Source: Nitrospirota bacterium (lineage in GTDB: Bacteria > Nitrospirota > UBA9217). From it: a DNA stretch of 64,000 nucleotides. The stretch covers positions 320,001 through 384,000 of the forward strand of contig CAVUCU010000001.1 in assembly GCA_963740085.1 (NCBI GenBank). The letters are read 5' to 3'. Made by a program: the position numbers and the translations under genes. The notes below the pieces were generated by a model. It saw nothing but the letters and a program-made list of their open reading frames with translations. It was not told where the DNA came from and did not search any database. Shown here piece after piece: positions 1 through 64,000 of the stretch. Positions within the stretch are counted from its first letter, which is position 1; every line of letters starts with the position of its first letter.

Positions 1-1
1 C

Positions 2-535
2 GCCATTGTCAATAACTTCGACGTCGAGATCGAGGAGGAGTGCATCCGTTTCCTCGCACTCTGGCAGCCTACCGGCAGCAACCTGCGCCTCGTGACCACG
101 GCGATCAAGATCATTACCGACCTGGAACGCATGGGCGACCTTGCCGTGGACATCTGTGAACGCGCCGTGGAGTTGTTAGACGAACCGCCGCTCAAACCCT
201 TTATAGACATCCCGCGCATGGCCGAAGCGGCCCAGAAGATGCTCAAGGACAGCCTCGATGCCTTTGTGGAGCAGGACCCCGACCTCGCCGTGCACGTATG
301 CGAGGATGACGACTTTGTGGACAACCTGAACGTGCAGATATTCAACGAACTGCTCCTCTATATGCTCAAGGACCCGAAAAACATCTCCCGCGCCGTACGT
401 CTGACATACATCACCAAGTACCTGGAACGAGTCGGTGACCACGCCACCAACATTGCCGAGATGGTCGTGTACATGGTCAAGGGAAAGGTCATCCGTCATA
501 TGGCGTGCGAGACGCAGAAGAAGCATGAGAGCTGA
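2..535 (+). CDS. phoU: Phosphate signalling complex protein PhoU (5'-truncated by window edge)
   Basis: The frame is open from base 2 (AIVNNFDVEIEEECIRFLALWQP). It carries the two PhoU repeat motifs DLERMGD and YLERVGDHATNIAE. Confidence 0.95.
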   Translation, partial: AIVNNFDVEIEEECIRFLALWQPTGSNLRLVTTAIKIITDLERMGDLAVDICERAVELLDEPPLKPFIDIPRMAEAAQKMLKDSLDAFVEQDPDLAVHVCEDDDFVDNLNVQIFNELLLYMLKDPKNISRAVRLTYITKYLERVGDHATNIAEMVVYMVKGKVIRHMACETQKKHES

Positions 536-557
536 TGTCCTATCATATTTTCAAGAT

Positions 558-675
558 TTACCGCAAGAGCACAGAGAAGGAATTTAAAATAGAAAGAACG
601 TGCCTCTCTGCTCTCCCTGAACCTCCGCTCTTTCTGGGCTTTTCCCAGGGTATTTCTCAGTGCCCCCTGTGGTTT
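558..675. repeat. Paired inverted-repeat element, 8-10 nt unit family (degenerate)
   Basis: ttaccgcaagagcacagagaa pairs imperfectly with ttctcagtgccccctgtggttt. Confidence 0.6.
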
Positions 676-772
676 AATTTCCCTCCCCCCTCTTTTTTAA
701 TGACATCATGACTGGACCCGGTCGAAAAATCGGACATGTGCCCGTAACCCCTTGAGTGAAAAGATAAAATGT

Positions 773-801
773 TTGACAAACCCCGCCGCACGATGTAGAA
801 T
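773..801 (+). promoter_or_regulatory. Sigma70-type promoter of the arn operon
   Basis: TTGACA (773-778), 17-nt spacer, TAGAAT (796-801). Confidence 0.65.
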
Positions 802-902
802 CAGCTTTCATAAAATCCCGCATCCCGTGCCGGAACAGGGAACCCGGAATGTTCTTCACCGGACACGCTCAAGCTCATTTCCATGAGAATAGAACTGCGT
901 AC

Positions 903-2588
903 ATGACATCAGCCGCCAAACAAACAGGCCGCCTCAATATGAGCGACCTCATTATCCTGACCGTCCTGATCTGCATTCTTTTTACTTTTATGCTCGGAAA
1001 CCGTCCCCTGTCAGTACCGGACGAAGGCAGGTATGTCGAGATCCCCCGGGAGATGGTGGCCTCGGGAAACTACCTTACCCCCCGCCTGAACTACGTTAAA
1101 TATTTTGAAAAACCTGTTTTTTTCTACTGGCTCGAGGCATTGTCGATCAAGCTGTTCGGACTGAATGAATTTACACTCCGGCTCTGGCCCGCGTTGTTCG
1201 GGCTCTTCGGATGTCTTGCCATTGCTGTTGCCGGAGCGCGCCTGTTCGGACGCAGGACCGGCCTGCTGAGTGGGGTGGTCCTTGCCACGAGCCTCCTGTA
1301 TTACGGACTGAGCCGGGCCATCATCCTCGATATGCCGGTTTCCATTCTGCTTACTCTGGCGCTCCTGTCTTTCCTTATAGGCACACACGAGGCCCCGGGG
1401 CTGAAGCGCCGGCTCTATTTGTGGGGTTTTTATACCTTTGCCGCGCTGGCGGTCCTGACCAAAGGCCTGATCGGCATTCTCATCCCCGGCATGGTGATCG
1501 GTGCCTGGATACTCCTTCTGGGTGAATGGCGAATGCTCAAGACGCTGTATATTCCATCGGGCCTTGCCTTGTTCCTGCTTATCGCCGCGCCCTGGCATAT
1601 CATGGTGGATATGGCCAACCCCGAGTTTTTTAAATTCTATTTCATCCATGAGCATTTTCAGCGCTTTCTGACCAGGGTACATGGCCGTTACAAGCCGTTC
1701 TGGTATTTCATACCCATCGTGTTGCTGGGGTTGTTTCCCTGGAGCGCCTTTCTGCTGCAGGCGATCAAGCACAGCGTCCCTTCGACCTGGCGGGAACGCC
1801 ATGAACACCGGGATGCGCTCTTTTTCCTGCTCTGGGCAGGGCTCGTATTTCTCTTTTTCTCGGCATCAAGCTCGAAGCTGGCGCCTTATATCCTGCCGGT
1901 TTTTCCGCCCCTCGCGCTTTTGATCGGTCGCTATCTTGCAGCGGCATGGGACAGCCGGGGTTTTCCCGGCCTCCGGGCAGGATACTCTGTCCTCCTGATC
2001 GCTTCACTGCTGCTTTCCGCGGCCTTCCTTGGCCTGCCGTACTACTGGCCGATATCCGCCGGGACGCAGCCGCTCGGTATATACCGGTATACCATCGCCC
2101 TCACACTGGCCATCGGCGGCGCCGCAGCGTGGGGACTGATGAGGAATCGTAATCTCCGGCGGGCCTTTATCGCCGTGGCCATGACCTCGGCGCTCTTTCT
2201 CACTCAGGTGAACGCAGCCGCGCCCCGTGTCGATATCAAGTCCGTCAAACAGCTTGCGATCGAGCTCAAGGCCCGTCTCAGACCCGGTGACGAAGTGGCC
2301 AGCTACCAGGAATACTATCAGGACCTCCCGGTATATCTTGAGCGGCGAATCACGGTGGTTGACTGGGGCGGCGAGCTCAATTTCGGCAATAGCGTGGAGG
2401 ATACCAGCGCGTGGATGATCGACGGCGCTACGTTCTGGAAACGCTGGCAGGGACCGACGACAATGTATATGCTGACCCCGATCGAGGACTACGAAACCCT
2501 GAAACGATCAAGGCCGGATCTTCCGTTGTTCCCGATAGACCGGAACAAGAGGACCATCCTGTTGTCCAATAGAGAGGTCAAGCCATGA
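903..2588 (+). CDS. arnT: Lipid A 4-amino-4-deoxy-L-arabinose transferase (GT83/PMT family)
   Basis: PDEGRY...YFEKP motifs, many TM helices, TKG and SKL..YILP motifs, first gene of the arn cluster. Start uncertain (849, 903 or 939). Confidence 0.9.
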   Translation: MTSAAKQTGRLNMSDLIILTVLICILFTFMLGNRPLSVPDEGRYVEIPREMVASGNYLTPRLNYVKYFEKPVFFYWLEALSIKLFGLNEFTLRLWPALFGLFGCLAIAVAGARLFGRRTGLLSGVVLATSLLYYGLSRAIILDMPVSILLTLALLSFLIGTHEAPGLKRRLYLWGFYTFAALAVLTKGLIGILIPGMVIGAWILLLGEWRMLKTLYIPSGLALFLLIAAPWHIMVDMANPEFFKFYFIHEHFQRFLTRVHGRYKPFWYFIPIVLLGLFPWSAFLLQAIKHSVPSTWRERHEHRDALFFLLWAGLVFLFFSASSSKLAPYILPVFPPLALLIGRYLAAAWDSRGFPGLRAGYSVLLIASLLLSAAFLGLPYYWPISAGTQPLGIYRYTIALTLAIGGAAAWGLMRNRNLRRAFIAVAMTSALFLTQVNAAAPRVDIKSVKQLAIELKARLRPGDEVASYQEYYQDLPVYLERRITVVDWGGELNFGNSVEDTSAWMIDGATFWKRWQGPTTMYMLTPIEDYETLKRSRPDLPLFPIDRNKRTILLSNREVKP

Positions 2589-2950
2589 GCTATTTCCCCC
2601 TGATCATGCTCGGCGTGCTGCTGAACGCTGCGGCGCAGTTGTTCCTCAAGGAGGGAATGCGCCGGATCGGCCACTTCGAGTTCGTCTGGGCAAATATCGT
2701 TCCCATCACCATTCAGGTGGCGGGAAACATTTTCGTGCTGGGGGGCCTGCTCTGCTATGTCATCAGCGTCGCGGTCTGGCTCCTGGTCCTGTCGCGTGTC
2801 GAGGTGAGCTTCGCCTATCCCCTTCTCTCCGTGGGATATATCGTGAATGCTGTGGCGGGCTACTACCTGTTCCAGGAAAATCTTTCGATGACACGCATCA
2901 CGGGGATACTGATCATTTGCGTGGGTGTATATTTTGTGACGAAGAGCTGA
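2585..2950 (+). CDS. Undecaprenyl-P-L-Ara4N flippase subunit (ArnE/F, EamA/SMR-like)
   Basis: Four-TM small protein with VEVSFAYP motif. ATGA overlap with arnT. Confidence 0.85.
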   Translation: MSYFPLIMLGVLLNAAAQLFLKEGMRRIGHFEFVWANIVPITIQVAGNIFVLGGLLCYVISVAVWLLVLSRVEVSFAYPLLSVGYIVNAVAGYYLFQENLSMTRITGILIICVGVYFVTKS

Positions 2951-2975
2951 GCAAGGGTCAGTTACCTTCAAATTG

Positions 2976-3443
2976 AACCGCGAAGACGCGAGGAACGCGA
3001 AGAAGGCGATTCATGCAATGGATATCGAAGAGATTGCTAGTAAAATTGCAAACAATGCCATTAAAGTGCATTCGGTCCTTGGCCCGGGTTTATTAGAATC
3101 GGCTTATCAGAAGTGTTTGGCATATGAATTAGGGAAAGATGGATGCAAGGTCGAATGCGAGGTTATGTTACCGGTCGTTTATGATGCAATTAATATTGAT
3201 GCAGGTTATCGAATAGATATGATCGTTGGAGGTTCAGTCCTCGTTGAGAATAAAACGGTCGAAGGTTTACTTCCGATTCATGAAGCACAATTATTGACTT
3301 ATCTTAAATTGAAAAACTGCAAAATAGGGTTTTTACTCAATTGGAATGTTACTCGTATGAAATATGGTATCAAAAGATGGTCAATAACTTATGAGTATTC
3401 AATGCAGTGTGTATGACCTTCGCGCTCTTCGCGCCTTCGCGGT
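2976..3443. mobile_element. GxxExxY gene cassette bounded by 26-bp imperfect inverted repeats
   Basis: Left arm accgcgaagacgcgaggaacgcgaag (2977-3002) matches the reverse complement of the right arm cttcgcgctcttcgcgccttcgcggt (3418-3443) at 23/26. The AT-rich cargo interrupts the arn operon. Confidence 0.7.
3018..3416 (+). CDS. GxxExxY protein (PD-(D/E)XK nuclease-like)
   Basis: LGPGLLESAY signature, YRIDMIV..VENK and HEAQLLTYLK motifs. Likely start is ATG 3018. A probable 1-nt deletion near 3377 replaces a GIKRMVNNL* end with WSITYEYSMQCV. Confidence 0.9.
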   Translation: MDIEEIASKIANNAIKVHSVLGPGLLESAYQKCLAYELGKDGCKVECEVMLPVVYDAINIDAGYRIDMIVGGSVLVENKTVEGLLPIHEAQLLTYLKLKNCKIGFLLNWNVTRMKYGIKRWSITYEYSMQCV

Positions 3444-3486
3444 ATAATGTTTTTACTGTTACGATCTCGACGTTTCAAGAGGACTT

Positions 3487-4653
3487 ATGTCAGATAATAA
3501 AGATCAAGAATTTCTCCCCTTCTCCCGGCCGTCCATCAGCCAGGCAGCCATAGATGAAGTCGTGGCGTGCCTGAAGTCGGGTTGGATCACGACCGGCCCC
3601 CGGGTCAGGCAGTTCGAGGAGGATCTGAAAACGTACCTTGGCGCACCGCACGTTCTTGCCCTTACCTCGGCAACGGCAGGCCTGCATCTCGCGCTCGTCG
3701 CGCTTAACCTGAAGCCCGGCGACGAGGTGATCACCACTCCCATGACCTTTGCGGCGACCCTGAACACCATCGTGCTCGCCGGCGGCAGGCCGGTGCTCGT
3801 CGATGTAGAGCCCGGCACCTACAACATGGACGTGACAAAGATCGAGAAGGCCGTTACGAAGCGCTCACGCGCCATCATGCCCGTGCACTTTGCGGGACTG
3901 CCCGTTGATCTCGATCCACTGTACGACATCGCGAAAAAGCACAACCTGAGGGTGATCGAGGACGCAGCGCACGCCATCGGAACGGAGTATAAGGGCAGGC
4001 GAATCGGCAGCTTTGGCGATGTCCAGGTCTTCAGCTTTCATCCCAACAAGAACATGACCACCGGAGAAGGCGGGTGCGTAGCAACCCGGGACGAGAAGCT
4101 TGCCTCGGACATAGCGCTTCTTCGATTCCACGGCATGGACCGCGAGGCATGGAACCGCTTCGGCAAGAAAGGCAACCAGCACTACGAGATCATAATGCCC
4201 GGATACAAGTACAACATGATGGATATGCAGGCCGCGCTCGGCCTGCATCAGTTAAAGCGGCTCGACGGATTCATTAAGCGGCGCGCCGAGATCGCCCTGC
4301 GCTATCAGAGGGTCCTCGCAGAGTGGCCGCAGTGGACGCTTACCAAAGCGCCGGCGTATCAGCATCTTAACGCCTGGCACCTCTACGCGCCGCTCATCAA
4401 CCCCGAAGCCGCGAAGATGGACCGCGACGCCTTTATGCAGGGCATGAAGGAGCGCAATATCGGTACCGGCCTGCACTACCGGGCCGTGCATCTCTATCCC
4501 TACTACCGTGATCAGTTCGGGTTCAAGCGCGGAGATTTTCCGAATGCCGAAACCATTTCGGACCGCATCGTGAGCCTGCCCCTTTTCCCGCTCATGACCG
4601 ACGCGGACCAGGACCGGGTGATCGCGGCCATGAAGGACCTGTTTCATCGATAG
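3487..4653 (+). CDS. arnB: UDP-4-amino-4-deoxy-L-arabinose aminotransferase (DegT/DnrJ family)
   Basis: SGWITTGP, IEDAAHA and FSFHPNKNMTTGEGG PLP motifs. Arn context. Confidence 0.92.
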   Translation: MSDNKDQEFLPFSRPSISQAAIDEVVACLKSGWITTGPRVRQFEEDLKTYLGAPHVLALTSATAGLHLALVALNLKPGDEVITTPMTFAATLNTIVLAGGRPVLVDVEPGTYNMDVTKIEKAVTKRSRAIMPVHFAGLPVDLDPLYDIAKKHNLRVIEDAAHAIGTEYKGRRIGSFGDVQVFSFHPNKNMTTGEGGCVATRDEKLASDIALLRFHGMDREAWNRFGKKGNQHYEIIMPGYKYNMMDMQAALGLHQLKRLDGFIKRRAEIALRYQRVLAEWPQWTLTKAPAYQHLNAWHLYAPLINPEAAKMDRDAFMQGMKERNIGTGLHYRAVHLYPYYRDQFGFKRGDFPNAETISDRIVSLPLFPLMTDADQDRVIAAMKDLFHR

Positions 4654-4700
4654 GTGTTATTGCGGCGCCACGGCGCAACAATGAGAAGCGGTTTCGGATC

Positions 4701-4786
4701 ATCACGAATGATACGGATGGAACAAATAGTATAAAGTAATCCCCGGTGTCCATTCGTGTAATTCGCGTCTTCGTGTGATTCGTGTT
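4701..4786. repeat. Paired inverted-repeat element, cacgaat-type units
   Basis: atcacgaatgatacggat... faces cattcgtgtaattcgcgtcttcgtgtgattcgtgtt. Confidence 0.6.
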
Positions 4787-4818
4787 GAGGCTTGTTTCGG
4801 GAGCAAGGAGAGAAAGGC

Positions 4819-5760
4819 ATGACGAAACCCTACGTCAGCATCGTGATACCGGTTTATAACGAGGAGGCGAATCTCGAAGCCCTCTTCTCACGCCTTATGG
4901 CGGTGATGGACGGGACCGGGAAACCCTTTGAAGTGCTGTTCACGAATGACGGCAGCCGTGACCGCTCCGGCGCGATGCTGAAGGAATTCCACCAGCGCCG
5001 TCCGAAGGAGGTTCGCGTCATCGATTTCAACGGCAATTTCGGCCAGCACATGGCCATCATGGCGGCCTTCGAGCGCGTGCGCGGCGATGTGATCGTGACC
5101 CTGGATGCGGACCTGCAGAACCCCCCCGAAGAGATCCCCAAGCTGCTTGCTGGGATCGAGGCGGGACACGACGCGGTAGGCGGCTATCGAAGGGACCGGA
5201 AGGACTCCTTTTTCAGGAAGTATGCCTCAAAGATGATCAATGGGATCCGTGCAAAGATAACGAATATCCGTATGCGCGACCAGGGGTGCATGCTGCGCGC
5301 CTACCGCAGGAACATCATCGACAATATCGTTGCGAGCGGCGAGACCTCGACCTTCATCCCCGCCCTCGCCTACAGTTTTGCGGCCAACCCCGCCGAGGTG
5401 GAGGTCGAGCACGCGGCACGCTCGGCGGGAGAATCAAAGTATCATCTCTATGACCTGATCCGTCTGAACTTCGATCTCATGACCGGCTTTTCCGTTGTGC
5501 CGCTCCAGGTATTCACGGTCTTCGGCATCGCCGTCTCGGCCTTCAGTCTTCTGTTCGTGATTTTTCTCTTTATCCGGCGTATTATCGTCGGCCCCGAGGC
5601 GGAAGGGGTGTTCACCCTCTTCGCGATCCTCTACTTCCTCGTGGGAATCGGCATTATGGGACTCGGTATCATCGGCGAATATATCGGCCGAATCTATAAG
5701 GAAGTGAGGCGCAGACCACGTTTCGTGATCCGCGAGACCTATGAAAAACTCAATGAATAA
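4819..5760 (+). CDS. arnC: Undecaprenyl-phosphate Ara4FN transferase (GT2)
   Basis: SIVIPVYNE, NDGSRD, NFGQH and LDADLQNPPEEI motifs. Two C-terminal TM helices. AGGAG SD upstream. Confidence 0.92.
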   Translation: MTKPYVSIVIPVYNEEANLEALFSRLMAVMDGTGKPFEVLFTNDGSRDRSGAMLKEFHQRRPKEVRVIDFNGNFGQHMAIMAAFERVRGDVIVTLDADLQNPPEEIPKLLAGIEAGHDAVGGYRRDRKDSFFRKYASKMINGIRAKITNIRMRDQGCMLRAYRRNIIDNIVASGETSTFIPALAYSFAANPAEVEVEHAARSAGESKYHLYDLIRLNFDLMTGFSVVPLQVFTVFGIAVSAFSLLFVIFLFIRRIIVGPEAEGVFTLFAILYFLVGIGIMGLGIIGEYIGRIYKEVRRRPRFVIRETYEKLNE

Positions 5761-6652
5761 ACCCGCCATCCTCGTTTTCGCGTACAACGACGTCGGCTAT
5801 GAATGTCTGGATGCCCTGATCCAGAACGATGAGTACATTCTCGCCGTCATCACCCACAAGGACGATCCGGAGGAAGAGATCTGGTTCAGGTCCGTGGCAA
5901 ACCTGGCGACGAAGTACGATATCCCCGTGCACAGGCCCGATTCGGTGAACTCGCCCGACTGGATAGAGCGGATACGTTCATGGGCCCCGGACCTCATCTT
6001 CTCCTTCTACTATCGGCATATGATACCCGAGGAGATACTGAACATCCCGAGACTCGGCGCATTCAACATGCACGGCTCCCTCCTCCCGAAGTACCGCGGC
6101 CGCGCACCGATCAACTGGGCCATCATACAGGGAGAACAATCGACCGGGGTGACGCTTCATCACATGGTCAAACGGGCCGATGCCGGTGACATAGTAGACC
6201 AGGAGGCAGTACCCATCGGTCATGATGATACGGTACAGGAGGTGTTCACCAAATGTGTCGCAGCGGCGCGGCGAGTGCTTGAACGTCAGCTCGAAGCGCT
6301 GACAGCGGGGACAGCCCCGCGGCGCAGTCAGAATGAAGCGCAGGCCACCTATTTCGGCGGCAGGAAACCCGAGGACGGCCGTATTGACTGGACGCAGAGC
6401 GCCGAGTCGATCTATAACCTCATCCGCGCGGTGACCAATCCCTATCCCGGGGCCTTTACAAATGTGAACGAGAAAAAGCTGTTCATCTGGTGGGCAACGC
6501 CCCTCCCTGGGGCCGGTGGAACACCTGGACAGGTGCTGTCCGCGGACCCGCTCAGGGCGGCAACGGGAAATGGGATCCTTGAGATCGTGAACTATGAGTG
6601 GGAAGAAGAGAATGAGGGAGAATTGCACGAGGGCCAGGTATTGGGCACATAA
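5753..6652 (+). CDS. arnA: UDP-L-Ara4N formyltransferase (N-terminal half of ArnA as separate gene)
   Basis: FSFYYR, NMHGSLLPKYRGRAP and YPGAF formyltransferase motifs. Start overlaps the arnC stop. Confidence 0.9.
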   Translation: MNKPAILVFAYNDVGYECLDALIQNDEYILAVITHKDDPEEEIWFRSVANLATKYDIPVHRPDSVNSPDWIERIRSWAPDLIFSFYYRHMIPEEILNIPRLGAFNMHGSLLPKYRGRAPINWAIIQGEQSTGVTLHHMVKRADAGDIVDQEAVPIGHDDTVQEVFTKCVAAARRVLERQLEALTAGTAPRRSQNEAQATYFGGRKPEDGRIDWTQSAESIYNLIRAVTNPYPGAFTNVNEKKLFIWWATPLPGAGGTPGQVLSADPLRAATGNGILEIVNYEWEEENEGELHEGQVLGT

Positions 6653-6668
6653 TCCGTTACCGGCAGCC

Positions 6669-6752
6669 AACACTGACCCACACTGACCCGGACAAGTTGG
6701 AACCCGAATCTTTTCGTCTTTTTCGTGCCATTCGTGATAACGCTTCGTGATG
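6669..6752. repeat. Degenerate short-unit repeat cluster
   Basis: cactgaccca x2, followed by ttcgt(c/g) units at about 10-nt spacing. Confidence 0.4.
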
Positions 6753-6851
6753 TTCTTACCATTTTGAGAAGAATTTGATTCATAATCGCCTGACCTCCGC
6801 CATCAAGGGGGAGATAATCACCTAAATGAACAGAAAAGAACGGAGCAGATC

Positions 6852-7892
6852 ATGAGTCTCAAAATTTTGATCCTCGGTGTAAATGGCTTTATCGGAAGCA
6901 GCCTGACCGAATATATCCTGAAAAACAGGGACTGGGAAGTGTACGGCATGGACATGGGCGATGACAAGATCGACCAGTGTCTGGGGCATGATCGATTCCA
7001 TTTTGTCGAGGGCGATATCACCATCAACAAAGAGTGGATCGAATACCACGTAAAAAAATGCGACGTGGTCCTTCCCCTGGTCGCCATCGCCACGCCGGCA
7101 ACGTATGTGATCGACCCGCTCAGGGTGTTCGAGCTGGATTTCGAGGCTAACCTCGACATCGTGCGCAAGTGCGTCCGGTATAAAAAGCGCGTCCTGTTTC
7201 CCTCCACATCGGAAGTATACGGCATGTGCGCGGACCCGGCGTTCGACGAGAACACGTCGAACCTCGTTCTCGGCCCTATTAACAAGCAGCGCTGGATATA
7301 CTCCTGTTCCAAGCAGCTCCTGGACCGGGTCATCCACGCGTACGGCATGAAAGAAGGACTGAGGTATACCCTCTTCAGGCCCTTCAACTGGGTCGGTCCC
7401 AGACTCGATAACATCCTGGAGCCCAAGGAAGGCAGCTCGCGCGTTCTTACCCAGTTCATCGGCAACATCCTCCGCGGCAGGGACATCCTTCTCGTGGACG
7501 GAGGAGCCCAGCGCCGGAGCTTCACCTACATCGATGACGGCATCGAAGCGCTGATCCGGATCATTGAGAACAAGGACAATGCCGCCGACAGCCGCATCTT
7601 CAATATCGGCAATCCCGAAAACGATGTGTCCGTCAGAGAGCTTGCCCAAACGCTGATCGAGCTCATCAAGTCCTATCCGAAGCATGCGAAGCTTGCCGAG
7701 AACGTCAAGCTCGTCACGGTCAAGTCCTCTGACTATTACGGCGACGGCTACCAGGACATCCAGACCCGGGTACCGTCCGTTAAGAACGCGGAGAAATACC
7801 TCGGCTGGAAACCGACCACGGACCTGAAGACGGCGCTCCGGAAGACCCTTGACTATCACCTCGGCAGGCCGTCGAGCGAGCTGAGCGAATAA
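6852..7892 (+). CDS. arnA: UDP-glucuronic acid oxidase/decarboxylase (C-terminal half of ArnA)
   Basis: ILGVNGFIG Rossmann motif, [16 protein letters not shown] and FRPFNW. Confidence 0.93.
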
Positions 7893-7934
7893 GCGTCCCC
7901 CCCACTGAGCCGTAAAGTCAGGCTAATACATTTA

Positions 7935-8132
7935 AACCGCGAAGACGCAAAGAGCGCGAAGGTTTAAGTACATATCGATGAACGCGCAACAAGTCGAATG
8001 TAACCGCAGAGACGCTGAGGCGCAGAGAAAATCCTTCCGTGTCTCAACGCCTCCGCAGTAGATCAGGTTTTTTACGAGATCACCAGATTAGAGTCTGATG
8101 TTTATTCTTCGCGTCCTTCGCGACTTAGCGGT
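7935..8132. repeat. Nested inverted-repeat elements (outer cgcgaag arms, inner cgcagag arms at 8002-8060)
   Basis: Outer arms 7935-7962 and 8107-8132 resemble the GxxExxY cassette ends. Inner arms are 8002-8027 and 8035-8060. Confidence 0.75.
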
Positions 8133-8172
8133 AATTTCTTTTCCAATTTTTAGGGACATCCAAACTGCGATT

Positions 8173-9078
8173 ATGACCACTCCCCTTCTCGCCATAAAGA
8201 TCGACGTGGACACCGATCGCGGCACGCGCATAGGCGTTCCCAATCTGCTGGACCTCTTCGACGCGTTCGGTATCAAGGCCACGTTCCTCTTCTCCCTTGG
8301 TCCTGACAACACCGGCCGCGCGATCAAGCGCATCTTTCGTCCCGGATTCCTGAGCAAGGTCAGCCGCACCAGCGTGGTTTCCACCTATGGCGTCCGCACA
8401 CTTCTGAACGGCATTCTTCTGCCCGGCCCGCACGTTGGCCGTCGGAACGAAAGAGTGATGCGTCTGGCCCGCGACAGGGGCCACGAGGTCGGCATCCACT
8501 GCTACGACCATATCCGCTGGCAGGATGGCCTCTCGAAGATGGACCGCGCCGAGGTCTACGAGGAGTTCGGCAAGGCACGGAAGGAATTCGAGCGGATCTT
8601 CGGCGGACCGGCAAAGACCGCGGGCTCCGCGGGATGGCAGGTAAACAGTTTCAGCCTCGAGGCCTATGACGATGCACACCTGCTTTACGCCAGCGATGCC
8701 CGTGGTACGCATCCGTTCTTTCCGCGCCTGGGCGGTGTGGTATACAAGACGCCCCAGATACCGACAACGCTTCCCACGCTGGATGAGCTGCTCGGCAGGC
8801 CGGAATATCCCGAGGACCGCATCGTAGCGCATTACCTTGCGCTCCTGGCGTCGGACAAATTGAATGTTCTCACGATCCACGCAGAGGTCGAAGGCATGAA
8901 GAAGATCGAACTGTTCAGGTCTTTGCTCGAACAGGTCCGGGAACGCAAGATACAGGTCAAAAGACTCGGTGACCTTGCCGCCAACCTTCTGAGAAACCCC
9001 TCATCCATTCCCCTGTGCGGACTTATCTCCGGCACGGTTGACGGAAGAAGCGGCACGCTGGCCGTCCAGGCGAAATGA
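8173..9078 (+). CDS. arnD: 4-deoxy-4-formamido-L-arabinose-phosphoundecaprenol deformylase
   Basis: KIDVDT.RGT, SLGPDNTGRA, GHEVGIHCYDH, PTTLPTLDEL and TIHAEVEG motifs. The ORF-track N-terminal extension comes from a repeat arm. Confidence 0.9.
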   Translation: MTTPLLAIKIDVDTDRGTRIGVPNLLDLFDAFGIKATFLFSLGPDNTGRAIKRIFRPGFLSKVSRTSVVSTYGVRTLLNGILLPGPHVGRRNERVMRLARDRGHEVGIHCYDHIRWQDGLSKMDRAEVYEEFGKARKEFERIFGGPAKTAGSAGWQVNSFSLEAYDDAHLLYASDARGTHPFFPRLGGVVYKTPQIPTTLPTLDELLGRPEYPEDRIVAHYLALLASDKLNVLTIHAEVEGMKKIELFRSLLEQVRERKIQVKRLGDLAANLLRNPSSIPLCGLISGTVDGRSGTLAVQAK

Positions 9079-9527
9079 CACCCTTTCGCCTGATCAGCAG
9101 CCAAGACGCATGCAGTTCCCGGGAAGAGCATTGGTGCATAACGGACAGAATATTAATTGACCTTTGTGATGGAGGTCATCTTGACAATGAAATTTGCATG
9201 GATCAACAATTGGTCACCTCGCAAACTGTAATTAGCATCATTGACTTGTCCGTTCAATTTATCTTGACACGGAGAGAGCGGGAATTTATCATGCACGTCG
9301 ATGGTGAGCGGTTTGCCCCCCGGGTCCGGCTGGACGATCGGCACGCTCAACACGATGAGCGCGCGAATGCAGGCCAGGTCGGTACTGGCGGGCCTTCTGA
9401 CGGCCGCAGCCTGAAGACGCAAGCGTTGTGTTTAGCGAAAGTACGCTTCGCAATCGATCGGTGCATGCTCAATGAGACGAACACATGGAGCAGCAATTAC
9501 TATATAAAAACTGAGAGGGAGGCTATC

Positions 9528-10004
9528 ATGAAAACAATCAGTATGAGAGAGAAGATCGGGCTGTTGGCAGTAAGTGCGTTCGTGGCTACCGCGATCCTCA
9601 CGGCGTGCCAAAGTGGCCCGCCGCAGATCAGCATCGATGGGGCCCGGGCCGAGTTGTCCCCCGCTATTATAGGCGAAGCTATGGTGACTATGAATATCAA
9701 GAACGAAGGTGGAGCGGATGTGCTCACGGGAGTAAAGATTGACATACCGGGTGCAAGGGCTTTATTTCACGTTATGCAGGGCGAGCGCATGGTGAGTGCA
9801 GACAGAGTGAAAATCCCGGCGAAAGGGAACATGGAATTGAAGATGGGCGGCAGCCACATCATGATTCAGGATATGCCTAAGACCATAAAGGAAGGTTCTC
9901 GGTTCAACGTGACGCTGACCTTTGAGAAATCAGGAGAGAAGCAGATACCGCTGACGCTTCAGGGGGCCGCCGCAATGCCCATGGGGCATGGACACCACAT
10001 GTAA
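9528..10004 (+). CDS. Copper chaperone PCu(A)C family lipoprotein
   Basis: GGAGG SD, lipobox ILTAC, H..M...M...GGSHIM copper motif, His/Met-rich tail (MPMGHGHHM). Confidence 0.85.
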   Translation: MKTISMREKIGLLAVSAFVATAILTACQSGPPQISIDGARAELSPAIIGEAMVTMNIKNEGGADVLTGVKIDIPGARALFHVMQGERMVSADRVKIPAKGNMELKMGGSHIMIQDMPKTIKEGSRFNVTLTFEKSGEKQIPLTLQGAAAMPMGHGHHM

Positions 10005-10164
10005 CGAATGGTATATCCATTCTTACCGCGCTTGAAAGCAGGCGAACGTGACTGCCTGCTCTGTTCCAATGAAGTAAAGTATTTCAGTTGGATATATGCT
10101 GTCGAACCTGCCTGTCCCTCCCGTAAACAGGAATGACGACAGGTATTGTGCTAAAAAGGGGCGC

Positions 10165-10689
10165 ATGAAACAAAACTTTGCAGCCATTTTATTGTTGTCG
10201 ACAATAGTGGTTTTCTGCGCGGGGTGTGCAGCGGAACCAGGCATCGACAAAGGGAAATTCTCGGAATTGAACCGGACCGCGCTGGACCTGCAGGCTTCAC
10301 TCACATCGGGAAAACCCTGTGCAATGCCTGATACCTTGCTGCAACGACTTGATTCCGGGACGGCGGCCTTAAAAAACGGGACGACCTCAGAGGGGGAGCG
10401 CGACCTGCTCGCGGCCTACGTTAACCTTTTGACTACCTACAAAGACGGTTTGCTGCTTTGCAAATACCGGACCCATCTCTCTCAATTTCAATTCGTTCCC
10501 AGAGGACGCATCTATGTGTTTCAAGAACTTGATCCGCTGGTTCAGAAATATGATCTTTCAACAGAGAGCCATCTGTATCGGCCCACTGGGCTGAATTGGC
10601 GGAGCATTGACGGAAATTCGATAAAGGTGATCTGGAAAAGCGCGGAGTTCCAGATAAAGATCATAGAAAACATGTTTAATTATAGTTGA
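10165..10689 (+). CDS. Hypothetical lipoprotein
   Basis: Signal peptide with CAGC lipobox and 174-aa open frame. No recognisable family. Confidence 0.65.
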   Translation: MKQNFAAILLLSTIVVFCAGCAAEPGIDKGKFSELNRTALDLQASLTSGKPCAMPDTLLQRLDSGTAALKNGTTSEGERDLLAAYVNLLTTYKDGLLLCKYRTHLSQFQFVPRGRIYVFQELDPLVQKYDLSTESHLYRPTGLNWRSIDGNSIKVIWKSAEFQIKIIENMFNYS

Positions 10690-11018
10690 GGTTATTATAT
10701 CCGCCCCCCACCCGTGCCGCCGATGTACAGGATTCAATCCATATTCGATATTCGTTGCGCTGGTCGAATTTGCCTGCTCGGCGTTGAACGCTGTGCATTC
10801 TGCCCTTATATAACCCTTCCCGTTGATAATTACTAAATACGCCTTCCCAAACGATTCGGAACCTATCACACCGTCGGCTTTAAATGTCTCCGGATATCGG
10901 GCAGAAACACAACTATCGTATCGAGCGGGCTTTTTTCGCTCTACAAAGAACGCTGTTTCAGCATTCCGTTCAGAGCCGACTCAGGTGAAATATAATTTCC
11001 GTCAAATCACATATTCTT

Positions 11019-11047
11019 TTGACAATACGAAGGTATTGCTTTATATT
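11019..11047 (+). promoter_or_regulatory. Sigma70-type promoter of mtnA
   Basis: TTGACA, 17-nt spacer, TATATT. AAGGAG SD downstream. Confidence 0.5.
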
Positions 11048-11103
11048 TACGTTAATATCACTCGGTTTCCTCAATACAATTAAACAATAAAGGAGCTTCA
11101 CCC

Positions 11104-12165
11104 ATGATCCCGACCGTTGAATGGAAGAACGGCGTCGTACGGATGCTGGACCAGACGAAACTGCCTTTCGAGACCGTGTACAACGAGTGCAAGGACTATC
11201 AGACCGTGGCAAAGGGCATCAAGGGGCTCTGGGTGAGAGGTGCGCCGGCGATCGGCGTCTCCGCAGCCATGGGCCTGGCGCTCGGTGCACGTCAGATCAC
11301 TGCCGGTTCATTCGAAGAGTTCTGGCCGAAGTTTGAAGAGATCTGCTCCTCCATGTCGGCCACGCGCCCGACAGCGGTGAACCTCTTCTGGGCCATCGAT
11401 CGGATCAAAAAGTTTGTGCAGGCCAACGGGGACAAGGATCTTGACACACTGCGCGCAATGCTGGTAGAGGAGTCCCAGCGCATGCACGACGAGGATATCG
11501 AGACGAACATGCGGATAGGCGGCTATGGAGCACGATTTGTTTCTGACGATGACAATCTCATCACTCACTGCAATGCGGGCTCCATCGCGACAGCGGGCTA
11601 CGGGACCGCCGAAGGTGTTATGCGCTCCGCGGTGGCTGAAGGGAAAAAGATCCACGTTTACGTCGATGAAACCCGTCCCGTTCTTCAGGGCGCCCGCCTG
11701 ACCGCCTGGGAACTCATGCAGGAGAACATCCCCTGCACACTGATCACGGACAGCATGGCCGGCTACTTCATGTACCGCGATATGATCGACCTGGCAATCG
11801 TGGGCGCTGACCGCATCGCCGCAAACGGCGACGTGGCGAACAAGATAGGGACTTACGGCCTCGCGGTCCTCTGCAAGGAGCATGGCATCCCCTTCTACGT
11901 TGCCGCGCCGCTCTCGACCATCGACTTTACCATGGAATCAGGGTTCCTCATCCCTATTGAAGAACGCGATCCCCGCGAGGTCACCCATGTTTTCGGCAAG
12001 GTCCAGATTGCGCCTGATGGCGTAAAGGTGGCTAATCCGGCGTTCGATGTGACACCGGCCCGCTACGTAACCGCTATCATCACCGAAGTCGGCGCCTTCC
12101 ACCCGAAGGACATCCACAAGCTTGCCGATGGGAACATCGATCCGGATAAAATCAGAATGAAATAG
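11104..12165 (+). CDS. mtnA: S-methyl-5-thioribose-1-phosphate isomerase
   Basis: VRGAPAIG, TRPTAVNL, THCNAG, ETRPVLQGARLTAWEL, NKIGTY and NPAFDVTP motifs. Confidence 0.96.
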   Translation: MIPTVEWKNGVVRMLDQTKLPFETVYNECKDYQTVAKGIKGLWVRGAPAIGVSAAMGLALGARQITAGSFEEFWPKFEEICSSMSATRPTAVNLFWAIDRIKKFVQANGDKDLDTLRAMLVEESQRMHDEDIETNMRIGGYGARFVSDDDNLITHCNAGSIATAGYGTAEGVMRSAVAEGKKIHVYVDETRPVLQGARLTAWELMQENIPCTLITDSMAGYFMYRDMIDLAIVGADRIAANGDVANKIGTYGLAVLCKEHGIPFYVAAPLSTIDFTMESGFLIPIEERDPREVTHVFGKVQIAPDGVKVANPAFDVTPARYVTAIITEVGAFHPKDIHKLADGNIDPDKIRMK

Positions 12166-12201
12166 CATCTGTTGAGAGAGCGGGTGATGAAGATCTGGGG
12201 G

Positions 12202-12237
12202 GAACTCCGAACTTTGTCCCCTGAACCCTGAACCCGG
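12202..12237. repeat. Heptamer repeat remnant (gaactcc / ctgaacc)
   Basis: gaactccgaact...ccctgaaccctgaacccgg. Confidence 0.45.
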
Positions 12238-12270
12238 TACCCAATGCTCTCATCTCACCACGGAGGCCGA

Positions 12271-13353
12271 ATGAAACAGACCGTTCTCCATCAAAAACAT
12301 CTTCAGGTAAATGCAAAGATGACGGAATACCAGGACTGGCAGATCCCTCTCCAGTTCTCCGACGTGCTGGCAGAATACCAGGCTGTGCGCGCAGCTGCCG
12401 GGCTGTTCGATATCGGTTACCTGGGCAGGATCGAGATCACCGGATTGGGCGTTAATGCTTTTCTTCAGAACATACTCACCAGAAATATTGATAAGATTGC
12501 GATCGGCTCCGTTCACTATGGCCTCATCTGTAATGAGTCCGGGTTCATTCTTGACGATATCCTCATCCTTCGCCTCGCAGGCAACCAATACCTGCTCACC
12601 ACGAATGCGGGCAATACCGGCAAAATACTTCTGTGGCTCAAAAAGCATGCACCCGATGACGTCCGCCTGACCGATAAAACAACGGCCCTCGCGCAATTTG
12701 CGCTGCAGGGACCGCAATCGTTCCCACTCCTCGAGAAACTCATTGTACGCCACCTGATTAAAATGAAGCCGCGAGTGGTGCGGGAATTGACCATACAGGA
12801 CATCATTGTCACGATTTCAAGAACCGGCTACACCGGAGACCATGCGTATGAGATCTTCGTGCCCTCTGGCCGCGCCGAGGCACTCTGGGACGCGATCATG
12901 GCCGCCGGAAGCGACATGGGTCTTCTCCCCTGCGGCTATGCCTGCAGGGACATCCTGCGCCTGGAAACAGGGCATCTTTTGTACGGGAGCGACCTTGATG
13001 AAACGCGCACTCCGCTCGAAGCCGGGCTGGGATCGTTGGTTGATTTCAGCAAAGAGTTTATCGGCAAAGAGGCCTTGCTTAAGCTCCAGACCGAAGGGCC
13101 GAAACAAAAATTGGCCGGGTTTATCCTCGTCGACAAAGGTGTGCCGAAGAGCGGCGGCAGCATCTTTTCGGAAAGCCGTGAGATCGGCGTCGTTACCAGC
13201 GGCGTCCAATCGCCCCACCGCCGCACCGGCATCGGGCTCGGTTATGTCGTGAGCCGCTATGCCCAGGCGGGACAAGAGATCGAGATCGAGGTCCGTGACA
13301 GGGAGATCGCGGCAAAGATCGTTGACCTGCCGTTTTACCGAAAAAAGGTCTGA
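12271..13353 (+). CDS. gcvT: Glycine cleavage system aminomethyltransferase T
   Basis: GLFDI, ALQGP, SRTGYTG..YEI, RDILRLE.G and terminal PFY motifs. Confidence 0.88.
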   Translation: MKQTVLHQKHLQVNAKMTEYQDWQIPLQFSDVLAEYQAVRAAAGLFDIGYLGRIEITGLGVNAFLQNILTRNIDKIAIGSVHYGLICNESGFILDDILILRLAGNQYLLTTNAGNTGKILLWLKKHAPDDVRLTDKTTALAQFALQGPQSFPLLEKLIVRHLIKMKPRVVRELTIQDIIVTISRTGYTGDHAYEIFVPSGRAEALWDAIMAAGSDMGLLPCGYACRDILRLETGHLLYGSDLDETRTPLEAGLGSLVDFSKEFIGKEALLKLQTEGPKQKLAGFILVDKGVPKSGGSIFSESREIGVVTSGVQSPHRRTGIGLGYVVSRYAQAGQEIEIEVRDREIAAKIVDLPFYRKKV

Positions 13354-13476
13354 TCAACGATCAGGCGTCTCTTTAATCCCCTGAGGACGGGGAATCCTTC
13401 TCTTAATTCTTGACGCTCCCAGCGGCCCCAACGTATACTATGCTTGCCCTTTGATACGGAGAAAGCGGATACGATA

Positions 13477-13700
13477 ATGAAAAAGGTGCTGTTGACGAAT
13501 GAGGTGAAGGCCCTCATTGGAAGGAAAAGCAGTTTTCTCGATCGCGCCGATATCACGGTGTTTACTGCGGCCACGAACGCCGAAGTGCTTAAAGTTCACC
13601 GGGATGAAGGGGTATCGCTCATTGTCACGCACCTGGACACGCCGGATCGTGACGGCAAAGAGGGTGAAGAAGTATCTGTCTTCGGGAAAGGCAGGCTTCG
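13477..13700 (+). pseudogene. Truncated response-regulator receiver-like gene fragment
   Basis: MKKVLL...FLDRADITVFTAATNAEVLKVHRDEGVSLIVTHLDTP resembles receiver beta1-beta3, then similarity is lost. End coordinate approximate. Confidence 0.5.
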
Positions 13701-13732
13701 CGACCATGCCTTTAAGCGCAGCAGGAGGCAAC

Positions 13733-14107
13733 ATGCAATTCTTTATTTTTCTGGCCCTGTTCGTGACGTTGTTATTTCTGCCCGGAGTAGGCCCCGCGGA
13801 GACAATCGAAGAGTGTCAAAATAATTGCTCCACCGACCTGGCAGCGAGCATCGCAACCTGCCCGCCGGCCACGGAAGAAAAAGAGACTGATCAGACTCAC
13901 CAAAAGTGCCGGCAGGAAGTCCAGGAGGCTTTAAGGGCTTGTCACGAGGTATGCCGGCATGCCGCGTCGATGGAAGCTCCGATGGATACACCCGCAGAAG
14001 AGACGAAAGATTCACCACAGGATGGGCTGACAAGTATGCCTCCGGTCGCACCGCCGGAATCACCCCAGGAAATGCCTCAGGACACGCCCCCGGATGAACC
14101 AAAATAG
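13733..14107 (+). CDS. Secreted Cys-rich protein with Pro-rich tetrapeptide-repeat tail
   Basis: GGAGG SD, hydrophobic signal peptide, six Cys spaced 3-10-15-10-3, about 10 degenerate xPx(D/E) repeats. Confidence 0.7.
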   Translation: MQFFIFLALFVTLLFLPGVGPAETIEECQNNCSTDLAASIATCPPATEEKETDQTHQKCRQEVQEALRACHEVCRHAASMEAPMDTPAEETKDSPQDGLTSMPPVAPPESPQEMPQDTPPDEPK

Positions 14108-14196
14108 TTGTCTTTGGATACGCACTGTGGCTCCCGGCACTCGACCGCACGGGCGTTTTCAGGGCCCGGCATATCATAATTTTAGGAGGTAAAATC

Positions 14197-14384
14197 ATGC
14201 ATTGTAATGTCGGAACGCTGGACAGGGTGGAGAATATTCAATGTGCCGCCTTCATGCTTGTCGGGGTATCGGAGTTTGGCAATATGTGTTAGGAGGATAT
14301 GGTTTGATCAGATCCCTGACGGGACTGTTTGCCTTCTGTCCCGGATATCTCCCTTTCAATTATTCTACGAAGAGCAAAACCTGA
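14197..14384 (+). pseudogene. Frameshifted DUF2892 (YgaP-like) small membrane protein
   Basis: AGGAGG SD, then MHCNVGTLDRV. In another frame: GVWQYVLGGYGLIRSLTGLFAFCPGYLPFNYSTKSKT*. Length 188 nt is not a multiple of 3. Confidence 0.75.
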
Positions 14385-14551
14385 TCCTCCATCTGCTCCC
14401 GGAAGATGGCATTTTCATGATCGCCCCCCTGTCCTCCATCCTGTTCGACCGCTATCCCGGAAACTGCTTCCCTCTCAATACATTGTTTTATTGCCCGTCC
14501 CTTTTGCTCTTCTCCCTTTGCCACTCTGTGACTTTATGGTAATATGTCCTC

Positions 14552-16993
14552 ATGGAAACTAAAAAAGCCGTCATCCCGGTCAAAGGCATGACCTGCGTGA
14601 ACTGCGCTGCAGCGATACAGAAGGACATTTCACGGCTCGTTGGCGTACAAAGCGCGAATGTCAATTATGCCAATGAAAAAGCCGTCGTCGAGTTCGATCC
14701 TGCCGTTACCGGTCTGGATAAGTTCATATCCAGCATTCATGAATCAGGTTATCAGGCGGTCACGGAAACGGTCTTCATGCCGATCATCGATCTTGACGTC
14801 TCGCGTTCACAAGAGCTTGGGCGCTTAACAGAAGAAATCGACGGCGTGCTCAAGGCCGTCGTAAATCCCGCAGCCGGGACCGTGGAGATTGAATACGTCC
14901 CCGGCCAGATCGGTCTCAGGGATATCAGGAGGGCCATCGAGAAAGCCGGCTTCCGCGTGCCCCAGCAGATAGAAGGCCGATCTGCGCTCGACATCGAAAA
15001 AGAAGCCCGGAAAAGGGAGCTCGCGGAGATTCGCAACAAGCTCATCGTGAGCGCTGCCCTCTCGGCGCTCGTGATGATCGGCAGCTTCCAGGACATGCTC
15101 CCCTTCATCAGCATCCTCCCGCGCCGCACCATGTGGTTCATCCTGTTCCTGCTGGCCTCGCCGGTCCAGTTCTGGGCAGGCCGACACTTCTACCAGAATG
15201 CCTGGGCTTCGATCAAGCACGGCAGCACGAATATGAACACCCTCGTAGTCGTAGGGACAAGCGCGGCCTATGGCTACAGCGTGGTACTCACCTTCTTCCC
15301 TTCGCTGCTGGGCCATCAGGGTACCCACGGTGGCGTTTACTATGACACTGCCACGATGATCATCACGCTCATCTTGTTCGGGAAATATCTCGAGGCGCGG
15401 GCGAAATCGCGGGCCGGCGAAGCGATCAAAAAGCTCATGGGGCTTCAGCCCCGTACCGCGCGCGTGGTTCGTGAAGGCAAAGAACTTGATATTCCGATCG
15501 AAGACGTGGAGGCGGGCGACCTTGTCATGGTAAGACCGGGAGAGAAGATCCCCGTCGATGGCGTCATCCGTACTGGTTATTCCTCGATTGACGAAGCCAT
15601 GCTGACCGGAGAGAGCCTGCCGGTGGAGAAGAAAACCGGGGACACGGTCATCGGCGCAACGATCAATAAGACCGGCACGTTCACCTTCGAAGCGACCAAG
15701 GTGGGCAAGGATACCATGCTCTCCCAGATCATCCGCATGGTCCAGGAGGCCCAGGGCTCCAAGGCGCCGATCCAGCGCCTCGCAGACTATATTTCCAGCA
15801 TCTTCGTGCCCACTGTCATCTCGATCGGTATCGTGACTTTCGGTATCTGGTATTTCTTCGGCCCGGTGGAAACGAGATTCACCTTCGCTCTGGTGAATTT
15901 TATCGCCGTGCTGATCATCGCCTGTCCCTGCGCCATGGGGCTCGCCACGCCAACGGCTATCATGGTCGGAACCGGCAAAGGTGCCGAACAGGGCATCCTG
16001 TTCAAGAATGCCGAGAGCCTCGAACGGGCACAAAAGATCGATACCATAGTGCTGGATAAGACCGGTACGCTCACGCGCGGTGAGCCAATGGTCACGGACG
16101 TTATTCGAGACATCATGAGCGAACGGGAAATCCTCTTTTTCGCGGGGTCTGCGGAAAAAGGCTCTGAACACCCGCTCGGAGAGGCGATCGTGCGCAATGC
16201 GCTTGAAAAGAATATTGAGCTTGAACAAGCGGATGAATTCGAAGCACTTCCGGGCCATGGCATTCGGGCGGCGCTGAAAGGGAAAGAGGTCATCCTCGGC
16301 AACGAACGGCTCATGTCCGACCGGAAGATCAATTTCGGAAAACTCCTCAAAGAAGCGGAAAGGCTTTCAGCCCTCGGGAAAACACCCATGTTCGTGGCTG
16401 TTGACGGCAAGGCCGCGGGGATCATCGCGGTCGCCGACACGGTCAAAGATCATTCAAAAGAAGCCGTGGCCAAACTCAAAGCGCTCGGACTCGAGGTCGT
16501 GATGCTGACGGGCGATAATCGCCGCACAGCCCAGGCCATTGCCGACGAGCTCGGGATCACCCGCGTGCTGGCCGAGGTGCTGCCGCAGGACAAGATGAAC
16601 ACGGTGAAAAAGCTCCAGTCCGAGGGCAGTATTGTCGCCATGGTCGGAGACGGGATCAACGATGCCCCTGCCCTTACCCAGGCCGATATCGGCATCGCCA
16701 TCGGCACGGGCACGGATGTGGCCATTGAAGCATCGGACGTCACCCTGATCAAGGACGATCTCCGCGTGGTTGCCGTCGCGATGAGGCTTTCTCGCAGGAC
16801 CATGCAGACGATCAGGATGAACCTGTTCTGGGCATTCTTCTACAACATCATCGGCATCCCGGTCGCCGCAGGCGTGCTCTACCCGTTCCTTGGCGCCGCA
16901 GGACTGTTGAATCCGATGTACGCCTCGGCAGCCATGGCATTCAGCTCCGTGAGCGTGGTGTCGAACTCGCTCAGACTGAGAAGGTTCTCATAA
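14552..16993 (+). CDS. copA: Cu(+)-translocating P1B-type ATPase
   Basis: GMTCVNC metal-binding domain, [26 protein letters not shown] and MAFSS motifs. The second HMA-like domain lacks CxxC. Confidence 0.95.
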
Positions 16994-17047
16994 AATATCT
17001 AACCAGAATAAGCCGGAATAATAAAAGATCATAACTGAAATATCGTC

Positions 17048-17142
17048 TCTCGCAAAGACGCAAAGGACGGCAAGAATATCTTCAAGTATTGGTCTAAAAT
17101 AAAATGATTCGCCTTTCTTTGCGCACTTTGCGCCTTTGCGAG
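17048..17142. repeat. Paired inverted-repeat element (cgcaaag arms), homologous to copies at 38341 and 62336
   Basis: tctcgcaaagacgcaaaggacggcaag / ctttgcgcactttgcgcctttgcgag, with shared internal spacer sequence. Confidence 0.8.
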
Positions 17143-17187
17143 GAAACAAAACAATATTGATGATTTTTAATCCGTTCTGGTGAGTAC

Positions 17188-17634
17188 ATGAAATTCATCG
17201 CTGACGTCATGCTGGGCAGGCTTGCCAGGCGAATGCGGCTCCTCGGGCTCGATGTCCTCTACAACCGGACGTTGAATGACAACGAGATCATCCGCCTCTC
17301 GCTCGAACAAGACCGCGTGATCCTGACACGGGATAGGGCCCTCAGTGATCGGCCGCTGGCGGTGAACCATCTGTTCATCGACAGTGATCTCGTACAAGAC
17401 CAGATCGGCCAGGTACTTTCATCCTTCCCCCCTGAAACGCCCCTCGATCCGTTTTCCCGCTGTTCCGAGTGTAATGATCCCCTCGATCAAATCACGCGAG
17501 AGGAAGCACATGACCTTGTACCGCAACATGTTTATGAAAGTAAATATCTATTTTTGCGGTGTCCGCGATGCAAAAGGACCTATTGGCAAGGAACCCACGT
17601 GATAAGGATGGAAATCCCGGGACGGAAGAAATAG
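17188..17634 (+). CDS. Mut7-C RNase (PIN-like) domain protein
   Basis: FIADVMLGRLARRMRLLG.D, ILTRD, RC..CN and C..C...YW.GTH motifs. Confidence 0.9.
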   Translation: MKFIADVMLGRLARRMRLLGLDVLYNRTLNDNEIIRLSLEQDRVILTRDRALSDRPLAVNHLFIDSDLVQDQIGQVLSSFPPETPLDPFSRCSECNDPLDQITREEAHDLVPQHVYESKYLFLRCPRCKRTYWQGTHVIRMEIPGRKK

Positions 17635-17761
17635 ATACCTGAAGGGCTTACTCCCTTTGTCTTTTAGGTCGATTCAAAGAGAGAATATGGGGTAATGGTA
17701 AGAACTGAGGAGTAAAAAGTTCCGGACGGGTTGTGGTAACACTCAATTTACAAGTCATTTA

Positions 17762-18673
17762 CTATCGTGTCTGTGTCGGCGTTTGCTTTGTTTGCGGCGC
17801 CGACGGACCGGACGGCGCGGCTTTTTGCGTCTTCGTAACCGCTCCGGGCTGCCTCGGTCCGTACAATTCCTGAGACGGGATCTGCTGCTGCTCGTCGGGG
17901 AGACGCTTTTTCCGGGGCAATTTATTCTCCGACTGTATTTTTCTGTTCACGACGCCTGATGCAGTGATGGTCAAGTCCCTGACAACCTCGCTGCCGGGTT
18001 CATTCACCGTCAGTTCATGGCCGTTCAGTATCAGCTTGAGCGAGTTGGCGCTGCCGTAGCTCAACAGGAACCGCTCGTCGGCGCTCCAAATGAGACTGTC
18101 TCCTTTTTTCAGTAAAGCTTTCTTTTGCGGACTGTTATCGGTCCGCACCAGGAGCCAGGTATCTTCCAGGGCTACTACCTCAAGGTAGAGCTTGTCCGTT
18201 TGCATGACAAGACCCTTGGCTGTAACTGTTTGTCCGGTGGAAATCGTCGTTGAAACCTGCTTCGTTTCCTGCTGGGGCCGCTCGGACAGCGTCATGAACA
18301 TGAAGAGGATGAGTGCGATAACGATACCCGCGCCCCAAAGGAACGGCTCTATCTTGGTCGAACGAGGCATTTTTTTTTCACTGCTCGCGGCCGCCGGCTC
18401 CTTTTCCACAACGGGGCCCGCTTCAGACTTCGGGGCACTCGATTCCGAATATTTTTTCATGACCTGCGATTCATCGAGACGGAGAAACTTCCCGTAATTC
18501 TTCAGAAAACCCTTGACGAAAACCTCTCCGGGCAGTATGGAAAAATCTTCTGCTTCGAGTGCCTTAAGGTAAGAAACGCTGATACGGGTCTGCTGCGCAG
18601 CTTCATGCAGATCGATGCCGCGTGCCTCCCGGGCGCTGCGCAAATATTGTCCTAACGTCCCCATCCGTGTCAC
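17762..18673 (-). CDS. rodZ: RodZ-like HTH/DUF4115 membrane protein
   Basis: LGQYLRSARE HTH, LPGEVFVKGFLKNYG, single TM, DUF4115-like C domain. Confidence 0.85.
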   Translation of the reverse strand: MTRMGTLGQYLRSAREARGIDLHEAAQQTRISVSYLKALEAEDFSILPGEVFVKGFLKNYGKFLRLDESQVMKKYSESSAPKSEAGPVVEKEPAAASSEKKMPRSTKIEPFLWGAGIVIALILFMFMTLSERPQQETKQVSTTISTGQTVTAKGLVMQTDKLYLEVVALEDTWLLVRTDNSPQKKALLKKGDSLIWSADERFLLSYGSANSLKLILNGHELTVNEPGSEVVRDLTITASGVVNRKIQSENKLPRKKRLPDEQQQIPSQELYGPRQPGAVTKTQKAAPSGPSAPQTKQTPTQTR

Positions 18674-19410
18674 CTCAGGATCTTGATATACTCGTTCGCC
18701 TTCCGAGACAGGTCGCTCTTCGGGGCCAGTTCAGCCGCTTTCTTAAACTCCGTAAGCGCCGACCTTTTGCTGCCTTCCTTGAGGTAGGCGAGGCCAAGGC
18801 TGTATCGCATATTCGCATTCTGAGGAGCAAGCCCGATACCCTCCTGGAACTCGCTGATCGCCTCTTTTGTTTTTCCGGCTTCTAACAACGCTGTACCGAG
18901 TTTGATAACGGTCCATTCGATATTGACAAACCGCTTGGACTCGCGGTATGCATCGGCGGCTTTTTCGTACTCTTTCTGCTCCATGTACAGATCGCCAAGA
19001 TTCAGGTACGGGATGTGGGGAGTCGTATAGAGTTTATTGGCAAGGGCCTTATTAAAAGCCTTGATCGCCTCTTTCCATTTTTTCTGCTTCGAATAAACAA
19101 CGCCAAGCGCGTTGTATGCCTCTGAATAAGCCGGGTCCTTGTCGATGGCCGTTTGATAGTATTTCGCTGCGTCATCGAGCTTTCCCTGGTAGTCGCTGAT
19201 AATACCCAAGCCGTAATAGGACTGTTTGAAGTTGCTGTCGTGTTGAATAGACCGGTTAAATTCAACGGACGCCATCTCGTAGTTTTTCTCCTGAAGGTAA
19301 GACAGGCCCTTCGAATAATACCCCTCCGCCATCTTTGACTTGTCGATCGTATTCCCGGTAGTAACGCATCCAATCAACGCCAGGAGAATTATCAATGCGA
19401 GTGTTCTCAT
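18670..19410 (-). CDS. TPR lipoprotein, type IV pilus pilotin-like (PilW/PilF/Tgl)
   Basis: Lipobox LIGC, multiple TPRs, LYTTP..PYLNLG motif, directly upstream of rodZ. Confidence 0.8.
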   Translation of the reverse strand: MRTLALIILLALIGCVTTGNTIDKSKMAEGYYSKGLSYLQEKNYEMASVEFNRSIQHDSNFKQSYYGLGIISDYQGKLDDAAKYYQTAIDKDPAYSEAYNALGVVYSKQKKWKEAIKAFNKALANKLYTTPHIPYLNLGDLYMEQKEYEKAADAYRESKRFVNIEWTVIKLGTALLEAGKTKEAISEFQEGIGLAPQNANMRYSLGLAYLKEGSKRSALTEFKKAAELAPKSDLSRKANEYIKILR

Positions 19411-19425
19411 TTCTTTACGCCCCTT

Positions 19426-20182
19426 TCAAAACGATGTAAGAAGACGGGCTAGCGCCTCCCGGTCCCGACTCACCACGCCGGTCGCGGAAAAAGTCCTTTT
19501 TGCCGTTTGCTTTGGCGGCATTTCGAGGCCGGTCGTCGTCTCTTTCCGCGCTATTTCCTGGCGGCGCTTTGTCGCTGCCGGCGGAGGGGCCGGGGACTGG
19601 ACGTCCTGCTTGACCGCCTCCATCACAGGAACCTCGCGTGTCCGTTCCTTTGCCTCCTCAGGGGCCTTAGGCAGAGGCTGTACGGAAGGCGCTGCCGGGG
19701 GCGGGGGTTCAGGCGTGCTTATCTCCCCGGTTTCCTGTACGGGCCGCTCCGGCGCTGCCGACGGCTGCGAAGCGGGGGGCCGCAGCGACCTCCGGTGGTG
19801 TTTTCGTGCTGAAGATACCCTGATTCTCGATCCATCTTTCCTTCTCCAGATCGGACATGCTCGCGAAATCTACCTCATCCATCATCGCACCCAGATACTC
19901 CGCAAAGTCGCGCGCCTCGTCCTCGATTTTCAACAGATGGTCTTCCAAAAAAGGGTTCTCGGAATGAGAATAGATAAGCTTCCGATCGGTAAGGAGTAAA
20001 TGAAGCCCGATATAAGCCGAGAGTCTGTCTCTCCCCTCGCGGAAAAAAAACACGTAGCTTCGCGCCTCCTCGAGACTCATCTCCGGAGTGGCAACCTGGT
20101 GGTTGTTCATGGAAAGGAGCACCTTGAACATGTTCTTTCCCTTCAGGTCTTTCTCAGTTATCTTCGGGTCGATCGTAAACAT
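19426..20182 (-). CDS. Conserved protein upstream of Tgl-like TPR gene (frameshifted at G6 run 19774-19779)
   Basis: Removing one G joins the 157-aa and 66-aa ORFs through a Pro/Ala linker into one protein ending ARLLTSF. Confidence 0.7.
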
Positions 20183-20276
20183 GGCTTGAATGTGTTCTCC
20201 AAATTAAAATCCAAAATTACAGCACAAGAGAGAGAATATTGCGCAAATGCCGAATCAGCCTGGTTTTGATTTTCCA

Positions 20277-21185
20277 TTATATATCCTCGAAATGGGTGAG
20301 TTTCTTGAACTCCCGATACCTGACTTCGATCTCCTTGTAATCCAGGCTCCGGAGCCGGTCAAGACTGAAGGACTCCACGTTCAGCGAAGCCATGACGCTC
20401 CCGAAGATAACAGCCTTTCTCATGCTCTCTTCAGAGAAATTCATAGTGCTCGCCAGATATCCCATAAAACCGCCCGCAAACGAGTCTCCGGCGCCCGTGG
20501 GATCGAACACGGCTTCGAGCGGATATGCGGGAGCACTGAATACGCTGTGGCCGTTGAACATAAGAGCGCCATAGCTTCCCTGCTTTACCACGATCGTCTT
20601 CGGACCCAGGGCCTGCACGCTCTTCGCCGCCCTTACCAGGCTCGATTCTCCGGCAAGTTGTCTTATCTCGGATTCATTGATGGTCAGCAGGTCCACTTCC
20701 TTCAGCGTCCTTTTGAGCGCATCAGGCTTGCTCGATATCCAGTAGTTCATGGTATCGCAGGCCACAAGCTTCGGCTTCTCGACCTGTCGTAAAACGTCGA
20801 ACTGTATCTCCGGGTCTACGTTCGCCAGGAACACGACGTCAGAGTTTTTATAATCTTCCAGAATATCCGGTTTGAAGGTCGCCAGTACATTCAGGTCCGT
20901 GGCGAGGGTATGCGCCTCGTTCAGATCGTAACCGTACTCCCCTTTCCAGCGAAAAGTCTCGCCCTTCTGGACCTCAAGACCCCTCGTGTCGATATTTTTA
21001 CTCTTGAGAAATTGTATGTGTTCCCTGGGAAAATCCTCGCCGATCACCGCCACAAGCCGGACATCGGCAAAATAGCTCGCTGAGGTTGAGAAATAGGTGG
21101 CTGAGCCTCCGAGGGCGTTATCCACTTTTCCAAACGGGGTCTTGACCGAATCGAGCGCAACCGTTCCGACGACAAGCAAACTCAC
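20277..21185 (-). CDS. PfkB family carbohydrate/nucleoside kinase
   Basis: LGGSA and DPTGAGDSFAGG motifs. Confidence 0.9.
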   Translation of the reverse strand: MSLLVVGTVALDSVKTPFGKVDNALGGSATYFSTSASYFADVRLVAVIGEDFPREHIQFLKSKNIDTRGLEVQKGETFRWKGEYGYDLNEAHTLATDLNVLATFKPDILEDYKNSDVVFLANVDPEIQFDVLRQVEKPKLVACDTMNYWISSKPDALKRTLKEVDLLTINESEIRQLAGESSLVRAAKSVQALGPKTIVVKQGSYGALMFNGHSVFSAPAYPLEAVFDPTGAGDSFAGGFMGYLASTMNFSEESMRKAVIFGSVMASLNVESFSLDRLRSLDYKEIEVRYREFKKLTHFEDI

Positions 21186-21218
21186 CTAAACAAGACCTCC
21201 GCAGGATATTTGAAACCT

Positions 21219-21286
21219 ACCACTGAGACGCAGAGACACAGAGTCTATCATTCCTACAGCGGAAAGAAACCTCCGTGTCTCTGTGG
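21219..21286. repeat. Paired inverted-repeat element (cacagag arms)
   Basis: accactgagacgcagagacacagag / ctccgtgtctctgtgg. Confidence 0.75.
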
Positions 21287-21306
21287 CGAATAATAAGGTT
21301 CGGCCT

Positions 21307-22197
21307 TTATTTTTTCTTCATGTACTTCCCGATGATCGGCGCCAGGTCCCTCTTTGTTTTTGCCGGGATCATTTTTTCCGGCGTCATGATCGCGTTCCGG
21401 AGGGCCTGGCAGCAGTCACAGGACCGTGACCCGCCCAGGATGCGGACAGCCTCTCGGATCAGCGACTTAGAAGTCTCAATATTGCGCCTCATCACCTCAA
21501 GAACGGCCTCGACAGTCACCGTCTCTTCGCTGTGGTGCCAGCAATCGTAGTCCGTGGCAAGGGCGATGGTGCTGTAGCAGAGCTCGGCTTCGCGGGCCAG
21601 CTTGGCCTCGGTAGCGTTCGTCATGCCAATGACATCCACGTTCCAGGTGCGGTAGATAAGGGACTCGGCCCGCGTCGAGAATTGCGGCCCCTCCATGCAG
21701 AGGTAGGTCCCGCCCTTGTGAACCGTTGCCCCCATCCTCGAACCGGCTTCGATGAGTACTGAGCTGAGATGGGCACAAACGGGATCTGCCATGCCCACAT
21801 GGGCCACGACGCCGTTGCCAAAGAACGTGCTCCGTCTCTGTTTCGTATGGTCGTAGAATTGATCCGGGATCACGATGTCGCCGGGCTTGACCTCTTCTTT
21901 CATGCTGCCAACGGCGCTCACCGAGATAATGCGTTCCGCGCCGAGCTTTTTCATACCATAGATATTTGCCCGGTAGTTGATGTCCGTCGGCATGATGCGA
22001 TGCCCTCTGCCGTGTCTGGGCAGGAAGGCTATCCGCGTGCCGTGAAGGGTACCGATAATATACTCGTCCGAGGGCTTGCCGAAGGGCGTCACCATCCTGA
22101 CGGTTTTGATTTGTGTCAACCCCTCCATGTCATACAAGCCGCTGCCGCCGATCACGCCGATACTGATCTTTTCCGTTTTTGAAGACCGCCTTACCAT
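21307..22197 (-). CDS. mtnP: S-methyl-5'-thioadenosine phosphorylase
   Basis: IGGSGLY, PRHG.GH, EGPQFSTRAES, IGMT and TDYDCW motifs. Confidence 0.95.
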   Translation of the reverse strand: MVRRSSKTEKISIGVIGGSGLYDMEGLTQIKTVRMVTPFGKPSDEYIIGTLHGTRIAFLPRHGRGHRIMPTDINYRANIYGMKKLGAERIISVSAVGSMKEEVKPGDIVIPDQFYDHTKQRRSTFFGNGVVAHVGMADPVCAHLSSVLIEAGSRMGATVHKGGTYLCMEGPQFSTRAESLIYRTWNVDVIGMTNATEAKLAREAELCYSTIALATDYDCWHHSEETVTVEAVLEVMRRNIETSKSLIREAVRILGGSRSCDCCQALRNAIMTPEKMIPAKTKRDLAPIIGKYMKKK

Positions 22198-22223
22198 GAA
22201 ATAAGATCCCTTAGAAATGCAGG

Positions 22224-22297
22224 GGACGCAGACTTTCGCAGATCAACGCAGCTGGTACAATGATTGTACGTCCGCATTTCGGCACATAGCTGCGTCC
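22224..22297. repeat. Paired inverted-repeat element (cgcagat 10-nt units)
   Basis: ggacgcagactttcgcagatcaacgcag / ...gctgcgtcc. Confidence 0.6.
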
Positions 22298-22316
22298 AAA
22301 CATTTGTTTTGTTGTT

Positions 22317-22583
22317 TCAGCCCTGCACCGCACCCTGCTCTGCTTCTTTTTTCATCTCCACGGCTTCCATAAATTCCACCGGCTTATCGGGGATGATGGT
22401 TGAGATGGCGTGTTTGTAAACAAGCTGTTGGTTCTCCTGTTTCAACAGGATGACGAAGTTATCAAAACCCTTGATCATCCCCGTGAGACGCGCGCCGTTG
22501 ACGAGATACATCGTTACGGGGATCTTCTCCTTGCGCATCTGATTTAAAAAAATGTCCTGGAGATTTACCTGCGACTTGCCCAT
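22317..22583 (-). CDS. hfq: RNA chaperone Hfq
   Basis: [13 protein letters not shown] and YKHAISTI motifs. Downstream of miaA. Confidence 0.97.
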
Positions 22584-22656
22584 CCAGCCCTCCGAGAAGC
22601 CGTCATCAGCGTGCTGCATAGCTTTCCTGCGCCGTGACTTGATAATTTGGGTAATC

Positions 22657-23604
22657 TTATACTACCTTGTTTGAAATTTCAATGTTTTTCTTTATTCTCT
22701 CAAGGATTTCACCGGCATCCACGAGGCCCGTAACGTCTATCCAGACCGCCTCCGGCTCGCGGCGGAACCAGGTGAACTGACGCTTGGCAAACCGCCTTGT
22801 ATCGCGTTTGAGGATCGCCACTGCGTCCTCACGGGACGTCTTGCCCAGGAAGTAGTCGAGAAAGTGTTTGTATCCCAGACCCAGCATGGAGGAAAGTCCG
22901 TGATTATATCCGCGTTCCATCAGCGTTCTCACCTCCTCTTCTAGCCCTGCTGCGATCATCTGGTCCACGCGCTGTTCGATGCGTGCGTACAGTTCGCTCC
23001 TGCTCCTCACCATGAACAGAAGGCGGAACCGGTACGGTCTGTCCTGGAACGAGTGCTCCCGCTGAAAATCCGAGAGCTTTCTGTCGCGCAGATAATACAC
23101 CTCGAGCGCCCTTACCGTGCGCCGGAGATCGTTCGGATGGATCTTGACCGCTGCCTCGGGATCGACCTTCACTAGGTCGGCATAGAGGGCCCCGGCCTCT
23201 CCTTCGGCCTCACGCTGCAGCAATCGCTCGCGCAGGTCGAGGTCTGCGGGAGGCCCATGGAACAGACCCTTCATGAGCGCACGGACATACAAACCCGTAC
23301 CGCCGACCACGACGGGCGTACCGCCGGATGCAAGGATCCCGGCGATGGCAGCCCGTGCATCACGGAGGTAATCACCGACGCTGTAGGGTTGATCGGGAGC
23401 CACGATGTCGATCATATGATGGTACACGATCTTTCGCTGTTCCGGGGTGGGTTTGGCAGTACCGATGTCCATGCCGCGGTAGATCTGCATGGAATCGGCG
23501 CTCACGATCTCAGCACCGAGCTCCCGGGCGAGTTGGATGGACACATCGGTCTTGCCCACGGCAGTAGGCCCGGCAATGACAAGGATGGGTTTTTCGTTTG
23601 ACAT
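22657..23604 (-). CDS. miaA: tRNA dimethylallyltransferase
   Basis: [24 protein letters not shown] and AKRQ.TWFR motifs. Confidence 0.97.
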
Positions 23605-23632
23605 AGATTAATCCTAAAAACAGCAGTTGCTC

Positions 23633-23759
23633 TTGGCTGCAAAGAACACAAAGAAACGCAAAAAAGAAAAAACTTAAACGCGTTCACCTTCTTGGCAATA
23701 CAGCTTTCCTTGCAAAAGGTCTTATTTATCTCTGTGATCTCTGCGTTCTTTGAGGTTAA
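23633..23759. repeat. Paired inverted-repeat element (subfamily shared with 44215)
   Basis: ttggctgcaaagaacacaaaga / tctctgtgatctctgcgttctttgaggttaa. Confidence 0.75.
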
Positions 23760-23773
23760 CTGATCTTTTAAGG

Positions 23774-24184
23774 CTAATGAGTTATGACTTCGATCGGGAA
23801 TTCGTTCTTTCTCCAACCCCTCATGCTTCCTTCAAGGGAATACACCTTTTCATAGCCGGATAGATACAAAGATATCCCGGCGATGCCGGCGCGCGGACCA
23901 TGTTCGCAATAGAGAACGATGGGGTCTGTTTTTGGATATCCCAGACCTTTCAGACCGGAACCGATCGAGTAAAACGGGATATGCACAGCGCCCGGCACAT
24001 GGTCGCGGTCGTATTCACCCTGCGAGCGGACATCCACGACCAGCGGCGGCTTCTCTGTCATCATTTGCCCGAGGAGATCATCACGAGTGATGTTCGTAGC
24101 GCAGCCGGCAGCGGGAGCACTGATGGCGAGCGCAAGGCAAACCAGTATAAGGGTGGAACATCGATGCTTTCGAAAATTCGACAT
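23774..24184 (-). CDS. Exported rhodanese-like protein
   Basis: VVDVRS..EY...HVPGA and LYCEHGPRA active loop, LEG..RGW, N-terminal signal with AGC lipobox. Confidence 0.85.
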   Translation of the reverse strand: MSNFRKHRCSTLILVCLALAISAPAAGCATNITRDDLLGQMMTEKPPLVVDVRSQGEYDRDHVPGAVHIPFYSIGSGLKGLGYPKTDPIVLYCEHGPRAGIAGISLYLSGYEKVYSLEGSMRGWRKNEFPIEVITH

Positions 24185-24230
24185 CTGACTTATCTCTCAA
24201 TAAATACCGGGAAACCGCTTTACCGGACAA

Positions 24231-26006
24231 CTACATCCTCTTGAACATCTTCATGATCTCGGTCATCGTAAATCGAACGATCGTCGGCCTCCCGTGCGGA
24301 CAGGTATGCGGCATGCGGCATTTGAACAGGTCCGCAAGGAGCATTTCCATCTCCTGCCGGTCGAGATGACGATGAACCTTGATCGCGGGATGGCAGGCCA
24401 TCACACTCAGCATTGCATCCCGTACCTCATCCATTCTCCCGCTCTTGCCATGGACATTCACTTCATCGAGGATATCGAGAAGCAACTGCTTGATGTCGGC
24501 TCCGACCAGCAGCGCCGGTACCGCCTTGATCACGAACGTGCCATTCCCGAAATCCTCCACCAGAAAACCGAGTTTGGAAAGTTCCGGCAGATATTCAGCA
24601 AGCACCGTGCTCTGTGCCGGCCCGAGCTCAACCTGGTCCGGCACCAGGAGCCCCTGGACAGCAACGTGTCCGGCTTTGAACTGGTCCTGCAGCCTTTCGA
24701 AAAGCACCCGCTCGTGCGCCGCATGCTGATCAATGAGCGCCATCCCCTCCCGTGACTGGGCAACGATGAACGAGTCGTGGATCTGTGCGAGAGGGTGGAG
24801 AAGTTCGGAGTTCAGAGTTGGGAGTTCGGAGTATGAAGCGAAGGAAACGGGAGCAGTGGAATATTCCAATTCCCGGTTCTGCGCTTGTTCGGCAGATTTT
24901 GGAACAGCATTCCTGGTGTCCCAACTCCGGACTCCGAACTCCGAACTTTTTACATTGCTCAGGTAATCCGACAAACTTTCTCTCACCCCATCAGCATGCG
25001 TCGTCGCAGAAGAAGTATTCACCCCCCGCAAAGCCTCCCGGAGCACGTCCCGGACCAGGTCATGCAATTGCGATTGATTTCGGAAGCGGACCTCGGCCTT
25101 GGCTGGATGGACATTTACATCCACGAGCGTTGGATCGATCTCGATAAAGATGAAAGCCACAGGGTGCCGGCCGCGCATAAGCATGTCACCGCAGGCACTG
25201 TAGAGCGCGTGCGTGAGCGACGGGTTCTTGACCGCGCGACGGTTCACGAAGAATTCCTGGTATGTTTTGTCCGCCCGGCTCGTTCCGGGACGGCCGATGA
25301 GGCCTTTGACATGAACGTCCGTGCCACCGGCGAACTCGATCAGGTTTCCGGCTATTTCTTCACCGTAAAGCTGGAGCGCCCGTTCCCGGACGCTCACGGA
25401 GGGAGAAAGTTCGAGCACCGTTTTTTTGTTATGCGTAAGTCTGAAACGGACGGAAGGCTGCGCCATTGCCTGGCGAGATACCGCGGTCAGGATATGTGAG
25501 AACTCGGTCGCCGGGCTCTTCAGGAACTTGCGTCTCGCCGGAGTATTGAAAAACAGATGGCTGATCTCCAGGGAGGTACCCTGCGGCGCAGCAGCTTCGG
25601 ACACGGTCTTGACGATACCGCCCTCGATCTCGATCAGCGCACCAGACGTCGCGTCCTTCATCGCGCTCTGCAGCCGTACGTGGGACACCGAGGCAATGCT
25701 GGAGAGGGCCTCTCCCCGAAAGCCCATGGTACGAATGGATTCCAGGTCGGTATCGCTGGTTATCTTGCTCGTGGCGTGGCGCAGGAATGCGGTCCGGGCG
25801 TCCTCGTTCGACATGCCGCTGCCGTTGTCCGTAATGCGGATGAGCCGCTTGCCGGCCTCTTCGATGTCGATGAATATTTGGGTCGCCCCTGCGTCGATCG
25901 AGTTCTCGATAAGTTCCTTTACCACGGACGCGGGCCGCTCCACCACCTCGCCCGCGGCGATCTTATTGATGACATGGTCAGGGAGAATTTTGATTAGGGA
26001 GGACAT
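24231..26006 (-). CDS. mutL: DNA mismatch repair endonuclease MutL
   Basis: IAAGEVVERPASVVKEL, GFRGEAL, DQHAAHER and CPHGRP motifs. Confidence 0.97.
   Translation of the reverse strand: MSSLIKILPDHVINKIAAGEVVERPASVVKELIENSIDAGATQIFIDIEEAGKRLIRITDNGSGMSNEDARTAFLRHATSKITSDTDLESIRTMGFRGEALSSIASVSHVRLQSAMKDATSGALIEIEGGIVKTVSEAAAPQGTSLEISHLFFNTPARRKFLKSPATEFSHILTAVSRQAMAQPSVRFRLTHNKKTVLELSPSVSVRERALQLYGEEIAGNLIEFAGGTDVHVKGLIGRPGTSRADKTYQEFFVNRRAVKNPSLTHALYSACGDMLMRGRHPVAFIFIEIDPTLVDVNVHPAKAEVRFRNQSQLHDLVRDVLREALRGVNTSSATTHADGVRESLSDYLSNVKSSEFGVRSWDTRNAVPKSAEQAQNRELEYSTAPVSFASYSELPTLNSELLHPLAQIHDSFIVAQSREGMALIDQHAAHERVLFERLQDQFKAGHVAVQGLLVPDQVELGPAQSTVLAEYLPELSKLGFLVEDFGNGTFVIKAVPALLVGADIKQLLLDILDEVNVHGKSGRMDEVRDAMLSVMACHPAIKVHRHLDRQEMEMLLADLFKCRMPHTCPHGRPTIVRFTMTEIMKMFKRM
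24802..24947. repeat. Inverted heptamer arrays inside the mutL linker
   Basis: (gagttcg)n at 24802-24832 faces (aactccg)n at 24922-24947. The frame is preserved. Confidence 0.8.
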
Positions 26007-26011
26007 ATAAA

Positions 26012-26084
26012 TTCAGGGTTCAGGAGACAGTCTTCCGGAGACAGGAGAAATCAGTTCACTTCTGACTTCTGGCTCCTGACGTCT
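26012..26084. repeat. Inverted heptamer arrays (caggaga / tctgact)
   Basis: ttcaggagacag...ggagacaggag faces cttctgacttctggctcctgac. Confidence 0.7.
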
Positions 26085-26089
26085 ACTTA

Positions 26090-27424
26090 TCAATATTGCA
26101 GCTTCGCCTTTTCCTGGTCAGCGACAACGATGATCGCCATGGCATCGGGATGGAGGTATTTTACGGCAACCCGTTGGATGTCTTCTCTCGTAACCGCGTT
26201 TATCACGTTCGGATATTTGATCGGGTAATCGAGCCCGAGATTAAAGATCTCGATCGAGGTGAGCATCCCCGCTATTTTGGCAGAAGTATCCATCTTGAGG
26301 GGGAAGCTGCCCGTAAGATAAGCCTTTGCATCATTCAGCTCCTTCTCCGAAACCGGTTCCGCCTGGATCCTCCTGATCTCCTTAAGCGTCTCAGCGATCA
26401 CGGCATTCGCCGATTCGTTCTTGGTCTGGATGGTGACCATGAACGAACCCGGTTCCTTCTGGGCCGCAAAACCGCTGCGCACGTCATAGGCCAGCCCCTT
26501 GTTGTCCCGGATGTTGTCCATGAGGCGCGAAGAGAAACCGCCGCTGCCCAGGATGTAGTTCATGACCGACACCGCGTAATAGTCGGGGTTCTCCCTGCTG
26601 ATGCCGATGTGCCCCATGGCGATGTTCGCCTGGGTGACTCTTTTGTCGATCTTCTTCACGAAGGTCTTCTCTATGACCGGCGGCGGAACGGATGCCGGCA
26701 GGGGCAGGTCCTTCTTCTTCCATGATTTAAAATATTTATTCAACAACGGCACGATCTCTTTTTCGCTCACGTCGCCGACCACGGCGATGATGGCATTGTT
26801 CGGGCTGTAGCGTGATGAGTAGAAGCGCGTGATGTCCTGACGGGTGAGCTTCGGTAAATAGGCCGCCACGTCATCGCTGGTCCTGCCGTAGGCATTCCCG
26901 CCGAAAACCGCTTTATCGAATGCCTCGTCCGCCACGATCCCGGGCTCTTCCTTCTGGCGTTGGATCTCCGCGAGCGTTTCCTTTATCTTGCGGTCGATCT
27001 CCTGCTGGTCAAAGACCGGGTGCATGAGCACGTCCGAGAAAAGATCCAGTCCTTTGCGAATGTCCCTGGTGAGCACACGAAGACTTGCAGAAGCGAAGTC
27101 GTTCCCGCCCGAGGCCGAGAGCGAGCCGCCGATGAAGTCGATCTCGCGGCTTATCTGGGTTGCCGTCCGCTTCGTCGTCCCCTGCGTGAGGAGCGACGCG
27201 GTGATCGAGGCGAGCCCCGGCTCGTCGGCGGGCACGGACGTACTCCCCGCCCTGACCACCATGTTCATGGTAACAACCGGGATGTCGTGCTTTTCGGCAA
27301 GAAGAAGGACCATGCCGTTCTCAAGCGGGATGCGTTTGCCGAGCGGCTCGGCTGAATATCCGGTTCGCGCGAATTGAACGATAAATATGAATATCAAAAA
27401 TAAAATATAGTTTCGTTGCTTCAT
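26090..27424 (-). CDS. M16 family peptidase, non-catalytic subunit
   Basis: M16 fold motifs (LG.GGFSSRL...IR..KGLAY), no HxxEH, signal peptide. Confidence 0.88.
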   Translation of the reverse strand: MKQRNYILFLIFIFIVQFARTGYSAEPLGKRIPLENGMVLLLAEKHDIPVVTMNMVVRAGSTSVPADEPGLASITASLLTQGTTKRTATQISREIDFIGGSLSASGGNDFASASLRVLTRDIRKGLDLFSDVLMHPVFDQQEIDRKIKETLAEIQRQKEEPGIVADEAFDKAVFGGNAYGRTSDDVAAYLPKLTRQDITRFYSSRYSPNNAIIAVVGDVSEKEIVPLLNKYFKSWKKKDLPLPASVPPPVIEKTFVKKIDKRVTQANIAMGHIGISRENPDYYAVSVMNYILGSGGFSSRLMDNIRDNKGLAYDVRSGFAAQKEPGSFMVTIQTKNESANAVIAETLKEIRRIQAEPVSEKELNDAKAYLTGSFPLKMDTSAKIAGMLTSIEIFNLGLDYPIKYPNVINAVTREDIQRVAVKYLHPDAMAIIVVADQEKAKLQY

Positions 27425-27457
27425 CGTATGGCCCTCTCCGTCAATTTCAAACGATCC

Positions 27458-28823
27458 TTACTCTTTTTTCTTCCGTCCTACGATCTCACCCTGTTCCTGA
27501 TTTTTTTCTTTCAGCGGGATCAAGATCCCCACCGTCCTGTTGTCTTCGGAGAAATATTCCTTCGCAACCCTCATCACATCGTCTTTGCTCACTGCGCGGA
27601 TATTATCCACATACTTCTCGAGCAGTTTCCAGCTTGCAACGCTCTCGAACTGGCCCAGCAGCATTGCCTGATTGAAAACCGAGTCCTGACCCATGATGAA
27701 GCTGGCCTCGATCTGGTTCTTGGCCTTTTGCAGTTCTTCGTCCGTGACGAGATCGGTCTTGAATCTGTCGATCTCCGCGTACAAGGCATTTTCCACCTCG
27801 TCCGTGGTCTTACCCGGCATCACACCGGCATAGAGGTAGAACAGGTTCGGGTCAGCCGAAACATTGTCATAATCGCCTCCTGCATAGAGCGCGATCTGTT
27901 TTTCATAGACGAGCGACTTGTAGAGCCGGGAGCTTTTCCCTGACGAAAGGACGCCCTGCAGGACCTCAAGAGCGTACGAGTCGGGATGTTTCAGCGTCGG
28001 GACATTATATCCGGCAAAGACGGCGGGGAGTTCAGCCTGTCTTTTTACGACAACCCTCCGTTCTCCGAGATGCTTAGGTTCGACAGCGTCGACCCTCCGC
28101 GTTTCCGGCCCGCGCGGTATACTCCCGAAGTATTTCTCGATCAAGGGAAGCAAGGTCTTCGGATCAATATCGCCCGCAACGACAATCGTGGCGTTGTTTG
28201 GCTCATAGTATGCACGATAGTGGCGGTAGAGGTCGTCGCGTGTGAAACTGCTGATGTCCGCCATCCAGCCGATCACCGGCCACTGGTAGGGATGGGCGCT
28301 GAAGGCAACGGACATCATCTGCTCGACCATGCTGTTGACGGGATCGTCGTCAGTCCGCATGCGGCGCTCTTCCTTCACCACATCGCGCTCGGATAAAAAC
28401 TCCTTGGGGTCGATCAGCAGGTCCTGCATGCGGTCGGATTCGAGGTCGAGGGCGATCCCGATCCGGTCCGAGGCGAAGGTCTCGAAATACGCCGTGTAAT
28501 CGTGGGACGTGAACGCGTTGTCGTTCCCGCCGTTCCGCTGGACGGTCTGGGAGAATGTCTTGGGGCCGTATTTCTTCGTCCCCTTGAACATCATGTGTTC
28601 AAGCATATGGGACAGTCCTGTTTTTCCGAGGCACTCGTTGCGCGATCCTACTCTGTACCAGATCTGGAACGTAGCTACCGGCGCCTTGTGCATCTCCTTC
28701 AGGAGCACCTTAAGCCCGTTCGGCAGGACCTTCTCGGTGACCTTGAGGTCCTGTGCAAAGGATGTTTGTCGCCGAAGACAGCCACGATACAGCAACCATG
28801 ATAAACATTCGTATCAGACACAT
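27458..28823 (-). CDS. M16 family zinc peptidase, catalytic subunit (1-nt frameshift in signal peptide at about 28765)
   Basis: HMLEHMMFKG and NAFTS motifs. Removing one A restores MCLIRMFIMVAVSWLSSATTSFAQDLK. Confidence 0.88.
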
Positions 28824-28840
28824 ATGTTGTTTATCCTGAT

Positions 28841-28970
28841 CAAATTCCAATTTCCAAATCTCAAATCACAAATAATATCCAAATCCCAAATCCCAAAGCC
28901 CAAACGCTTGGTTCATTGAAATTTCGTCTATTGGTCATTCTTTGGCATTTGTTATTTGCTATTTGGTGCT
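28841..28970. repeat. Inverted heptamer arrays (caaatcc type) overlapping the dut stop codon
   Basis: caaattccaatttccaaatctcaaatcacaaa... faces ...tttgttatttgctatttggtgct. Confidence 0.8.
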
Positions 28971-29426
28971 TGCTTCACGCCCCGTATGCCCGAACCCGCC
29001 GGCTCCGCGTGGGGTCCCGGCAAGGGCGTCCACCGTGACGAACTTCGCTTTCTCATACCGGGCGAAAATCAGCTGCGCGATCCGGTCACCGCGGTTGATC
29101 GTGAACGGCTTATCGCTGAAATTGAACAGGAGGATACCGATCTCTCCGCGATAGTCGGCGTCGATCGTTCCGGGCGCGTTCAGCATGCCGATGCCGTGCT
29201 TGAGCGAAAGCCCGCTGCGGGGTCGAACCTGCCCCTCATGTCCTTCGGGAATGGCAACGGCGATCCCGGTGGGAATGAGCCTCCACGTTCCGGCATCGAG
29301 AATGACCTCACGTTCCACCGCTGCATAGAGATCGACGCCCGCGGAGTGTTCGGTCTGATAGTGAGGGATCGGAAGACCTTCAGCGTTTTTGAGTTGTGTT
29401 ATGTGAACGATAAGACGCTCGGGCAT
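28959..29426 (-). CDS. dut: dUTP diphosphatase
   Basis: AGVDL, RPRSGL, GTIDADYRGE, GDRIAQ and RGAGGFGHTG motifs. Confidence 0.97.
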   Translation of the reverse strand: MPERLIVHITQLKNAEGLPIPHYQTEHSAGVDLYAAVEREVILDAGTWRLIPTGIAVAIPEGHEGQVRPRSGLSLKHGIGMLNAPGTIDADYRGEIGILLFNFSDKPFTINRGDRIAQLIFARYEKAKFVTVDALAGTPRGAGGFGHTGREASTK

Positions 29427-29439
29427 ATTTTTAAAAAGT

Positions 29440-29503
29440 AGTCAGGAGCCAGAATTCAGAAGCCAGAAGAAATCGCATCGAGGTGAAGTCCTCCTGACTC
29501 CTG
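29440..29503. repeat. Inverted heptamer arrays (agtcagg / cctgact)
   Basis: agtcaggagccagaattcagaagccagaag faces ctcctgactcctg. Confidence 0.75.
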
Positions 29504-29506
29504 TGT

Positions 29507-30763
29507 TTAAATCTCCAAAACCCCATCCGGGACATCGGCCTTGTTCAACGGGCCGAGGATGGCAAGTGAAATGTTTTCCCGCGTGAAGAGCTGTCTGGCC
29601 AAGCGTTGCACCTGCTCGGCGGTCACCTTCTCGACACCCTTGATGATCTCGTCCATGGACAGGTACTTGCCGAAGTAGATCTCCTGCCGCGCGAGCCTGC
29701 CCATGTGGCTGGTGCTGCTTTCGAGCGAAAGGACAAGACTTCCCTTGATCTGGTTCCTCACCCTCGTTTCTTCCGCGGGCGTGATCCCTTCATCTTTGAT
29801 CTTCCCGAACTCCCTGGTCACGAGACGGACCACTTCAAGCGCGTTCGAGGGATCTGCACCGGCATAGACGGTAAGAAGCCCGGTATCCCGGTACGAGGTC
29901 ACGTAGGAATAGATGGAGTATGCAAGGGCATTCTGCTCACGGATCTCCTGAAACAGGCGCGAGCTCATGCTGTTTCCGAGCACTGTATTGAGCGCCGAGA
30001 TCACAAAGCGGTCTTCGTGCATATAGTGTATGCCCTGGCATCCGATACAGATCTGCACCTGTTCGAGCTGCTTTTTCTTCACCGCTATGGCCCGCGTAAA
30101 GACGGGGGTGACCTCTTTTTTGGCTATGCCGCCTCTCGCAAGTTTCCCGAAACTCGCGTTCAAAAGTTCGATCAGCCGGGCATGCTCGAAATTGCCGGCT
30201 ACGGAAATGACGATCTCCTTCGGGCTGTAATAATCATCGATATAGGAAACGATGTCCTTATGCTTCAGCGCCTTGATGGTGTCCCGGGTCCCCAGGATGG
30301 GACGGCCAAGTGAGTTGTCGGCCCAGACCGTATTGTTAAAAAGCTCGTGGATGTAATCGTCGGGTGTGTCCTCCACACCCTTGATCTCCTCGAGAATGAC
30401 CTTGCGCTCCTTGTCCATCTCCAGGGGATCGAATTTGGAGCCCAAGAGGATGTCCGACAGGATATCGATGGCCACAGGCAGATGCTCATCCACGACCTTG
30501 GCGTAGTAAGTGGTCGTTTCCTGGGAGGTGAAGGCATTCATCTCTCCGCCGATGGAATCCATCTCTATCGCGATATCCTTGGCGGTCCTCTTCTCCGTGC
30601 CTTTAAAGAAGAGGTGTTCGATGAAATGCGAGATGCCGCCGATCTCCTCCGGCTCGTGGCGTGATCCCACCTTCACCCATACGCCGATGGATACGGAGCG
30701 TGACTTGGGAAGGGTTTCGGAGACGACCCTGATCCCGTTCATAAGGGTGTCTTTTCTGTACAT
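29507..30763 (-). CDS. M16 family zinc peptidase (cytoplasmic processing protease type)
   Basis: HFIEHLFFKGT, NAFTS and MSSRLFQEIRE motifs. Confidence 0.92.
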   Translation of the reverse strand: MYRKDTLMNGIRVVSETLPKSRSVSIGVWVKVGSRHEPEEIGGISHFIEHLFFKGTEKRTAKDIAIEMDSIGGEMNAFTSQETTTYYAKVVDEHLPVAIDILSDILLGSKFDPLEMDKERKVILEEIKGVEDTPDDYIHELFNNTVWADNSLGRPILGTRDTIKALKHKDIVSYIDDYYSPKEIVISVAGNFEHARLIELLNASFGKLARGGIAKKEVTPVFTRAIAVKKKQLEQVQICIGCQGIHYMHEDRFVISALNTVLGNSMSSRLFQEIREQNALAYSIYSYVTSYRDTGLLTVYAGADPSNALEVVRLVTREFGKIKDEGITPAEETRVRNQIKGSLVLSLESSTSHMGRLARQEIYFGKYLSMDEIIKGVEKVTAEQVQRLARQLFTRENISLAILGPLNKADVPDGVLEI

Positions 30764-30780
30764 GGAAGCTTCTTTCTTTT

Positions 30781-30854
30781 AACCACAAAGGCACCAAGAC
30801 ACAAAGAACAATCTTTTCACAACCGGCGTTCTTCGTGACTTAGTGCCTTCGCGG
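30781..30854. repeat. Paired inverted-repeat element (cacaaag arms)
   Basis: aaccacaaaggcaccaagacacaaag / cttcgtgacttagtgccttcgcgg. Confidence 0.75.
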
Positions 30855-30860
30855 AAATAA

Positions 30861-32972
30861 TTATTTTTCCTTCTGATTCTGATGTCCGTGCTGAGCGGCC
30901 CGTTCCTGGGTGATCTTCTGTGCAAGGTGGCTCGGGACATCCTCATATCCGTAAAACTCCATGGTATACATGCCCCTGCCGCTCGTGAGGGAGTTGAGCG
31001 TGGGGGCATAGGTGAGCATCTCGGACATGGGCACGAGCGCCTTGATCGACTGGCCGCCTGCCTGGGGAGTAACGCCCTGCACCTTGCCGCGCCGAGAGTT
31101 CAGGTCACCGATCACGGCCCCGAGCGTATCATCGGAAGCAATGACTTCCACGCTCATGATCGGCTCGAGCAGCACCGGCTTGGCCCCCTCCATGGCCTTC
31201 TTGAAGCCCATGGACGCCGCGACCTTGAATGCCATTTCGGAAGAGTCAACTGCATGATACGAGCCGTCAAAAAGCGTGACCCGGACATCCACCATGGGAT
31301 ACCCCGCGAGAACACCTTCGTGCATGGCCTCTATCACACCTTTTTCCACGGCCGGGATATACTGCCGCGGGACCACGCCGCCCACGATCTTGTCCACGAA
31401 CTCAAAACCGCTGTCGCGCGGGAGCGGTTCGATCTCGAGCCACGCGTCCCCGTACTGACCGTGGCCTCCGGACTGTTTTTTATACTTGCCCTGCGCCCTG
31501 GACTTCGCCCGAATGGTCTCCTTGTACGGCACCTTGGGCGTCTTCATCGTCACCTCGGCGCCGAACTTCCGCTTCAATTTCTCAAGAGTCACTTCAAGGT
31601 GGACCTGCCCCATGCCGGAGAGCACCATTTCCTTGGTCTGCTCGTCATAGGTGAACCTGAGCGTGGGGTCCTCCTCGAGAAGTTTGTGTACGCCGGTGCT
31701 CACCTTGTCCTCGTCACCGCGGGACTTCGGCACAATGGCATACGACATGACCGGGTCGGCGAACTTCGCGAAAGGCATCACGATCGGATTGCTCTCGGAG
31801 CACAGCGTGTCGCCGGTAAGCGTCTCTTTCAGCTTCGCAATGGCGCCGATCTGCCCGGCCGTGAGCACCTGGGTGGTCACCTGCTTTTTCCCCTGGACAT
31901 GGAAAAGGGACCCGACTTTTTCCTTCAGTTGTTTCGACGAATTGTACACGTTCGAATCAGCCTTGAGCAATCCCGAGTAGACACGGACCAGGGAAAGCTT
32001 GCCGGCAAAGGGATCGTTGATGGTCTTGAACACCAGGGCGGCCAGGGGTTCATCCGGGGACGGTTTGCGGACCGTTTCATTACCTGTCTTGGGATCTATG
32101 CCTTTGATCTTTACGGCGTTGGCATGCTCCACCGGTGACGGGAGACACATGAGAATCATGTCGAGGAGCGGCTGGGTCCCCATGTTCTTGACCGGAGAAC
32201 CGCAGAGCACCGGCAGCAGGCCGCCCCCGATGGTACCGTGCTTGAGGCCGGCGATGATTTCCTCCTGGGAGAGATCTCCCTTATCCAGATATTTCTCAAG
32301 AAGGCTGTCATCGGTCTCGGCGATCTGCTCCACCAGCTTTTTCCGGTAGGCCGCGGCCTCATTCTGCATGTTCGCGGGAACGTCTTTTTCCTCGAACTTT
32401 CCGCTTCCGTCCCTGGCGAAGAGCAGCGCCTTCATTTTGATAAGATCAACAACGCCGGTGAAATTATCTTCAAGACCGATCGGCAGTTGGAGCACGAGGG
32501 AGTTCTTGCAGAAATACTTCTCCATATCGCCCACGGCCCGGAAGAAGTCCGCCCGCTCCTTGTCAAGCTTGCTGACGAACGCTATGCGCGGGATCTCGTA
32601 ATCGCAGGCGAACTTGTAGATTTTTTCGGTCTCGGCTTTTACGCCCGAGATCGCGGAAACGATGAGAATGGCGCCGTCGACGGCGCGAAGGGTGCCTCTC
32701 GCTTCCTCAAGAAAATTGATATATCCGGGGGTGTCGATGATATTGATACGAACGCCTTTCCAGTTGGCGAATCCGAGCGAGGAGGTGATGCTTATCTTCC
32801 GGGTCATCTCTTCCGGCTCGTGCATGAACACGGAGTTCCCCGTATCCACGCTCCCCATGAGGTCAACGGCGCCGGACGTGAACAAGAGCGCATCGGCCAG
32901 CGAGGTCTTACCGGCTGCCCCATGAGACAGGATCGCGATATTGCGGACTTCCTTGACGTCAACATTCGACAT
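30861..32972 (-). CDS. fusA: Elongation factor G paralog
   Basis: EF-G domains I-V (DTPG, GMGQVHLE, KQSGGHGQYG, DGSYH.VDSSE). Lies outside the str operon with divergent G motifs. Confidence 0.9.
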   Translation of the reverse strand: MSNVDVKEVRNIAILSHGAAGKTSLADALLFTSGAVDLMGSVDTGNSVFMHEPEEMTRKISITSSLGFANWKGVRINIIDTPGYINFLEEARGTLRAVDGAILIVSAISGVKAETEKIYKFACDYEIPRIAFVSKLDKERADFFRAVGDMEKYFCKNSLVLQLPIGLEDNFTGVVDLIKMKALLFARDGSGKFEEKDVPANMQNEAAAYRKKLVEQIAETDDSLLEKYLDKGDLSQEEIIAGLKHGTIGGGLLPVLCGSPVKNMGTQPLLDMILMCLPSPVEHANAVKIKGIDPKTGNETVRKPSPDEPLAALVFKTINDPFAGKLSLVRVYSGLLKADSNVYNSSKQLKEKVGSLFHVQGKKQVTTQVLTAGQIGAIAKLKETLTGDTLCSESNPIVMPFAKFADPVMSYAIVPKSRGDEDKVSTGVHKLLEEDPTLRFTYDEQTKEMVLSGMGQVHLEVTLEKLKRKFGAEVTMKTPKVPYKETIRAKSRAQGKYKKQSGGHGQYGDAWLEIEPLPRDSGFEFVDKIVGGVVPRQYIPAVEKGVIEAMHEGVLAGYPMVDVRVTLFDGSYHAVDSSEMAFKVAASMGFKKAMEGAKPVLLEPIMSVEVIASDDTLGAVIGDLNSRRGKVQGVTPQAGGQSIKALVPMSEMLTYAPTLNSLTSGRGMYTMEFYGYEDVPSHLAQKITQERAAQHGHQNQKEK

Positions 32973-33187
32973 AGACAACTCCTCCCGTGAACAAAAATTT
33001 TGCCGCTTATACCCATACGATCGACGTCCGACCGTCGATTCTCACTGAAAAGCTGCAAAGCCCCGAGACCACGGGGATAAATTGTGCGGACAAAATACTT
33101 TTTAAACTCTTTACCCCTCCGAGTTCCCGCTATATTAAGTTTGATGAATACAAGATTTCTCTGAGTTTTGATTGCAGAATTTTGGCG

Positions 33188-33454
33188 TCACCATATTTCG
33201 GACTTTATTTTCCCTGCCTGTTTGATCAGAACATCAACGACGGCTTCGTTGAACAGGTTGGAGTCCTTGCGGATAACTTCGTCCACCATGCTTTCGTAAT
33301 ATTTCTTTCCTTCGGCAAGCTCCTCGGTCAGGATGTCGAACAAGCTGTCCTTTTCGATGCCCTCTTTGACCTTTGCCTGGTTGTACAGGAGGATGTCGGA
33401 AAGGATGGTCCTCGCAAGTCTCTTGGCTTCATCTGGTTTTACTATCAATCGCAT
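33188..33454 (-). CDS. Conserved hypothetical protein (AKRLARTILSDILLYN domain)
   Basis: 88-aa helical ORF in operon orientation with coding-like codon usage. Confidence 0.75.
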   Translation of the reverse strand: MRLIVKPDEAKRLARTILSDILLYNQAKVKEGIEKDSLFDILTEELAEGKKYYESMVDEVIRKDSNLFNEAVVDVLIKQAGKIKSEIW

Positions 33455-33515
33455 AGGCTACGCCCCACATGATAAAATTTCGACAACTACCTATCAATGA
33501 AATCCAAATCGTGTT

Positions 33516-33944
33516 TCACTCCAGGATCTCGACGATAACCGGCTTATACTGCTGTGTTTTTTCAACTTTTTTATTATACATCCTGATAAAGAGAAAAGAT
33601 ACCGCCATGCTCACCATCCCTGCGATGAATGCCCAGAGATCGGAAGAGGATTCCGTACCGTACCGCAGGCCGAGGTTCTTGCCGACGATGGCAGCTGCAA
33701 CAAAGACCGTCATAGGGATGCCGTAAAGAATGATGGACGCCTTCAGATATACTTGCGGGGCAAGCACCACCTTCACCTTCTGTCCCTTTTTTGCCCCGAG
33801 CGGGTTCGATGCTTCCATGTACTCCTGCTCCCCGGGATGGCATATTTCGGAAGCGGAACATTTCTCGCATGCGCTCTTAGCAAGAATGGAAACCTTGGCG
33901 ATATCGCCCGTCACTTCAGCTACGATGCCTTCTTCTTCGATCAT
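33516..33944 (-). CDS. rseC: SoxR-reducing system RseC family protein
   Basis: EEGIV...SACEKC.....C motif, A..GQKV.V, LYGIP, two TM helices. Confidence 0.85.
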   Translation of the reverse strand: MIEEEGIVAEVTGDIAKVSILAKSACEKCSASEICHPGEQEYMEASNPLGAKKGQKVKVVLAPQVYLKASIILYGIPMTVFVAAAIVGKNLGLRYGTESSSDLWAFIAGMVSMAVSFLFIRMYNKKVEKTQQYKPVIVEILE

Positions 33945-33967
33945 GCTCCATCCTTGATGAACGCAGG

Positions 33968-35610
33968 CTAAAGCCTGCTTCTACCGGTTTCTTTAACTCT
34001 GATCCCCGAACTCCGAATTTTTTTATTCTTCGCCGCCCTCAATAGTTTATACTCGATGCTGTCCACCAGCGCCTGCCAGCTGGCCTCGATCACGTTCTCG
34101 GACACGCCGACCGTGCCCCACTTGTTCTTTCCGTCGCCGGACTCGATCAGCACCCGCACCCGCGCGGCCGTGCCCTCCGCCGCTGTCAGAACACGCACTT
34201 TATAGTCGAGGAGCCGGACATTCTCCAGACCCTTGCCCGGGAAGTACTTGGGAAGGACCTTCCGAAGCGCCTTGTCAAGCGCATTCACCGGACCATTCCC
34301 CCATGCGGCTGTGTGCTCCACGTTTCCACCTACCTCGACAGTGACCGTGGCCTCGCTCACCGGATTGGGGTCTACCTTCCGCTTTTCCGTCAAGATACGA
34401 TAGTCGATACGGTCGAACATGGAAAAAACCGACTCGTAGCTGTGACCCGCGCGCAGCATCAGGAGTTCCAGCGACCCTTCCGCGCCTTCGAATTCGTATC
34501 CTTCGTTCTCGAGCTCCTTGATCTTCCTGAGTATCACCCCGAGTTCCGGGCTTTGCCTGGTGAGCGGGATCCCGAGCTCTGCCGCTTTCTGGAGAATATT
34601 GCCCTTCCCCGCCATGTCGGACACCAGAATGCGCCTTCTATTCCCCACCAGCTCCGGCCTCACATGTTCATAGGTTAGAGCATTCTTCGACATTGCGTCC
34701 ACATGGATGCCCGCCTTATGAGCAAAGGCGCTGTCGCCAATGTAGGGTTGCCGTTTGCGGTGCTGCATGTTGGCGATCTCGTCCACATAGCGGGACACGT
34801 CACGAAGCTTTGCCAGATTGGCGTCCGAGATGCAGTCCATTCCCAGCTTGAGCTTCAGCGTCGGGATAAGGGAGCAGAGATTGGCGTTTCCGCAGCGCTC
34901 GCCGTAGCCATTGACGGTCCCGTGGACCTGGACCGCTCCCAGCCTGATCGCTGTCAGTGAGTTCGCCACTGCAAGTTCCGCATCGTTGTGCGCGTGGATC
35001 CCGAACGGGATAGCAATCGACTTTTTCACCCGGCTGATGATCTCCTCGACCTCATGGGGCATGGTACCGCCGTTCGTGTCGCACAGAACAAGACAATCCG
35101 CGCCCGCGCCCTCCGCAGCGAGGAGCGTCTGAACCGCATAGTCGGGGTTTGCCTTATACCCGTCGAAAAAATGCTCGGCATCATAGACCACCTCATCCAT
35201 GCGTTTCCTGAGAAATGCGACCGATTCTTCGATCATATCGAGGTTCTCGCCGAGCGTGGTCTTGAGCGCCTTGAGCACATGCAGGTCCCAGGTCTTGCCG
35301 AAAATGGTCGCCACCGGTGCGCCGGACGCAACCAATGCCTTCAAGCTCAGGTCATCGGACACCTTGATCTTTGCGCGGCGGGTCGACCCGAAGGCCGCCA
35401 GCCTGGCCTTTCTGAGCCTGACGCGCCGCATTTCCCTGAAGAACTCGATATCGCGAGGATTCGAGCCCGGCCAGCCACCTTCGATATAATGGACGCCAAA
35501 CTGGTCTAGTTTCCGCGCAACACGGACCTTGTCCTCGACCGAGAAGTTCACGTCCTCGGCCTGCGCCCCGTCACGGAGCGTGGTATCGTATAGGTAGAGA
35601 GTTGTTTCAT
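33968..35610 (-). CDS. cimA: Citramalate synthase (1-nt deletion just after the start codon)
   Basis: YDTTLRDGAQ lies in frame upstream of the called GTG. EGGWPGSNP, YDAEHFFDG, HAHND and AFAHK.G.H motifs. Adding one A gives MKTTLYLYDTTLRDG. Confidence 0.92.
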
Positions 35611-35616
35611 AATCGT

Positions 35617-35700
35617 ATTTCGAATTGCAGATTGCGGAATGCGGATTGAGAGCCTGAAGCAGACAGGGGTCCTTATATTCGGCGATCCGAAATCTGACAT
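35617..35700. repeat. Inverted heptamer arrays (gattgcg / atccgaa)
   Basis: atttcgaattgcagattgcggaatgcggatt faces attcggcgatccgaaatctg. Confidence 0.7.
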
Positions 35701-35706
35701 GATCCG

Positions 35707-36936
35707 CTATACGTCAGCGCGCGCCTTATCCATCTCGAATGTCTCATGGAGCGAGCGTACGGCAAGTTCGGTATATTTCGCATCGATCACAATGGAGATC
35801 TTGATCTCCGACGTGCTGATCATCATGATATTTATGCCCTCTTTGGCCAGACAGGAAAACATCCTGGCGGCTACACCCGAGTGAGAGCGCATGCCGACAC
35901 CGACGATCGAGATCTTTGCGATATCCTCCTTAACGGTCACGCCCTTGGCGCCGATCTCGGCAACGACCTTCTTCATAAGTTCTGAGATTTTCCTGGAATC
36001 CGTCTTCGGCACGGTAAAGGACATGTCCGTCAACCCGCCCTCGCCGATGTTCTGGATGATCATGTCAACGACGATGTTGTTCGCCGATATTTCATTGAAT
36101 ATCTTCGCTGCCACACCGGGCTTGTCCGGAACGCCCGTTACCGTCACTTTTACCTGGTTCTTATCATACGCCACACCCGACACCACCACTTTTTCCATAT
36201 CAGAATCCTCCTTGGTCACAAGGGTCCCCGGGTTGTCGTTGAAACTTGAGAGCACCCGTATGGGAACATTATATTTTTTTGCGAACTCGACGGAACGGGT
36301 CTGGAGCACCTTGGCGCCGAGACTCGCCAGTTCAAGCATTTCGTCATATGAGATCTTGTCCAGTTTCCTGGCCTGTGGCACCATGTTCGGGTCCGTGGTA
36401 TACACGCCGTCCACGTCCGTGTAGATGTCACAGAGGTCCGCCTTGAGCGCGGCGGCGACCGCCACGGCTGAAAGGTCCGACCCGCCGCGTCCCAGGGTCG
36501 TCACATCGTCGGACGTTGCGCTGATTCCCTGGAAACCCGCGACCACGGCGATCTTGCCTTCCTTTATCGCCTGTTTGACCCGCTCGCCTGAGATCTTCTC
36601 GATCCTCGCCCTGGTATGGACGCAGTCGGAGATGATCCCCGCCTGCCTGCCGGTGAAGGACTGCGCCCTGTGCCCCAGCGACTGGATCGCCATGGCCAAC
36701 AGTGAGATGGTCACTCGCTCGCCCGTGGACACCAGCATGTCCAACTCCCGCGGGTCCGGGTTCTCGCTCACCTGATTGGCAAGGTTGATGAGCTTGTCGG
36801 TCTCGCCGCTCATGGCCGACAGGACCACCACGACATCATTGCCTTCTTCTTTGGTCCGGACAACACGTTTTGCCACGTTCCTGATCCGCTCTGGATTCCC
36901 CACGGATGTGCCGCCGTATTTCTGAACGATAAGCAA
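35707..36936 (-). CDS. lysC: Aspartate kinase
   Basis: [18 protein letters not shown] and two ACT domains. TTG start 6 nt after GGAGG. Confidence 0.96.
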
Positions 36937-36968
36937 TCATGACCTCCGTTATAATAAAAACTGCTTTT

Positions 36969-37047
36969 AACCACAGAGATCGCAGAGAACAGGATTGTAA
37001 AGCCTGCGTTTTGAATCTTAAGTGCTTTTCTCAGCGTCCTTTGTGGG
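36969..37047. repeat. Paired inverted-repeat element
   Basis: aaccacagagatcgcagagaa / ttctcagcgtcctttgtggg. Confidence 0.7.
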
Positions 37048-37055
37048 AAACCTCT

Positions 37056-38285
37056 TTATTCTTTCAAAAAATAATCCATCAGCGTATAGCCTTCTTTGAA
37101 AACCAGCGCATCTTTGCGGTCTGCTATCTTCTCATCATAGGGAACAGGTCCGCCCTTGCGCTCCTTTGTATTGTCGTAGATCACGAAGGGCACGGGATCC
37201 GCCGTATGGGTCCTGAGCTCGACCGGAGTGGGGTGGTCGGGAAGCGACAGGATGCGGTATTCGTCGAACTGCTTCATGCCATGGATGATGTTCCCGACCA
37301 CGAATTCATCAAAGTCCTCAATGGCCCTGAGCTTGTTCTTGAGATCGCCGGTATGTCCCGCCTCGTCGGGCGCCTCTACGTGGAGGTACACGATGTCTTT
37401 GGTCTTAAGCGCCCAGAGCGCATGCTCGGCCTTGCCCACGTAGTTGGTGTCGATCCAGCCCGTGGCGCCCGGCACGTTGATCACATCAAAGCCGGCATAA
37501 ATACCGAGGCCCTTCGTAAGGTCCACCGCCGAGATCATGGACCCTTCGAGGCCGTACTTCTCCCTGAAGGTCGGCATGGTCGGCCGTTTTCCCTGCCCCC
37601 AGAGCCAGATGCTGTTCGCCTGTCGTTTTCCGTTCTCCTGGCGTGCCTTGTTCACCGGATGAGCGAGGAGCAGGTCAAGGGACGACTCCATCAGGGCATT
37701 GATGATATCGTCGCCTTCGCCGCACGGAAGATAGTCCTGAATGTCCTTGTCCTGAATATCGTGAGGTGGCGTGCATTCGATCTTGTCTTTGCCGCCCTTC
37801 CATACCATGAGATGGCGGTAGCTTACGCCGGGATAGAAACGGATGCGGTCACTGCCGAGTTTGCTGTCGATCTCCTCTATGAGCAGCCGGGCCTCCTGCG
37901 TCGTGATGTGACCCGCGCTGAAGTCCTCCATGATCGCTCGCCTTCCCTTGCCCGTTGAGGGAGACTTGCCGCTGATGATGCGCAAGGTCACGAGATTGCA
38001 GCGAAACGCGATATCGTTCGGCGCGAGCTCCACACCGATGCTTGCCGCTTCGAGCGGCGACCGGCCGGTAAAGTACTTCCGCGGGTCATAACCCATCACC
38101 GAGAGGTTGGCCACGTCGCTGCCAGGGGGGAACCCTTCCGGCACCGTGTGCACCATGCCCACCTGCCCGAGCGTCGCGAGCTGGTCGAGGTTCGGCGTCT
38201 TCGCCGCCTGCAGACACGTCTTGCCCCCAAGAGCCGCATGCGGCCTGTCGGCCATCCCGTCACCAAGTAAAATGATATATTTCAT
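37056..38285 (-). CDS. apgM: Cofactor-independent phosphoglycerate mutase, ApgM type
   Basis: GDGMAD, PGSDVANLS, YRHL, HVEAPDEAGH and DHPTP motifs. Confidence 0.9.
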   Translation of the reverse strand: MKYIILLGDGMADRPHAALGGKTCLQAAKTPNLDQLATLGQVGMVHTVPEGFPPGSDVANLSVMGYDPRKYFTGRSPLEAASIGVELAPNDIAFRCNLVTLRIISGKSPSTGKGRRAIMEDFSAGHITTQEARLLIEEIDSKLGSDRIRFYPGVSYRHLMVWKGGKDKIECTPPHDIQDKDIQDYLPCGEGDDIINALMESSLDLLLAHPVNKARQENGKRQANSIWLWGQGKRPTMPTFREKYGLEGSMISAVDLTKGLGIYAGFDVINVPGATGWIDTNYVGKAEHALWALKTKDIVYLHVEAPDEAGHTGDLKNKLRAIEDFDEFVVGNIIHGMKQFDEYRILSLPDHPTPVELRTHTADPVPFVIYDNTKERKGGPVPYDEKIADRKDALVFKEGYTLMDYFLKE

Positions 38286-38340
38286 GAGAGACCTTATCGT
38301 TCGTTACGAATCAAATTCTTCTCAAAACAGCAAGAAATTT

Positions 38341-38474
38341 TCTTGCAGTAGCCTATGAAAGAAAAGCGGCCACTTAGGACTTCCGCAGAGCCCGCAGAGA
38401 AAAATCTAAAAATCTGGGTAAAAAAGAGTTCAACGTTTTGATTCAACTCAGCGTCCTCCGCGTGCTCTGCGAGA
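38341..38474. repeat. Paired inverted-repeat element carrying a secondary insert in one arm
   Basis: Reverse-complement homolog of 62336-62443, including the spacer. Extra segment within 38345-38378. Confidence 0.8.
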
Positions 38475-38488
38475 TACGCCTTTTTGCG

Positions 38489-38731
38489 TTATGAGCTTTC
38501 AAAATCACCTTCAATGGCATCAACCTTCACGCCTCGTTCCCTGAGATACGCGATCCCCTCTTCGAGCTTCTTTTCCGTCCCTTCGAACTCCAGAACCACT
38601 TCGCCCACCGAGTCTGTGATCCTGGCCCGCCTGATATTCGGCATCACGTTGAACTTCTTTGCCATGGTGAAGATCACGGGCTCCTTGATCAGTTCCTTCG
38701 GAAAGATCAGTTTTACCCTCTTCGTCGTCAT
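38489..38731 (-). CDS. NIL domain protein
   Basis: L.FP..LIKEPVI......FNVMPNIRRA......GEVVLE.EG pattern. GGAGG SD. Confidence 0.85.
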   Translation of the reverse strand: MTTKRVKLIFPKELIKEPVIFTMAKKFNVMPNIRRARITDSVGEVVLEFEGTEKKLEEGIAYLRERGVKVDAIEGDFESS

Positions 38732-38752
38732 AGGCACCTCCTCGCGTCGAAG

Positions 38753-38840
38753 AATACGAAATGGAAAGGACATAACGCAAAATTATTGAGCAATGACTTC
38801 TCGGCCCTCGTTTTTTTTTGCAATTTGCATTTTGAAATTT
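38753..38840. repeat. Inverted heptamer arrays (aatgcaa type, degenerate)
   Basis: aatacgaaatggaa...cgcaaaatt faces ttttgcaatttgcattttgaaattt. Confidence 0.6.
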
Positions 38841-38858
38841 AAATCGTTGGCTTACTAT

Positions 38859-39131
38859 CTATCCTCCCGCGATAGCCGGCACGATCGAGATCGTGTCTCC
38901 GTCCTTCAGCGCTGTCTCTTCCTTGTCCAGAAAACGGATGTCCTCGTCATTCACGTAGACGTTGATGAACCGCCGGATCTTGCCGCCTTCCGACAACCGC
39001 TCCTGCATGCCAGGGTAGTCCCTCTCGAGCGCGTCAACAAGCTCTTTGACGTTCTTTACCTTGCACTCCACTTCCGCTATGCCTTTCGTCAGACTTTGCA
39101 GCGGCGTCGGAATTCTCACTTTGATTGCCAT
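38859..39131 (-). CDS. MoaD/ThiS/CysO-like ubiquitin-fold sulfur carrier
   Basis: VRIPTPL, RFINVYVNDEDIRFL and C-terminal PAIAGG. Confidence 0.93.
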   Translation of the reverse strand: MAIKVRIPTPLQSLTKGIAEVECKVKNVKELVDALERDYPGMQERLSEGGKIRRFINVYVNDEDIRFLDKEETALKDGDTISIVPAIAGG

Positions 39132-39197
39132 ATCACTCCTCCCGATCTCCATAATCCTGGAAACCAATACAAACACATTTGCTTCGATACCTATTTG

Positions 39198-39258
39198 CCC
39201 CTCACTCATTCCCACCGCTCGGGACGGGCTTTATCCTCTCCGCAGCGGGGAGAAAGGG
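39198..39258. repeat. Solo REP-like palindrome (cccctcac...tcctctcc...ggggaga type)
   Basis: Hairpin tcctctccgc/ggggagaaagg with an inner tccc...ggga hairpin. Confidence 0.45.
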
Positions 39259-39402
39259 ATACCAGACAGAAGACAATTATTATTTCGTTCGTATTAGAGA
39301 ATAGAAATTAAGTGTTTGAGGAACTGCCTTAATCCCCGGATCACTTTCTGTGAATGTTACTGCTTCAGCGGCTTCTCGATTTCCCGGTGATCGGCATCGG
39401 CC

Positions 39403-39828
39403 CTAGAGAACGGTCAATACGATTTCGCTTACCTTTCCTTCCTGGATCGAGAAACCCCTGGCGACCGGCTTCGCGCGGTCCATGAGGGTAACAATGACGT
39501 ACACGGCATCGGGATAGTTCGGCAGCTGCGTCCCGGGCCAGTACGCCTGATTCACGTCCACGCTCGACGGATAGGCCTGGCTGTGCGGATGGGAATGGAA
39601 CAGACCGATCAGTTCGAGTCCTGAATCCCTGATTTCCTTCATCACGCGAAACTGCTCTTCCGGGTCCATTTCATAATAGTCAGGGCCCGGCTTCGCGTTC
39701 ATCATGCAGTAGGCCTTTTCCACCCTGCCGTCTTTGCCACCAAGCATTCCGCAGGCTTCGTTCGGCGCTGCCGCAAGACAGTGGTCAAAAATAGTTTGAA
39801 GGTCGGATTTCTTGATGATCAATTCCAT
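39403..39828 (-). CDS. JAB/MPN (M67, Mec+-like) metallopeptidase
   Basis: PNEACG and FHSHP....YPS..D JAMM motif. Confidence 0.93.
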   Translation of the reverse strand: MELIIKKSDLQTIFDHCLAAAPNEACGMLGGKDGRVEKAYCMMNAKPGPDYYEMDPEEQFRVMKEIRDSGLELIGLFHSHPHSQAYPSSVDVNQAYWPGTQLPNYPDAVYVIVTLMDRAKPVARGFSIQEGKVSEIVLTVL

Positions 39829-39882
39829 GCCATTTACCTCAGAGGCGCAGGAAGGGACTCTCAACTTCTCTGATCCTTACTG

Positions 39883-39913
39883 TTCCGCAATCCGAAATCG
39901 GCAATCCGAAATT
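39883..39913. repeat. Heptamer array (aatccgc/aatccga)
   Basis: ttccgcaatccgaaatcggcaatccgaaatt. Confidence 0.7.
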
Positions 39914-39914
39914 C

Positions 39915-40718
39915 CTAATGGCTCATAGAGCAGAACTGCTCATAATCGATCAGTTCCGTGATCGTCGGATGTGCGCCGCATACAGGACAGTCTTTATTCC
40001 GGGGCACTTTTACCGTGCGGAAACTCATATCAAGCGCATTCCACAAGAGGAGCCTGCCCTTCAACGGCTGCCCGATCCCGAGGATGGCCTTGATCACCTC
40101 GGTGGCCTGGAGCGTCCCCACCACTCCGGTGACCACGCCGAGGATGCCTGCCTCCTGGCACGATGGCACCATGCCGGGCGGCGGAGGGACCTCGAACAAG
40201 CAGCGGTAGCACGGCCCGTCACCGGGATAAATGCTCATCACCTGGCCTTCGAACCGGAAGACCGCCGCGCTGATAAGCGTTTTTCCCTGCATCACGCAGG
40301 CATCGTTCACGAGGTAGCGGGTCGGAAAATTGTCGCTTCCGTCCACCACGATATCATAGTCCTTGATAATGTCCATGATATTCTTTGACGACAGTCGCAC
40401 CTTGTGCGTCACGACCTTTACATCATGGTTCAGCGTCTCGTACGTCTCTTTTGCCGAATCGGCCTTGAGCACCCCGATACGGCTGGTGTTGTGTGCGATC
40501 TGGCGCTGAAGGTTCGAGAGCTCCACGTGGTCATTGTCGATCACGCCGATGGTGCCGACGCCTGCCGCGGCGAGATAGTACCCGACCGGCGAGCCGAGAC
40601 CGCCGGCGCCCACAAGAACTACTTTGGCGTTCAGTATCTTCTCCTGCCCTTCCCCGCCGACTTCCGGGAGCAGGATGTGCCTGCTGTATCGCAGTATCTG
40701 GTCTTCAGTGAAATCCAT
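39915..40718 (-). CDS. moeB: MoeB/ThiF family adenylyltransferase (E1-like)
   Basis: RYSRH, VGAGGLG, SNLQRQ, DGSDNF, CYRC, SCQEAG and CPVC motifs. No rhodanese domain. Confidence 0.92.
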   Translation of the reverse strand: MDFTEDQILRYSRHILLPEVGGEGQEKILNAKVVLVGAGGLGSPVGYYLAAAGVGTIGVIDNDHVELSNLQRQIAHNTSRIGVLKADSAKETYETLNHDVKVVTHKVRLSSKNIMDIIKDYDIVVDGSDNFPTRYLVNDACVMQGKTLISAAVFRFEGQVMSIYPGDGPCYRCLFEVPPPPGMVPSCQEAGILGVVTGVVGTLQATEVIKAILGIGQPLKGRLLLWNALDMSFRTVKVPRNKDCPVCGAHPTITELIDYEQFCSMSH

Positions 40719-40733
40719 CACGAACTCCGTTCG

Positions 40734-40809
40734 AATGCAAAATGCAAAGTGGAAAATGAAAAATTAAACTTTCCCAAACTTTGAAATTTGCATTTTACAT
40801 TTTGCACTT
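40734..40809. repeat. Inverted heptamer arrays (aatgcaa / ttgcatt)
   Basis: aatgcaaaatgcaaagtggaaaatgaaaa faces tttgaaatttgcattttacattttgcactt. Confidence 0.8.
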
Positions 40810-41068
40810 AATTTTTTTTCTTCTCTTTATCTTTCCGGACAAACACGTGCCACTCTTTTTCACCTGTCTTGTCGATCCTCAGGACCTTCTGTCCCTCGTT
40901 CTCCATGCTTCTGGGCACGTTCTCTGTCGCCGGCTGATGATCGAAGATGATCTCAAGGACCTCGCCGAGGTTCATCTTCTCGATCGCCAGCTTCGAACGC
41001 ACAAAGGTGTACGGACAAACCTGGCCTTTGAGGTCGATGGTTTTATCTATTTTTATGTCGTCAGTCAT
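40808..41068 (-). CDS. TusA/SirA family sulfurtransferase
   Basis: IDLKGQVCPYTFVRSKLA..M..GEVLEI..D motif. Confidence 0.9.
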   Translation of the reverse strand: MTDDIKIDKTIDLKGQVCPYTFVRSKLAIEKMNLGEVLEIIFDHQPATENVPRSMENEGQKVLRIDKTGEKEWHVFVRKDKEKKKN

Positions 41069-41087
41069 GAGCACCTCCGTTGCAATA

Positions 41088-41176
41088 CACCAAATCACAA
41101 GACGCAAATCGCAATAAATTTCGAACGTTCTCCGATACTTGTATTTTGGAATTTTGTTATTTTGCGATTTGCGATT
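41088..41176. repeat. Inverted heptamer arrays (caaatcg / cgatttg)
   Basis: caccaaatcacaagacgcaaatcgcaa faces ttgttattttgcgatttgcgatt. Confidence 0.75.
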
Positions 41177-41181
41177 CTCTC

Positions 41182-42495
41182 TTATCCCTGTTTCCCTTCT
41201 TCCACCCTGATCACCATCGTCGGCCCTGCCACGCAGTCCATCCTGTTGATCTCATCGAGCGCCCTGCGCACGTCGCGCTCGACCGCCTCGTGGCTCATCA
41301 TCACCAGGGGGACGGCCTCGGCAGCGCCGCGGCCCTTCTGTATGACGGACGAAATGCTGATATTGTTCTTGCCGAGCACGCCGGAGACCCTCGATAGGAC
41401 CCCGGGTTTGTCCCTGACCGAGAAGCGCAAATAATAGCAGGAGAGGATATCGTCCATCGCGCGGATCTTCAGCACCGAACGTTCACGGAAGGCCACGAGC
41501 GGCGACCGGTTCACGCTGCCTGCAAGAATGTCTCTGCCTATCTCGATGATATCGCCCACCACCGCGCTGCCCGTAGGCATGTCGCCCGCGCCTCGCCCGT
41601 AGAACATCGTGGAACCAACTGCGTCGCCCACGATCGAAAGCGCGTTGAAGACGCCATCCACCGCGGCAATGGGGTACTCCCCGGGAAGCATGGTCGGATG
41701 CACCCGCGCCTCGACCTCGCCATCCACCATCTTGGTGATCGCCAGCAGCTTTATCTTGTAACCGAGTTCTTTTGCGAAATCGATATCCAGCGGCGTGATC
41801 TTCGAGATCCCCTCGGTATAGATATCGTTGAACTTCACCGGTGTTCCGTAGGCAAGCATGGTAAGCACCGCGAGCTTATGCGCCGAATCGATGCCTTCGA
41901 TATCGAACGTGGGATCAGCCTCGGCATACCCCTTGGCCTGGGCCTCTTTCAGCACCTCATCGAACTTCCTTCCCTCATTCGTCATAAGCGTCAGGATGTA
42001 GTTGCAGGTGCCGTTCACGATGCCATGGATGGACTGAATATTGTTCGCGGCGAGCCCGTTTCTGACGGCCGCAAGGATCGGAATACCGCCGGCAACCGAT
42101 GCCTCGAACCCGACCGTGACTCCAGCCTTCTCCGCTGCCGCGTAGATCTCCTCGCCGTGCACCGCCAGGAGCGCTTTGTTCGCCGTCACCACATGCTTTT
42201 TGTTCCTGAGCGCCTCAAGGATGAAATCCCTGGCGGGCTTGTACCCGCCGATCAGCTCGACTACGATGTCGATTTCAGGGTCAGTGATCAGCGATTGTGC
42301 ATCGTTCGTGAGCTTCACGTCGCCCAATTTTATACCCCGGTCGCGTTTGGGATCGAGGTCCGATATCTTTTTGAGGACAACGGGGGCTCCGAGCCTTCGT
42401 TTAATGATATCAGCGTTATCGATCAGGATGCGGGCCGTGCCCGTACCCACCGTGCCAAAGCCGATGATACCCACGTTGATTGATTTCTTGGTCAA
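41182..42495 (-). CDS. hom: Homoserine dehydrogenase with ACT domain
   Basis: GFGTVG, VVTANKA, FEASVAGGIP, GYAEADPTFD motifs and C-terminal ACT domain. Confidence 0.97.
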   Translation of the reverse strand: MTKKSINVGIIGFGTVGTGTARILIDNADIIKRRLGAPVVLKKISDLDPKRDRGIKLGDVKLTNDAQSLITDPEIDIVVELIGGYKPARDFILEALRNKKHVVTANKALLAVHGEEIYAAAEKAGVTVGFEASVAGGIPILAAVRNGLAANNIQSIHGIVNGTCNYILTLMTNEGRKFDEVLKEAQAKGYAEADPTFDIEGIDSAHKLAVLTMLAYGTPVKFNDIYTEGISKITPLDIDFAKELGYKIKLLAITKMVDGEVEARVHPTMLPGEYPIAAVDGVFNALSIVGDAVGSTMFYGRGAGDMPTGSAVVGDIIEIGRDILAGSVNRSPLVAFRERSVLKIRAMDDILSCYYLRFSVRDKPGVLSRVSGVLGKNNISISSVIQKGRGAAEAVPLVMMSHEAVERDVRRALDEINRMDCVAGPTMVIRVEEGKQG

Positions 42496-42823
42496 GTTCC
42501 GATCCTCTTTTCCTGAGGTGATATTGATGATAATAGCAAAGACACAATGCGGCTGGGACCCATGATCCTGCCGAAACGCTCAGGCAGCTCTAACCCGTTA
42601 TTTTTCATAGAATTTTTTATAACCAGGCTGATCAAAAAGCGAAACTGATAATAAAACACTATGTACCTTTTGTCAATAACAAATACTTATAGAACGCCCT
42701 CAGCACGGCCTTTTGAAGACGTGACCTCCAAGAAAAAGCTTGATTTATCAGACCGCCTGTGATAAGTTTCATCTCTTAAAACTGAGTAAGGTCGATTCCC
42801 GGACAGGATACGAAGCGGGATTA

Positions 42824-42870
42824 CTCCTTGCTCCCTGCGTGCCAGCAGGGGGCTATAACCCATGAGGAGG
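42824..42870 (+). promoter_or_regulatory. Putative S6:S18-responsive rpsF leader
   Basis: ctcct pairs with aggag in the SD. Inner stem gctccctgc/gcagggggc. Unpaired CC-rich 3' linker. This matches the known rpsF leader architecture. Confidence 0.7.
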
Positions 42871-42879
42871 CAAACAATA

Positions 42880-43248
42880 ATGCATCTGTACGAATCAATA
42901 TTCATCATCAACGCCAACCAGACCGACGAAGAGATCGCCAACGTGATCAAGAAGATGCAGGAAGTGGTCGCGAAGCAGGGCGGCGAAATGATCAAATTTG
43001 AGGACTGGGGCAAAAAGAAGCTTGCCTATGAGATCAAGAAGCAGAAGCGCGGCCACTACGTGTTTTTCCAGTTCAAGGCTGCGCCCGGCGCGGTAAGCGA
43101 ACTCGAGCGCACATTCAAGCTCACCGATTCGGTGATAAAGTTCCTGACCGTAAAGCTCGAAAAGGAACTGCGCACCAGGCCGGCCCCGAAGCCGAAGAAG
43201 AAGGACCTCGCCAAGGCAGCGGCAGAGGCGGGACATGCCGCGGCATAG
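42880..43248 (+). CDS. rpsF: 30S ribosomal protein S6
   Basis: YESIFI and WG.KKLAYEIKK...GHY motifs. Confidence 0.97.
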   Translation: MHLYESIFIINANQTDEEIANVIKKMQEVVAKQGGEMIKFEDWGKKKLAYEIKKQKRGHYVFFQFKAAPGAVSELERTFKLTDSVIKFLTVKLEKELRTRPAPKPKKKDLAKAAAEAGHAAA

Positions 43249-43333
43249 CCCCTGACCACCGGTCACATTCGTCCGATCCCCCGCATGCACTTGGAAAAGA
43301 TGCATGAGGACATCGTGAAAATCGAGGTAACCC

Positions 43334-43747
43334 ATGACAAGCTTCAATAAAGTGATCCTGCTGGGCAATCTCACCCGCGATCCCGAGGTGCGCTACACGC
43401 CGAACGGCAGCGCGGTTGCGAGCTTTGCCATCGCGATCAACCGAAAGTATAAGCATGGTGAAGAGACCAAGGAAGAGGTCAGTTATTTCGACATCGTCGT
43501 GTTCGGCAAGCAGGCCGAGAACTGCGGGCAATATCTCAACAAGGGAGACGGGGCACTGATCGAAGGCAGGCTGCAGCAGCGCCGGTGGGAGGACAAAGAT
43601 TCCGGTCAGAAGCGAAGCAAGATAGAAGTGGCCGCGCAGTCGGTGCATTTCATGCCGAAGCGCTCGTCGACCGGCCAGGGCGGCGGTCACAGCCAGTCTG
43701 AACCTGCGTCCGAAACACCCGTGGATGAGGGAGAGATTCCCTTCTAA
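43334..43747 (+). CDS. ssb: Single-stranded DNA-binding protein
   Basis: NKVILLGNLTRDPEVRY, IEGRL and acidic IPF tail. Confidence 0.97.
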   Translation: MTSFNKVILLGNLTRDPEVRYTPNGSAVASFAIAINRKYKHGEETKEEVSYFDIVVFGKQAENCGQYLNKGDGALIEGRLQQRRWEDKDSGQKRSKIEVAAQSVHFMPKRSSTGQGGGHSQSEPASETPVDEGEIPF

Positions 43748-43790
43748 CCGCTTTTTGAAAACTATTAATTACTAAGAGGAGTTCACTATT

Positions 43791-44093
43791 ATGGCAGCGT
43801 ATCCAGCACGTTCTTCAGAACGGCCTTCTGACTCGAGAGGCAGCAGAGGAGACAGTAGAGGCCCGAACAAAAGGCGTTTCCAGGTCCGGAAAAAGGTTTG
43901 CCGGTTCTGCGTCGACAAGACCCCTTTCATCGATTACAAGGACATCAAGACGCTCAGATTCTTCGTCACCGAGCGTGGCAAGATCCTTCCCCGCCGCATC
44001 TCCGGCAACTGCGCGCGGCATCAGCGCGAGGTCACCGTTGCGGTGCAGCGATGCAGGAACATCGCGCTCCTGCCCTTCTCGGGGGAGAAGTAA
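43791..44093 (+). CDS. rpsR: 30S ribosomal protein S18 (Zn-binding form)
   Basis: KVCRFC, IDYKD and [15 protein letters not shown] motifs. Confidence 0.97.
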
Positions 44094-44131
44094 ACCGGGC
44101 GCGGAAGCGAATTCAGTTTGATTCAGATCCC

Positions 44132-44180
44132 AGGGAAACCCGGCGGTTACTCATCAGTGACCCTGAGTTTCCCTTTTTTT
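44132..44180 (+). terminator. Rho-independent terminator after rpsR
   Basis: agggaaac...gtttccct stem followed by a T run. Confidence 0.7.
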
Positions 44181-44214
44181 ATTATTTGACTATCATGAAA
44201 AGTAACTACTCGGA

Positions 44215-44353
44215 TTGGCCGCAAAAGAACGCAAAGATCTCAAAGAAAAAACCTGCAACCATGTATTTTGTTTTAATTCTCTCTGCGATCCTTGCGTTCT
44301 TTTTCGCGGCTAACAGCTTTTTACCTGAATTTATCCGTGTCCATCCGTGGTTA
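44215..44353. repeat. Paired inverted-repeat element plus an orphan cacggat-type arm
   Basis: ttggccgcaaaagaacgcaaaga / tctctgcgatccttgcgttctttttcgcggctaa, then atccgtgtccatccgtggtta. Confidence 0.75.
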
Positions 44354-44381
44354 AGCATGTCTTGATTATCTGGAGATCGCT

Positions 44382-45314
44382 ATGAACTACCGCGCCATCC
44401 TCATCGCCACCATACAGACCCTCGGGCTTTTTGTTTCCGGGTTCGTCATCCCCCTGCTCGGTCAGATGGTCGCCCTGTTCACGCCCGTGCCGCTCATACT
44501 CATCTATGTCCGGAACGGCAAGCAGGCAGGACTGCTAACGCTCGTCGCGTCAAGCGTCGTCATGTTTCTCCTCGGCGGATGGCAGGCCGCGGCCATTCTC
44601 ATTCTCAGTTTCGGCCTGATGGCCATCGGCACTTCGGAAGGCATTCGCAGGAACTTGAAACCCGAACAAACCTCACTCCTGGGCGGACTTCTGCCGATAG
44701 CGGTGCTGGGTGCGATCGTTGTGTTCTATCTCGTCCGGGTCGGCAATAACCCGATCACCGAGGTAGAGGCCTATCTCCGGGAGATCATAGCCAATTCAGC
44801 AAAGACCTACACGACCATGGGGCTCACGGAAATGGCGGCCGTGGTCTCATCCATCCCTGACTCCTTTGTCTATTATCTGACAAGGCTCATCCCCAGCATT
44901 ACCATTGCCACCTCGGTGACGCAGGCTGCCTGCTGTTTCGGCATTGCGCGCGCCATCCTCATGCGAAATCCAGGACCGGAACCGTTGCCCGCACAGCCCT
45001 CGCTCGCAGTATGGCACGCGCCGGACTCATGGGTATGGGGCCTCATCGCGGCCCTTGCCCTCATCATCTTCCCCGGGGAGACGCCGAGGTTCATCGGGTG
45101 GAATATTGCCATTCTGTTTGCCGTGCTCTATCTCGTGCAGGGCAGCGTTATCGTGGAGAACTATCTCCGAAAGACGGGCATCAGGGCCTTTGGCCGCGGC
45201 CTGATCCTCGCGCTCATCCTGGTCATGCCCTCCGTCGTTTTCGTGATCGCCCTCGGCGTCGTAGATATCTGGGCGGACTTCCGCAAAGTAAGGGGGCCCG
45301 TCGCGATTTCGTAG
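44382..45314 (+). CDS. DUF2232 (YybS-like) membrane protein
   Basis: Multi-TM protein with P.PL, W..P...VW, QG and LG..D.W.DFR motifs. Usual position after rpsR. Confidence 0.88.
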   Translation: MNYRAILIATIQTLGLFVSGFVIPLLGQMVALFTPVPLILIYVRNGKQAGLLTLVASSVVMFLLGGWQAAAILILSFGLMAIGTSEGIRRNLKPEQTSLLGGLLPIAVLGAIVVFYLVRVGNNPITEVEAYLREIIANSAKTYTTMGLTEMAAVVSSIPDSFVYYLTRLIPSITIATSVTQAACCFGIARAILMRNPGPEPLPAQPSLAVWHAPDSWVWGLIAALALIIFPGETPRFIGWNIAILFAVLYLVQGSVIVENYLRKTGIRAFGRGLILALILVMPSVVFVIALGVVDIWADFRKVRGPVAIS

Positions 45315-45384
45315 ATCTTCGCTCCGTGCGGTGCAATAACGTGATCGCGTGGTTAAACAGAACAAGAACGAAAAGGAGGATCGG

Positions 45385-45810
45385 ATGATGATTCGTAGAA
45401 TTCTCTGTCTGGTTATAGCTGGTTCGATACTGTCAGGCGGTATTGCCATCGCGAGCAATGCCGGAAAAGAAAAGGCTGCCATATCCGCGGCCAAGAAATG
45501 GCTCGCAATTGTTGATGCAGGGGACTATGCAGCAAGCTGGAAAGAAGCCGCTGCTTTCTTAAAGAATACCGTCAAGCCCGAGCAATTGGAGCTATCAATG
45601 AAGGCGACCCGCAAGCCGCTCGGCAAAGTCACGTCAAGAAAAATGAAGACGAAAAACTACAGGACCTCTCTGCCCGGCGCACCCGATGGAGAGTATGTTG
45701 TCATCCAGTTCGAGACGTCCTTTGAGAACAAGAAAAAATCGATTGAGACAGTGACGCCCATGAAGGACAAGGATGGAAAGTGGCGTGTCTCCGGTTACTA
45801 CATAAAATAG
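45385..45810 (+). CDS. DUF4019 exported protein
   Basis: WL..VD.G.Y..SW, R.PLG, LPGAPDGEYVV and WRVSGYYIK motifs. Confidence 0.9.
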   Translation: MMIRRILCLVIAGSILSGGIAIASNAGKEKAAISAAKKWLAIVDAGDYAASWKEAAAFLKNTVKPEQLELSMKATRKPLGKVTSRKMKTKNYRTSLPGAPDGEYVVIQFETSFENKKKSIETVTPMKDKDGKWRVSGYYIK

Positions 45811-45825
45811 CACCCTTCTCTGCCA

Positions 45826-48069
45826 TCATGTCCGGTTCTTCAGGAAAGCCTTCTTCAGGTCGTTGATGTCCGGCTGCGGTTTTTGGGGCTTCTGCTGCGG
45901 CTGCGTCTGCGACCGGTCCTGCTTCGGTCTGTCCGGATCCTTCTTTAATGACAGCGATATCCTTTTCCTTTTCACATCGACCTCAAGCACCGTTGCCGTC
46001 ACCTTCTGGTTCACCTTCACCACCTCGTTGGGATCTTTGATGTAGCGGTCTGAAAGCTGGCTGATATGCGCAAGGCCGTCCTGATGCACGCCGATATCGA
46101 TGAACGCGCCGAACGCGGTGATGTTCGTGACCACACCCGGCAGCTTCATTCCTGGCATCACGTCCTCGATCTTCTCCACATTGTCGGCAAAACTGAAGTT
46201 TTCGAACTGTTCCCGGGGGTCTCTTCCCGGCTTGGCAAGCTCAGCCATGATGTCCTTTAACGTCGGCAGGCCGATCGTATCGGTCACATATTTATCGAGA
46301 TCTATCTTTTTTCGAAGTGCGTCGTTCCGCATCAGGTCCGGCATTGCGCAGTTCAGGTCCTTTGCCATGGCATCCACGATGGGATACGCCTCAGGATGCA
46401 CCGCGCTCGCGTCGAGCGGATTGGAGCCGTCACTGATGCGCAGAAAACCTGCCGCCTGCTCAAAGGTCTTCGGCCCCAGCTTGTTCACGTTTTTCAATTC
46501 CTCACGTGATTGGAACGGGCCGTGCTGATTGCGATGTTCAACGACATTCCCGGCGAGCTGCGGCCCAAGGCCGGAAACGTACATCAGCAGTTGTTTACTC
46601 GCCGTATTCACCTCGACGCCGACAAAATTCACGCAGCTCATCACCACGTCATCGAGGCTCCGTTTGAGCGCGGGCTGGTCAACATCGTGCTGGTACTGTC
46701 CCACGCCGATGGACTTGGGGTCGATCTTTACCAGCTCTGCCAGGGGGTCCATGAGCCTGCGTCCGATCGAGACCGAGCCGCGTACCGTAAGGTCCTGATC
46801 AGGGAACTCTTCCCTCGCGATCTCGGATGCTGAATAGATCGATGCGCCGCTCTCGTTCACCATCACGATCTGGACCTGCGCCGGCAGGCCGAGCTGCCTT
46901 GCAAAGGCCTCGGTCTCTCGGCCCGCGGTCCCGTTGCCGATGGCGATCGCCTCCACGTCATAGCGCTTGCAAAGTTCAATGATCTTTGCTCCCGCCTCTC
47001 CTGTGTTCTTTTCGGAAAAATGCGGATAGATTACGTCAGTGTGGAGCAACTTTCCCTGCCGGTCGATGCAGACCACTTTGCACCCCGTGCGGAAACCTGG
47101 ATCAATGGCAAGAACGTTCTTTTGACCCAGGGGCGGGGAAAGCAAAAGCTGGCGTATATTCTCTGCAAACACACGGATCGCCTCTGCATCGGCCCGCTCC
47201 TTGGTCGCGACCCTGGTCTCCGTTTCCATGGACAACGACAGGAGCCGTTTATAGCAGTCATGGACCGCGAGCTTCACTTGCTGCGCAGCAGGATTGTCCC
47301 CCTTTACCACCAGGTCCTCGAGCAAACCAAGGGCATCTTCCTCGGGCGGAGTGGCGCGCAGGATCAGGAATCCTTCCTTCTCTCCCCGCCTCATGGCAAG
47401 GATCCGGTGGGACGGAGCGGACGAGATCGGCTCCTGCCAGTCAAAGTAGTCCTTGTATTTGATCCCCTCTTCTTCTTTTCCAATGATCACTTTGGTCCTG
47501 AACCGGCCCTTGGAAGCGAATAGCTCACGCATCTTCGCGCGAACATTCTGGTCCTCGTTCACCCATTCTGCGATGATGTCGCGCGCGCCGCTCAATGCGT
47601 CTTCCGCGGTCTCAACACCCTTCTCTTTGTCCACGAAAGCAACGGCCTCGGCAGCAGGGTCGACGGATATCTCCTGCGAGAACAGCCGCAGGGCCAATGG
47701 CTCGAGCCCCTTCTCCCGGGCGATCGTCGCTCTTGTGCGCCGCTTTGGACGAAAGGGAAGATAAATATCCTCAAGGACCGTCAAGGTCGCAGCTTTAAGG
47801 ACCTCTGCCTTCAGTTCCTCGGTCAGCAGACCCCTTTCTTCAAGGGACTTCAGCACCGCCTCACGCCGTTTGTCCAGTTCCCGGAGCTGTGCCAACCTGT
47901 CTCGGATCGCGAAGACCGCGACCTCGTCAAGCGAGCCGGTGGCCTCCTTCCGGTAGCGTGAGATGAACGGCACCGTAGCACCCTCGTCAAGGAGCGCCGC
48001 GCAGGCTTGCACCTGTTTTTCGGACACGTTGAGCTCTGCGGCAATGATGCTGATATGTCCTGTCGTCAT
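45826..48069 (-). CDS. tex: Tex RNA-binding transcription accessory protein
   Basis: TVPFISRYRKE, DPGFRTGCK, IGNGTAGRET, KSIGVGQYQHD and C-terminal S1 domain. Confidence 0.96.
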   Translation of the reverse strand: MTTGHISIIAAELNVSEKQVQACAALLDEGATVPFISRYRKEATGSLDEVAVFAIRDRLAQLRELDKRREAVLKSLEERGLLTEELKAEVLKAATLTVLEDIYLPFRPKRRTRATIAREKGLEPLALRLFSQEISVDPAAEAVAFVDKEKGVETAEDALSGARDIIAEWVNEDQNVRAKMRELFASKGRFRTKVIIGKEEEGIKYKDYFDWQEPISSAPSHRILAMRRGEKEGFLILRATPPEEDALGLLEDLVVKGDNPAAQQVKLAVHDCYKRLLSLSMETETRVATKERADAEAIRVFAENIRQLLLSPPLGQKNVLAIDPGFRTGCKVVCIDRQGKLLHTDVIYPHFSEKNTGEAGAKIIELCKRYDVEAIAIGNGTAGRETEAFARQLGLPAQVQIVMVNESGASIYSASEIAREEFPDQDLTVRGSVSIGRRLMDPLAELVKIDPKSIGVGQYQHDVDQPALKRSLDDVVMSCVNFVGVEVNTASKQLLMYVSGLGPQLAGNVVEHRNQHGPFQSREELKNVNKLGPKTFEQAAGFLRISDGSNPLDASAVHPEAYPIVDAMAKDLNCAMPDLMRNDALRKKIDLDKYVTDTIGLPTLKDIMAELAKPGRDPREQFENFSFADNVEKIEDVMPGMKLPGVVTNITAFGAFIDIGVHQDGLAHISQLSDRYIKDPNEVVKVNQKVTATVLEVDVKRKRISLSLKKDPDRPKQDRSQTQPQQKPQKPQPDINDLKKAFLKNRT

Positions 48070-48242
48070 GGTGTTCCTTCTTGAGAGCGATAAGGCGGGT
48101 AGTGTAGCAAAAGGGATGGAGGATGTAAAGAAGAGAAGAGCGCGGGAGCGATTTGACCGCTTTCTTTGTAAACATGAAAGCGGCCACATCCGAACCGAAA
48201 CAACTTCTTGACCCTCCTCTACCTTTCAGATACACTTTTTAC

Positions 48243-48316
48243 ATGCTGAAAACCATTGACGAAATACGAGACACGATCATCAGCAAATATGACCCGGACA
48301 GGATCATCCTGTTCGG
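48243..48316 (+). pseudogene. N-terminal fragment of a minimal nucleotidyltransferase (MNT)
   Basis: MLKTIDEIRDTIISKYDPDRIILFG breaks off where GSxARG would follow. Promoter TTGACC-17-TACACT directly upstream. Confidence 0.6.
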
Positions 48317-48557
48317 GAAGAATTATATTGAACCTGTTGGGTTTCACTTTGTTCTACCCAACCTACAACTAAAAAATATCCACTCACGGTTATCCATTCA
48401 CGGTTCTTGACATCTCCCCGAATCAGGCCTATATTCTTCCTGGATAATTTCTTCTTTAAACGAATTACATTTTCGTTAATCTCTTCTTGTCGGATTAGTG
48501 CTGCAGCCCGAACACGGTTGGCATGTTCTAATGGATACGCGTGTGTAAGGAGGATTT

Positions 48558-49409
48558 ATGTTGCCTGAGGTCAACAAACCGTTTATGAAGATTATGCTTT
48601 TGGTTTTCCTCATTGCAGGCAACCTGCTTTACTCCGCAGCAATGGCTGAGGAGGTTTTAACAATAGGCGGCGTCGGCAGTTCGCTGGGATCTATGCGGAT
48701 AATTGCAGATGCATTTGAGAAGTCTCATCCGCACGTAACAGTTAAAATACTCCCCAGTTTGGGCAGCACCGGAGGTATCAAGGCTGTGTTGAGCGGCACC
48801 ATAGATATCGGGCTGAGCGGCAGGTCGATGAAGGACGATGAACGCCGACAGGGTTTCATTGAAACAGAGTATGCAAAGTCGCCCTTTGTGTTCGTTACCA
48901 ACAAGATCAGCGCGGTGACTGGTTTGACGATCCATGAACTTGCGGAAATCTATGAAGGGAAAAGACAGGCCTGGTCCGACGGTTCCCGAATTCGTCTGGT
49001 TCTCCGTCCAGTTACTGACGTTGATACCAGTATGCTTGAAAGTATCTCTCCGGAAATGAGTCGGGCAGTTAAAATTGCATCATCCCGCCCGGGGATGATA
49101 GTGGCAATTACAAATCAGGAAAGTGACGCAGCAGTGGAAAGGATTCCCGGTTCGCTGGGGACATCCACATTAACCCAGGTAATTTCTGAGAAAAGAAATT
49201 TGAAAATATTGTCCCTCGATGGCGTAATGCCTACCGTCAGGAATCTCAGACAAGGGTCATACCCTCTGGTAAAGAGGTTTCTTATCGTCACAAAAACAAA
49301 ACCATCTCCACTTGCTCAAAGGTTCATTGATTTTCTCAGGGCCAACGACGGCAGGAAGATATTGGAAGGAACAGGAAGCATTGTTATTGCCGGTACCGGG
49401 AGTCGGTAA
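48558..49409 (+). CDS. PstS-like periplasmic substrate-binding protein
   Basis: Signal peptide, IGG.GS, SLGSTGGIKA...G.IDIGLS.R, W.DG..I..VLRP and YPL motifs. Confidence 0.85.
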   Translation: MLPEVNKPFMKIMLLVFLIAGNLLYSAAMAEEVLTIGGVGSSLGSMRIIADAFEKSHPHVTVKILPSLGSTGGIKAVLSGTIDIGLSGRSMKDDERRQGFIETEYAKSPFVFVTNKISAVTGLTIHELAEIYEGKRQAWSDGSRIRLVLRPVTDVDTSMLESISPEMSRAVKIASSRPGMIVAITNQESDAAVERIPGSLGTSTLTQVISEKRNLKILSLDGVMPTVRNLRQGSYPLVKRFLIVTKTKPSPLAQRFIDFLRANDGRKILEGTGSIVIAGTGSR

Positions 49410-50203
49410 TGCAGGTAAAAAAGACAAATCAACATAAGGTGATTATCTGGCTAACCGGTATTATTATTACAAGTGTTGCGATCACCATCCCCCTGGGATA
49501 TTTTTATATTTCTTATAATCACTTGCAGGGGCATCTTGAGGCTGAAGCAGAAAACACTGCGAATATCATCACACAGATAATCAGTGCAAATCCGCAATAT
49601 TGGGAATTTGAGCAAGTACGATTAAAAGAATACCTTTCCCATCGTCCGCAATTAGGCTATAAGGAGATACGTCGCCTGGTCAATGCTAAAAATAAGATCG
49701 TTGCCGAAAGCGCGGACGCGGTAACGTCTCCGGTCTTAACATCGTCGTTTGCTGTTAGGGATGCGGGAATGGTTGTTGGAAAGATTGAAATATCCACTTC
49801 TCTGATGCCCCTGATGAAGCAATCCGGGCTCTTACTGCTCTTGACATTGTCCTTCGGTTTCGGGCTATTCTTGGCATTCTATTTTGTTCCGATTCAAACG
49901 CTGCGCAACGAGGAAAAACTGCGGCTTCAGGCGGAGGCAGAAAAGAACGAAGTCATTGCTGAACTCACAGAAGCTGTTTCCAAGATCAAAACCCTGAGCG
50001 GGATGCTTCCGATCTGCGCTTCGTGCAAGAAGATAAGGGATGACACAGGTTATTGGGAAGAGGTCGCATCGTATATTACCAAGCATACCGAAGTTTTATT
50101 CAGCCACGGGTTGTGTCCGGAATGTGAAAAAAAGACGTATCAGGACTTGGAGGCATTTTTAAAAGACGATAAATCTGAACCCGGGCAGAAGCAGTCGGAA
50201 TGA
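49409..50203 (+). CDS. Two-TM sensor-like protein with C-terminal CxxC...H..CxxC domain
   Basis: TM, periplasmic domain, TM and coiled coil, then LPICASCKKIRDD.GYW....YI......FSHGLCPEC. Coupled to the upstream gene (TAATG). Confidence 0.8.
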   Translation: MQVKKTNQHKVIIWLTGIIITSVAITIPLGYFYISYNHLQGHLEAEAENTANIITQIISANPQYWEFEQVRLKEYLSHRPQLGYKEIRRLVNAKNKIVAESADAVTSPVLTSSFAVRDAGMVVGKIEISTSLMPLMKQSGLLLLLTLSFGFGLFLAFYFVPIQTLRNEEKLRLQAEAEKNEVIAELTEAVSKIKTLSGMLPICASCKKIRDDTGYWEEVASYITKHTEVLFSHGLCPECEKKTYQDLEAFLKDDKSEPGQKQSE

Positions 50204-50272
50204 GAAAGAGAACCATCAAAACGTTCGGGGCCGGTAATTGTTATTTCCTTTACTTAACATACAGGAAGGCTT

Positions 50273-51189
50273 TGGGGTCAAGTCTTGAAATATAAGAATA
50301 AGTATGCTATTGTGTTTCCATGGCTCGACCGCTAAGAATAGAATATCCAAATGCCGTCTATCATGTCACCTCCCGAGGGAATGCGCGGAACAATATATTT
50401 CTGAGCGACCAAGACCGGGAGAATTTTCTCCTTGTTCTTGGCGCCGTCGTCAAGAGGTTCCACTGGTTCTGCCATGCCTGCTGCCTCATGGACAATCATT
50501 ACCATCTTATGATAGAAACCCCCGATGCCAATCTTTCCCGAGGGATGCGTCAGCTTAATGGCGTTTATACGCAGAAATACAATTGGTGGCACAGCAAAAC
50601 CGGTCACATATTCCAAGGACGATATAAATCGATTTTGGTTGAAAAAGAAAACTATCTCTTAGAACTGTGCCGCTATGTGGTTTTGAATCCAGTGCGGGCA
50701 AATATGGTTGAAAAGCCGGATGCATGGAAATGGAGCAGCTACGAAGCGACTGCTGGTTTAAAGTCCGTCCCTGATTATCTGACCGTTGGCTGGATTCTGC
50801 GGCTGTTCAGTAGCAACAAAAAAGAGGCACAGAGACGATATCGCACATTTGTGAGTGAGGGAATACAGGCGGGCTCGCCATGGGGTGATCTGCAGGGTCA
50901 GATACTCCTGGGCGAAGAGGGATTTATAGACAAGTTCAAGGATCATTTAACGGACAAGGAGAAAATTAAAGAAATCCCGCGAGCGCAACGCTATGTGAGC
51001 CGGCCACCATTGTCAAAACTTTTCTCGGCAAACGAAAAAATCTCCATGAGAAACAAACATATTTCCACTGCTCTTGTTAAATATGGCTATACGCTGAAAG
51101 AGATTGCAGACCATCTCGATATCCACTATACTACGGTCAGCAAGGCGATGAAGGTTAGGTGAATAGTGATAATTCAAGACCTGACCCCA
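50273..51189. mobile_element. RAYT cassette bounded by 17-bp inverted repeats
   Basis: tggggtcaagtcttgaa (50273-50289) and ttcaagacctgacccca (51173-51189), 16/17 match. Confidence 0.8.
50320..51162 (+). CDS. REP-associated tyrosine (HUH/Y1) transposase with C-terminal HTH
   Basis: YHVTSRGN, CLM.NHYH (HUH), GHIFQGRYKS, NPVRA, WSSY catalytic Tyr and EIA.HL.IHY.TVS HTH. Confidence 0.9.
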   Translation: MARPLRIEYPNAVYHVTSRGNARNNIFLSDQDRENFLLVLGAVVKRFHWFCHACCLMDNHYHLMIETPDANLSRGMRQLNGVYTQKYNWWHSKTGHIFQGRYKSILVEKENYLLELCRYVVLNPVRANMVEKPDAWKWSSYEATAGLKSVPDYLTVGWILRLFSSNKKEAQRRYRTFVSEGIQAGSPWGDLQGQILLGEEGFIDKFKDHLTDKEKIKEIPRAQRYVSRPPLSKLFSANEKISMRNKHISTALVKYGYTLKEIADHLDIHYTTVSKAMKVR

Positions 51190-51238
51190 TTGATTTCTTT
51201 GTGGCCACGTACGCATCGCAGAATCAGCGAGGTGAATT

Positions 51239-52363
51239 ATGTCCAAAGTCTATTTCTCCACCGCACGTACCCTCAGATGGGACTATAGCCACAGTGTTCC
51301 GGGAAAACTGGAAACCCTGCTCAATAAAATGAACTTCTCGGAACGGTTCATTGAGGACGAATGGGTCGCCATCAAGATGCATTGGGGCTCTCACGGCGCG
51401 TTCCGCATCGTCCCGCCGGTCATGATCCGCAAGGTGGTTAACGCCGTCAAGGCGGCAGGGGGAAAACCCTTTGTCACGGACACGGTCAGGATCATGGGCC
51501 TCGACTATATAGAAGTGGCGAACCAGAATGGATTGAACCACCTCTCCTGCGGCGCGCCGGTGGTGCTGGCTGACGGACTCTACGGCAAGGACAGCATCCT
51601 GGTCAAGGCTGGGCCGCTCCTCGGGGAGATCGCGGTGGCCTCGGCAATTCATGATACACCGGCCATGGTCGTCTGCTCGCACGTCAAGGGGCACATCAAC
51701 TCTGGATATGCCGGTGCGCTCAAGAACCTGGCCATGGGCTGCGTAAGCTCCAGCCATCGAAAAGGAGGCTGGAAAAAAGGGCGCGGCGCGATGCACTGCC
51801 ACGGCGAGATGGGTCTCCAATGGAATGCCGAGAACTGCACCTTCTGCGAGCAGTGCAAGAACATTTGCCCTCTCCACGCCATCGATTTCAAAGAAGGAAC
51901 ATTTGTCGTGGACCAGAACAAGTGCTGGCATTGCGGCCGGTGCAGCAGGGTCTGTCAGGAAGGCGCCCTCACACTTCCCCAGGACGATGTAACGTTCCAG
52001 AAAAGCCTTGCCGAATCCGCGGCGGCCGTGCTCTCCACCTTTAAGAAGGGAAAGGTCGTGTATGTCAACTTCCTGTTCCAGATCCAGCCAGAGTGCGACT
52101 GCATGCCTGTTGCCGATGTGCCGGTGATCCAGGACCAGGGCATTATGATATCCGACGATATCGTGGCCATTGAGCAGGCATCGCTCGATATGCTCAGGGC
52201 CGCCACTCCCCTGCCCCAGTCCGCGGCAGACGAAGCCGGCATCAAGCCCGGTGACGACATCATGTTCAAGCTCAACCCGCGTCCGATGCAGGTCCAGATC
52301 GATGAAGCGGAGAGGCTGGGATTGGGAACGAAGAAGTATGAATTGGTGAGCATAGAACCGTGA
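51239..52363 (+). CDS. DUF362 domain protein with 2x[4Fe-4S] ferredoxin insert
   Basis: AIKMHWG, SHVKGH...GALKNLAMGC, CxxCxxCxxxCP plus a second ferredoxin motif, PECDC. Confidence 0.88.
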   Translation: MSKVYFSTARTLRWDYSHSVPGKLETLLNKMNFSERFIEDEWVAIKMHWGSHGAFRIVPPVMIRKVVNAVKAAGGKPFVTDTVRIMGLDYIEVANQNGLNHLSCGAPVVLADGLYGKDSILVKAGPLLGEIAVASAIHDTPAMVVCSHVKGHINSGYAGALKNLAMGCVSSSHRKGGWKKGRGAMHCHGEMGLQWNAENCTFCEQCKNICPLHAIDFKEGTFVVDQNKCWHCGRCSRVCQEGALTLPQDDVTFQKSLAESAAAVLSTFKKGKVVYVNFLFQIQPECDCMPVADVPVIQDQGIMISDDIVAIEQASLDMLRAATPLPQSAADEAGIKPGDDIMFKLNPRPMQVQIDEAERLGLGTKKYELVSIEP

Positions 52364-52368
52364 GAATA

Positions 52369-52440
52369 ACAGTAGACAGAAGTCAGCAGTGAACCGATTA
52401 CCTGACTCCTGATTCCTGACTTCTGACTTCTGACTCCTGA
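52369..52440. repeat. Inverted heptamer arrays (agtcag / ctgact)
   Basis: acagtagacagaagtcag faces cctgactcctgattcctgacttctgacttctgactcctga. Confidence 0.8.
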
Positions 52441-52454
52441 AAGGTTTTTAAAAA

Positions 52455-53882
52455 ATGTCCAAACGCACAAAGATCATCGCCACCATCGGACCGGCGTCAA
52501 GCTCTGCCGCGGTCATTGCAAAGCTCATCCGGGCCGGCATGGACGCGGCAAGACTGAACTTCTCTCATGGCGACTGGAATGACCATACCAGGCGCATCAG
52601 GCTCATCCGTCAGGAGGCTGAAAAGGCGGGGAAACAGATCGCCATCATCCTGGACCTGCAGGGCCCGAAGCTGCGTGTGGGAAACATCAAGAACGATGCC
52701 GTGACGATCAAGCGGGGAGATTCGATCACGCTCACGACAAAAAAGGTCCTCGGAACAAAAGACCTGGTATCGGTGACCTATCCGCGCCTGGTGAAAGATT
52801 TGAAGATCGGCAACCGCGTGCTCCTGGACGACGGCAGGCTCGCGCTCACGGTCCTTTCAAAAAGCACGGCCGGCCTGCGGTGCAAGGTCACCGGCGGCGG
52901 CATTCTCAGGAGCCACAAAGGAGTCAACCTGCCGGGAACAATACTTTTGCTTCCCTCTCTCTCCCGTAAGGACAAGGCAGACCTCCGATTCGGAATCGCC
53001 CACGATGTGGACTATGTCGCTCTTTCTTTCGTTCGCACCGCCAATGATATCAGCGCCACGCGCCGGTTCCTGAAAGCGCACGGTGCGGACATCCCGGTCA
53101 TTGCAAAGATAGAAAAACCCCAGGCCATCCACAACCTCGACAAAATCATCCTTGCTTCCGACGGGGTGATGGTCGCCCGGGGGGACCTGGGGGTGGAGAT
53201 GTCTCCTGAACAGGTGCCGCTGCTCCAGAAAAGGATCATCGAAGCCTGTAACCGGGCTGAAAAGCCGGTCATCACGGCAACACAGATGCTCGAAAGCATG
53301 ATTGAGAACCCTCAGCCGACGCGGGCCGAAGCGTCGGACGTGGCAAACGCGATCCTCGACGGCACAGACTGTGTCATGCTCTCCGGCGAGACTGCAATGG
53401 GGAAATACCCTGTCCAGACCGTCGAGGTCATGGCACGGATCGCTGAGCAGACCGAGGCTTCGGTGGCTCCCCGGGCTCCGAATACCGATCTGTCCGGCCC
53501 TGATGAAAGCGTGGCGCATGCGGCATGCCGGGCCGCCGAAGAACAGCATGCAAGGGCCATCGTCACGTTCACGCAATCAGGCTCCACTGCCCTCATGGTC
53601 TCGAAGCACCGGCCGAGGATGAGAATCATCGCGCCGACGCCGTTCGACCAGGTCGCCAGAAAGATGTCGCTCTACTGGGGTGTGACCCCCATCCTCCTGA
53701 AGAGCAAGCGCACCACCGACGACATGATCGCAAGCGTGGAGCGCGCCATGCTCTTTATCAAGCTGGCCAAAAACCACGACCTGATCGTGATCACCGCGGG
53801 CGTACCCATCGGCGTGGCCGGCAGCACGAACATGATGAAAATACATCGAATCGGCGAGGTTAAAAGTCTTGAATCCCGATAA
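52455..53882 (+). CDS. pyk: Pyruvate kinase
   Basis: TKIIATIGP, RLNFSHG, AKIEK, MVARGDLGVE, ATQMLESM and MLSGETA motifs. Confidence 0.97.
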   Translation: MSKRTKIIATIGPASSSAAVIAKLIRAGMDAARLNFSHGDWNDHTRRIRLIRQEAEKAGKQIAIILDLQGPKLRVGNIKNDAVTIKRGDSITLTTKKVLGTKDLVSVTYPRLVKDLKIGNRVLLDDGRLALTVLSKSTAGLRCKVTGGGILRSHKGVNLPGTILLLPSLSRKDKADLRFGIAHDVDYVALSFVRTANDISATRRFLKAHGADIPVIAKIEKPQAIHNLDKIILASDGVMVARGDLGVEMSPEQVPLLQKRIIEACNRAEKPVITATQMLESMIENPQPTRAEASDVANAILDGTDCVMLSGETAMGKYPVQTVEVMARIAEQTEASVAPRAPNTDLSGPDESVAHAACRAAEEQHARAIVTFTQSGSTALMVSKHRPRMRIIAPTPFDQVARKMSLYWGVTPILLKSKRTTDDMIASVERAMLFIKLAKNHDLIVITAGVPIGVAGSTNMMKIHRIGEVKSLESR

Positions 53883-53887
53883 AGGAC

Positions 53888-53923
53888 AAAAAAAAGCCGG
53901 GACCTGTATGCAGGTCCCGGCTT
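53888..53923 (-). terminator. Rho-independent terminator between convergent genes
   Basis: Perfect stem aagccgggacctg/caggtcccggctt. The flanking A run gives a U tail on the minus strand. Confidence 0.85.
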
Positions 53924-53945
53924 CAATCAACAAGATCAAATATCA

Positions 53946-54251
53946 TCACTCCTCCGAGTAGTTCGGGTTCGCCGGTTTTCCGTTCTTTCCCAAATATTCC
54001 TGACTGAACGCCGGAATCACGCCCGCCTGGCCATTCTGGGGATGGATCATGAAGCGGTAGGACACGAGTTGTCCAACGGTCTCCATCATATGGTTCCAGC
54101 CCTTTTTAAACAGCGAGCATTCGTTATTGTAGCAAACCCAGAGATAAGGTGAATCCCAGTCAAGGTAGCGTGAGTCCATCTGCTCCATGACCTCTTTGCA
54201 GTGCGGACAGCTCGGGGCTTCCGTGACCTTCCATTCTTTTGTATCCATCAT
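53946..54251 (-). CDS. Small zinc-ribbon protein
   Basis: CPHC and C.NNEC motifs. GGAGG SD. Confidence 0.75.
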   Translation of the reverse strand: MMDTKEWKVTEAPSCPHCKEVMEQMDSRYLDWDSPYLWVCYNNECSLFKKGWNHMMETVGQLVSYRFMIHPQNGQAGVIPAFSQEYLGKNGKPANPNYSEE

Positions 54252-54317
54252 AAAGACCTCCATCAGTTATGGCACATAATACGACCCCGGCCCCCTGATT
54301 GCAATAGTGAATTCATC

Positions 54318-54891
54318 TCAATAATTCTCAGCCCAGAGTTCAAAGAAGCTCTTGGGATGCAGGCACGTCGGGCACTGATCAGGCGGTTCCGTACCTTCGT
54401 GATGATAACCGCAGTTCCTGCAGATCCAGGTCGAGGGTGCATCCTTTTTGAAGACCTTCCCCTTGTTCACATTTTCAAGCAGCTTGAGATACCTTTTTTC
54501 GTGCTCTATTTCAACCTTTGAAATATACCTGAATGCCGCCGCCACATCGGGAAAACCTTCGTGCTGGGCAACGTCCGCACCACCGGGATAGAGCTTCGTC
54601 CATTCCTCATGCTCCCCCTCCGCCGCGGCTTTCAGGTTCTCGGCCGTAGTGCCGATGCGGCCCTGCCGGAAAGGTCGCCGTAAATTCCACCATTCCTCCT
54701 TCGAGGAACTTGAAGAACCGCTTGGCATGCTCCTTCTCGTTCTCAGCGGTCTCGAGGAAGATGGCTGCTATCTGTTCATATCCTTCTTTCTTCGCCGCGC
54801 TCGCGAAGAAGGTGTAGCGGTTTCGTGCCTGCGATTCCCCGGCAAACGCCGCAAGCAGATTTTTTTCCGTTTTGGTCCCTTTGAGCTTCAT
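54318..54891 (-). CDS. rbr: Rubrerythrin (frameshift at about 54661)
   Basis: AFAGESQARNRY and EKEHA in one frame. GE.EE...LY, E..HE.RY and CRNCG...CPTC in the next. Removing one base restores PAGRIGTT. Confidence 0.93.
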
Positions 54892-54918
54892 GGTTCCCTC
54901 CATCTCCTAACAAGTCCG

Positions 54919-56091
54919 TCATCCCCGAGTGCTTCTATCGGGAACAGGGTGTTGGCTTTCATTTTTCCGCATCCTTCCGGGCAGCCCCATTCTCGAAATG
55001 AGGATGTCGGCCCGCGCAAGCAGAAAGTAGCTGATCCGCTCTTTCAGTTTCTGCGTCCACGGCCTCTTGCGCCACTCTTCAACGCGGATACGGACCGCCT
55101 GTTTGAGGTCATCCTCGAAATCCGCGCGGGCCCGTGCTGCGAGTGCCGGGTCGCTCACGACGACCACCAGCTCATAGTTGAAAAATCCGCTCCGGATATC
55201 GAGGTTCGCGGAGCCCGCGACGACGGTGTCGCCGGCGACCGCGAGTTTGGCATGCATCATCGACGGGACATATTCCCAGACCTCGACCCCCGCCCGCAGC
55301 ATCCTGCCGTACAGGCCCCGGGCCGCCCACCGCGCGATCGGAACATCGGTCTTCTGCGAAAAGAGAAGCCGCACCCGCACCCCGCGAATGACCGCGCGTT
55401 TGAGCGCCCGCAGCGTCCTGCCGTGCGGATAGAAATAGCCCATGGCAAGATCGATCTCGGAATGCGCATCCTGGATGACCTGGCGGTAGGCGTTTCGGAC
55501 CGGCCGCATGGGATTCTCCGGCCCGCTTTCAAAGAACCGAACGTTCTTCCCGCCTGCCGTTCTCTTCCTGCGGACAAATCTGAGACGGTGCAAAAAAACC
55601 CTGAATGGCGAATCGGCCTCCCCCCGCATTCGAAGGAACGACCGCTTCAGCCAGGCCACGTCTGTTCCGGCGATCTCAAGCATGTTGTCACGCCAGGGCA
55701 ATTCCCCTCGCGCGCCGCGATAGTATTCGTCGGCAATGTTCATCCCGCCGAGGTAGGCTACACGATCGTCAACAAGAAGCAATTTACGGTGGTTCCTGAA
55801 GAACACGACGCCGCGCGCGAGAGGACGGAACCACTTGACCGAGCCGCCCGCGGTGATAAGCCCGTCCCAGAATGTGTTCGGGAGGTACAGGGACCCCCAG
55901 GAATCAACGAGCACGTCGACCAGGATCCCTCTTTTGGCGGCGGCCGTGAGATGATCACGAAACTCCCTCCCGGTCTCATCGTCGGCGATAATGTACATCT
56001 CGACCGCAATGCAGCGCGATGCCTCCTGTATTGCCGCGAACATGGCAGGGAAGGCCTCTACCCCGTTTTTGAGGAGACGGACGGTGGTCAT
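54919..56091 (-). CDS. Phospholipase D family cardiolipin synthase (ClsB-like)
   Basis: Two HKD-type motifs (RNHRK...D and MHAK....D), GGMNI and GSANLD.RS. Confidence 0.88.
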   Translation of the reverse strand: MTTVRLLKNGVEAFPAMFAAIQEASRCIAVEMYIIADDETGREFRDHLTAAAKRGILVDVLVDSWGSLYLPNTFWDGLITAGGSVKWFRPLARGVVFFRNHRKLLLVDDRVAYLGGMNIADEYYRGARGELPWRDNMLEIAGTDVAWLKRSFLRMRGEADSPFRVFLHRLRFVRRKRTAGGKNVRFFESGPENPMRPVRNAYRQVIQDAHSEIDLAMGYFYPHGRTLRALKRAVIRGVRVRLLFSQKTDVPIARWAARGLYGRMLRAGVEVWEYVPSMMHAKLAVAGDTVVAGSANLDIRSGFFNYELVVVVSDPALAARARADFEDDLKQAVRIRVEEWRKRPWTQKLKERISYFLLARADILISRMGLPGRMRKNESQHPVPDRSTRG

Positions 56092-56101
56092 GAAGGAAAC
56101 T

Positions 56102-56198
56102 CAAAATGCAACGTGTAAACTGCAAAATGCAAACTGACAGTGTGCAATCCTCCATCCATTTTTTTTATTTTTGCATTTTGCATTCTGCCTTTTGCATT
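56102..56198. repeat. Inverted heptamer arrays (aatgcaa / ttgcatt)
   Basis: caaaatgcaacgtgtaaactgcaaaatgcaaac faces ttttgcattttgcattctgccttttgcatt. Confidence 0.8.
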
Positions 56199-56208
56199 CA
56201 CTCACGAA

Positions 56209-56682
56209 TTACACATTCTCGAAGGTGTAATCAACCTTCACTTTCAGGTCTTTTCTGAGTGAATGATACACGGAACAGTACTTCTCCTGCGAAAGCGAGA
56301 TGCCCCTCTCAATTTTTTTTGCCGTGAGGCCGGTCCCGGTAATGGAAATGACCATCTCGATGGAGGTATAGTACTGGGGCGGCGTGGGGTTGCGCTCTCC
56401 CATAATATCCATCTTGTACGACTTGATCTCGACTTTCATTTTTTTGATGAACGACACCATGTCGATCGCCATGCAGCCCGCCAAGCTCAGGAGGAGCGTT
56501 TCGGTCGGCGAGCAACCCCACTGCTGCTGGGCGTCGAACTCCACCTCGTATCCGCGGTTTGTCCTGCCCACGAAGATCAGGTCCTTGTCCCAGGTGAGGG
56601 TCGCCTTGTTCACCTGTGAAACCTTGGATTTGTAGGCATCGAGAGATTCTTCCAGTTCCTTTATTTCCTTTGATTCGGACAC
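56209..56682 (-). CDS. OsmC/YhfA family protein
   Basis: SP.E.LL.SLAGC..ID and LS..KYCSV motifs. GTG start after GGGAG. Confidence 0.9.
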   Translation of the reverse strand: MSESKEIKELEESLDAYKSKVSQVNKATLTWDKDLIFVGRTNRGYEVEFDAQQQWGCSPTETLLLSLAGCMAIDMVSFIKKMKVEIKSYKMDIMGERNPTPPQYYTSIEMVISITGTGLTAKKIERGISLSQEKYCSVYHSLRKDLKVKVDYTFENV

Positions 56683-56876
56683 GTGACGACTCCCTTCTAT
56701 TTTTTTCGTTGTGCGTAACTGCTCAGGTCGTCGCAAGGCGCATGTGCAATAAAGATTGCGCTTCCCGAGCTGATTTCTGTCATTTGGAAAATCCAGGCGT
56801 GCGAATACTCATCTATGCCGGTAATACCCATCATCCCGGCGCACGTGCGACAAAGCGAAGTAACTGACCCGAGTAA

Positions 56877-57206
56877 TCACCGTCGCTCTTTGAATTTTTC
56901 ATTGAGCAGCTGAATAGCCTCGTTTTCTTTGCCCAATTCCGCCTTTAACACATAGGTCTTGATCGCTCCGGCCTCAGCACCGAGCGAAAAGGAATCATAG
57001 GTTGCACGAATGCCGCGAGAGCCGAGATAGGTCACGATCTCCAGCATGTAGGAATCATCATAACCGGCCCCGATATCCGCCCTGAAGATCTCAACATACT
57101 CGACATCATCCCCGTTCATGGGCTGGTCCGGTGAGCCCTTCTTCCAGACATCGCCGTACTCCCACCCTTCGTCGTCAACGGGATCAGTTCCGGGTTTTGT
57201 ACTCAT
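56877..57206 (-). CDS. Hypothetical acidic protein
   Basis: 109-aa ORF directly after a TTGACA-17-TACTAT promoter. Confidence 0.65.
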   Translation of the reverse strand: MSTKPGTDPVDDEGWEYGDVWKKGSPDQPMNGDDVEYVEIFRADIGAGYDDSYMLEIVTYLGSRGIRATYDSFSLGAEAGAIKTYVLKAELGKENEAIQLLNEKFKERR

Positions 57207-57211
57207 AGTGA

Positions 57212-57303
57212 ATAGTAATTGAGAGATGCGTCACTGTCAAATAAAAAATCTTGATACCCTTCAGAACAAGAGGGTTGACAGGAGACCAGACATTGGGTAG
57301 TAT
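57212..57303. promoter_or_regulatory. Back-to-back sigma70 promoters
   Basis: Minus strand: TTGACA (57240-57235)-17-TACTAT. Plus strand: TTGACA (57275-57280)-17-TAGTAT. Confidence 0.65.
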
Positions 57304-57310
57304 CCGGTCC

Positions 57311-57514
57311 ATGATAGAAACCATCAGCTTCCTTTTCGGACTGGGCTTCAGCCTCCTTGTCTATTTCCTTTCCATCAGGCCCCTCAACCAGCCTTGGCCA
57401 AAAAAAATGCTCTATTTCTTTTTCTCGCTCATCGGGATAACCGGCACTGTTTTCCTGATCGGGGTAATGATGGCCCACATGCTCAGGAAACTGGGGGTCA
57501 TTTCTTCGCTGTAG
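57311..57514 (+). CDS. Small two-TM membrane protein
   Basis: 67-aa hydrophobic ORF just after the promoter. Confidence 0.6.
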   Translation: MIETISFLFGLGFSLLVYFLSIRPLNQPWPKKMLYFFFSLIGITGTVFLIGVMMAHMLRKLGVISSL

Positions 57515-57641
57515 TGAAATAATCCGGGGAAGATCAGAATAAATTAGGGGTGGTCCCCTGGTTATAAGACGGAACCTTGACGAGGTATATGTAAAGCTTG
57601 TCCTTCAGCCCTTCGTTGTATCGCCTCGTTCAAAGGTCTAT

Positions 57642-58016
57642 CTACTCAAGCGCATCACGCGCGATCTCGCGGACCCCGGGATGGTCGTCATGCAGGCATC
57701 TTCGCAGTGCATCGATTGCAGACGCATCCTTGATAATGCCGAGCACCGAAGCGGCGTCCCCCCGCATGGTCGGACTCTCATGTTTCAAAAGCTCGATGAT
57801 CCCCGGAACCGCCGCCATAAGTTCCTTCCGATGTTCAACAATAAGTTCTTCCACTAGCGCCGTGGCCCCAAGCCTCACCCGGAGGTTCTCATCACCCAAC
57901 ATATCGGGAATGAACCGGTAGAGAGAGTCGTCCTGCTTGAGTAAAGCAATAATATTTTCGAGGAAGCCATTTCCCATGTACTCGATGAGCATGGCCCTCA
58001 TTTCAATGTCGTTCAT
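57642..58016 (-). CDS. HEAT-repeat protein
   Basis: L.D.N.RVR.GA, L.HE....RGDAA..LG and L.D....VRE.A..AL repeats. Confidence 0.8.
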   Translation of the reverse strand: MNDIEMRAMLIEYMGNGFLENIIALLKQDDSLYRFIPDMLGDENLRVRLGATALVEELIVEHRKELMAAVPGIIELLKHESPTMRGDAASVLGIIKDASAIDALRRCLHDDHPGVREIARDALE

Positions 58017-58143
58017 AAGAGAAATTATTTATATCAAGTGATCTTATAGTAAATTGCTAGATATTACATCAGTACGATGCGGAAAGCTTCATTTTTTTCG
58101 TACTTGAAGATATATGACAGAAAGAAAGTAGTCACTCTCCGAA

Positions 58144-58770
58144 TTATCGTTCAGCAGTCACAATGTTCTTCACTCGCTTCAGCCGGTAGAAGGACTCGCG
58201 CTCCCGTTCGCCGATATACTGGGTAATGGTCCGGACCTGTTGCTTGAGGCCGGGCAGGACCATCTCCTCAAGTACCTTGACCCTTCTGGTCGTTCGCATG
58301 ATCTCCTCCCCAAGCCGCTTGAGCTTGCTCTCGTACTCGGCCAGGTGCAGCATGGACTCCAGCAGCTTTTCAAAGAGCGCGGTCCCCTCTTCAAGGTGCA
58401 GGGTGGCGCCGAATTCGTCGTATCCGCGCTTGTCAGGGTCCCTGAGAGGGACATCGTGGAAAAGAATATCTTTATACCGCAGTCCCCAGATGCTTTTTTC
58501 TATCACGTCAATACCGAAATCCCGCTCTGTGGCGATAACGATCGACTCAATGTTCTCCCTGCCCTCATGTCCAAGCGACAGCGCAAGTTCGCGGAGCGCC
58601 TTGCCGTAGGACTGTCTGATGTCCTCACGGGACCGGAGGAACGGCAGCGTTGCGGCAAGGAACTCCTTGATCAGAGCCTGCTTCCTCGCCTTCAGGATGC
58701 TGATGCTGTTCACGACGGAACGGGACTTTTCTTTTAACAGCAGCAGATTCGTGCGCGTAGGATGTATCAT
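58144..58770 (-). CDS. atpD: V/A-type ATP synthase subunit D
   Basis: PTRTNLL.LK and EI..T.RRV..LE...LP...I.ERERE motifs. Confidence 0.92.
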   Translation of the reverse strand: MIHPTRTNLLLLKEKSRSVVNSISILKARKQALIKEFLAATLPFLRSREDIRQSYGKALRELALSLGHEGRENIESIVIATERDFGIDVIEKSIWGLRYKDILFHDVPLRDPDKRGYDEFGATLHLEEGTALFEKLLESMLHLAEYESKLKRLGEEIMRTTRRVKVLEEMVLPGLKQQVRTITQYIGERERESFYRLKRVKNIVTAER

Positions 58771-58780
58771 CTTTTACCCT

Positions 58781-58847
<67 letters not shown>

Positions 58848-60176
58848 TTACACGACCTCCAGTGAGAATTTCTTCATCAGCGCGAGTCCGGCATCAAGGG
58901 TTTCCGCCACCGTTCGCCTTGTTCCGCCCTGGCCCACGAACTCTTTTTCAAACGTGTCGGCAAAGTCGAGCATCAGGATGTCCGCTTTGGTCATACCGTC
59001 ACGGCCCACGATGGCCTCAAGCCTGCGCAGGTCCCGTCCCTTTGCGTAGTATTTATAGAGATGGTTCGAGACCTGCCGGTGATCGGCCCGCGTCCGGCCT
59101 TCGCCGATGCCTTTCTGCATGAGCCGCGACAGGCTCGGCAGAACGTCCACGGGCGGGAAGATCCCCTTCTGGTGAAGCTCGCGGGAAAGCACGATCTGGC
59201 CTTCGGTGATATACCCCGTCAGGTCCGGGATGGGATGGGTGATGTCGTCCTCGGGCATGGTCACGACCGGCAGCATCGTCACCGAACCCTCGCGGCCGTA
59301 GATCCGTCCCGCGCGCTCGTACAGCGACGCCAGGTCCGAGTACATGTAGCCGGGGTACCCGCGCCTGCCGGGAAGCTCCTCCCGTGCGGTCGAAATCTCA
59401 CGCAGGGCATCGCAGTAGTTCGTCATGTCGGTGATGATCACGAGGATGTCCATGCCCTTTTCAAAGGCGAGATATTCCGCCACGGTCAGCGCGAACCGCG
59501 GCGCCAGCAACCGCTCCATCACCGGCTCGTCAGCCATGTTCACGAAGGCCACAAAGCCCGTCCGCATCTCTTCAAGCGTTTTCAGGTAGAAGGAATATTC
59601 ATGAAAGGTGAGGCCCAGGGCGGCAAAGACCACAATGAACTTTTTTGAGCTGCCGGCAAGGTGCGCGTTCCTCAGGATGGAGGCGACAACCTCCTTGGAC
59701 GGCAGTCCCGCGCAGGAGAAGACAGGCAGCTTCTGTCCGCGCACGAGCGTATTCAAACCATCGATGGTGGAAAAGCCGGTCTCAATGAAATCCTGCGGCC
59801 GGGCACGGGCAGCGGGATTGATCGGCGCGCCGGTGATCGGCATGCGTTTCTCCGGGATGAACATCGGGATGCCGTCCTTGGGCTCACAAGATCCGTTGAA
59901 GATCCTTCCTACGATGTCCGGCGAAAGGGGGACCTTCTTGACGGCATCGACAAAAGAGACCGTCGTGTGTTCTATGTCCAGTCCCTGCGTAGCGCCATAC
60001 ACCTCGATCAACGCCGTATCGCCGTCGATCTCGAGGACCTCGGCCTCCAGATGCCGGTTATCCGGGGTATGGATGGTGACCATTTCGCCGATCCTGGCGC
60101 TCTGAACGTTCTGCACAAACAAGAGCGGACCGGCTATCGTGGAAATGGTCTGGTATAGGTGTTCGGAAAGACGCAT
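58848..60176 (-). CDS. atpB: V/A-type ATP synthase subunit B
   Basis: GQKLP.FS, TDMTNYC.ALRE, PGRRGYPGYMY and THPIPDLTGYITEGQ motifs. Confidence 0.95.
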   Translation of the reverse strand: MRLSEHLYQTISTIAGPLLFVQNVQSARIGEMVTIHTPDNRHLEAEVLEIDGDTALIEVYGATQGLDIEHTTVSFVDAVKKVPLSPDIVGRIFNGSCEPKDGIPMFIPEKRMPITGAPINPAARARPQDFIETGFSTIDGLNTLVRGQKLPVFSCAGLPSKEVVASILRNAHLAGSSKKFIVVFAALGLTFHEYSFYLKTLEEMRTGFVAFVNMADEPVMERLLAPRFALTVAEYLAFEKGMDILVIITDMTNYCDALREISTAREELPGRRGYPGYMYSDLASLYERAGRIYGREGSVTMLPVVTMPEDDITHPIPDLTGYITEGQIVLSRELHQKGIFPPVDVLPSLSRLMQKGIGEGRTRADHRQVSNHLYKYYAKGRDLRRLEAIVGRDGMTKADILMLDFADTFEKEFVGQGGTRRTVAETLDAGLALMKKFSLEVV

Positions 60177-60210
60177 ACTCGCAAGCTCCGAATTGCAGTA
60201 TCTATGATCT

Positions 60211-60324
60211 ACCGCGGAGGCGCGGAGACGCGGAGAAATTCAAATTTAAAAATAATCACGATTCTCTCTGCGCGTTTGCCTAAGTGGCCGCTTTTCTTTT
60301 GAAGGCTACTGCGTCTCAGCGGTT
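60211..60324. repeat. Paired inverted-repeat element with a secondary insert in the right arm
   Basis: accgcggaggcgcggagacgcggaga / tctctgcg...[insert within 60279-60312]...gcgtctcagcggtt. Confidence 0.8.
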
Positions 60325-60350
60325 AAGTTCGACTTATTGCATGTCCCTCA

Positions 60351-61985
60351 TTATTGATGACTTGGCTGTTGTGATTTTAATATTTCCTCCAGAGAACTCC
60401 CCTGTTTCAGTTTCTCGACGGCCTGATCATAGAAATCGAGGATGCCCTTCATGAGCGCGAGCGTCTTCTCGGGAAGAGAGAAGGCATCATCGCTGTAGGC
60501 ATTCTGCTGGAGGAACTCGGTCCGGATCCGTTCGGCCGTCCGCATCAGCAGGCGATCGGTATCCTGGAGCCCCTCGGCGCCCACGATCTCGGCGACCTCG
60601 CGAAGTGATTCCTCCTCCTGCAGGATCTGCCTGCTTCGCTGGAGCAGCACCCCCCACTCCGGTGATATCTTGGTCCGATAGTGCTCCGCCACGTCACTTG
60701 CGTAAAGGGAATAACTCTGGAACCAGTTTATCGCAGGATAATGTCTCCGGTGCGCAAGCGCGGTATCGAGCATGAGAAAGGAACCGGTCGTCCTGAGACA
60801 GGCCTGCGTGACCGGCTCGGTAAAATCGCCGCCCGGAGGCGATACCGACAAGATCATGCTGAGCGAGCCTATTTTGCCGCTCAGTGTTTCGACCACGCCC
60901 GCGCGCTCGAGAAATCCGGACAGCCGCGAGGCAAGGTAGGTCGGATAACCCTCCTCACCAGGCATCTCCTCGAGAGACGCCGATATCTCCCGCAGGGCCT
61001 CAGCCCACCGCGACAGGCTGTCCGCGAGGAACAGTACGTGATAGCCCATATCCCGGTAGTACTCTGCCATGGTGACGGCGGTATAGATCGAGGCCTCCCG
61101 CGCCGCCACGGGCATGTTCGAAGTATTGACCACCAGGACCGTCCGTTCCCGCAGCGGCCGCTTGGTCCAGGGGTCGCGCAACTCCTCGAATTCGGCGATC
61201 ATGTCCGCCATCTCGTTCCCGCGCTCGCCGCACCCCACGTAGACCACGATGTCCACATCGGAAAACTTTGCGATAGACTGCTCGAGGATCGTCTTCCCGG
61301 TGCCGAACCCGCCCGGAAAGATCGCAGTACCCCCCCGCGCGAGCGGGAAAAGAAAATCAATGCTTCGTTGGCCGGTTATGAGCGGCTGGGCAGGCGCGAA
61401 TTTCTTCCGGTAGGGCCTCGCGGTCCTCACCGGCCATTCATGACAGCCGGGGATCTCCTTACCGTCTTCAAATTCGCCGAGCGGCTCGTTCAGGCTTATG
61501 TCGCCGTCAACAATGGAGGAGACCGTTCCTCCCGCCTCTGAGCCGCACAGGAGATAATGTTTGAAAGACCCCTCTTCAACGTAACCCATAATGGTCCCGA
61601 GGGACGGCACGTCGCCTTTCTTCAAGACGGGCGTGAACCTCCAGCGCTTCATATAATCCAGCGCATACATTTCCCTGCCGCCGGTGATAAAGGGCCCCAT
61701 GACTTCCCTGAGTCGCTCCAGGGGACGCTGAAGCCCGTCGAACATACCGCCCAGGAGGCCGGGGCCCAGGCGCACCGTGAGCGGCATGCCCACACCTTTT
61801 ACCGGTTCCCCCACTGCAAGCCCGCGGGTGTCCTCATAAACCTGGATCACGGCTTTTTCTCGCTCCAGTCGCACTACTTCTCCGGTAAGCATGACATGGC
61901 CCACATACACGCGCTCGTAGAGTTTGAGCCCTTTGAGGTCCACGCTCACGGTCGGTCCTGATATCCGCTGGATCTTTCCGTTCAT
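60351..61985 (-). CDS. atpA: V/A-type ATP synthase subunit A
   Basis: PGGFGTGKT, GCGERGNE, NTSNMPVAAREAS and SPPGGDFTEPVTQ motifs. Confidence 0.96.
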   Translation of the reverse strand: MNGKIQRISGPTVSVDLKGLKLYERVYVGHVMLTGEVVRLEREKAVIQVYEDTRGLAVGEPVKGVGMPLTVRLGPGLLGGMFDGLQRPLERLREVMGPFITGGREMYALDYMKRWRFTPVLKKGDVPSLGTIMGYVEEGSFKHYLLCGSEAGGTVSSIVDGDISLNEPLGEFEDGKEIPGCHEWPVRTARPYRKKFAPAQPLITGQRSIDFLFPLARGGTAIFPGGFGTGKTILEQSIAKFSDVDIVVYVGCGERGNEMADMIAEFEELRDPWTKRPLRERTVLVVNTSNMPVAAREASIYTAVTMAEYYRDMGYHVLFLADSLSRWAEALREISASLEEMPGEEGYPTYLASRLSGFLERAGVVETLSGKIGSLSMILSVSPPGGDFTEPVTQACLRTTGSFLMLDTALAHRRHYPAINWFQSYSLYASDVAEHYRTKISPEWGVLLQRSRQILQEEESLREVAEIVGAEGLQDTDRLLMRTAERIRTEFLQQNAYSDDAFSLPEKTLALMKGILDFYDQAVEKLKQGSSLEEILKSQQPSHQ

Positions 61986-62302
61986 ATTTTTAATCTCACA
62001 TGATATCCGATCGCCCGCCTGATAAGCCGCGCAGCGTAGTCCTCAACCTCTGCCGGTGGTTTTTCGGGTGACGGGAGCACCAGCAGGATCCCCTGCCACC
62101 CCTGCTCGATCTCCCGGAGCCGCTCTTCAGGCATGCCCTGAAGCAGGCGTTCATCGATGATAATGAGCCCGGTGTCGGGCTCTGTCATGGTCTTTTTAAG
62201 TGTTTCTTCCGCGTCAACCGCTTTCACGGCATACTGGGGAACGCCGCTCAGGCTGAACCCGTACGACGCATCCGGCGGAGTTATGAAGGAGATCGTTTTC
62301 AT
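61982..62302 (-). CDS. atpF: V/A-type ATP synthase subunit F
   Basis: GFSLSGV and LIRRAIG motifs. Overlaps the subunit A start. Confidence 0.88.
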   Translation of the reverse strand: MKTISFITPPDASYGFSLSGVPQYAVKAVDAEETLKKTMTEPDTGLIIIDERLLQGMPEERLREIEQGWQGILLVLPSPEKPPAEVEDYAARLIRRAIGYHVRLKI

Positions 62303-62335
62303 AAGAAACACCTAACCCGGAACCGAAAGGGCATC

Positions 62336-62443
62336 TCTCGCAGAGCACGCGGAGGCCGCGGAGTTACGTCAAAACCTTTAAGTCTTGGTTTTAACCCAGA
62401 ATCTTTTTTAGCTTTTCTCTGCGAACTCTGCGCCTCTGCGAGA
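62336..62443. repeat. Paired inverted-repeat element (cgcagag arms)
   Basis: tctcgcagagcacgcggaggccgcggag / ctctgcgaactctgcgcctctgcgaga. Confidence 0.85.
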
Positions 62444-62493
62444 AATATTCTTTCCCTTTTGAGCAAAATTTAATTTATAATAAAAGAGTTACC

Positions 62494-63435
62494 TCACTGC
62501 ACCAGTTCAGCCGCCACCGCCTCCCGTTCAAGGTCTTTGGTATGATGCAGTATGCTCAGGTTCATCGCCTCGATCGAGCACCGCCACAGATAATCCAGAA
62601 TAGAAGCAATGCCGAAAGGGTCTCTTCCCTCTTTTCTCAGCCACCGCGTCATGCCGCGGTACAAGGCAAGCTCGATCGATGTCGGGTCCGGCCGTTCCAC
62701 GGCAACGCCGGTACATTCACGGACCAGCAGGGCCACTGCGGGGAGATCATCCTTCTTCACGATAGTGTTCAACCTCATTTCAGAGATCGTGCCACCGGCA
62801 ATGAACTCCGGCTTGACCTTGAATCCAAGCCGCAGGTATTTATACAGACCCAAGATATTCCGCGCATCGATGAGCCGGGAAAAGAACACCTTCAGAAGTT
62901 GATGGAGATCGGAGTCGATCACTACAGACAGATAGGTTCCGACAAGGCGCTGTTCAACAGCGCGCAGTCCGCCCGATTCCAGAGACTTGCCAAGCCCCGC
63001 AAATCGACCCGAGAGAGATGAGAAAAGACGTTCTATCCCGCTCACGGCGGCCGGAAGATCAGGGCTGAACAGGAGCACTTTTTTGACCTCATCAGAGAGA
63101 AGGCTCCTGTCAAGAAGCTCGTTGATCGGGCCGGTCTTCTGGTCAACGAGATGTCTGAGGCAAATCAGGATGGTCCTGAGTTCCGTGTACAGGAAAAAAG
63201 GAAAAAAGATATCCCGGAGCCCCTGGTTCATCTGCGAATGCACCCACTGGTATTCAGCCGTGAGATTTCTCCAGGCCGCGTCGGCTGTCCTGTCTGTCGG
63301 CGGCGGCTCGTACAGCGCGGGCTCGAAGAGAAGCGGCTTCCAATCCCTGATCAGCCGAGACCGTCTGCCCCTGATCCTCGACAACAGATACTCAGCGGGA
63401 TATCCGGGGTCAAGGCGTTTACTGAGTAGCTCCAT
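62494..63435 (-). CDS. atpC: V/A-type ATP synthase subunit C
   Basis: Y...RIRGR.SRL, ID..NI and Y.W....E..NL motifs. Position between E and F. Confidence 0.8.
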   Translation of the reverse strand: MELLSKRLDPGYPAEYLLSRIRGRRSRLIRDWKPLLFEPALYEPPPTDRTADAAWRNLTAEYQWVHSQMNQGLRDIFFPFFLYTELRTILICLRHLVDQKTGPINELLDRSLLSDEVKKVLLFSPDLPAAVSGIERLFSSLSGRFAGLGKSLESGGLRAVEQRLVGTYLSVVIDSDLHQLLKVFFSRLIDARNILGLYKYLRLGFKVKPEFIAGGTISEMRLNTIVKKDDLPAVALLVRECTGVAVERPDPTSIELALYRGMTRWLRKEGRDPFGIASILDYLWRCSIEAMNLSILHHTKDLEREAVAAELVQ

Positions 63436-64000
63436 CGGATATCTCCTCGTAAGCATCACTGATCAACAGCGGCAGAAGGTCCGCCCATGCCAGTTCCAGC
63501 CTCTTCTCGAAGGTGTTGATGACTCTGATCCTTCCATCCGCAATCGCCGCATCCACACCTCCCGAGATCGTCTCCTCGGGCACGATCTCCGCACCGGGAA
63601 GAAGCTTTCGGGCAAGTTCGATGTCTGCAGGATGGACCCGCACCCGCTTCCACGGGAGGGCCGGAAGTTCCCGCACAAGTTTTTCAAAGATCGCCGGATA
63701 ACCGTCATGCCTCAACTGTGCAAGCGACGCATGGACGATCGAGAACAGCCGGTCAGAGAGCCTTTTTTCCGCGGCAAGTCTGACCGCCCGCACCCGGCTT
63801 CCTGCCTCCGCGCGGGCCCGTCGGGTTTCCTCGTTCTCGGCAGCGGCAAGCTCATCAGCATAGTGCCTGCTCAATTCCGCGAGCTGTTTGACAAGGGAAG
63901 CCTCTCTGGACTCCGCTTCCTGCTCAGCGTCCTTCCGGTGAAGCCGAATACTTTCTTCACCCGCTCTTCGGAGCGACTCGATAAGCTCCCGGGAGCCCAT
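63419..64000 (-). CDS. atpE: V/A-type ATP synthase subunit E
   Basis: N-terminal coiled coil and ISGGV......I.V.NT.E.RL motif. ATG at the window edge. Confidence 0.85.
   Translation of the reverse strand: MGSRELIESLRRAGEESIRLHRKDAEQEAESREASLVKQLAELSRHYADELAAAENEETRRARAEAGSRVRAVRLAAEKRLSDRLFSIVHASLAQLRHDGYPAIFEKLVRELPALPWKRVRVHPADIELARKLLPGAEIVPEETISGGVDAAIADGRIRVINTFEKRLELAWADLLPLLISDAYEEISDGATQ

What the first reader, a model, noticed from the sequence alone, without database searches (positions are those of the whole stretch)
2976..3443. GxxExxY nuclease-like gene packaged between 26-bp inverted repeats and inserted into the arn operon
Seen: an AT-rich GxxExxY ORF, unlike its GC-rich neighbours, is bracketed by arms of three cgcgaag-type units (23/26 match). 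It sits between the flippase and arnB. Known: GxxExxY proteins are predicted PD-(D/E)XK-fold nucleases of unknown role, and these two genes are neighbours in Burkholderia-type arn clusters. Inference: this is the autonomous member of a REP/MITE-like system mobilised or maintained by the nuclease rather than by a classic transposase. No target-site duplication is visible.
Basis: partly seen in the sequence, partly recalled or inferred. Interest (0 to 1): 0.82.

Follow-up and report, generated by a model that had tools for sequence, protein, structure and literature searches.

The report
Hairpin-flanked nuclease cassette in arn operon
A small nuclease gene wrapped between two matching repeat arms sits between two genes of a lipid A modification operon, and the same packaging surrounds this gene family, and an unrelated small gene family known from ribosomal RNA inserts, in many bacterial phyla.

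Summary
ORF 3018-3416 is a GxxExxY / PF13366 PD-(D/E)XK protein. It is AT-rich (GC 0.37 against 0.54 for the genome). It is enclosed by 26-nt arms (2977-3002 and 3418-3443, 23 of 26 complementary), each made of three CGCGAAG-type units.

None of 14 relatives with the same flippase-arnB junction has the gene there. Most carry a different short hairpin instead.

The packaging is general:
- Flank inverted repeats scored 14 or more at 43 of 79 GxxExxY loci from many phyla, against 1 of 419 shifted controls.
- All 20 sampled four-helix-bundle (23S rRNA IVS protein) genes have tandem-unit arms.
- The genome also holds about 100 such arms, many on ORF-less hairpins.

An orthologous cassette pair shows dN/dS 0.10 and unchanged arm units at dS about 1.

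Best reading: a promoterless cassette of the same build as 23S rRNA intervening sequences, where RNase III excision of the stem is proven. Here it lies in an mRNA and carries a RecB/Cas4-like nuclease.

That the nuclease mobilises the repeats is untested. It is weakened by non-nuclease cassettes with the same arms. How the cassette moves is unknown. No RNA data were available.

The parts
2977..3002 (+). Left arm. Three 7-nt units (CGCGAAG, CGCGAGG, CGCGAAG) with 1-2 nt spacers, preceded by AC.
   Evidence: The arm pairs with 3418-3443 in both the MFE and the centroid RNA fold.
3018..3416 (+). GxxExxY / PF13366 PD-(D/E)XK nuclease-like ORF, 132 aa, GC 0.37. Putative catalytic residues E27, D67, E77, K79, plus Q91 and Y95.
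   Evidence: AlphaFold model with pLDDT 93.4. Generic PD-(D/E)XK fold matches.
3418..3443 (+). Right arm. Three CTTCGCG units, ending in GGT. It starts one base after the stop codon.
2585..2950 (+). Upstream host gene: ArnE/ArnF-like small membrane protein (flippase subunit-like).
   Evidence: EamA, Multi_Drug_Res. (ArnF model, 64 bits, below the cut-off of 99).
3487..4653 (+). Downstream host gene: ArnB-like DegT/DnrJ/EryC1 aminotransferase.
   Evidence: E 1.9e-134. (ArnB model, 441.5 bits, below the cut-off of 631).
7935..7963 (+). Solo arm of the same CGCGAAG family in the next-but-two intergenic gap of the arn cluster. A second small CGCAGAG-type hairpin follows at about 8001-8063.

Best explanation
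This is a promoterless selfish gene cassette. It belongs to a widespread superfamily of palindromic elements whose arms are short tandem units. The superfamily includes the ORF-carrying intervening sequences (IVS) of 23S rRNA.

The unit of inheritance and transfer is arm - small ORF - arm. Here the ORF is a minimal RecB/Cas4-like PD-(D/E)XK nuclease instead of the four-helix-bundle (S23p) protein. The host site is an intergenic gap of an mRNA operon instead of an rRNA helix.

The cassette is read through from the upstream arn genes. In the transcript the two arms pair into a stem of about 26-31 bp. By analogy with IVS, RNase III cuts that stem. This would release the nuclease mRNA and separate the upstream and downstream arn messages, which would make the insertion tolerable.

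The nuclease is a working protein under purifying selection. The 7-nt units are conserved far beyond neutral expectation while the spacers drift. I therefore infer that a protein, most likely the cassette's own, reads the units.

What is shown here:
- The architecture.
- Its generality.
- Presence or absence among relatives.
- Selection on the ORF and the units.
- Co-orientation with the upstream gene.

What is shown elsewhere: RNase III excision of IVS stems built of tandem heptamers.

What is inferred: cleavage at this locus, unit recognition by the nuclease, and any role in spread. The way the DNA moves is unknown.
For: (1) Architecture and chance. RNA folding pairs the arms in both the MFE and the centroid structure.

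(2) Insertion. 0 of 14 relatives with both flanking genes have the ORF. Their gaps are 32-190 nt. Contigs from four metagenome runs of two studies bridge both junctions of the filled form.

(3) The cassette travels with its arms.
- Copies 69-71% identical in DNA, arms included, lie at other loci in G008 and G018.
- One lies between genes that are adjacent in this genome.
- The protein's closest clade (support 100/97) contains a Desulfobacteraceae locus with no detected arms (L040) and three Chloroflexota loci. Two of these score as CGCGAAG arms. The third shows a CGCGAAG unit pair below threshold.

(4) Generality.
- 43 of 79 GxxExxY loci against 1 of 419 controls.
- 66 of 85 with looser scoring.
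- 4 of 6 own loci by score, and unit arms at all 6 by eye.
- Four-helix-bundle genes: 20 of 20 loci from 7 other genomes against 0 of 100 shuffles, and 6 of 8 own loci by score.

(5) IVS precedent. The Coxiella IVS has a 28-bp terminal stem and three tandem heptamers before an S23p ORF. It is cut by RNase III within the stem (PMC4990558, passages read).

(6) Selection. Between the cassette at C1:300668 and its G006 counterpart, dN/dS is 0.10 with dS 0.99. Both arms show 0 changes in units, while the spacers changed. Across 50 cassettes the arms mismatch at 9% of unit positions against 41% of spacer positions.

(7) Promoterless. The arm ends a median of 22.5 nt before the family-match start and begins a median of 26 nt after its end. 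The upstream neighbour is co-directional in 65 of 75 loci against 72% of 192 control pairs, p 0.003.

(8) Decay typical of selfish genes. Many relatives' copies carry stops or frameshifts, including the three closest copies.
Against: - No RNA evidence exists. No RNA run holds the locus.
- Arm mismatches show no preference for sense-strand G.U over A.C (65 against 87). Selection on the RNA stem is therefore not demonstrated, and a DNA-level role of the arms is equally open.
- Spacer mismatches break the stem into 7-bp blocks. This may be a poor RNase III substrate.
- The whole-region fold is not unusual (z -1.76).
- 19 of 85 GxxExxY loci lack detectable arms.
- No GxxExxY locus of the 20 scanned lies in rRNA, and this genome's 23S gene has no such insert. 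The IVS link rests on shared build and on the four-helix-bundle cassettes.
- Relatives with 92% identical genes carry unrelated hairpins at the same sites. No target duplication or empty site defines a mechanism of movement.
- No fold match singles out a substrate (best Z 7.8).
Confidence: 0.5

Rival explanations
1. The GxxExxY nuclease plays the part that RAYT plays for REP sequences. It recognises the unit hairpins, and it spreads or maintains the ORF-less copies, of which this gene-carrying copy is the autonomous master.
For: - Arms of this cassette's family recur at about 10 sites, and those of the C1:300668 cassette at about 24 sites.
- Triple CRCRRAG arms number 104 in this genome against 0 for the reversed pattern.
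- 22 of 23 sampled genomes with GxxExxY genes have 7 or more such arms.
- 9 of the 11 genomes with neither GxxExxY nor four-helix-bundle genes have 0-1; one has 4 (G039) and one has 26 (G024).
- Units are conserved while spacers drift, as expected for protein recognition.
- The ORF is under purifying selection.
Against: - Four-helix-bundle cassettes have the same build without a nuclease.
- 4 of this genome's 6 GxxExxY cassettes have few or no look-alike arms elsewhere.
- G024 (26 arms), G029 (22) and G038 (125, control 54) have arms but no GxxExxY gene.
- The genome counts are confounded by kinship, since nearly all positives are one family.
- ORF-less hairpins show no remnant of the gene at E 0.001 or better, and their loops do not resemble the cassette's inner flanks (by eye).
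- No target duplication is visible.
Confidence: 0.2
2. The hairpins are the primary elements, either mobile MITE-like repeats or host RNA-structure elements. Their loops are preferred landing sites. The nuclease gene is cargo that landed in a loop, and its cellular job (repair, defence or other) has nothing to do with the arms.
For: - Hairpins nest in the loops of other hairpins: C4:513405-513610 in this genome, and a G006 site.
- A roughly 150-nt hairpin family has at least 14 copies with conserved loops.
- Nearly every intergenic gap of this arn cluster holds some hairpin.
- Relatives hold other hairpins at this very junction.
- Heptamer-repeat inverted pairs without ORFs are common in Xanthomonas (PMC4692102, passages read).
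Against: - Related cassettes at different loci and in different phyla keep the same unit sequence. Arms and gene therefore stay together through transfer.
- The arms hug the ORF with no room for separate gene ends.
- PADLOC has no match for the protein.
Confidence: 0.2
3. An integron-like cassette. The arms act as a folded recombination site for a tyrosine recombinase.
For: - The ORF is promoterless and of cassette size.
- Two related copies lie in or beside a tyrosine recombinase gene remnant in G008 and G018.
- The arms vary in sequence but not in build, as attC sites do.
Against: - The arms flank the ORF symmetrically instead of forming one site at its 3' end.
- The ends read ACC...GGT, or in one family GTTAGCC...GGCTAAC. 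This is the reverse arrangement of the attC core sites as I recall them (RYYYAAC...GTTRRRY).
- No integrase or cassette array lies at this locus.
- In G018 the recombinase gene is itself interrupted by the cassette.
Confidence: 0.05

Closest known systems
ORF-carrying intervening sequences (IVS) of 23S rRNA (Coxiella, Leptospira and others)
   Same: - An element of about 430-500 nt.
- A terminal inverted repeat forming a stem of about 28 bp.
- Arms containing three tandem 7-nt units just before a small ORF of about 120 aa.
- No promoter of its own, sporadic distribution and decay of the ORF (PMC4990558).
- Four-helix-bundle genes of that family sit in such arms in this genome too.
   Different: - The host site is an intergenic gap of a protein-coding operon, not helix 25 or 45 of 23S rRNA.
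- The ORF is a PD-(D/E)XK nuclease, not S23p.
- RNase III cleavage is not shown here.
REP sequences / REPINs with their RAYT (Y1 HUH transposase)
   Same: - A single gene flanked by inverted copies of a repeat.
- The repeat also occurs many times as short palindromes in intergenic DNA.
   Different: - The enzyme fold is PD-(D/E)XK, not HUH.
- The arms are tandem 7-9 nt units, not a single REP palindrome.
- Many unit families coexist.
- The Y1_Tnp genes of this genome carry a different inverted repeat.
Tandem heptamer repeats in inverted pairs (GGGAATC of Xanthomonas; STRR of cyanobacteria)
   Same: - Intergenic position.
- 7-nt units.
- Convergent pairs able to form stem-loops.
- Variable between close species.
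- Function unknown (PMC4692102).
   Different: Those reports, in the passages I read, describe no enclosed gene and make no link to GxxExxY or four-helix-bundle proteins.
Free-standing or intron-borne homing endonuclease genes
   Same: - A small nuclease ORF.
- Patchy presence among close relatives.
- Cross-phylum transfer.
- Frequent pseudogenes.
- An RNA-level device that makes the insertion harmless (a stem here, splicing there).
   Different: - No self-splicing RNA (no Rfam match).
- No cognate empty target site was found.
- No recent multiplication within the genome: the six proteins are 28-47% identical.
Integron gene cassettes
   Same: A promoterless single ORF with a structured, sequence-variable repeat, expressed by read-through.
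   Different: See the fourth rival: arms on both sides, different end motifs, and no integrase or array here.

Membership tests
GxxExxY protein (TIGR04256) / PDDEXK_3 (PF13366) | Score above the curated model cut-offs over the full length. | tested here: met
   131.2 bits against 35, covering residues 6-120 of 132. PF13366 at 126 bits against 22.
GxxExxY protein (TIGR04256) / PDDEXK_3 (PF13366) | The GxxExxY motif and the PD-(D/E)XK acidic/lysine residues. | tested here: met
   G24, E27, Y30, D67, E77, K79, Q91 and Y95 are invariant in 80 sequences. The reading of Q91 and Y95 as the RecB-family QxxxY motif is recalled, not tested.
PD-(D/E)XK fold | An alpha-beta-beta-beta-alpha-beta core resembling solved nucleases. 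| tested here: met
   Model pLDDT 93.4. Foldseek best hits are Cas4 SSO0001 (E 1.9e-3), Hjc and AdnAB. VIA best hits are a restriction-endonuclease-like protein 3ijm and Cas4 4ic1, both Z 7.8. No single closest enzyme stands out.
23S rRNA intervening sequence (IVS) | Terminal inverted repeats forming a stem of about two to three helical turns around the element. | tested here: met
   26-31 nt arms. They pair in the RNA fold.
23S rRNA intervening sequence (IVS) | Lies within a 23S rRNA helix. | tested here: not met
   It lies between two protein-coding genes. There was no rRNA match in 20 other GxxExxY loci.
23S rRNA intervening sequence (IVS) | Excised from the transcript by RNase III. | not testable with these tools
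   No RNA run holds the locus.
23S rRNA intervening sequence (IVS) | The ORF, where present, is of the S23p / four-helix-bundle family. | tested here: not met
   The ORF is PF13366. Four-helix-bundle genes of this genome do have such arms.
REP / RAYT system | The encoded enzyme is a Y1 HUH transposase. | tested here: not met
   The only Pfam match is PF13366. Y1_Tnp genes lie elsewhere with other repeats.
REP / RAYT system | The gene is flanked by inverted copies of a repeat that is also dispersed in intergenic DNA. | tested here: met
IS / MITE with DDE-type transposition | Target-site duplication at the ends. | tested here: not met
   The flanks ...caaattga / ataatgtt... share no direct repeat. 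Relatives give no clean empty site.
Integron cassette | A single attC site with core sites in the R''...R' arrangement, next to an integrase or in an array. | tested here: not met
   The arms lie on both sides, the end motifs differ, and there is no integrase at the locus. The attC consensus is recalled.

The most novel reading that the evidence does not exclude
GxxExxY nucleases and four-helix-bundle (S23p/Avd-like) proteins may be the two coding modules of one unrecognised, pan-bacterial class of mobile elements.

The proposed properties of this class are as follows:
- The ends are arrays of 7-9 nt units, always with the purine-rich array on the 5' side.
- The elements settle in hairpin loops and intergenic gaps of transcribed DNA, including rRNA helices.
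- They are removed at the RNA level by RNase III, so they act as a protein-independent counterpart of an intron.
- They leave behind the heptamer-repeat palindromes seen in Xanthomonas, cyanobacteria and Geobacter-type genomes.
- The encoded oligomeric protein reads the tandem units. This could resemble the way ring proteins read spaced repeats.
- That binding drives copying or retention of the element.
Probability: 0.25. Interest if true: 0.85.

Novelty: new variant of a known kind. Interest (0 to 1): 0.65.

Why it matters
GxxExxY proteins and 23S rRNA IVS (four-helix-bundle) proteins are two abundant small protein families with no known function. IVS elements have been unexplained since about 1990. 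Tandem heptamer palindromes are catalogued in several genomes without an explanation.

The shared packaging shown here ties these three loose ends together. It also gives concrete tests:
- RNase III mapping on an mRNA-borne element.
- Binding of the protein to its own units.
- Comparison of filled and ORF-less hairpins.

The insertion also splits a polymyxin-resistance-type (aminoarabinose) operon transcript, which may alter its expression.

I found no paper linking GxxExxY genes to such arms. The library lacks most subscription journals. The curated family descriptions and the PDF supplements of the Geobacter genome papers could not be seen, and they may already note it.

Tried and rejected
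- No RNA holder was listed for the locus.
- In one search a joint 3004-3420 in run X5 had a side of only 24 letters. It is most likely an ORF-less hairpin from elsewhere and was not used.
- Rfam gave no match at E 1 or better over 2800-3600, and none at gathering score in 20 GxxExxY loci.
- There was no PDB sequence match, no PADLOC match and no phage match by tblastn.
- An LSU rRNA search in relatives failed on the server. The own 23S gene, 3002 nt against a 2925-position model, shows no unit hairpin.
- Wobble test for RNA-level selection: no sense-strand bias.
- In one search I tried to score hairpin orientation against neighbouring genes. That classification is meaningless, because a palindrome reads the same on both strands. 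Only the chirality count is kept: 58 of 60 have the purine-rich arm first.
- G-minus-C skew is a poor measure of that chirality. Purine content is better. The purine-rich arm is on the 5' side in 37 of 44 own hairpins, 55 of 66 GxxExxY cassettes and 16 of 20 four-helix-bundle loci.
- The arm coordinates I gave for four cassettes were imprecise. For those four, one search is the basis.
- The unit type is clustered on the protein tree: 47 changes against 54.6 in shuffles. Because arms and gene are linked and hosts differ in GC, this does not show recognition.
- A homo-oligomer prediction could never be queued. The oligomeric state is untested.
- RAYT link: the Y1_Tnp genes carry a different repeat.

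Full report
**1. The observation**

Window 2973-3416 holds an ORF whose likely start is the ATG at 3018. Its 132-aa product is a full-length member of PF13366 (E 1.2e-36) and of TIGR04256 'GxxExxY protein' (131 bits against a cut-off of 35).

It is bracketed by inverted arms. These are 2972-3002 and 3418-3448 by the repeat finder (31 nt, 84%). The core is 2977-3002 and 3418-3443, with 23 of 26 positions complementary and 415 nt between the arms. Each arm consists of three CGCGAAG-type heptamers separated by 1-2 nt.

The ORF has GC 0.37 in a genome of 0.54.

The arms are beyond chance:
- Their score under the scheme is 17 by my arithmetic, against a maximum of 14 in 419 control placements.
- The arm duplex is -44.7 kcal/mol against -19.4 +/- 3.8 for shuffles.

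The cassette lies between an ArnE/F-like gene and an ArnB-like gene. These belong to a co-directional cluster that also encodes ArnT-, ArnC-, ArnA- and ArnD-like proteins. The names rest on similarity below NCBIfam's equivalog cut-offs.

**2. It is an addition at this site**

A DNA search of 40 relatives found 14 genomes that have both flanking genes side by side.
- None has an ORF between them. The gaps are 32-190 nt.
- By eye, seven hold a complete two-armed hairpin built of other units (CACGGAT, GTCTCAAAG, CGCCAAGG, CGCAGAG, CACGAAG).
- One holds an imperfect hairpin, three a single arm or fragment, and three nothing of the kind.
- G003 and G008 share a clearly homologous hairpin. G009 has a lone right arm like ours.

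Metagenome contigs from four runs of two studies bridge both junctions of the filled form, one of them from a strain a few percent diverged.

Along 100 kb around the window, genomes whose genes are about 92% identical carry unrelated palindromic elements at the same intergenic positions. Another GxxExxY cassette of this genome (C1:300619-301087) is replaced in G003 by an ORF-less CACGGAG hairpin. Clean empty sites, and hence target duplications, could therefore not be defined.

**3. The cassette keeps its arms when it changes place**
- Copies 69-71% identical in DNA, arms included, lie elsewhere in G008 and G018.
- One lies between two genes that are adjacent in this genome, where a tandem ATCACAA array stands instead.
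- Two lie in or beside a tyrosine recombinase remnant.
- All three are broken by frameshifts or stops.

On a tree of 80 proteins ours groups, with support 100/97, with one Desulfobacteraceae locus and three Chloroflexota loci. Two of the Chloroflexota loci score as CGCGAAG arms. The third shows a CGCGAAG unit pair below threshold, and the Desulfobacteraceae locus has no detected arm.

**4. The packaging is a property of the gene family**

All six GxxExxY genes of this genome are flanked by unit-built inverted repeats of different sequence (by eye). Four of the six pass an automatic score. The six proteins are only 28-47% identical.

Of 80 loci from many phyla and one archaeon, 79 had enough flank to be scored:
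- 43 of 79 scored 14 or more, against 1 of 419 shifted controls.
- With wider flanks and a milder mismatch penalty, 66 of 85 loci (own loci included) scored 13 or more. No matched control was run for that setting, but 100 shuffles under the same scoring reached at most 12.5.

The arms have a median length of 30 nt. They mostly follow AC-[CRCRRAG plus 1-3 nt] times three; 31 of 50 have AC before the first unit.

**5. The same packaging holds a second, unrelated gene family and also occurs empty**

[quoted passage not shown] The other two show unit arrays by eye. The same is true in 20 of 20 loci taken from seven genomes of other families, against 0 of 100 shuffles. Their units are very diverse.

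A scan of the genome for inverted repeats (arms of 22 nt or more, 80% or more) gave 120 pairs. Of these, 44 distinct ones have loops of 160 nt or less. Most are built of 7-9 nt units, with arms of about 26 nt and loops of about 45 nt.

Triple CRCRRAG arms number 104 against 0 for the reversed pattern.

One family of about 150 nt has at least 14 copies with conserved loops. One copy is nested in the loop of another hairpin. These ORF-less elements show no remnant of either gene at E 0.001 or better.

The elements have a handedness that does not depend on strand. The purine-rich array is on the 5' side in:
- 58 of 60 CRCRRAG hairpins;
- 37 of 44 short hairpins;
- 55 of 66 GxxExxY cassettes;
- 16 of 20 four-helix-bundle loci.

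**6. Across 41 genomes**

GxxExxY genes were found in 23 genomes and four-helix-bundle genes in 27.
- 22 of the 23 with GxxExxY have 7-124 triple arms.
- The 11 genomes with neither family have 0, 0, 0, 0, 0, 0, 1, 1, 1, 4 and 26.

These genomes are close kin, so this is a pattern and not a test. G024, G029 and G038 have arms without GxxExxY.

**7. The gene works and the units are constrained**

Between the cassette at C1:300668 and its counterpart in G006, dS is 0.99 and dN/dS is 0.10. Both arms keep every unit base, while the spacers changed.

Across 50 cassettes the two arms disagree at 9% of unit positions and at 41% of spacer positions. The unit mask was defined by a motif, which favours this result somewhat.

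**8. The protein**

E27, D67, E77, K79, Q91 and Y95 are invariant in 80 sequences. This is the pattern I recall for RecB/Cas4-type nucleases.
- The model is confident (pLDDT 93.4).
- Matches are generic: Cas4 SSO0001, Hjc, AdnAB, restriction-endonuclease-like proteins, with Z at most 7.8.
- There is no solved relative by sequence and no defence-system model.

**9. How it most likely works**

The nearest described thing is the ORF-carrying IVS of 23S rRNA. In Coxiella, a 428-444 nt element has a 28-bp terminal stem and three tandem heptamers ahead of an S23p ORF. It is cut out by RNase III within the stem (PMC4990558, passages read). The present element has that build, in an mRNA.

Evidence that it is promoterless:
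- The arms hug the ORF, with medians of 22.5 and 26 nt.
- The upstream gene is co-directional in 65 of 75 loci against 72% of control pairs, p 0.003.

RNA folding pairs the arms. I therefore take read-through transcription, stem formation and RNase III cleavage as the most likely life of the transcript. The nuclease would be the element's own protein, and it probably reads the units.

Against this:
- No RNA data exist.
- Arm mismatches show no sense-strand wobble bias, 65 G.T against 87 A.C.
- The stem is interrupted at the spacers.
- A DNA-level role of the arms is just as compatible with unit conservation.

**10. What remains open**

How the DNA moves is unknown. There is no transposase-like partner. 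Y1_Tnp genes carry other repeats. There is no target duplication and no empty site.

The four-helix-bundle cassettes and the arm-bearing genomes without the gene weigh against it.

**11. Literature**
- 'GxxExxY' occurs in three held papers, two of them listed, both only in passing.
- PF13366 is listed as 'Unknown' in the PD-(D/E)XK survey (PMC3424549, passage).
- The IVS protein is called functionally uncharacterised (PMC11270868, passages).
- Heptamer inverted pairs in Xanthomonas are called unexplained (PMC4692102, passages).
- The Geobacter bemidjiensis genome paper mentions multicopy palindromic and direct repeats (PMC2996986, passages). Two other genome papers appeared in the search listing only.
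- No paper holds the family accession numbers.

PDF supplements and curated family descriptions were not visible to me.

Noticed in passing
own genome G000:C4:482560-483420 (outside the window): A four-helix-bundle gene inside CTAAAGTG-unit arms is itself split at about 482827-483109 by an inserted ORF of about 85 aa. The ORF's sequence looks like a small GIY-YIG nuclease by eye, which makes this a nested selfish element.
   Followed up: partly
window 50273-51189: A 280-aa Y1_Tnp (IS200/RAYT-like) ORF at 50320-51162 is flanked by a 21-nt inverted repeat (TGGGGTCAAGTC...). Related repeats flank two shorter copies at C5:69666-70429 and C6:13089-13852. This repeat family is distinct from the unit hairpins.
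   Followed up: partly
window 7893-8097: The gap between the ArnA-dehydrogenase-like and ArnD-like genes holds a solo CGCGAAG-family arm (7935-7963) and a small CGCAGAG-type hairpin (about 8001-8063). In G018 a broken GxxExxY cassette with CGCGAAG arms lies next to the orthologous arnA gene. The family may therefore be old in this cluster and may have shifted position.
   Followed up: partly
L119 (G018:C7) 2401-3683: A tyrosine recombinase gene is interrupted between its N-terminal and C-terminal catalytic parts by a GxxExxY cassette. G008:C3 (L117) has the cassette next to the same C-terminal remnant.
   Followed up: partly
window about 44200-44335, and 13 or more other sites in the genome: A MITE-like family of about 150 nt with long terminal inverted repeats (CTACTCAGGTCAAAATCT-GTTAGCCGCGAAAGAACGCAAGG...) and a conserved loop. 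One copy is nested in another hairpin at C4:513405-513610. G006 has copies at sites where this genome has none.
   Followed up: partly
window 24801-24948: A large hairpin with AGTTCGG-type heptamer arms (30 nt, 26 matches, 88-nt loop). The same unit family flanks a broken four-helix-bundle gene at C4:88036-88478.
   Followed up: no
own C1:268000-372000 against G001, G003, G004, G005 and G006: Intergenic gaps are replaced wholesale between genomes whose genes are about 85-93% identical. Besides unit hairpins, they hold other palindromic repeats (GTCATTCCCGCGAAAGCGGGAATC-type and CCCTCACCCC...GGGGAGAGG-type).
   Followed up: partly
own genome, all GxxExxY and four-helix-bundle ORFs: All twelve ORFs measured are AT-rich relative to the genome: GC 0.34-0.47 and 0.37-0.44 against 0.543.
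   Followed up: yes
own C1:1-1400 and C1:1186000-1186800: Two GxxExxY cassettes sit in locally duplicated flanks, with repeated hairpin segments of about 100 nt on both sides. These look like short tandem arrays of the non-coding part.
   Followed up: no
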